A DNA stretch of 64,000 nucleotides, from the NCBI RefSeq assembly GCF_963921235.1, contig NC_086097.1, forward strand, positions 29,142,001 to 29,206,000. Reading direction: 5' to 3'. A program made the position numbers and the translations under genes. The stretch is from Mobula hypostoma (taxonomy: Eukaryota). Within the stretch, counting starts at the first letter, position 1. Each line of letters opens with the position of its first letter. The notes under the pieces were generated by a model, which was given only the letters and a program-made list of their open reading frames with translations, was not told the origin of the DNA and did no database searches. Shown here piece by piece: positions 1 through 64,000 of this stretch.

Positions 1-25024: not shown

Positions 25025-25379
25025 TTCAATATTTTGTTCTACATTTGCATCTGATACCATTACTGTAATTGGTTATAAACAGTGCGAAATAATCAGTAGC
25101 AGATCATTCCTCTGTGATATTAACTTGAGTTTGAGGCTGTTCTCTGGTTAATATCACTGTCAAGTTCATCTCCACATTAAATCAGTGCTACTGAAGACTG
25201 GCTAGCTGTACAGCTCATTGTCTCATGACAATTAAATAGGACCACACAGCAGGATGCAGAAATAACTGTACGGAATTAGCCCATTCACCCCTAGTGTGTC
25301 TGCTCCTTCTGTAATCTATCAAGTCCCCTACAGATATTCTAAACTTGTACCTTTCCATACACTTACCTGACATCAAAAA

Positions 25380-25560
25380 ACAAACTGCTGGTGGAACTCA
25401 GCGGGTCGGGCAGCATATGTGGGGGTAATGGACAGTCAACATTTCGAGTGGAGACCCTTCGCCTGGCTTGAGAGAGAAGAGGGGAGAGGTCGGTATAGAG
25501 AGCTGATAGGTGGATCCAGATGAGGAGGACAATGGGCAGATGGAAGAGGGGAGAGTGGGA
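25380..25560 (-). mobile_element. Degenerate Penelope-like terminal repeat
   Basis: ctgctggtggaactcagcgggtcgggcagcat..cagtcaacatttcgagtggagacccttc. Confidence 0.7.
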
Positions 25561-25589
25561 ATTCTCCAGAGTGTGGGTTTTTCATTGTT

Positions 25590-26920
25590 TAGGGTATCAA
25601 TGCAAGGAAGGACAAGCCAGTGATTGGGTACAACTGCAGACAGAGCAAAGAGTTAAGTTGTACCAGAGGCAAAATTCTTAAGGGTGAAGAATGCAGGACT
25701 GAAGGTGCTGTATTTAAATGCACGTAGTATTCGGAATAAGGTGGATGAACTTACGGTGCAGTTAGAGATTGGTCGGTGTGATATTGTGGGCATCATTGAG
25801 TTGTAGCTAAAAGAAAGTCATAGTTGGGAGCTTAACATCAAAGGACATACTTTGTATCGAAAGGACAGGCAGGAAGGCATAGGTGGTGGTGTGGCTCTGT
25901 TAGTAAAAGACGGAATTACATCTTTAGAAAGAGATGACATAGGGTCAGAGAAAATTGAATTTTTGTGGGTGGAGTTAAGAAACTGCAAGAGTTAAAAAAC
26001 CATTATGGAAATCATATATAGGCTTCCAAATAGTAGCCAAGATGTGGGGTTGAGATTGCAAAGGGAGCTGGAAAAGGCATGTAATAAGGGTAATGACACA
26101 ATTGTAATGGGGGACTTCAATATGCAAGGGGATTGGGAAGATCAGGTTGGTGTTGAATCGCAAGAGAGGGAACTTGTTGAATGCCTACAAGATGGCTTTT
26201 TAGAGCAGCTTGCGCTCGAGCCAGCTTGGGGAAAGGCTATCTTAGATTGGGTGTTGTGTAATAACCAAGATCTTATTAGTCAGCTTAACAAAAAGGAACC
26301 CTTAGGAGGCAATGATCATAATATGATTGAATTCATACTGCAATTTGAGAGGGAGAAGCATAACTCACATATATCAGTATTGCAATGGAATAAAGGGAAT
26401 TACAGAGTCATGAGGGAGGAGCTTGCCCAGGTGGATTGGGGGAGGATACAGGTGGGGATGACAGCAAAACAGTGAGGTCTGTAGTTTCCGGGAACAGTTC
26501 ACAAGGCACAAGATAGATACGTCCCACAGAAGACGCTGTCTCAAATGACAGAGGTGGGCAACCGTGGCTGACAAGGGAAGTTAAGGACTGCATAAAAGCC
26601 AAGGCAAGGGCACATAAGGTAGCAAAAATGAGTGGGAAGCTGGATGATTGGAAAGCTTTTAGAATTCAAGAAAAGGTAACTAATAAAACTGTAAGAAGGG
26701 AAAAGATGAAATATGAGGGCAAACTAGCCAATAATATAAAGAATAAAAGGGAGGTGAGAGTTGATATTGGACCACTGGAAAACAATGCTGGTGAGGTATT
26801 AATGAGGGACAAAGAAATGGCAGATGAATTTAGTAAGTACTTTGCATCAGTCTTCACGTTGGAACACATTACTATATGCCGGAAGTCCATGAGTGTTAGG
26901 GAAAAGGAGTGAGTCCATTA
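25590..26920 (+). mobile_element. Internal CR1 ORF2 fragment (endonuclease and downstream)
   Basis: LKVLYLNARSIRNKVDEL at ~25699; ORFs 26005-26475 (IVMGDFNM, GNDHNMI) and 26628-26912. Confidence 0.92.
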
Positions 26921-26989
26921 TTAAGGATGGGGTTTCAGAGTACATATTAATAACAATAAACACTTTATTGATCACGAAATAAGATTAAA

Positions 26990-27116
26990 CATAAGAGCTT
27001 CTGCAGATGCTGGAAATCCAGAGGAACATGCGCAAATGCTGGAGGAACTCAGCAGGTCAGGCAGCATCTGTGGAGAGGAATAAAGAGTTGATGTTTCTGT
27101 CTGAGACCCTTCACCA
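26990..27116 (-). mobile_element. Penelope-like terminal repeat, truncated inside the hammerhead motif
   Basis: ctgcagatgctggaaatccagag..gctggaggaactcagcaggtcaggcagcatc..gagacccttcacca. Confidence 0.78.
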
Positions 27117-27119
27117 AAA

Positions 27120-27425
27120 TTAAGATTCATTTAGTTATCACCATTGCATCAAAGCATACAGTGGAATTTGTCATTTGTGTTAACAAGCAACTCAACCTAA
27201 GGACATGCTGGGGGCAGCCCACAAATGCCACCACACATTCTGGCACCAAGATAGATTGTCCACGATGTTCAACAACAGAATAACAGCAACAAAACAAAAC
27301 AACACCCCAAAAAAGCCCCCTTTCCTTCCTCCCACCCACCCACCCACTCACACACACACAGACAGTCCAGCAACCCCAGAACAAGCTGCCTTCGGGCCTC
27401 CAGCCTCCAGTAGACTCGAGGACTC
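27120..27425 (-). mobile_element. Partial copy of the non-tRNA-headed element sharing the SINE tail (family of 52555-53330)
   Basis: rc contains gggtgggtgggaggaaggaaagggggc..ttttgttgctg followed by the common SINE tail. Confidence 0.65.
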
Positions 27426-28719
27426 ACAGGCATTGGTCAAAGCCTTCTCAACTAGAACAGAGTCCCTCATTCACTGTGCTCCTTGACATTTTGCAGCCGT
27501 GCTCTACTGACCTCTGGAAGCTGCACTGGTCAGTTTCAAAACTGACTGCACACTGCACAAATAACTCCTGCAGGGTGAGTTTAAAACAACCGAGGGGTCG
27601 TTGGTCCAATATTGAGATGAGAATTCATTCATTCAATGGGTGGCTCAGCAGCGCCACCACTGGCAACATATCCTTACTGCAGGAGAGAGTCACGGTCCTC
27701 GACTCATTGAGAAATACAGCACGGATAGAGGCCCTTCGGCCCAACCGGTCCGTGCCAACCATGGTGCCCACCTAACCAGTCAGAGGTATGTTTTTTACAT
27801 AGAGAGTGGTGGGTACTCTGCCAACGGCGGTGGCAGAGGCAGATGCATGAGGGATACTTAGGAGGCTCTCAAGGAGGCACATGGATGATAGGAAAATGGT
27901 GGACTACAAGGGAAGGAAGTGTTAGGTTGAATTTAGAGTAGATCACTAGAAGTGGGTGTACTGTTCTATGTTCTCTGTTAAGAAATGAAAAGTCTTACAT
28001 CCTGAAGTCCCACACCACTCATTCAGAAACGGTTATTGCCCTACAACCACCAAGCTGCTGAACTGGCAACTGGCCTGAGTAACTTCACTCACCTTAACAC
28101 TGAGCTGACTGCACAACCTACAGACTCACTTTCAAGGACTCGACAACTCAGCTCTATTCGCACAGTTTGCCTTCTGTACATTCTTTTTGTCAGTCTTTGT
28201 TATAGTTTTTCCTAAATTCTATTTTATTTCCTGATTTTTTTCTGTAAATGCCTGCAAGAAAATGAATCTCAGGATAGTATACGGTGATATATACATACTT
28301 TGATAATAAATTTACTTTGAGCTTTGAGCCTTCAGGGCTGGGGGTGAGGGGTGGCAAAGGGGCAAACTGAAGCTGAAAGGGTCAGTGAGTGATACAGTAT
28401 AGATACGGGGCCTTCAGCCCAACCAATGTGTACTAGTCACAATCCCCACTCAGTTAGTCCCAGGTTCCAGTGTTCAGCCGGGATCCCTCCAAGCCTTAAC
28501 CTTCCATGTATCCGTCCAAGTGCTTCTTAACTGATACTACTGTACCTGCCTCAACCACTTCCTCTGGCAGGTCAATCCATATATTCAGGATCCTCAGAAA
28601 ACTCAATGCCTTTGACCATCAAAACATGGAGGCACCTTCGCAAATTCCCAGAGAGCATTCTTCAGGAAGGCAAACCCACGGAAAGTATCAGTCATGGACG
28701 GGGTATCTGGCTGAGCAAT

Positions 28720-30145
28720 GAAGACTGTGATGCTCAGCTGGCTGGTATGTTCACTGAGATCTTTAACCTCTCACTTCGGCATTCGGAGATAGCTAGCTGC
28801 TTCAAGCAGGCTGCACTTATACCAGTGTCTGCGAAGATTCAATGACCATTGTCCAGTAGCACTTACATCCACTGTGATGAAGTGTTTTGAGAGGTTGGTG
28901 GTGAAACACATCACCCCCTGCCTGAGAGGTAACTTGAATCCTGTCCAGTTTGCCTACTGGCACAATCGGTCAACAGCAGATGCCATTTCATTGGCTCCTC
29001 ACTCATCCCTGGATCATCTGGACAGTGAAAATGTACACATCAGGATGTTATTCATTGACTACAGCTCGGCTTTCAGTACTATCATCCTCTCAAAATTAAT
29101 CAATAAGCTCCAAGACATTGGCTTCAATACCCCCTGGTGCAACTTGGATCCTCGATTTCCCCAGTTCATTGAGATTGGCAACAACATCTCCACAATCTCC
29201 ATCAGCACAGGTGCTCCACAAGACCGTGTGCTTAGCCTCCTGTTCCTCTCGCTTTACACTTGTGACTGTGAGGCTAAACACAGCTCCAATGCTGATGACA
29301 CCACGGTCACAGGCTGAATCAAAGGTGGTGATGAATGAGGCATATTGAAGAGAGACTGAAAATCTGGCTGAGAGGTGCCACAATGACCTTTCACTCAATG
29401 TCAGCAAGACCAAGGAGCTGATTATTGACTCAGGAGGAGGAAACCAGAGGTCCATGAGCCCGTCCACATTGGCGATTCAGAGGTGGAGAGGGTCAGCAAT
29501 TTTAAATTCCACGGTGTTATCTTTTCTGAGGATCTGTCCTGGCTGCCACACATAAATGCCATTACAAAGAAAGCACGGCAGTGTCTCTACTTTCTTAGAA
29601 GTTTGCAAAGATTCGGCATGTTGTCTAAAACCTTGACAAACTTCTATAGATGTGCAGTGGAGAGTATCATATTGGTTCCATCACAGCCTGGTATAGAAAC
29701 ACCAATGCCCTTAAATGGAAAGATCCACAGAAAGTCGTGGATATGGCCCAGTCCATCATGGGTAAATCCCTTCCCACCGCTGAGCATATCTACACAGAGC
29801 ACTGTCACAGGAAAACAGCATCCAACATCAAGGGCCTGCTACCACCCAGGTCATGCTCTCTTCCTGCTGTTGCTATCAGGAAGTAGGCACAGGAGCCTCA
29901 GGACCCACACCAACAGATTCAGGAAGAGTTATTACCTCTCAACCATCAGGTTCTTGAACCAGAGGGGATAACTTCAACCAACTTCACTTGCCCCATCACT
30001 GAACTGTTCTCACAGCCTATAGATTCATTTTCAAGGACTCTTCACCTAATGTTCTCAATATTTATTGCTTATTTATTCATTATTATTATTATTTTCTCTT
30101 TTTGTATTTGTGCAGTTTGTTGGCTTTTGGACATTGGCGTTTGTC
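28720..30145 (+). mobile_element. Rex1/Babar-like LINE, 5'-truncated (RT to 3'UTR), frameshifted
   Basis: MKCFERLV..QFAY..NRSTADAI..RMLFIDYSSAF..TGAPQ..ADDTTV; ERVSNFKF.G..KKARQ.LYFLR.L..TNFYRCAVESI; HPGHALF.LL.SG.R.RSLRT.T.RF..SYY. Confidence 0.92.
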
Positions 30146-30479
30146 TAAAAAAGTAGAGGTGTTATCATGCTTACTCATGACACTTATTAGATTAGATTAG
30201 ATTCAACTTTATTGTCATTGTTTTGAGTAGATACAAAGCTAATGAAATGCATTTAGCATCTGACCAGAAATGCAAAGAATAGCGTTATTTACAAAATAAC
30301 TGCGAATAAAGAAAGTGCTACAGCATGTGTGAGACTTGGGTCAGATCCTCTGAAATGATAACACCTGTTGTGTTCTGTTGCTGAGGTGGGATTAGGGTTG
30401 TGCTAGTTGGTTCAAGACCTGATGGTTCTAGGAAAGTAGCTGTTCCTGAACCTGGTGCAGTGGGACTTCAGGCTTCTGT

Positions 30480-30640
30480 ACCCTGCTATCTTCTCTCCCA
30501 CCTGGTCTCGCCCATCAGCTGCCAGCTTGTACTCCCTCCCCTCCTCCTATCTTTTCATTCTGGCTTCCTCTCCTTTCCTGTCCAATCCTGATGAAGGGTC
30601 TTGGCCTGAAACATCGTCTGTTTATTCCCCTCCATAGATC
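30480..30640 (+). mobile_element. Penelope-like terminal repeat fragment
   Basis: Pyrimidine-rich UTR followed by the hammerhead motif and tttattcccctccatagat. Confidence 0.78.
30583..30620 (+). ncRNA. Minimal type-I hammerhead ribozyme motif (core intact, stem I damaged)
   Basis: CAATC CTGATGA AGGGTCTTGGCCT GAAA CATC GTCTG; CTGATGA at 30588-30594, GAAA at 30608-30611. Confidence 0.65.
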
Positions 30641-32429
30641 CAAGATTCAATATTCAAAATTGTCTACTGCCATTCTTCAGTACACGAGTGTAAAGGAGCA
30701 CACAAAGATTGTTTCTCCGGATCTGATGCAACATGAAAAAAAAACACAATGACTATAAATATAAAAACAGTCTGATAAAACGCAATGTACAAGTCACTGT
30801 TTGAGTGTGGCTGTGTGTATATATTTAGCATATTTAGCATATACACATAGACGGATTATATTTACATAAAGTGACACTAGGTGCAGGAGTATCTGAACAT
30901 AAGGTGACTGACAGGAAATGATAAAGTGACTCTTGGCAAGAGGAACTCCTCTAAGTAGCAGCAGGGCACATGAAATCACAGCAGGACAGTGACTGTCAGT
31001 GCAGTTATGAGGTGTGCAGTGTGAGTGTCATGTGGCAGTGCATGGGGGGAAAGGAGGGTGCTGAGGGGTAGTGGCTGAAGTGATGTGGTGGTAGGGAGTG
31101 GAGGTGTGGGTTAATAGATGGGGAATTTGATCAGCCTGACGGCTTAGGGGAGGTAACTTGGGGGACGATGCTGCCTGACCTGTTGCGTTTCTGTGGCATT
31201 TTGTGTTGCTTACTGTGAACAGCCAATGCCTCATAGCCTTTGAATACTCACCAGGCAGGTACAGCTGCCTTGTGTTGATGGGCAGTGGCAATTCCAGCTG
31301 TTATAAATCACCCAGTCAGTTTGCTAACACTCCCAAGCTGTCCTTACAGAGGCTGCTATATGATTAAGTGACAGAGCCTGTAAAACCCTGGGAGGAAGTT
31401 AAGTGTCCGTGAGTAACTAATTCAGAATTACTGTGTGGCCTCTGTAACAAACACTAAATTTTCTTGTTTCTTGCTGTGTCAATAATCTTTTTTTTGACTG
31501 AAACTGCACAAAATATTTAATTTAGAAATATACACTTTTGAGACTTCTTCCTTCTTCAAGAGCTCCAACTCATATTCTCAATATTATTTATTTATTCTAT
31601 TTACTGTATCTATTTTTTTTGTATTTGCACAGTTTGTCTTCTTTAGCATGTTAGTGTAGTCTTTGTGTGTAGTTTTACATTGATTTTGTTGTATTTCTTT
31701 GTTCAACTGTGAATGCCTGCAAGAAGAGGAATCTGGGGGTGGCAAATGGTGACTTGTACGGTCCTCACTTTGGTAATGAATTTACTTTGAACTTTCTGTT
31801 CTTTTATAACACGCAATTCAATTCAATTCTGTCAAAGGGTTCGTAAATTAATCCTCGATTTATCCAAAAGCAATAAGGCTGCAGAAGCTGGAAATCTGAG
31901 TTTTGTTCACAAAAAGGAAAAGTCACTGTTCTGAAACACTGCTTTCTCCTTACAGACTCTGTCTGATCTGCTGAATATTTCCAGCAAGTCTTTGTCTCTT
32001 GTCCACAGATGATAACTGACATACTGCTGTTGCTGGCATTTTATGGTTCTTGTCCCAGCAGCTGACTGTTATTTCTTTTTCTTCTTTAGCTTCTGAATTT
32101 TATTTACATTTGCAAATTTATAATTTAAAGGCAGCAATGTCCCTCCTGCTTTTTTTTCTTGCACTGCACAGTTCTAAGACTATTCTGGAGGACTGTCTTT
32201 TGATGTGATCTCACAGAATCTTACACTTGGCTCAGTGTTATATTACCCAGTCAGCTGATCTGGATGTCAACGGCGAGGTACAGCGTGTTAATAATTGTGA
32301 GTCTATTCCCTGACACCTCGTTGAGCACTTGATTCCAACTGCTTGCAGGTACGTCCCCTGTCTTGGAGGTGGCCCCCTACTGCTCCAAGCTCTGGTGTTA
32401 ATGTGTCAACCAGCTGTGGGACGTAGAAC

Positions 32430-32700
32430 CCCGGATGGCTGTGCCCCACCTACTGTTGCATTGTAGCCCCACCCTTAGTCATCCAGTGCTGGTGGAGGGC
32501 TGGGGAAACGAGGGAGGAGGATGTCCTAGTTAACCGGCTCCTGTGGCTGGCCTAAGATAGCTGTCCGTGGGTCCTGGAGATAGCCAGTGGAGGGTTCTGC
32601 CTGGGCTGACTGTCCAGCCATGTTCAGGGGGTATGCCCGTGCCTGGGTAATTGTGGAAAAGGAATACCATGGGTAGCACTGAGGTACTTCAAGACTGCTG
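32430..32700 (+). mobile_element. Old Tx1/L1-clade ORF2 C-terminal relic
   Basis: Frame pieces read like EDVLVNRLLWLA..KIAV..GS..EG..ADCP.MFRGYARAWV..EKE, resembling Tx1-like ORF2 ends as recalled. Confidence 0.5.
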
Positions 32701-32998
32701 TCCTTTTGAACACCCTGCCAGGGGTGGTAATAGGGGCAGATACAATAGGGGCATTTAAGAAGCTCTTAGATAGGCACATGGATGATAGAAAAATGGAGAG
32801 CTATGTAGGAGGGAAGGGTTAGATTGATCTTCGAGTAGGTTAAAGTTTGGCACAACATCATGGCCGAAAGTCCTGTACTGTGCTGTAATGTTCTATGTTT
32901 TATGTCTTCTAAGAACCTTTAACCCCCAGAGGGATGTAGGTATTTTACCAGGGGTAGGGGAGCCTACAACTAGAGGACATAGAGGAAAGATTAGGAGG

Positions 32999-33648
32999 TA
33001 ATGGCATGCTGGCCTTCATAACAAGGGGAATTGAGTATAGGAGCAAAGAGGTCCTTCTGCAGCTGTACAGGGCCCTGGTGAGACCACACCTGGAGTACTG
33101 TGTGCAGTTTTGGTCTCCAAATTTGAGGAAGGGCATTCTTGCTATTGAGGGAGTGCAGCATAGGTTCACAAGGTTAACTCCCGGGATGACGGGACTGTCA
33201 TATGTCGAAAGATTGGAGCGACTGGGCTTGTATACTCTGGAATTTAGAAGGCTGAGAGGGGATCTTATTGAAACGTATAAGATTATTAAGAGATTGGACA
33301 CGCTGCAGGTAGGAAGCATGTTCCCGCTGATGGGTGAGTCCAGAACCAGAGGCCACAGTTTAAGAATTAGGAGTAGGCCATTTAGAACGGAGTTGAGGAA
33401 AAACTTTTTCACCCAGAGAGTGGTGGATATATGGAATGCTCTGCCCCAGAAGGCTGTGGAGGCCAAGTCTCTGGATGCTTTCAAAAAAGAGATGGATAGA
33501 GCTCTTAAAGATAGCGGAATCAAAGGTTATGGGGATAAGGCAGGAACTGGATACTGATTGTGGATGATCAGCCATGATCACAGTGAATGGCGGTGCTGGC
33601 TCGAAGGGCCGAATGGCCTACTCCTGCACCCATTGTCTGTTGTCTGTT
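32999..33648 (+). mobile_element. Young 5'-truncated CR1 with uninterrupted ORF2 C-terminus
   Basis: ORF 33006-33557 runs open for 183 aa to its stop (LQLYRALVRPHLEYCVQFWSP..SRTRGHSLRI..FFTQRVVDIWNALP); tail ttgtctgttgtctgttg. Confidence 0.93.
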
Positions 33649-34219
33649 GAGATTTAAAATGACTTAGGGGACAACATTTTCACAAAGAGGGTGGTGGGTA
33701 AAACGGAACCGAACACCAGTAGAAGTGGTAGTGGTACAATTAGAACATTTAAAGGCTTTTGGATGGACTCACAGGGACAGGGGCCAGACTCAGGCAAATG
33801 GGACTAGCTGAGTTAGTAACTTGGTCAATATGGATGAGTTGGGCTGAAGGGCCAGTTTGAGTGCTGGATAGCTCTATGACGCAGTGACTATGATTCGTAA
33901 CCTGGCAATTTGTTCTCACAGGTATCTGTCAATAAGCTGTTCACAGACAAGCACCCAATACCACAGTACAGTATCCTGTAGGTGGTTCCCATATTATGGA
34001 GGGGTGTGGGGGAGGGCGGGGTGTTCACATCCCTAGAAAATGGCCTGTATTATCATTTTCACTAACCCAAAGCTGTGTCATCTACACAAAATGCAAACTG
34101 AAAAATAATAAACGTGTTTACTTATTCTTATATATGTATATTTTGTAAAACCAGGGTTTTATTCCTGATCCCAGATTTCTGGTAGAGATTTGTGAGTTTC
34201 TTAAGGCTGAGCTTCAGCT

Positions 34220-34555
34220 GATGTATAATCAGTCACCGACTCGATAAAGCAGCCAGCATAATCGAAGACCCCACCCACGTTGGACATTCTCTCTTCTCCC
34301 CTCGCCCACTGGGCAGCAGATACAAAGGTCTGAAAGCATGCACCACCAGACTCAAGGTCAGCTTCTATCCCGTTGTTTTCCTGTATGATAAGATGGAGTT
34401 CTGACCTCACAATCCACCTTATTGTCTGTCCGCACGGCACTTTCTCTGCAACTTTAACGCTTTTTTCTGCATCCTTTTCCCTCAGTGCACTGATGTGATG
34501 AAATGATCAGTATCGATGGTACTTTGGAATATGTAACTATAATAAACCAATTTTC
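34220..34555 (+). mobile_element. Rex1-like 3' fragment
   Basis: aaagcagccagcataatcgaagaccccaccc..gatacaaaggtctgaaagcatgcaccaccagactcaagg. Confidence 0.75.
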
Positions 34556-34849
34556 CAATCCACCTCTCTGCTTTGCCCGGCTTATAGAGCAGAGAGCTGA
34601 TCAAGCCTTGCTGCCAGATAACCTTGGATGGGCATATCCTTACTTACATGTTCAGGACAGTAACACTGAGGCCATTCAGTCCAACAGGTCCATGCCATCT
34701 CCCAGCACAGCAATCCAATTCCTCTTATGTTCTTTTCTCTGCAGCTCAGCAACAAGTTCCCAGATATGTACACTAAACTCCCTTTGATATTATTGTCCTT
34801 CCCCAAACCACCCTAGCCACTTTGGAATTTGCAGAACATAGATCATATC

Positions 34850-36750
34850 ACCATAAAACCATAAGACCTAGGAGTAGAATTATGCCATTTGGACCATCAA
34901 GTCTGCTCCACCATTCCATCATGACCCCTCTCAACCCCATTTTCCTGCCTTCTCCTAGTAACATTTGACACCCTGAATAATCACGAAGCTATCAACATCC
35001 ACTTTAAATATACCCAATGGTTTGGCCTCCATAGCTGTCTGGGACAATGAAGTCCATGGATTCACCACCCTCAGGCTATAGAAATTCCTCCTCATCCTCG
35101 TTCTAACTGGTTGCTCTTCTATCCTGAGGCCACGTGCTCTGGTCCTAGACTCCCCCACTAATAGAAACATCAGTAAGGAAGGTGTTGTGCAGATAGACAA
35201 CACCTTTGGCCCATGATACTGAACACTTAACGAATCCCTTCTGCCTACTCAAATGTCCATATCCTTCTGTTCCATGCACGCTCATGTATCTATCTAGGAA
35301 ACTCTTAAAGATCACTCTCTCTTCCTTGCCCCCTTCCTTCTCCCCCTTTCACTTCCCCTCTCTTCCATGTGTCTGTCTTTTAGCTAGATAGTTCCCCTTC
35401 TGACTCCTGATTCCCAATCCTACACGCACAAGGAAAGGGGTGGAATTTGAGAAGTCTAATGTTAGAGTCACAATGTTATACCGCATAGAGAGAGGCCCTC
35501 CAGTCCAACTTGTTCATGCCAACAAAGATGCCGATCTAAGCTAGCCCCATTTGCCAGCATTTAGCCAAGATCCCCCCAAAGCTTGCCTATCCACGCACCT
35601 GCCCAAATGTCTTTTAAACATTGTAATTGTATCCAAATGTCTTTTAGACATTGTAATTGGATCCATCATTAACACTTCCAGTGGCAGTTTGTTCCAGTTA
35701 CCTACTGCTCCCTGTATGAAAGAGTTGACCCTCAGGATCCTTTTCATTCTGTCCCCTCTCACTTTAAATCTATGCCTTTTAGTTTTAGACTTTCCTACGA
35801 TGAGAAACCTGCTTGTAGTCGCATAATGGGCATGCAGGTCCAGACAACACACAGAACATATATCGTATAGAACATTATATCACACAGTGAAAATGAAAAG
35901 CAAGACCTCAGGGCAGAGAAAAGCAAAGACTTTCGCAACAGTTACGAGGTATCTGGACGAACACAAATCACCAAGGAATGTTATTGTTTTACCTTGTTCT
36001 ACCTCAGTGCACTGTGTAACGGCTTAATCTGTATGAACAGTATGCAAGACAAGCTTTTCTCTGTATCTTGGCATAAGTGACAATATTAAACCGATACCAA
36101 AAGTAATTCCAATTCCAATTTCAATTCCAAAGTGCTGGTAAATGAACTGGGAATTGATGGGTGCTTGATGGTCCTTAAGACATAGGAGCGGAATGTTGCA
36201 ATTTGGCCCGTTTTGGGGGCTCTGTCATTCCATCATAGCTGATTTATTATCTCTCTCAACCCCACTCTCTTGCCTTTACCCACAACCTTTGACGCCCTTC
36301 CTAATCAAGAACCTATCAGCCTTCACTTTAACTATACCCAATGACTTAGCCTCCATAGCCACCTGTGGCAATGGATTCCACTCTCTCTGGCTAAAGAAAT
36401 TGATCCTCATCTCTGTTCTAAAGGGAAGTTCTTCTATTCTGAGGCGGTGCCCGCTGGTCCTAGATTACCCCACATCCTCTCCCTGTCCCCTCTGTCTATG
36501 CTTTTCAATATTTAATAGGTTTCATGAGATCACCTCCCCGGTCTTCTGAATTCCAGTGAGTACAGGACCAAATGCTCCTCATACGTTAACCGTTTCATTC
36601 CTGGGAACATTCTCGTAAACCTCCCCAGGACCCTCTGCAATGTCAGCGCAGAAAAGGGGCCCAAAAATGCTCACAATACCCCAAGTGTGGTTTGACCGGT
36701 GCCTTATAGAGCCTCACATTACATCCTTGTTTTTTTTATTCTAGTCCTCT
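34850..36750 (-). mobile_element. Cluster of CR1 3' fragments (~34850-35170, ~35460-35800, ~36175-36750)
   Basis: Reverse complements of CR1 3' ORF2/UTR (ESRTR..RRNFYSLRVVN.W; KRHRFKVRG). Confidence 0.78.
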
Positions 36751-37879
36751 TGATGGGCTGAAGGGCCTGTTTCCATGCTATGACTTGCCAGTCAGGCTTA
36801 ATACCCCAAGGAGAACAGGTCTTGACAACATCAGTGACCCCTTTACTTGTTGTTCCCTTCCCCATTGAGAGAAAGCAAACATTTTCTTTAAAGATGAATG
36901 AATAGTACTGTTTCAGAGTTTCTCAAACTTTTTTTTGGAAGTGGTACAAAGGTTGTACATGTTTGCCAAATGTAGTTATTAACTTGAAGAGATTTATGGA
37001 GCGCTCATATAAAAATGAAATGTTGAGAATATTTACCCACACTGACCCATACTATTGCTGCCGTCTGTGTCTTGAGGCAGTAATTGGGTTCCATTTGTCA
37101 CCTAACCTGGTTTCTATCACTAATTTACACTTCTGATCCCCAGAACCGTGGGGAATGGGACCCAGGAGGTCAGCTGGTCTCCTGCAGCTGCCCAGAACTG
37201 GTTCTCTAATTTGAAAGCACTCCTCTTAAAAACCACCATTTAAAAACAGTAAATCTTCCTGGTGCAGAATAATGTGGAATTCACCGCACAGGAACTGCCC
37301 TAATCCCTCCCAGTTGTTTCATCTTTATCTATATCTTTATCTTCTCCTTAACTTAGTATCACCTTATGAACATACAATCGGTCAATGCATAGAAGCTAAT
37401 CTTACAGATTTATATTTATTGTGTTTTTCTACTGTTTATTTTTGCTTATTGTGGTTTTTCAAAATTTTACACTGCATCAGATCCCGAGTAACAATCATTT
37501 CGTTCTCCTTGACAATTAACAATCTTGAATCTTGAATCAACTTTATTCACCAAATACATTTAATTGTGTTAGGAATTTGCTGTGATGCATTGGTCGGGGT
37601 GTGACATGCACCAAAAACACACCGTTTAACAATTATACAGAATAAAGAATCATATAAAAATAAGGTTAGAGATCAAAGGACCTACCTCATGTCCTCTCAT
37701 CGCTCTCCCAATATATTGGACCCTTTCTTTCTCTCAGAAGTTTGTTATATTTCCCCTTACACGTACCTCGATGATGCTGTCTCTCAGCCACTCTCTGCGG
37801 GAGCGAGTTTCCATGCTCTCAGCCCTTACCGTGATGAAGAAATATCTTTGGGCTTCCTTGTATGAATCCGTGGCGAGTG

Positions 37880-38200
37880 GGCAGCCCGGTCGCATAGCGG
37901 TTACCGTATCACTTTACAGCAGCAGCAATTACCGAGGGTTCAATTCCCGCCATTGACCGTAAGGAGTTTGTACCTTATCTCCATGACTGTGAGGATTTCC
38001 TCCGGGTGCTCTGGTTTCCTCCCACATTCCAAAAGCATACGGGTTTGGGCTCATGAGTTGCGAGCATGCTATTTTAGTGCCACAGGTATGGGCTGCCCCC
38101 AGCACAATCCTCGCTGATCTGATTTGACGTAAACAACGCTTTTGTCTGCATGTTTCATTGTTTTAATGTACATGTGACAAAGAAAACTGATCTTTATCTC
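37880..38200 (+). mobile_element. Full-length tRNA-derived SINE
   Basis: Head cggtcgcatagcggtta (A-box-like) and gggttcaattccc (B box); core gtttcctcccacattccaaa; tail gtacatgtgacaaa. Confidence 0.82.
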
Positions 38201-38289
38201 TCTCTTTCTCTTTTACGGGCACAAGCCTGTCTCCTCACTACAATGGAAAGATGTCAACACCACCCAAACTTTGAAGATGCTGGTCTCGC

Positions 38290-38990
38290 GTTACAGAAAG
38301 GATGTGGAGGCTTTGGAGAAGATTCCGATGAGGTTTACCAAGTGTGGGAACGAGTTGCCAGAGGAAATGGTTGATGCAGGTTGAATTACAATATTCAAGA
38401 GAAGTTTGGAGCTATGGAGGGATATGGTCCGGGTGCAGGTCGATGGGACTAGGCAGAAACCGGGTCATCATGGACTCGATGGGCCAAAGAGCCTGTTTCT
38501 GTGCTGTAGGAGTCTATGATTCTATGACTAATAGTGGCATATGCTTTAGGTTGGACGCGCTTGGGTTGTTTTTTCTGGAGCAGGGTAGGCTGAGGGAAGG
38601 CTTGACTGAGGTTTATAAGATTACCAGAGTAGACAGCCTGCATGTTTTTCCAAAAGTCAAAATGTTTAATACTAGAGGATGTGAATTTAAGATGAGAAAG
38701 GTTAAGTTCAAAGGAGATGCGTGGGACAAGATTTTTTACGCAGAGAGTGGTAGTTACCGGGGCTGCACTGCCCGGCGTCGTGGTGGAGGGAAAGACAGTT
38801 TCTTCCTGCATTCCAAAAATGTGCGGATTAGGGTGAATAGGTTGGGGCACAGTATGTTGGTATGGGAGGCAGGGCAACACTTACGGGTTGCCCCTGACAC
38901 ATCCTTGGACTGTGTTGGTTGTTGACACACACGATGCATTTCACTGTAGGTTTTGACATATGTGTGACAAGTAAAGCTAATCTTCTAATC
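38290..38990 (+). mobile_element. CR1 3' fragments followed by a SINE tail
   Basis: LDALGLFFLEQGRLREGLTEVYKI..NTRG; SINE tail from ~38800. Confidence 0.72.
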
Positions 38991-39489
38991 TTCCAGTCTC
39001 TTTGACATTCTTGCTGTTGGTTCGGCACTGCACACGAAATTCCAGTGTAGTCCAACTAAGCTTTGATACAAGTTTAACCTAACTTCCAATAATATGCACC
39101 AAAATTTAAACTCATGTTGGACTTGCCTTTTGTTATGGTTTTATTGATCTGTGTCACAACTTTCAGGGACACTGCATTTGGATTACCAAATTGATTTAGA
39201 TCCTTATTTTCCTTGCTGTGCCAATCAGAGCAATGCTATGGGCATTCGAACCTGCTCGGCCATTCAGGACAACCATTGCTGTTCGCCTATCTTAATTCCA
39301 CTTTTTCACTTTCCCCCACACCCTTGTTGCCTTGTGTATCTAGGTGTGTTAGACATGTGGAAAATCACTTGACAATTATACATTCATGTCTCCTAATTTA
39401 ATAATGTCTTCTTGTAATTTCTTCAATTTCTCTTGGTTATTTTTGATCTCAGCTTCAAACCTAGCATTTTTAATTGAAGTTAGTAAAAT

Positions 39490-39760
39490 TCTCTCTCTCC
39501 CTTCCCCCATTCACTCTCTTTTTCTCTTTCTCTTGCTCTCTTTCACTCTCTGTCTACTCATTCTCTCCCACTCTCTTTCTTTCTCTTTCTCTTTACCTTT
39601 CTCTCATCCACTCTCTCCTGTGCTTTTGCTCTTTTTCTTTCTTTCTTTTTCTTCCACTCTTTCTCTCCATCCCTCTATTTCTCGTTATCTCTCTCTTTCT
39701 TTTTTCCCTCTCTTGCTCTTTCTTTCTCTTCCTCTTTTCCTCTCCCTCCCTGCTTTTTTA
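39490..39760. repeat. Degenerate (CT)n polypyrimidine tract
   Basis: About 270 bp almost exclusively C/T. Confidence 0.9.
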
Positions 39761-41088
39761 GCCAGACAGCTCCCGTCTGACTCCAAGCTGCCTATCCCAC
39801 CAGCTTTTCCCTTTCTCAATATTCTATAGGCTCTCTGAAAATCTACCTACAGCACATTAAATCTTCTGCATTACCCGTCAAATTTCTCTGTTGCTGTAAA
39901 TCACAACTTTCCTCTCCTGGATAAATAAACCAGTTTGATAATATCTCAGTATCTGTAACACTTCGACAAGCGTAAAGTTACATTTGAGCTTTCCTTGCCT
40001 GGTGATTAAATGCCAACACACGCCACCAAAATCCGTCCAGCTTCACAACAGCAGCACCTCCATAGTTAGATCCTGGTATCAACCAGTCACCATCCCTTTG
40101 AGTTGTTGGTCAGTGCTGGTGGGTCTGGTCTGGTGCACTTGCATCTGTTCTGTATGAATATCGAGTTTGGCATCCTCTATATAGGAAAGTTTAGTGGGTT
40201 ACGGGTCAATTGCAGGTAAAAAGGACTAGCCAACATGACTAAAGTTCCTACCCACTCTAGCTGTTGTTTCTTCTCCCCTCTCCCGTGGGGCGGAAGATAC
40301 AAGAGGTTGAAAGCACGTGCCAGCAAGTTCAAGTACAGCTTCTATCTCACGGTTATAAAACCATTGAATGGTTCCTTTGTACAATAAGATGATCTCTTGA
40401 CTTCAATCTACCTCGTTACGACCTTGCAGCTTATTGTCTGCCTGCACTGCCCTTCCTTTAAAGATTAAAAATTAGCTTTATTTGTCACATGCACATTGTA
40501 ACATACAGTGCCATGTGCTGTTTTGGGTCAACAACCAACACAGCACACGGATGGTTCTGGGGGAAACTTGCAAGTGTCACCCCACTCCCAGCCCACAACT
40601 CACTACCCCTAATCGTACATCTGTGGAATGTGGGAGGAGATGGGAGCACCCACGCCATCGCAAGGAGAATGTGCAAACTCCTTACATATGGAACACTGAT
40701 CGGTGATCATTGGTGCTGTCAAGTGACTGCACTAACCACCAGCTACCTGAAACACCGTAATGGCAACGCTTTATTCTGAATTCTGTTATTGCCTTACCTT
40801 GTACTGCCTCGATGTGCTTATGCTTTGAAATTATTGGGTTGGATGGTATGCAAAGCAGTTTTCCACTATATCTTCGTACACGTGATTATAATAGACCAAT
40901 TTACCAATTACCATTAAAAAATGAGAACACATCCGGACCTTCCCAATTCATGAGGATTAGAACCTCACTGGGTTTATGGAATGGCAGGGACTGGTAAGGG
41001 GATGAAGCTTGGAGTCAGATCACTTCACCCACCTGATCATCAATTCCTCTGCCCTTATCCTCAGTACAACAGGTAAGCACATTGTTAC

Positions 41089-41326
41089 TGTGGTAAACCA
41101 TATATATATGTTGTAACATATATATATGTTGTAGTCTGGACATGCCCCTCTGCTGACTGCTCCTGTGGCTCCTCCCACAGAACCCTGAATAAAGGTGATT
41201 GCGCCATTGCTCCTCCCTCAGTCCAGGGCAGATACTCAGCATGGCTGAGGTCACATTTTACTGTTAATAAAAGCCTTTCAGTATTTACTCTACTTCCAGT
41301 CTTTTGGAGTAATTGATAGTGCATCA
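41089..41326 (+). mobile_element. Solo LTR (238 bp) with 5-bp TSD
   Basis: Begins TG(TGGTAAACC) and ends (GTGCAT)CA; GTTAC at 41084-41088 and 41327-41331; AATAAA near 41208 and 41266. Confidence 0.82.
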
Positions 41327-41347
41327 GTTACAGATTCTTATACTAGA

Positions 41348-42320
41348 CCATAAGACATAGGAACAGAACTAGGCCATTTGGATTTGTTATCCCTCTCAAC
41401 CCCATTCTCCTGCCTTCCCCCCGCCCCCCCGTAACCTTTGACACGCTTACTGATCAAGAACCTATCAATCTCTGCTTTACATATACCTAGTGACATGGCC
41501 TCCACAGACACCTGTGGCAATGAATTCCAGAGATTCACCACCCTCTGGCTAAAGAAATTCCTCCTCATCTCTGTTCTAAAGAGATGCCCTTCAATTCTGA
41601 GGCTGTGCCCTTTGTTCATAGACTCCTACAGGAAACATTCTCTCCACATCCATTCCATCTAGGCCTTTCAATATTTGATAGGTTTCAATGAGATCCCCCC
41701 ATCATTCTTCTAAACTCCAGTGAGTACAGATCCCAGAGGCATCAAGCACTCCTCATGTTAATCCTTTCATTCCCAGAATAATTCTTGTGAACCTTCTCCG
41801 GACCCTCTCCAGTGCCCACACATCTTTTTTCAGATAACTGTTCATAATACTACAACTACGGTCTAACCAATGCCTCATAGAGCCTCAGCATTACATCCTT
41901 GCTTTTATATTCTAGTCCTCTTGAAGTGAATACTAACATTACATTTGCCTTCTTTACCACTGACTCAACCTGCAAAGTTATTTGATTTTCTCCCCATTTA
42001 GAAAATAGTCGATGCCTTTATTCCTTCAATCAAAGTACATGGCCATGCACTTCCCTCACTGTAGTCTATCATTTCTTTGTCCATTGCCCCAATCTGTCTA
42101 ATTCCTGCAGACACCCAGCTTCCTGAACACTACAGCTCTTCCACCTATCCTCGTATCATCTGCAAACTTGACCACAAAGCTATCAATTCCATCATCCAAA
42201 TCATTCACAGAAAATGTGAAAAGAAGCAGTCACAACACTGACTCTTGCAGAACACCACGAGTTACAGGCAGCTAACCAGAAAAGGTCCCCTTTATTTTCT
42301 CTCTTTGCCTCCTCTCACGT
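41348..42320 (-). mobile_element. 5'-truncated CR1 (RT to tail)
   Basis: ORF 41338-41619 GHSLRIEG..RRNFFSQRVVNLWNSLP; upstream rc FADD-region sequence near 42150-42260. Confidence 0.88.
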
Positions 42321-42559
42321 TACCTTGAGAACTGTGTGCTTTTGAGCATATAGAACACAGAACAGTACAGCCACAGGAACAATCCATAATGTCTGCTACG
42401 CTGAACATAATGCCAGGGGTAGTGTTACGGTTAGCATAATACCTTACAGTTTCATGTTGGGAATGTGGTACCCAACCTGAGCACAGCAAGATTCTACGAT
42501 GAGATCCCACGGGCAGCAATCACCAAGCATTCCAAACTGGCAAACTGATGAATTTGCAA

Positions 42560-43170
42560 GTTGGTTTATTATTGTTGCATGTAGTGAGGTGCAGTGAAAA
42601 CTTTGTTCTGCATGCAATCCATACAGATCATTTCATCGCAACAGTGCATCGAGATAGCACAAGGGAAACAATGACAGAAAACAGAATAAACCAGAAAGAG
42701 TGGGAGCAGAATTAAGCTATTGTGTCCACTCTGCCATTCAATCATGGCTGATTATCAAGGTGTAAGATCATAACGCGGTAGATTGTGAAGTCAAAAGTAC
42801 ATCCGATTGTACTAGAGAATCAGTTAATAGTTTTATAACAGCAGGATAGGAGCCGTCCTTGAGGTTGGTGGTAGGTGCTTTCAGACTTTTGTATCTCCTG
42901 TCCAATGGGAGGTGGAGGGGAGAGAATGTTCTGGATGGGTGGGGTTTTCAATCATGCTGCCTGCTTTCCCGAGGCAGCAAGAAGTACAGACGGAGTCCGT
43001 GGAGTGGCGGGGGAGGGAGGGGGTGGTGCTGGTTCCTGTCATGAACTCACAACTCTCTGAAGTTTCTTGCAGTCTCGCGCAGACCATTGTGCGTCCAGAT
43101 AGAATGTTTTCCGCCGTGCATTGATAAAAGTTGCCAAGCGTTGATGAGGCCATTGCAAATCTCTTTCTCA
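42560..43170 (-). mobile_element. Rex1-like 3' fragment
   Basis: LGNFYQCTAENILSG..LGKAGSMIENPTHPEHSL. Confidence 0.75.
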
Positions 43171-43699
43171 AATGCATTTCACAGTCTTTCTCCCACGGCA
43201 GGGGAGTTCAAAACTAGAGGGCAGAGGCATAAGGTGAAAGGGGAAAGATTTAACAGGACTTGAGGTGCAAAGATCTTCACACAGAGGGTAGTGGACATAT
43301 TAATTAGTCAGCATACAGTGCAGAATGGGCCCTTCCGGCCCTTCAGGTTATGCAAGCCCTAAAAAACCCCGATTTAACCCCAATCCAATCACGGGACAAT
43401 CCAAAATGACCAAGTAACCTATCTGCTATGTCTTCGGTCTGCGGGAGGAAACTGGAGCACCCGGAAAATTCCACGCATTCCATGGGAAGGACGTACAGAC
43501 TCCTGACAGAGGGCACTGGGATTGACCCCTGAACTCTAACATGGAACAAGGTGCCACAGGATGTGGTCAGACGAATGGTATTTGGTTTATTATTGGTGCA
43601 CGTACTGAGAAACGGTGAAGGACCTTTGTTCCTTTGTTTACCATGCAGGCAGATCACACCATTCAGACAGAATAAAGAAAAATAACACAGAATATGGTG

Positions 43700-44322
43700 T
43701 TAGATTATGAAGACACACATTCCTCTTTTATTGTCATTTAGTAATGCATACATTAAGAAATGATACAATATTTCCTCCGGTGTGATATCACAAAACACAG
43801 GACAGACCAAGACTGAAAAAAAACTGACAAAACCACATAATTATAACATATAGTTACAGCAGTGCAACAATACCATAACTTGATGAAGAAGTCCATGAGC
43901 ACAGTAAAAGTTCAAAGTCTCTCAAATGTCCCACATCTCACGCAGACGGGAGAAGGAAGAAAAACTCTCCCTGCCATGCCGACCACAGTCCGACTCTGAG
44001 TCATCCGAAAACTTCGAGCAATGATCAGCTCTCCGACACCAAGTACTGAGTGCCATCTCTGTCTGAACGATTTGACCTCCATCTCGGTCGCCAACAGTAG
44101 GCAAAGCCGGGGATTTTGAGGCCTTCCCTCCGAAAGATTCCCGATCACGCAGTAACAACAGCAGCGAACGGGCGTTTCAGAAACTTCTCCAGATGTTCCT
44201 CTGTACTTTCACGTCTGTCTCCATCAAATCAGAATTGTCCACGGCCCCTATTTAACGGATACAATATCATTTTTCACCGGAGGGCTGCGCACGCGCAGCG
44301 CGCTGCTCTCTCCCCTCCCGCC
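43700..44322 (-). mobile_element. Unclassified ~620-bp non-coding retroposon, copy A
   Basis: Reverse complement is collinear with 51318-51960 and 60813-61500. Confidence 0.9.
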
Positions 44323-46440
44323 GTTACAGACAAGCAGGCAATAAGGAGCGATGTAGATTGTGAGATCAAGACTTCACGAGTTCATCTTTCGGCATATGAG
44401 AAACCTATCCGGAAGCCTGATAACAGCGAGGTCCTTAGGCCCGGTGGTTCGTGCTCTCAGGGTTTTGGAACTTCCTCCTGATGGGGTGGGGGTGTTGTGA
44501 GGAGAGGATGACCAGGGTGGGTGGGGTCGTTGATTATGTTGACTGCATTCCCGAGGCAGTGGGGAGTGTAGACAGAGCCTGTGGAGGGGAGGCTGGTTTG
44601 CATGATGGACTGGTACACAGGTTGGAAAGCTCTAGAGGGCCAAAGTGGGACTAGCTCAGATAGACATTGTGGCTGCCATGGGTGAGTTGGGCCGAAGGGC
44701 CTCCTTTGTGCTGTATGATTCTATGCTCCATAAGTAACAGTGTGGGTTCTGGCACCTTGTTACTGGAATCGGGAATTTGGATGAGTGTCTAACAGCAATC
44801 TCCACTAACAACCTCACCTCCAATATCCATGGTCCACACTGGAATACACCGTGGGGTCTGATCTCCCGTCGTTCCCCCTCCACCCCCCCCACCTTGCCTT
44901 TCAGTGTGGCCTGTCGCAGCACTTCCACTTAGACTGGGAACCCTGTCTCCAATAGTCAAAGTCAAGATAAATTTATCATTAGAGCATGTACTGTATATGT
45001 TACCAGAAACTACCCTGAGATTTGTTTTCTTGCAAGGGATTTACAGGAAAATAAAGCAATACAATACAATTTACAATTACGAATAAAATACAATACAAAA
45101 CTACTGACAAAGAACCGGTTTGCAAAAGAAGACAAATTGTCCAAACTTTAAAAAATAATATTGCGACTGTGAGTTGTAGAGTCCTTGGAAGTGAGTCTGT
45201 AGGTTGTGGAATCAGTTCAGTGTTGGGGTGAGTGCAGTTATCCGCGCTGGTTCAGGAGGCTGATGCTTGTAGGGTAACAACCGTTCATGAGGCTGGTGGT
45301 GAGGGACCTAACCCCAGATTACCCCCCCACTCCACCATTCCCTCCACCCCACCACCGTCTCTCCATACCCCTTGGGGGCCCCTCTAAGCCTGAGGTAAAC
45401 AGCACAACCAGCGAAAGCGGTGCACGACAGTGGAAAATTGCTTGGGGTCTGCTTAAGAAAATAATAAGGGGATGTAAAAATCACAAAATAAATTGTTTTA
45501 AATCACAATCAAACATGTGCAGGAGCCAAGGGCTGCTAATATCAGTTTCTAGAATGAAGTCACTGAAATCACATTACAGCATTCAAATTTCTCTGGTGGA
45601 ACGCTCCCCTGCCAAAGTATCATCTTTCCCAGAAAAAGCTCTCAAGCATCATTTTTGATTTTTCTCCTTGATTGTGATGAAGTAATTTGCCTCAACCCAC
45701 AGTAGTGAACAGAACCTCAGGGGCCTGGGCTCGATCTACTCCCCCACTAACCTCCCGTCCTTTATTAGATAAACTCAATGTTGATCCTGCGTAATATGCA
45801 CTCTGGGCCGTGAATTACCAGCCAATTAAGCGCGGCAGAATTTACTTTGGCTCGGGACGAGGTGAGGTATTTAATCTTGATGTTTCTTCTGCTCCTGCCT
45901 ATATCATTGGTGGAGCAAGCTGCCGACTGATGAAGTTGAAAGAGATTAATTGAAATCAGCAGTCTCATGCAAAGGACTTAAAGCAATTTTCTTTGACTCC
46001 TAGACTGCTTGATAGAGTTAGGCGGGCAAGTGGCCAAAGATTTTATTTTTCCTGCCTATGTTATTAGTGGCCGGGGGGTTGATGGGAACGAAAGGGCGAA
46101 GGAATTGGTGGGATAATACTGAATGGCTGAGATCATTTTCGGGACAGCTTCTTCCCCTCCGCCATCAGATTTCTAAACAGCCCATGAACCCATGAACACT
46201 ACCTCACTATTCCTTTTTTTAACAACCCATTCCACCGCCATTTTGCTCCACAATCCTTACCTTAAACCGATCAACCTCTGCCTTAAGTACACCAAATAAT
46301 TTGGCCTCCACAACCAGGCTGTGGCAAAGAATGCCACAGCTTCAGCACACTCTGGCTATGGAAATTCCTCCACATCTCTGTGCTCAAAGGTTGCTCCTTT
46401 AGAACATTCTGACTAGTTGCATCACCATATGGTATGGAGA

Positions 46441-46662
46441 CAAGAGAGAATCTGCAGATGCTGAAATCCGAGCAGCACACACAACATGCTGGAGGAACTC
46501 AGCAGGCCAGGCAGCATCCGTGAAAAAAAAGTACAGTTGACGTTTTGGGCCGAGACTCCTCGGCAGGACTTCAGCGTCCTACTGAAAGGTTTTGGCCTGA
46601 AACTTTGACTGTAGTTTTCTTCCATAGATGCCGCCTGGCCTGCCGAGTTCCTCCAGCATTTT
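46441..46662. mobile_element. Fold-back Penelope-derived element with perfect 14-bp TSD
   Basis: Inverted arms ~46487-46569 and ~46576-46660; ATATGGTATGGAGA at 46427-46440 and 46663-46676. Confidence 0.88.
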
Positions 46663-46694
46663 ATATGGTATGGAGAAATGAATTATTCCGTCAA

Positions 46695-47050
46695 GGACAC
46701 CAGCTCCCCACCATCAAGGTTATCTTCAATAGACAATGCCTCAAGAAGGCAACATCCATCATTAAGGACCCCCACCACCCAGGGCATGTCCTCTTCTCAT
46801 TGCTACCATCCTGGAGGAGGTACAACAACTTGAAGACCCATTTTAGAAGCATGTCCTTTCCCTCCGGCATTAGATTTCTGAACAGACTTTGAACCCATGA
46901 ACATCACCTCACTAATTTTGCTCTCTTTTTGCCTATTTAATTTTTAAAATATTTCTTCCTGTAACTCATAGTATATTTTACGTATTGCGCTGTAACGCTT
47001 CCGCAAAACGACAAATTTCACAACGTATGTCAGTGATAGTAAATCTGATC
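46695..47050 (+). mobile_element. Rex1-like 3' end
   Basis: CLKKATSIIKDPHHPGHVLFSLLPSWRRY..FPSGIRFLN; tail cagtgatagtaaatctgat. Confidence 0.82.
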
Positions 47051-48052
47051 CAGATCGTTTGAGTGCACGTTTTCCCTCTCGTTGTTCGGCTTTGAGGCCG
47101 CACGGCTCCAGGAGCACGTCAGGAGACTGTGGGGGTACGTTCCGCACAAGGAGGTTCGCAAGTTGTAGGTAGGCCACGTCAGCACTGGAAGCACGGCGGC
47201 ATTTACGGTCTGCCCCAAACACATTCTTGAACTGTGTTGGTCGTTGAAGCTAACGGTGTATTTCAGTGTATGTTTCAATGTACACGTGACAAATAAAGCT
47301 AATCTAATCTCACAGCTCTGAGCTGGGGTCAGAGAGTCATAGAAAAATGCGGCATAGATACAGGCTCTTTGATCCAACTAGTCTATATCGACTACAGCAT
47401 CCTCCCAGCTAGTCCCAATTTCTCTATTCAATACATATCCCTTTAAACCCCAGCTCTTCACGTACCTATCAAAGTGCTTCTTAAATTATACTATTATACC
47501 CTCCTCAACCACTTCCTCTGGCAGCTCGTTGCATATATTCACCATCCTCTGCGTGACAAAGTTGTGTCCCTCAGGTCCCTTCTAAATCCTCCCCCCTCAC
47601 ATAAATCTATTTCCCCTGGTTTTAGACTCCTCTACCCCTGGGAACAAGACTGTTACCATCCCCCTCTATAAGGTTACCTCTCTTTCTCCCACATTCGAAG
47701 GAGTAAAGTCCTGCCAAAATCTTCACCATGCTACAACTGCTAACCGCAGTTACATCCCGGGGCGTCAGAGTTCAGAGTTCAATTCTGGTGAGTTTGTACT
47801 TCCTCCACGTGGAATGCATGGGTTTTCTCCGGGTGCTCCAGTTTCCTCCTACATTACAACGACGTACCACTTAGTGGGTTAATTGGTTATTGTAAATTGT
47901 CCTGTGATTAGGCTAGGGTTAAATCGGGGGTTGCTGGGCAGCACGGCGCGAAGGGGCAGAAGGGCCAGTTCGGTGCTGTATCTCAGTGAGTAAATCAATA
48001 AACAAAGCTGGAGGGACTCAGCTGGTCAGGCAGCATCTGTGGAGGGAAATAA

Positions 48053-48483
48053 ACCATATATAACCATATAACAATTACAGCATGGAAACAGGCCATCTCG
48101 GCCCTTCTAGTCTGTGCCGAACTCTTACTCTCACCTAGTCCCACCAACCTGCACTCAGCCCATAACCCTCCATTCCTTTCCTGTCCATATAGCTATCCAA
48201 TTTAACTTTAAGAGACAACATCGAACCTGCCTCAACCACTTCTGCTGGAAGCTCGTTCTACACAGCTACCACTCTCTGAGTAAAGAAGTTCCCCCTCATG
48301 TTACCCCTAAACTTTTGCCCTTTAACTCTCAACTCATGTCCTCTTGTTTGAATCTCCCCCGCTCTCAATGGAAAAAGCCTATCCACGTCAACTCTATCAA
48401 TCCCCCTCATAATTTTAAATACCTCTATCAAGTCCCCCCTCAATCTTCTACGCTCCAAAGAATAAAGACCCAAATTGTTCAAC
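48053..48483 (-). mobile_element. Young CR1 3' fragment nested in a Penelope-like repeat (~48005-48570)
   Basis: LGLYSLERRRLRGDLIEVFKIMRGIDRVD..TRGHELRV..NFFTQRVV; host reads gggaaataaac | aacagtcgac across the insert. Confidence 0.88.
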
Positions 48484-49359
48484 AGTCGACCCTTCTTTGG
48501 GACTCAATAAGTTCTCAGCCCCAAATGCATTTTGTGTGTCAAGTCTTCCAGCATCTGCAGAGTCACTTGTGACTCATCCTTGTAAATCTTTTCCGCTTCT
48601 TTTCCATCTTAACTGTGTCTTTCCTAATACAAGGTGTGCAAAGGTATGTCTTTGGACTGTGGGAGGAAACCCATGCGGTCTCGGGGAGAACTTACAGACC
48701 ATGGTGGGAATCGAACCCAGGTCCCTGGTACGGTAAAGCATTGTGCTAACCCCTGCTCTAACTAAACTAATCCCTTCTGCCCCTATGTCTCCAACCTCTG
48801 CACATAAATGTGTCAATCCAAGAGCCTCTTGAAAACCTCTGTTGCATCACTTCTACCACCACCACCCCTGGCAGCACACATTCGAGGCACCCAACACCCT
48901 CTGTGTAAAAAAAATTGCCCCGCACATTCCTTTTGAATTTACCTCCTTTCACCTAGAACATAGAACAGTACAGATCCTTCGTCCCGTGATGTTGGCTGAT
49001 CTTTTAACCCACTCTAAGATCAAAGTAACATTTTCCTGTCACCTACATCTCTATTTTTCTCTCATTCATATGTCTATTTAAGAGGTGCTTAAATGTCCCC
49101 AGCCCTGGCAGTGTATTCCACTCACTGTGTGAAAAACCAACCTCTGGGAAACCCCTATATCTCTCTCCAATCACCTTAAAATTATGTCCCCTCACATGCC
49201 CTGGGAAAAAGTCTCTGGCTGTCCACTTTATTGCTGCCTGTTATTATCACTTTGTACACCTCTATCAAATCACCCTCCTCCTCCTTCTCGATACAATGTG
49301 ATATATGTTGTTTTGGGCCACAGTACAGTGCAAAGACATCAAATTACTGGAGGTTGATT

Positions 49360-49605
49360 TTTATTGTATTTTGAGATACAGGCCCTTCTGCCCAACGAGC
49401 CCGTGCTGGCCAATTACACTCATGTGACCAATTAACCTACCAATCCGCACGTCTTTGGGATGTGGGAGGAAACCGGAGCACCCGGAGGAAATCCACATGG
49501 TCACAGGGAGAACGTATGCACTTCTTGCATCCAGCGGTGGGAATTGAACCCGGGTCACTGGCACTGTACGGCATTACACTAAGCGCTACGATACTGTGCT
49601 GCCCA
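49360..49605 (-). mobile_element. Full-length tRNA-derived SINE
   Basis: rc gggcagcacagtatcgtagcgcttagtg..gacccgggttcaattccc..ggatttcctccgggtgctccggtttcctcccac. Confidence 0.85.
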
Positions 49606-50424
49606 AAGACTGCAAAAAATAAAATAGTGTAAATAAAGAAAGGAGTAACGAGAACGTGGATTCATTATAGTGAGGTGGTGGGTTGATGGACTGTTCATAA
49701 GTCTGACAGTGGAGGGGAAGAAGTTGTTCTTTCATCATTTAGTGTGTGTCTTCAGACTTCGGTACCTCCTCTTGACAGTAGTAGCGAGAAGAGGGCATGT
49801 CTTAGACAGTGAGTATCCTTAATGGTGGATATCCTTGAGGATGTCCTCAATGGTGGGGAAGGTTGTGCCCACTAAGTCCACAACCCTCCGCAGCCTCTTG
49901 TGATCCTGTGCAATGGGGCCTCTTTGCCAGGTCATCTGTCATTAAAGACATCCCCCACCCTCCCCCCCATCCAGAACAATCCCTCTTCCCATTATTGCCA
50001 TCAGGGAGGAAGACTCACACTCAACATTTTAGAAACAGCTTCCTCCCCTCCGCTATCAGATTTCTGAGCGGTCCATGAACCCATGAACACAACCTCGTTA
50101 TTCCTCTTTCACACTATTTATTTATTTTTGTAAGTTTAATAATTTTTTGTCTTGCACTGTACTGCTGCCATAAAACAACAAATTTGAAGACGTATGTCAG
50201 TGATAGTAAACCTGATTCTAATTATGATTCTGATTAATTCTAAACATGTTTCCCTAATCCAACTCTAATGTTTTAACTCTAACCATACTGCCCTAGAACT
50301 AACTCTCGTATCTCAACCCTAGTCACATTCTCCAACCCTAATTCTAATGCCGTAACCCAAATCGCACTGTCCTTAACCTAACACTAATGGTTTAACCCCA
50401 AACTTCATCCATGACAGATAAAAA

Positions 50425-51140
50425 AAATTAGTTTTAATTGTCACATGCATATGGAAACTCAAAGCATTGCAGTGAAATGCGTCGTTAGCATTGGTGTCCA
50501 ACACAGTCCGAGGACGTGCTGGGGGCAGCCTGCAATTGTCACCGCGCCTCTGGCACCAATGTAGCATGCCCACAGTTTACTAACCCTGACCAGTACGTCT
50601 GTGGGACGTGGGAGGAAAGCTGAAGCTCTGGGAGGAAACCTGGTCATGGGTGAACATACGAAGTCCTTGCCAACAGCAACAGGAATTGAACTCTGATTGC
50701 TGGTGCTGGGAACTGTTGCACGATCTGCCCTGTAACTGTGCCGCCCTCCGAGGCTACCATGCTCTCCTCTCTTCTCCTTTAGCCTTAGCTCATTAAGATG
50801 ATTTCTCTTTCAACTGGACATAGTAGCGCGATGGCTTTACAACACCGATGATCGTCAAGTGCGTTCGATTGCCACCACGGTCTGTAAGGAGTCTGTATGT
50901 TCACCCCATGACCTCATGGGTTTCCTGTGGGTGCTCCGCTCTCCTCCCACGCTCCAACGACGTACTGGTTAGGGTCAGGAAGTGGCGGACGTGCTATGCC
51001 GGCGCCAGAAACATAACGACACTTGCGGGCTGCCCCCCAGAACAATCCTCGGACTGTGTGGGTACCCAACACAAAACAACACATTTCACTGTGTGCTTTG
51101 GTGCTTCAATGCACTTGTGACAAATAAAGCCAACCTTTAA
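50425..51140. mobile_element. Divergently oriented SINE pair (minus ~50425-50745; plus ~50815-51140)
   Basis: Both carry head, core and the common tail, in opposite orientations about 70 bp apart. Confidence 0.78.
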
Positions 51141-51317
51141 TCTTTTGGAAATCCAACGTAAACTCTGAAACTCAGATAAAACCATAAGACACAGGAGCAG
51201 AATTATGCCATTCGGCCCATCAAGTCTGCTCTGGAATTTCATCATGGCTGATCCATTTCTGTCTCAACCCCACTCTTCTGCCTTCGCCCCATAACCTCTC
51301 ACATCCTGACTTATCCT

Positions 51318-51960
51318 GGGGAGGGAGGAGAAGATGGCGGCGTGACGCAGCGCGTGTAGCCTCTCCGGTGAAATGATATCGTATTTGTAAGTAGGATGCC
51401 GTGCACAATTCTGATTTGTTGGAGACAGCCATGAGAGCACGGAGGAACATCTGGAGTAACTTCTGAAATGCCCGGTTCGCCGCTGCTACTACTGTGCGAT
51501 CAAGAATCTCTGGAGGGAAGGCCCCAAGATCCTCTGCTTTGCCTGCTGCTGGCAACCGGGGCTGGGGTCGAAGCGTTCGGCAGAGATGGTGCTCGGTGCT
51601 CGGTGTCGGAGGGCTGGTCGGAGCTCAAAGTTTTTGGACACCTCAGAGTCAGACTGTGGTCGGGTATAGGAGGGAGAGTTTTCTTCCTTCTCCCGTCTGC
51701 GTGAGATGTGGGACTTTCGAGAGACTTTGAACTTCTTTACTGTGCTCATGGCCTGTTCTTCATCAAGTTATGGTATTGCTTGCACTGTTGTAACTATATG
51801 TTATAATTATGTGGTTTTTGTCAGTTTTTCAGTCTTGGTCTGTCCTGTGTTTCTGTGATATCACACCGGAGGAATATTGTATCATTTCTTAATGCATGAG
51901 TTACTAAATGACAATAAAAGAGGATTGCGTGTCCTCATAATCTAATCTAATCTAATCTAA
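51318..51960 (+). mobile_element. Unclassified ~640-bp non-coding retroposon, copy B, nested in a CR1 3' fragment
   Basis: Starts gggagggaggagAAGATGGCGGC and ends aataaaa..cataa(tctaa)4; CR1 host at ~51180-51317 resumes at 51961. Confidence 0.9.
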
Positions 51961-52554
51961 GCAACCTCTACATTAAATACACCCTGTGACTTGGCCTCCA
52001 GGTCCATGTGTGACAATGAATTCCATCAGATTCTGTATAAAGAAATTCCTCCTCATCTCCATTCTAAATGGACTTCTCTCCATTCAGCTCTCGATGTAAC
52101 CCCATTTGAGAGGTGGCTAACTATAGTGAAGATGAACCAAGGTGTGGTGGGAACATGAGCAGGTCAGACAATGGCGTATAAGAGTAAAGTGGGACTACTC
52201 TGACCGTGCTGGAACACAGAACCTGAAGAGACTCCAGGATGGATTCAGCAAAATTACATCCGAGAAGCAGGAGGAATGGGCACTAGTTCAGGACTTAATG
52301 AGTTAAAACCATCAGGTATCGAACTGTAAACTCCAATCACATGAAATTGTGTGGATCATATACTTGCTCCTGGTTATAGACTCTGATATTAAATTTTATA
52401 CATATTAAATGATACACCCTTGCTCTGTTCTTGTTACACCTAATGAGGGTAATTATTCGGAGGCTTAACTGTAATTTTGCATTGATTTCTGAGTTCTTGG
52501 AAGCTTTTATTGGCAATAAGGGGATCTTTAATATTGTGGCGGTCCTTAATGCTG

Positions 52555-53330
52555 AAGATAGCGGCGGGTTGCAACCTGTGTCATGGCTCAGTTCTAGATG
52601 ATTTTTTTTTAGTGTTTTCTTTGGGGTTTGTGGGGTTTTGGGAGTAGCGGTGGAATTTAGGGGTTAGGTTCTGGTTTTAGGGAATTAGCGGTCATTCAAA
52701 GGACCGCAGACCAGGGTGGGATATCTGGCTGACAGACCTGAGTGGATGAAACCTGGTGGCTCCCCCAGTTTCCGGACTTGGAGTTCCGTGTGGGCAGGAG
52801 AACCAGGTCCGACGGCCCACTGGGTTTCTGAATCAGTGAGACTGGAATTCGAGACATAGTGTTTAGGGTGCTGTCATCGGCGAGCCTGGAGTTCAAGACC
52901 TTGTGTTTGGTGATCGGCGGGTGCTGGCATCCATGCTGGCGATCGGGGGCCGAGGTCCAAATCGGAATCCCAGAGTCGAGGCCCATTGGCCAGAGTCCTG
53001 GGTCTGTGAATCTCTCTGAGTCCACTGGGGTAGTCGAAGACCCAGAGTCTGCGTGCCCACGTCGAAGTCCGAGTCTGAGTCCGGGTCCGCTGGAAGCCCA
53101 GGAGCATGGACTGCCTTGGAGTTATGTGTGTGGGTGGGAGGGAGGAACGGGGGCTTGTTTTGTTGTTTGTCGTGCTCTGTGTTGTTCTGCTGAACGTGGT
53201 AGGCATGCTACCTTGGCACTGGAACATGTGGCGACACTTGCGGGCATGCCCTCGGATGTGTTGGCCGCTAACACAAAACGATCCATCTCACTGTATGCCT
53301 CGGTGTACACACGATAAATACGTTTAAATC
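52555..53330 (+). mobile_element. GC-rich non-tRNA-headed element ending in the SINE-type tail (5' boundary uncertain)
   Basis: 3' ~150 bp (gcatgcta..gtggcgacacttgcggg..catctcactgtatg) equals the SINE tail; the upstream body is partly shared with 27120-27425 and 4350-4570. Confidence 0.55.
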
Positions 53331-53889
53331 CAATAGTTATCCACAGTCAACCAAAAGTTTGTCGTTCTGCTTAGATGTGCGTTCCTATGGCAGCCCCCTC
53401 CTCTCTTCCACTGTACATTCCTGCAGCCCCCACTTAACCCCTTGACCTCTGCAGTTGCACCCTGCAGCTGAATGAAGATGGAACTAATTCTACATGGTGG
53501 AGATTTGCAGCAAGTTTAACCGTTGATTAAGAGTGACTCATACTGAAAGGTAGAAGGTTGAATTATTTTTTCTGGACTAAACTATGCAGTTAATTCCGTC
53601 ATGTCAACAGAGGGTATTAAAGATTATTAATTGGCAGATGCAGGTGGAGCAGTATCACAAAGGGCCCAGTGTCGATGTTTAATTTCAGTAACAAAGCCGT
53701 GGATCTGGGATATAAGCAGGGTATCATCTTAATGTGAATGTGTGGGGGTTTACGGAAGCGTGCCGGGGGGGGGGGTGGTTTTCAGGGGTCATCTGCTGGA
53801 TAGGGTCCTGTAGAGTCATACAGAAATGCGGCACACAAGCAGGCCCTGAGGCCTACCTTGTCCATGCTGACCCAGCCCACCACTGAGGG

Positions 53890-54715
53890 CAGCCTCAAGA
53901 AGGCAGCATCCATTACTAAGATCCCTCAGCACCCAGGGCATGCCCTCTTCTCATTACTACCATCAAGGAGGAGGTACAGGAGCCTGAAGGCACACTCTCA
54001 ATGACTTTGGTACAGCTTCTTCTCCTCAGCCATCAGATTCTTGAACAGTCACGAACCTATTAACACTACTTCATTATTCCTTTTTATCTGCACAATCTAG
54101 TTATTTTCTAATTTAGTGTAATTTTAGGTCTTTGCACAATATTCTGCTACGAAACAACAAATTTCACAATGTATAAATCAGTGATCATAAACCTGATTCC
54201 AATTCCTACTGAACCGTCAAGCCCATGTCCATTCTAATCCCACTTTATCTGCAGTACGGCAACTGCTCTGCTTAGGACTGAAGGAAACTGCAGAGAGTTG
54301 TGGATATCTCAGCACATCACAGAAACCAGCCTCCCCTCCATGGACTCTGCCTACGCTTCTCACTGTCTCGGTAAAGCAGCCAGCATTGCTAAAGACTCTA
54401 CCCACCCCGGCCACTCTCCCTTCTCTCCTTTCTCATCAGGCAGAAAATCTGAAAGTTGGAAAGCACGTACCACCCGGCTTAACAGCAGCTTCTATCCTAC
54501 TGGTATAAGACTATAAATAGTCCTCTTGTATGATAAGATGGTCTCCCAATCTACCTTGCTATCCACTTGAGCCTTATTGATTTCCTGCAGCCTGTAGCTG
54601 TTTTGCTTTGTACTGCTCTCTGTCATGGCTTTCCCTTGTACTACTACCCTGACGCACAGACGTGACGGAATGATGAGTCTGGACAGCAAGTAAAATAATG
54701 CACTTCACGGTGCTC
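53890..54715 (+). mobile_element. Two tandem Rex1-like 3' fragments
   Basis: KKAASI..DP.HPGHALFSLLPS..YRSLK; CLGKAASIAKDSTHPGHSPFSP..RTTRLNSSFYPTGIRL. Confidence 0.8.
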
Positions 54716-54729
54716 AGTAATCAACCAAT

Positions 54730-54934
54730 GACAAACAAGAGAGAATCTGCAGATGCCAGAAATCCAAGTAACACACGCAAAATGCTGGAGGAAGTCAGCA
54801 TCTGTGGAAAAGAGGAAACAGTCGACGGTTCGGGCTGAGACCCTTTGACAGTACTCTTGGCCCGAAGCATCGACTGTACTCTTTTCTGTAGATGCTGCCT
54901 GGCCTGCTGAGCTCCTCCAGCATTTTGTGTGTGT
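54730..54934. mobile_element. Fold-back Penelope-derived element with perfect 12-bp TSD
   Basis: aacacacgcaaaatgctggagga.. / ..ctcctccagcattttgtgtgtgtt inverted arms; TAATCAACCAAT at 54718-54729 and 54935-54946. Confidence 0.88.
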
Positions 54935-55339
54935 TAATCAACCAATTTATTATTTTACCAATTACGCCTTGACAATTCAAGTGTTTATCCAGATGCTTGG
55001 TAAAGGTCATGAAAATTTGCCTCCTCCCCCACTTCAGACAATGCATTCCAGATGGAACCACCCTCTGGGTGAGAAGAATTCCTCCTCATATCTCCTCTAA
55101 ATCTCTTCCTCGTCACTGTACGTCTATGGGGATAGGTTTGTTACTGTCCCATGTACTAAGATTTTCTCTTTGGAGCGGGGGAGGATGAGAAGAAACTTGA
55201 CAGAGTAACTTGTAGTAGATGATAAGAAGCATAGGTTGAAGTGGACAACCAGAGACTTTTTTCCCCAGGGTGGAAATGGCTAAAATGAAGGGGGCACAAT
55301 TTCAAGGTGATTGGGGGGGGATGTCAGAAGTAGGTTTTC

Positions 55340-56680
55340 CAGAATCAGAACCAGGTTTAATATCAACGGCATATGTCGTGAAATTTGTTGTTTTGTGCCG
55401 GCAGTACATTGCAATAGTTAATTAAAAAATACGAGTTACAATAAAAAATAATATATTAAATAAGTAGTGAAAAAAGAGCAAAGATGGAGAAAAAATATAC
55501 AATGAGGTCGTGTTCATGGGTTCATTGTCCCTTCAGAAATCAGACGGTGGAGGGGAAGAAGCTGTTCTTAAAACGCTTCAGGCCTCAGGCTCCTTGATGG
55601 TAGTAATGAGAAGAGGGCACGTCCTGGGCAATGGGTGTTGCTCGCGATGGATGCCACCTCCCTGAGGCTCTGCCTCCTTGAGGATGTCCTCAACGCTGGG
55701 GAGGCTGGTGCCCATGATGGAGCTGGCTGAGTTTGCAACTTTCTGCAGCTTTTTTCGATCCGTTGCACTGGCCCCTCCTTACGAGACAGTGATACAACCA
55801 CTTAGAATGCTCTCCACAGTACATCTGTAGGAACTTGCGAGAATGTTTGATGACTTACCAAGACTCCTCAATCCCCTAATGAAATATAGCCGCTGTCTTG
55901 CCTTCTTTCTGATTGCATCAATATGTTGGGCCCAGGATAGATCTTCAGAGATGTGGACACCCCTCAACCACCAGGCTCTTGAACAAAAGGGGATAATTAC
56001 ACTCACTTACCCCATCATTGAAATGTCCCACAACTAATGATCTCACTTTAAGAACTCTTTATCTTGTTATTTCATGCTCTTGGTATTTATTGCTATTTTA
56101 TTTATATTTACATTTGCACAGTTTGTTGTCTTCTGCACTCTGGCTGATCTTTCATTGATCCTGTTATAGTCACTATTCTATAGATTTGCTGAGTTTCCCC
56201 ACAGGAAAACCAATCTCAGGGTAGTATATGGCGATATACATGCACGTTGATAATAAATTTACTTTGAACTTTAAATTTTGAACACAGGCTTGGAACTGCT
56301 CACCTTTCCACTGCTGATTCCTGTATAAGGACTGATGCGTGTCGTCAACTTCCCCTTCCTGAAGTTCACAATCAATTCCTCGGTCGTACTGACGTTGGGT
56401 ACAAGTTTGTTGCTGCGATATCACTCAACCAGCTGATCTATCTCGCTCCTGCATGCCTCCTCGCACTATCTGAAATTCTGCCAGAAATAGTCGTGTCAAT
56501 GGAAAATTTATAGATGGCATTTGAACTGTGCCTAGCCACACTGTTGTGGGTGCACGAAGAGTAGAACAGTGGGCTAAGCACACATCCCTGAGGTGCACCA
56601 GTGTTGATAGTCGGCAAGGAGAAGATGTTATTTCCGACCTGCACTAACTGGTCTCCTGATGAGGAAGTCAAGGATCCAGT
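55340..56680 (-). mobile_element. Rex1/Babar-like LINE fragment split by an opposite-strand Rex1-like 3'UTR (~55963-56283)
   Basis: INTGAPQGCVLSPLFYS..IYKF..DTT; GVHISEDLSWAQHIDAIRKKARQRLYF..YRCTVESILSGCIT. Confidence 0.85.
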
Positions 56681-57299
56681 TGCAGAAGGAAGTACAGAGT
56701 TTTTACACAGAGTGAAATGCTCTGCCAGGAGTGGTGGTAGATGCAGTATATTAGGGACATTTAAGAGTCTCTTAGGTAGGTACACGGATGATAGAAAAAT
56801 GAAGGGCTACTTTGGAGGGAAGGGTTAGATTGATCTTAAAGTAGGTTAGAAGGTCGGAACGTGGTGGGCTGAAGGACCTGTACTGTTCTGTCTTCAAGCT
56901 ACTTCAAGGTTCACTGGGGTGGGATTTTACATTGAACTGAAGCTGTTCTCTCCAGGATCCAACCAAGTTCAGGATTCCGGCGGGAAAAGAGATGACCTGG
57001 ACTTGTCAGTCGCTCGGTAGGGTTTCCCAAACTCCACTCCAAAGCGGGACACCTTGTCTGACCGCAGAGTATAAAATGAGGGCAAGTCACTAGCACTGAA
57101 GCTGTGGCTTCTGCTGTCTAAACTCTCGATCTGGCGCAGGGACAGTCAAGTCAAGTCTATTGTCACGTGCAAAACTACAGCGGGGTACAAGTACTTGGTT
57201 GCAACAGCATCACGAGTACATAATTTCTGACAACACACAAACTATGAACTATACATAACTTATACAGGACTGAATTAAAAATGAGCATGTTTTTTTGTC

Positions 57300-57940
57300 A
57301 GCCCTCATCGAGGGGTCAGCAGTGGAAATGGTGAGCAGTTTCAAATTCCTGGGCATCAACGTCTCTGAAGGTCTATCCTGGGCCCAACACATCATTGCAA
57401 TTATAATGAAGGCAGTCCAGAGGATATATTCCATTGGGAGTTTGAAGCGATTTGGCACGTCACCAAAGACTCTAGCAAATTTCTACAGAATGCGCTGACT
57501 GGTTGCCTCATAATTCGCTATGGAGGAGCCACTGCACGGGATTGCAGATGGTTGTAAACTCGGCCAGGCCCATCACGGGCACTCGCCTCCCCACCACCGA
57601 GGACTTCAAAAGGCAATGCCTCTAAAAGGCAGCATCCATCACTAAGGACCCTCACCACCCAGGTCAGGCCCTCTTCTCATTACTACCATCAGGGAGGAGG
57701 CACAGAAGTCTGAAGACACTCACTCAGCATTTTAGGACAGCTTCTTCCCCTCTGCCGTCAGATTTCTGAACGGCCCGTGAACACTGCCTCACTATTCTGT
57801 TCTATTTTTGTAGTACTTATGTATTTTTTATATTTCTCACTGTAACTTGCATGATTTTTAATTGTACGGTTCTGCGGCCGCAAAACAAATTTCACAGCCC
57901 GTGTCAGTGACAAAAAACCATGTGCTGGTTCTGATTCTAA
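57300..57940 (+). mobile_element. Rex1-like 3' fragment
   Basis: VEMVSSFKFLGINVSEGLSWAQH..KTLANFYR; 3'UTR tail. Confidence 0.83.
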
Positions 57941-57949
57941 GTGATGGCG

Positions 57950-58320
57950 GTTCACAAGGATGTCGGACTGGAGGGGCTGAGCTATAAGGAGAGTCTGGGA
58001 CTATAAGGAGAGGCTGGGACTGTTTTTCCTCGAGCCTGGGAGGCCGAGGGTGACCTTATACAGGTTTATAAAGTCATGAGGGGTGTAGATAATCATGAGG
58101 GAGATAGTCACAGCCTTTGCCCCAGGGTAGGGCAGTCTAAAACTTGAGGACATAGCTTTAAGGAGAGGAGGACCTGACAGGCAACTTTATCACACAGAAA
58201 GAAGTGGGTATATGGGGCTTTCAGAGGAAGTGTTAGAGGTGGGTAGAATACCAATCTTTAAAGGACAGTTGGACAGGTACATGGGTAGGATAGGTTTAGA
58301 GGAATACGGGCCATGAGCAG
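57950..58320 (+). mobile_element. CR1 3' fragment
   Basis: ggttcacaaggatg..gagctataaggagag..ggtgaccttatacaggtttataaa; contains an internal duplication of ctataaggagag(t/g)ctgggact. Confidence 0.78.
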
Positions 58321-59509
58321 GGATTAGCAAATTAGTTTATTATTGTCACAAGTACCAAGTTACCATGAAAATCTTGTTTTTATGCCATCCATACAGATCA
58401 TTTGATCACAACAGTGCATTGTGGTAGTACAAGGGAAAACAGTATCAGAATGCCCAGTAAAGTGTTACAAAGAAAATGCAGAGCATGCAAACAGGACTAG
58501 CTCAGGTAGGCCACTTGGTTAGCATGAATGTGAAGGGCCGAAGGGCTCGGCTACCATCAAAGTGTCTCTCAGCTGTTTTGGGGATGGGGTTTGCTCTGAT
58601 GGGTATTATCCACACTTTCCTCCAACACCTTGGATCAGGACTTGCGTTTATTCTGTCGAGGTTTGTGAGTGATGCTGCCCACCATTTATTGTCCATCAAT
58701 AAACACTCTTCTGGTCACGATGGCACTGTGCTGCATTGTCGTGGCTCAGAATTACTTGTTTTTTAGGGTTCATGGGGATGGTTTTGGGGACAGAGTGGGG
58801 ACAGGTGAGGGTTTAGGGGTAGGGATGAGGGAGAGTTGGAGGTCAGAGGTAGTAAATGAAGAGTCGCGGGCAGGAGCCAATGCTTGGAGCCCTCCACGGT
58901 CGAAGGTCAGCGATCAGGTGGGCGGGAAAGGAGCTCTTGTTGGCATCACGTGTGTTCTTCTGCGGAGCATTGTGGGCATGCGAGACTAGCGTCAGAACGT
59001 GTGGTGATACTTGCAGGCTGCCCCCAGTACGTCCTTCACTTGTATTGGCTGGTGATGCAAACGAGGCATTCCTCTGTATGCTTTGATGGGCACGTGATAA
59101 AGGAACGCATGACAGAATGAATCTGAACCTGCCCCTGAACCCACTGTCTGTGATTGCTGAGAGGCACTGAATGCACAATGCTGCGAGGTCTGGAGTCGCA
59201 TACAGGCCGGACTGGGGAAGGAAAGGAGATGGCCCTCCCTCAAGGATAGCAGTGAACCAGATGGGTTTGGTTTCATGGTCCATCACTACTGAATCGAATA
59301 TTTTATTCCAGGTTTATTTAATTACCTGAATTTAAACTCAAACCCACGTCTTGCTTCTGCATCCCAGCACTGTAATTGTAACTGCCTCTGCCATTTCCTC
59401 TGGCAGCTCGTTCCATGCATCCAACACCGCCATCTGTGTGAAGGATTTGTCAATCATAGTCATACAGTTATAGAAAAACTACAGGTCAAACTTGGAGAAT
59501 TGGTCATGT

Positions 59510-59990
59510 ACCTAAAGGAAAGACATCGATAAGATTGAAAGAGTACAGGGAATATTTACAAGGATGCTACCAGGACTCGAGGACCTGAGTTATAGGGAAA
59601 GTCTTAATAGGCTAGGACATTATTCCCTGGAGCGTAGGAGAATGAGGGGAGATTTGATGGAGGTATACAAAATTATGAGGGGTTATAAATAGAATAAATG
59701 CAAGCAGGCTTTTTTCACTGAGGCTGGCTGACTAGAAATAGAGGTCATAGGTTAAGGGTGAAAGGTGGAATATTTAAGGGGAACCTGAGGGGGAATTCTT
59801 CACTCAGAGGGTGGTATGAGTGTAGAACGAGCGGCCAGTGGAAGAGGTGGATGTGGGTGTGATCGCAACATTTAAGATGTTTGGATGGGAGGGGAATGGA
59901 GAGCTGTGGCACTAGGCAGAGTAACAGTTTGGCACGGGTTAGATGGGCCGAAGGGCCTTTTCCTGAGCTGTAGTGCTTTATGACCCTTTG
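59510..59990 (+). mobile_element. CR1 3' fragment
   Basis: attgaaagagtacag..ctggagcgtaggagaatgaggggagatttgatggaggtatacaaaattatg..ttcttcactcagagggtggt. Confidence 0.82.
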
Positions 59991-60313
59991 AACATGACTC
60001 TACAGTTAAAATCCTTCAGATTTCTGAGTCAGTCTCCACTCCATTGTACCCTTCCATCCCAGTCAATCTCTCCTTCTCCCTTCTCCCACCTGGCAGAAGA
60101 CACAAAAGCCTGAATTAATGTACCACCCAGTTCAAGTTCGGCTTCTATCCCACTGCTAGTGAACGGATCTCCTATATGCTAAAAAGGTGAACCCTTGGTA
60201 CCTCCAACCTAGCCCGCCTCGCTGTGGCCCTGGCATTTTATTTGTCTGCCTCTGTGGCATCTTTTCCGTTAACTGTAACTCTATGTTCTGTTACAGTTGC
60301 ATATGCTCACTCT

Positions 60314-61520
60314 TTGAGTGTACGTTCAGGGTCTTCTGCTCTGTAGCCCACCACTTCAAGGTTCAATTTGCTGTGCATTCAGAGATACTGTTCTGCACAC
60401 CACTGTTGTAACACATGGTTATTTGAGTTACTGTTCCCTTGTCAGCTGGATCAGTCCGGCCATTCTCCTCTGACCTCTCTCAATAACAAGGCATTTTCAC
60501 CCACAGAACTGCCACTCACTGGAATTTTTTTTTGTTTCTTGCACTATTCTCTGTAAAAACTACAGAGACTGTTGTGTGTGGAAATCCCAGGAGATCAGCA
60601 GTTTCTGAGATACTCAAACCACGCCGTCTGGCATCAACAATCATTCCACGGTCAAAGTCACTCAGATCACATTTCTTCCCCATTCTGATGTTTGGTCTGA
60701 ACAACAACTGAACCTCTTAACCATGTCTGCATGCTTTTATACATCGAGTTGCTGCCACGTGATTGGCTGATTAGATATTTGCACTAACGAACAGCAGTAC
60801 AAATGTGCTTAAGGGAGGAGAAGATGGCGGCGCGACGCAGTGCGTGCGGCCTCTCCTGTGATGAATATCTGTAATCTGTCAAGTAGGAGGCCGTGCACAA
60901 TTCTGATTTGATGGAGACGGACATGCGAGCACGGAGGAACATCTGGTGAAACTTCTGAAATGCCTGTTTCGCTGCCACTGCTACTGTGTAATCCGAAATC
61001 TCCAGAGGGGAAGGCCCCAAATCCTCGGCTTTGCCTGTTGCTTGGCGGCCGGGGCAGGGGTCGAAGCGCTAGGCAGAGATGGTGCTTGGTGCTCGGTGTC
61101 AGAGGGCTGGTCGGAGGCTTGAAGTTTTCGGACGGACTCAGAGTTGGACTGTGGTCGGGTGCTTCCAGGATGCTGCATCGGCAAGTTTGCGGCGCTGGAA
61201 GCTCACGGCAGGGAGAGTTTCTCCCTTCTACTGTCTGCGTGAGATGATGAGGCTATCGGGACTTTGAGACTTTTTTTTTACCGTGCCCATGGTCTGCTCT
61301 TTATCAAATTATGGTATTACTTTGCACTGTTGTAACTATATGTTATAATTATGTGGTTTTTGTCAGTTTTAGTCTTGGTCTGTCTTGTGTTTCTGTGATA
61401 TCATACTGGAGGAACATTGTATCATTTTTTAATGCATGCATTACTAAATGACAATAAACGAGGACTGAGTGTCCTCATAATCTAATCTAATCTAATCTAA
61501 TAAAGTTGCCACAGAGTGTA
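60314..61520 (-). mobile_element. Deleted Tc1-like DNA transposon (N-terminal HTH region only), terminus split by retroposon copy C
   Basis: ORF 60516-60707 MGKKCDLSDFDRGMIVDARRRGLSISETADLLGFPHTTVS is a Tc1-type paired-like HTH; homology continues frameshifted to ~60330; terminal taaagttgccacagagtgTA at 61501-61520. Confidence 0.85.
60813..61500 (+). mobile_element. Unclassified ~690-bp non-coding retroposon, copy C
   Basis: gggaggagAAGATGGCGGC start, (tctaa)4 tail, collinear with copies A and B plus a ~45-bp extra segment. Confidence 0.9.
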
Positions 61521-61554
61521 GGTCTTGCAACCTGGTTTCCTTCAGTACTGCGTC

Positions 61555-61855
61555 CGTGTGGCACCGATCTGAGCTGTGACACTATTACAGCACCAGCAAC
61601 CCGGAGTCAATGCTGCTGCTGTCTAGTGGGGCTTGTTCGTTCTCCCTGTGACCACATGGGTTTCCTGCGGGTACTCCGGTTCACCCTCATGTTCCAGAGA
61701 CATAGGGGTCAGGGTTAGCAAGCTCTGGGCATGCCGTCTCGGTGACGGAAGCACGGTGACGTTCCGGGGCTGCTCCCCCTGCACACCCTCAGACCGTGAT
61801 GGCCAAGCAACAGATTTCAACAGATGGATATATGATGAATAAAGCTAATCTTTAC
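61555..61855 (+). mobile_element. Diverged tRNA-derived SINE
   Basis: Head, core (cgttctccctgtgaccacatgggtttcc) and tail aataaagctaatcttt. Confidence 0.72.
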
Positions 61856-62267
61856 AAACAGAATCTTTTCACCGTATCTCAGTTTGCATAACAATAATAA
61901 ACCAATTCTATCAATTGTACCAATTCTTTTCAGTCTTGGGTGAAAACCTGTCAGTAAGATAAACAGAAGTGGACATGGAATCCCTGAGGCGTTGTCCAAA
62001 AGTACACCACAGGACCTTTGGACTGCAAGCCAATTTCTTTTGACCTCGACTGTTTCTTTCCCAGTCAGACCATAATTATTGTAATAATTATTCTTTCCAT
62101 CACTTAAGTCAACGGGGAAGCAATTAGCAACCAGATTGCTGTTCTGAACTGATGCTTGCCAGGTTAGACTTGACATCCCGTTAATGGTCAGGACGGTTCA
62201 CGGTCAGTCTGCTCACAGCTTCCCTGGGCATGGGGCTTGTCAGGACTCGGACGTTAAACACAGGACG

Positions 62268-62650
62268 TTCTGCAGATGCTGGACATCCAGAGTAACACAC
62301 ACACACACACGGCAGGTGAGGCAGCATCAACGGAGGGGAATAAACAGTCGATGTTTCAGTTCATCAGGACTGGAAAGGAAGGGGGACGGAACCAGAATAA
62401 GAAGATGGGAGAGGGGAAGAAGTACAGACTGGAAGGTGACAGGTGAGACCAGGTGAGGGGGAAAGTGGGTGGGTGGGAAAGGCAAAGGGCTGCGGAAGAA
62501 GGAATATAATAGGAGAGGAGAGTGGGCCATGGGAAAAAGGGAAGGAGGAGGAGCAGCCGAGGGTAGCGATTGGCAGGCAAGGAGAAGAGAAGGGGTAAGA
62601 GCAAAACTGGGAATGGGAAAAGGGGAGAAGGGAGGGTCTGAAGTTTCAGG
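62268..62650 (-). mobile_element. Penelope-like terminal repeat; hammerhead stem II deleted
   Basis: 62345-62372 rc CAGTC CTGATGA ACT GAAA CATC GACTG. Confidence 0.8.
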
Positions 62651-62924
62651 GAGTCAGAGGAGATCCTGCCTCTGCTGATACCAGGGGACAGGCAGTTCAG
62701 GAGGGTGGATCAGCCCGTTTAGGGGGACCAGGGTTTCCGGAGCTCTCTTCCCAACAAGCTGTGGTTCCGCGGTCAATTGGAAAGGGTTAGGATGAAGCGG
62801 CAAAAAGACTGATATGCACCAGTGACGTTAAGAGTTGCGGATTAAGAGGGGTGTGACTAGATACGGATTGCTACATCTTATTGGTAGAAAAACTGGTGGA
62901 ACAGAATGGGATAAGATCAAAGGA

Positions 62925-63488
62925 CTATAAGAGGGGAATAGAATCAAGCCATTTATCCCATCGAGTCTGTTCCTCCATTCCATCACGGCTGATTTATTAA
63001 CCCTCTCAACCCCATTCTCCTGCCTTCTCCCTGTAACCTTTAATGCCTTTACTAATCAGAGAACTATCAACCTCCACTTTAAATATACCCAATGACCTGG
63101 CCTCCATAGTCACCCGTGGCAAAGAATTCCAGAGATTCATCTGCGCTTTGGTGAGAGAAATTCTTTCTCATCTCTGTTCTATTCTGAGGCCGTGCCCTCT
63201 GATCTTGGACTCTCCCACGATAGGAAACATCCTCCCTACATCCACTCTACCTTTCAATATTCAGTGGACTTCAGTGAGATCCCCTCTCGTTCTGCTGAAC
63301 AGTGAGCACAGGCCCAGAGCCATCAAAAGCTCCCCAAACATTAACCCTTTCATTCCCAGGATCATTCTCGTGTACCTCCTCTGGACCCCGTCTAATGCCA
63401 GCACATTCTTTATTAGATCAGGGATCCAAAACTGCTCATGATACTCCAAGTACGGTCTGGCCAATGCCTTATAAAGCCTCAGCATTAC
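62925..63488 (-). mobile_element. CR1 3' fragment
   Basis: MLRLYKALARPYLEY..LDGVQRRYTRMI..RGDLTE. Confidence 0.85.
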
Positions 63489-63489
63489 T

Positions 63490-63960
63490 TGTTCATTATA
63501 CAGTGCACTGAGGTAGAACAAGGTAAAGCAATAACGACGCGGAATATAGTGTAACAGCAACAGAGAAAGCACAGTGCAGGCAGACACTGAGGTGCAAGAC
63601 CATGACGAGGTAGAGTAGATTGTGAGGTCAGGAGCGTCGTCTCATTGTAGAAGAGGTCCACTGCAGTGTCAGCAGGGTAGAAGCTGCCCCTGACCCTGGT
63701 AGCTGCAAGAAGATGACATGGCCCCGATGGTGGTTGTCTGATGACGGACGTTGCCTTGTTAAGGCAGTGCCTCCTGTAGATACTCCCGATGGTGAGGAAG
63801 GGGATGTGCCGATAATGTCCAGGGCAGAGTCCGCTACTCTGTGCACCCTTACACCCTGTGCGGTGGACAGTGATGAGACCGGACGGGACACTTTCACCAG
63901 TACTTCTGTGGAAGTTTGTCAGAGTGTTCAGTGGCAAACTGCACCTCCTTACCCTCCTAA
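63490..63960 (-). mobile_element. Rex1-like 3' fragment
   Basis: NTLTNFHRSTGES..IYRRHCLNKATSVI. Confidence 0.72.
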
Positions 63961-64000
63961 GAGTCGGGGTGTGGGTGGAAACCGGAGCACCCAGAGGAAA

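What the first reader, a model, noticed from the sequence alone, without database searches (positions are those of the whole stretch)
46427..46676. 222-bp fold-back element made of two inverted hammerhead-containing arms, with a perfect 14-bp TSD
Seen: arms of ~85 bp meet at caggac-ttcagc-gtcct, and each ends in a degenerate hammerhead (left rc GTC CTGCCGA..AAAA CGTC AACTG; right GTC CTACTGA..GAAA CTTT GACTG). ATATGGTATGGAGA flanks both sides, so the palindrome arrived in one insertion event. Inference: either a MITE-like non-autonomous Penelope derivative presenting a ribozyme on both strands (retrozyme-like), or the product of Penelope's known inverted-pLTR integration. A transcript would form a long hairpin.
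Basis: partly seen in the sequence, partly recalled or inferred. Interest (0 to 1): 0.7.

Follow-up and report, generated by a model that had tools for sequence, protein, structure and literature searches.

The report
Dead head-to-head Penelope retroelement insertion
This 222-base hairpin-shaped insert is an old, decayed scrap of a Penelope-like jumping gene, laid down as two head-to-head end pieces in the way already described for this class, so it is real but ordinary.

Summary
In detail: an exact 14-bp direct repeat flanks 222 bp made of a 42-bp one-sided extension, two 87-bp inverted arms (20 mismatches) and a 6-bp spacer. The arms are the hammerhead-bearing 3' end of a very high-copy Penelope-like element (PLE); a sister copy in the window links them to a GIY-YIG-type endonuclease end. 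Inverted 5'-truncated ends, a tail on one side and a target-site duplication are the published PLE insertion pattern. A self-propagating palindromic family is disfavoured: a second fold-back in the window has another junction and its own 12-bp duplication, and in four sequencing runs summed depth at the spacer is 0.03-0.4% of that 16 bases inside the left arm. Both hammerhead cores carry disabling changes, and the hairpin would mask them. Three other organisms carry the insertion's left junction, so it is old; no empty site was seen. Most likely mechanism: both nicked target strands primed reverse transcription, at the two PLE start sites, and the short products were joined. The scan has noted this pattern before, in this genome and in another. 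Verdict: already known, low interest.

The parts
46427..46440 (+). Left copy of target-site duplication (14 bp); belongs to the host LINE sequence
   Evidence: left flank aligns through this motif to uninterrupted LINE copies
46441..46482 (-). One-sided 42-bp PLE 'tail' (3' extension to the far start site)
   Evidence: no partner in right arm; same extension in copies at 2.4k, 27k and 54k-left
46483..46569 (-). Left arm: 5'-truncated PLE 3' end, element sense on minus strand
46534..46571 (-). Decayed minimal type I hammerhead layout, left arm (A6C as in its subfamily, G12A, one mismatch in stem II, mismatch at the base pair next to the cut site)
46570..46575 (.). 6-bp spacer at the head-to-head junction
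   Evidence: spanned without differences by a contig of run X1, 46529-46651
46576..46662 (+). Right arm: 5'-truncated PLE 3' end, ending at the near start site (no tail)
46574..46611 (+). Decayed minimal type I hammerhead layout, right arm (G5A, A6C, palindromic stem III broken)
46663..46676 (+). Right copy of target-site duplication
   Evidence: present in organism C contig 46640-46760
46401..46931 (+). Host: 3' fragment of an older LINE interrupted by the insert (matches at 46401-46440 and 46687-46931); lacks about 32-42 bp just right of the right duplication. Family name Rex1/Babar-type is recalled, not from a call
   Evidence: a sister copy carries RVT_1 (28793-29314) and PF09004 (29429-29968)
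54718..54946 (.). Comparison locus: second fold-back PLE insert (54730-54934) with tail on the left only, a different junction and an exact 12-bp duplication (54718-54729, 54935-54946)
16017..16444 (-). Comparison locus: direct 5'-truncated PLE copy of the same subfamily, with the endonuclease C-terminus (P0001) upstream of the hammerhead and a 12-bp duplication with one mismatch

Best explanation
A dead-on-arrival insertion of an endonuclease-bearing Penelope-like element (PLE), made in one event inside an older LINE. The GIY-YIG endonuclease nicked both target strands about 14 bp apart (inferred from the duplication). Each 3' end primed reverse transcription on PLE RNA, one at the far start site (giving the 42-bp tail) and one at the near site (inferred from the in vitro behaviour of an anole PLE). 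Both cDNAs stopped after about 90-130 nt, at the 5' edge of the hammerhead, and were joined head to head through a 6-bp spacer; gap filling made the duplication (inferred). The palindrome arose at integration and was not copied as a unit. The hammerheads are passengers of the PLE terminal repeat, have since decayed, and would be locked in the hairpin in any read-through RNA. Shown: anatomy, duplication, PLE identity of the arms, variable junctions, presence in other organisms, damaged cores. Inferred: the priming and joining steps.
For: (1) Arms match at least 13 other PLE-end fragments in the window and reach summed depths of millions in four runs. [quoted passage not shown] (3) Published pattern: adjacent inverted pLTR, optional 31-bp tail on one inverted end, 9-10-bp TSD (PMC3846280, passages); inverted 5'-truncated copy and 30-40-bp one-sided tail (PMC8557442, passages); both strands cleaved and extended, with two adjacent RT start sites defining the tail (PMC11167929, parts 1-2 of 4). 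(4) Second fold-back at 54.7k has the same long-end/short-end asymmetry, another junction and its own duplication. (5) Depth at spacer base 46575 is 40, 138, 108 and 126 in X1, X5, X9, X10, against 35,000-405,000 at 46559 and 5,000-45,000 at 46606. (6) Arm-to-arm joints fall at many places, each in 1-8 contigs; four with known spacer letters in X5 (46497>46630, 46506>46623, 46518>46617, 46528>46614) all differ from this one. (7) Uninterrupted host-LINE copies show the 14-mer motif once.
Against: No orthologous empty site was found: the three other organisms laid all carry at least the left junction, so the duplication is inferred from paralogous LINE copies. Only 15 of 581 joints and 12 of 14 indel rows were shown, X9 and X10 were not fully counted, and most joints have unknown letters between, so some may be fold-backs of similar size. 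One X1 contig (46487-46603, 13 differences, 6 gap letters) is a paralogue turning within a few bases of the same point. A perfect 14/14 duplication beside arms 18-23% apart has probability 0.03-0.06 under equal rates. No PLE reverse transcriptase was found or tested in the window. Two-ended priming is not separated from self-priming at this locus.
Confidence: 0.88

Rival explanations
1. Same PLE origin, but the fold-back arose by self-priming: one cDNA (or an antisense template, as proposed for rotifer PLEs) folded back at the hammerhead's 5' edge and copied itself. This is a variant of mechanism within the best explanation, not a different identity.
For: PMC3846280 reads palindromic inverted junctions as self-priming (passage). 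Both 46k arms share subfamily states: the CTGGCC variant and a 16-nt segment where the 16k and 54k-right copies have 15. The arms abut with a 6-nt loop.
Against: The 54k fold-back has arms that differ in that segment (17 versus 15 nt), which suggests two templates there. The anole protein extends both strands in vitro (PMC11167929). Identical arms are also expected if both came from one tandem transcript.
Confidence: 0.3
2. A self-propagating non-autonomous palindromic family (MITE-like or retrozyme-like) whose hairpin RNA is mobilised in trans by PLE protein.
For: Either strand's transcript would end in a sense PLE end with a start site. One X1 paralogue turns near the same point, and many joints have unknown middles.
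Against: Spacer depth is 0.03-0.4% of left-arm depth and 0.3-1.4% of right-arm depth; the best-supported joints listed reach at most depth 144 in X5, about 4 loci; the other in-window fold-back differs; retrozymes are head-to-tail tandems (bioRxiv 10.64898/2026.07.22.740005, passages); cores are damaged.
Confidence: 0.05
3. Two independent PLE insertions, one into or beside the other, or a later deletion that removed the middle of a longer inverted insertion.
For: PLE ends are dense (17 arms in 64 kb); PLEs tend to insert next to earlier copies (PMC6765202, passage); the arms are 23% apart.
Against: One duplication encloses both arms and there is no second one at the junction; arms share subfamily states; solo copies at 2.4k and 24k start at the same point with no inverted partner, so no deletion is needed.
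Confidence: 0.05
4. Assembly or sequencing fold-back artefact.
For: Inverted chimeras are a known artefact (own knowledge).
Against: Arms differ at 20 of 87 sites; an X1 contig spans the junction with no difference (X1 may be the window's own sample); junctions with the flanks occur in three other organisms.
Confidence: 0.01

Closest known systems
Inverted-pLTR insertions of endonuclease-bearing Penelope-like elements, e.g. Pen2a_Av of Adineta vaga (PMC3846280, passages) and the general scheme in PMC8557442 (passages)
   Same: Head-to-head inverted 5'-truncated end, tail on one end only, one TSD around the whole insert
   Different: Reduced to two end fragments with no ORF; tail 42 bp rather than 30-40; TSD 14 rather than 8-10; a 6-bp spacer rather than an overlap at the junction
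PAc (Poseidon of Anolis carolinensis) in vitro reaction (PMC11167929, parts 1-2 of 4)
   Same: Two adjacent start sites bracket the tail; both target strands cleaved and extended
   Different: PAc starts in an AC-rich stem loop, whereas the near end here is GU-rich on the sense strand; relatives of this element's endonuclease have the cysteine linker that Penelope/Poseidon lacks
Minimal type I hammerheads of metazoan PLEs (PMC4209133, parts 1-2 of 4)
   Same: Extra base between position 9 and stem II, palindromic 15.2-16.2, no stable stem III; that paper already notes pairs of motifs 100-700 bp apart on opposite strands in Schistosoma
   Different: Stem II here is 3 bp; the subfamily has A6C; both copies at this locus have further core damage
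Non-LTR retrozymes (bioRxiv 10.64898/2026.07.22.740005, passages)
   Same: Short, non-coding, PLE-derived, hammerhead-bearing
   Different: Retrozymes are head-to-tail tandem arrays; this is a single head-to-head insert with a TSD

Membership tests
EN+ Penelope-like element (insertion derived from) | Terminal repeat linked to a C-terminal GIY-YIG endonuclease | tested here: met
   Through the 16k sister copy: P0001 relatives with GIY-YIG motifs; Pfam hits are weak and P0001 itself has none
EN+ Penelope-like element (insertion derived from) | Telomerase-like PLE reverse transcriptase in the parent element | not tested
   No copy in the window reaches the RT; no genome held
EN+ Penelope-like element (insertion derived from) | Minimal type I hammerhead in the pLTR | tested here: met
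   Layout present in 7 in-register arms of 9 laid out; no Rfam hit
EN+ Penelope-like element (insertion derived from) | Inverted 5'-truncated copy adjoining, with 30-40-bp tail on one end | tested here: met
   tail is 42 bp
EN+ Penelope-like element (insertion derived from) | Variable-length TSD around the whole insert | tested here: met
   14 bp here, 12 bp at 54k and 16k; null scores never above 9 in 600 intervals; empty site not seen
Neptune/Nematis clade of PLEs | CX2-5CxxC linker upstream of GIY-YIG; RT phylogeny | tested here: inconclusive
   Linker seen in relatives P0013 and P0039, not in a window copy; no RT tree
MITE-like self-propagating palindromic family | Many dispersed copies with the same internal junction and ends | tested here: not met
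MITE (class II) | Terminal inverted repeats reaching both ends and a short fixed TSD (recalled definition) | tested here: not met
   42-bp unpaired end; TSDs of 12-14 bp with different sequences
Non-LTR retrozyme | Head-to-tail tandem repeats of a hammerhead unit | tested here: not met
   No tandem array at the locus; orientation is head to head
Non-LTR retrozyme | Circular RNA and self-cleavage | not testable with these tools
   No RNA run laid
Active hammerhead ribozyme | Intact CUGANGA and GAAA core with paired stems | tested here: not met
   Left A6C + G12A; right G5A + A6C + broken stem III. A6C alone leaves low activity (PMC3088659 section 8)

The most novel reading that the evidence does not exclude
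The hairpin, once formed, can be re-mobilised as a unit: a read-through RNA from either strand ends in a sense PLE end with an RT start site, so PLE protein could copy the whole fold-back and found small MITE-like retroelement lineages. A 5'-end hot spot at the hammerhead's edge, where a polypyrimidine-CAG splice-acceptor-like site lies, would keep regenerating founders of about this size. The data exclude a high-copy family with this spacer, but not a low-copy lineage.
Probability: 0.05. Interest if true: 0.55.

Novelty: already known. Interest (0 to 1): 0.12.

Why it matters
As it stands it is a tidy genomic illustration of how PLE insertion ends arise: one end at each of the two start sites found in vitro, which fits priming on both strands. 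Such inserts could be misannotated as MITEs, and they seed long hairpins across the genome. It would matter more if fold-backs were shown to be re-mobilised, or if the clustering of 5' ends at the hammerhead's edge proved to mark a real RNA end or RT stop.

Tried and rejected
Rfam: no hammerhead family hit. My own strict minimal-hammerhead pattern found no intact motif on either strand of the window. Collection scans with a 21-nt arm motif gave 2, 0 and 1 hits, all chance matches limited to 21-23 nt in unrelated DNA. Expression: no RNA holder listed; no RNA run was laid. Host-gene context: 85 of 106 non-repeat ORFs of 62 aa or more were scanned against Pfam and gave no host-gene domain (two weak hits that look element-derived); short exons would be missed, so intronic or intergenic position is unknown. 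Empty site: no 46440>46677 joint among the 15 of 581 shown. In one search the 15k and 30k rows were out of register and were dropped. Turn at the ribozyme cut site: rejected, since none of 17 arms starts at the cut (+33); nearest are +18 and +46. Literature searches listed no paper on these fold-backs in cartilaginous fishes and none describing a self-propagating palindromic PLE family; the library lacks most subscription papers, and Repbase/Dfam could not be checked. No supplements were read; those of the bioRxiv retrozyme preprint (closed) may list families from its one chondrichthyan.

Full report
Observation. The sequence is as described. The 14-mer at 46427-46440 recurs exactly at 46663-46676 and nowhere else in the window; 0 of 20,000 random intervals outside tandem arrays do this. 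Between the copies lie 222 bp: 42 bp without a partner (46441-46482), an 87-bp arm, a 6-bp spacer and an 87-bp inverted arm. The arms differ at 20 of 87 sites, 17 of them transitions and 8 of CpG type. The insert folds into one long hairpin from either strand (-122.7 and -126.3 kcal/mol; z = -13.0 for the plus strand).

What the arms are. They match many dispersed fragments in the window; I counted 17 arms at 15 loci. The copy at 16029-16432 extends further upstream in element sense and encodes a 42-residue frame, P0001. P0001 has no Pfam hit itself but has 44 relatives at E<=0.001. Of 10 relatives scanned, 3 have weak GIY-YIG hits below the cut-off, and P0013 and P0039 show a CX2-5CxxC linker followed by the cysteine pair between GIY and YIG. 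PMC8557442 (passages) gives that linker as a mark of Neptune, Nematis and Naiad elements; with a C-terminal endonuclease this points to Neptune or Nematis, untested by RT phylogeny. The six relatives looked up are named records from rays and skates, several of them host gene models that have absorbed this C-terminus, so the window is probably from a cartilaginous fish (inference).

The host site. The left flank aligns through the 14-mer motif to other copies of an older LINE, and the right flank resumes that LINE further on; the uninterrupted copies show the motif once. One of five reference copies aligned poorly on the left. The second 14-mer is therefore best read as a duplication made on insertion. 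The host also lacks about 32-42 bp just right of the duplication; organism C shares this without gaps, so it is old and its order relative to the insertion is unknown.

Family or one-off? The window holds a second fold-back at 54730-54934 with an exact 12-bp duplication, a tail on one end only, and a junction where the right arm starts about 16 nt further in. Contigs of four runs were laid on 46300-46800 at 82% likeness. Summed depth is 35,000-405,000 at 46559 and 5,000-45,000 at 46606, but 40-138 at spacer base 46575, that is 0.03-0.4% and 0.3-1.4%, against single-locus contig depths of about 6-37. Much of the depth at 46575 in X5, X9 and X10 reads A, the parent element's base, not this spacer's C. 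581 joints were found and 15 shown; arm-to-arm joints sit at many positions, each in 1-8 contigs, and four X5 joints with known filler all differ from this one. Against my reading: most listed joints have unknown letters between, one X1 paralogue turns within a few bases of the same point, and X9 and X10 were not fully counted. A high-copy family with this spacer is excluded; a low-copy one is not.

Age. Contigs crossing the left flank into the insert occur in organisms B (3 differences in 198), C (11 and 2 gap letters in 164) and D (7 and 2 gap letters in 122); C also has the right junction (8 in 121). The insertion predates these splits. No empty site was listed. An X1 contig spans the junction unchanged, though X1 may be the window's own sample.

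Ribozymes. Both arms keep the layout of the minimal type I hammerhead of PLEs (PMC4209133, parts 1-2 of 4). The left has A6C, G12A, a stem II mismatch and a mismatch beside the cut site; the right has G5A, A6C and a broken palindromic stem III. A6C is shared with the 16k and 2.4k copies and with a filler read in X5, so it is a subfamily trait; alone it leaves low activity in a phage example (PMC3088659 section 8). That G5 and G12 changes abolish activity is established knowledge, recalled. In either strand's transcript the sense motif is paired with its antisense copy. 'A ribozyme on both strands' describes the layout only.

Mechanism. PMC3846280 (passages) describes an insert completed by an adjacent inverted pLTR, with an optional 31-bp tail on one inverted end and a 9-bp TSD; PMC8557442 (passages) gives this as general for PLEs. 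PMC11167929 (parts 1-2 of 4) shows a PLE protein cleaving and extending both strands and starting at two adjacent RNA sites that bracket the tail. The locus fits: one end at the far site, the other at the near site, both copies 5'-truncated and joined. Whether two primings or one priming plus snap-back made the second arm cannot be told here: the 46k arms share subfamily states, whereas the 54k arms differ in one segment.

A side pattern. 4 of 17 arms start at +1 or +2 of hammerhead stem I by the aligner, a fifth (24k) by eye, and none at the cut site. Counting the two 46k arms apart, p is about 0.01 after allowing for window choice; counting 3 of 15 loci, about 0.12. Copies that run past this point have a pyrimidine tract and, in 4 of 7, CAG there, like a splice acceptor; in Drosophila virilis Penelope the intron ends at the 5' end of helix I (PMC4209133). 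This is a lead only.

Earlier notes of this scan (AI notes, unchecked) report the same pattern in this genome and in another, and judged it ordinary. My reading was recorded before I saw them and they are not counted as evidence.

Verdict. A real single insertion; a decayed minimal case of the known inverted PLE insertion pattern; already known; interest 0.12.

Noticed in passing
window 54718-54946: Second fold-back PLE insert with exact 12-bp duplication, one-sided tail, different junction, a 12-13-bp internal deletion in the left arm, and arms that differ in one segment (17 vs 15 nt), hinting at two templates.
   Followed up: yes
window 46570, 46576, 54855, 2401, ~24427: 5' ends of PLE fragments cluster at the 5' edge of hammerhead stem I, where longer copies have a pyrimidine tract plus CAG resembling a splice acceptor; p 0.01-0.12 depending on counting.
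   Followed up: partly
window 16017-16444: Direct 5'-truncated PLE copy with an open 42-codon endonuclease C-terminus and a 12-bp duplication, inserted in the same kind of LINE.
   Followed up: yes
window 16k, 24k, 46k: 3 of 15 PLE inserts sit inside the 3' part of one LINE family that covers 6% of the window (p = 0.06); the 2.4k insert also looks LINE-flanked by eye. Possible weak target bias or chance.
   Followed up: partly
window 46483-46662: Arm mismatches concentrate towards the hairpin centre: 17 of the inner 51 versus 3 of the outer 36 (p = 0.009; 0.04 without CpG sites). Unexplained beyond CpG decay.
   Followed up: partly
window 2373-2400: 28 extra bases between the host and the 5' end of the 2.4k PLE copy, purine-rich and holding an 8-bp inverted match to the copy's start; may be a very short inverted piece.
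   Followed up: no
window 46570-46575: The 6-bp spacer resembles, with one mismatch, a hexamer just upstream in the left arm; could be templated filler or chance.
   Followed up: no
proteins P0002, P0003, P0009: Public ray and skate gene models (vitamin K epoxide reductase-like, ATP synthase subunit C3-like, neuromedin-U receptor 1) carry the PLE endonuclease C-terminus: exonisation or annotation artefact.
   Followed up: no
window 13806-13911: Another abutting inverted repeat, 53-bp arms at 85%, unrelated to the PLE ends, just before a 1.1-kb (AC)n array.
   Followed up: no
window 19637-22909 and 32958-33557: Decayed CR1-like LINE frames (RT, endonuclease-like and an SGNH/OSK-like ORF1); family name recalled.
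   Followed up: no
window 60519-60716 (-): Short frame with weak helix-turn-helix hits, possibly a DNA transposon relic.
   Followed up: no
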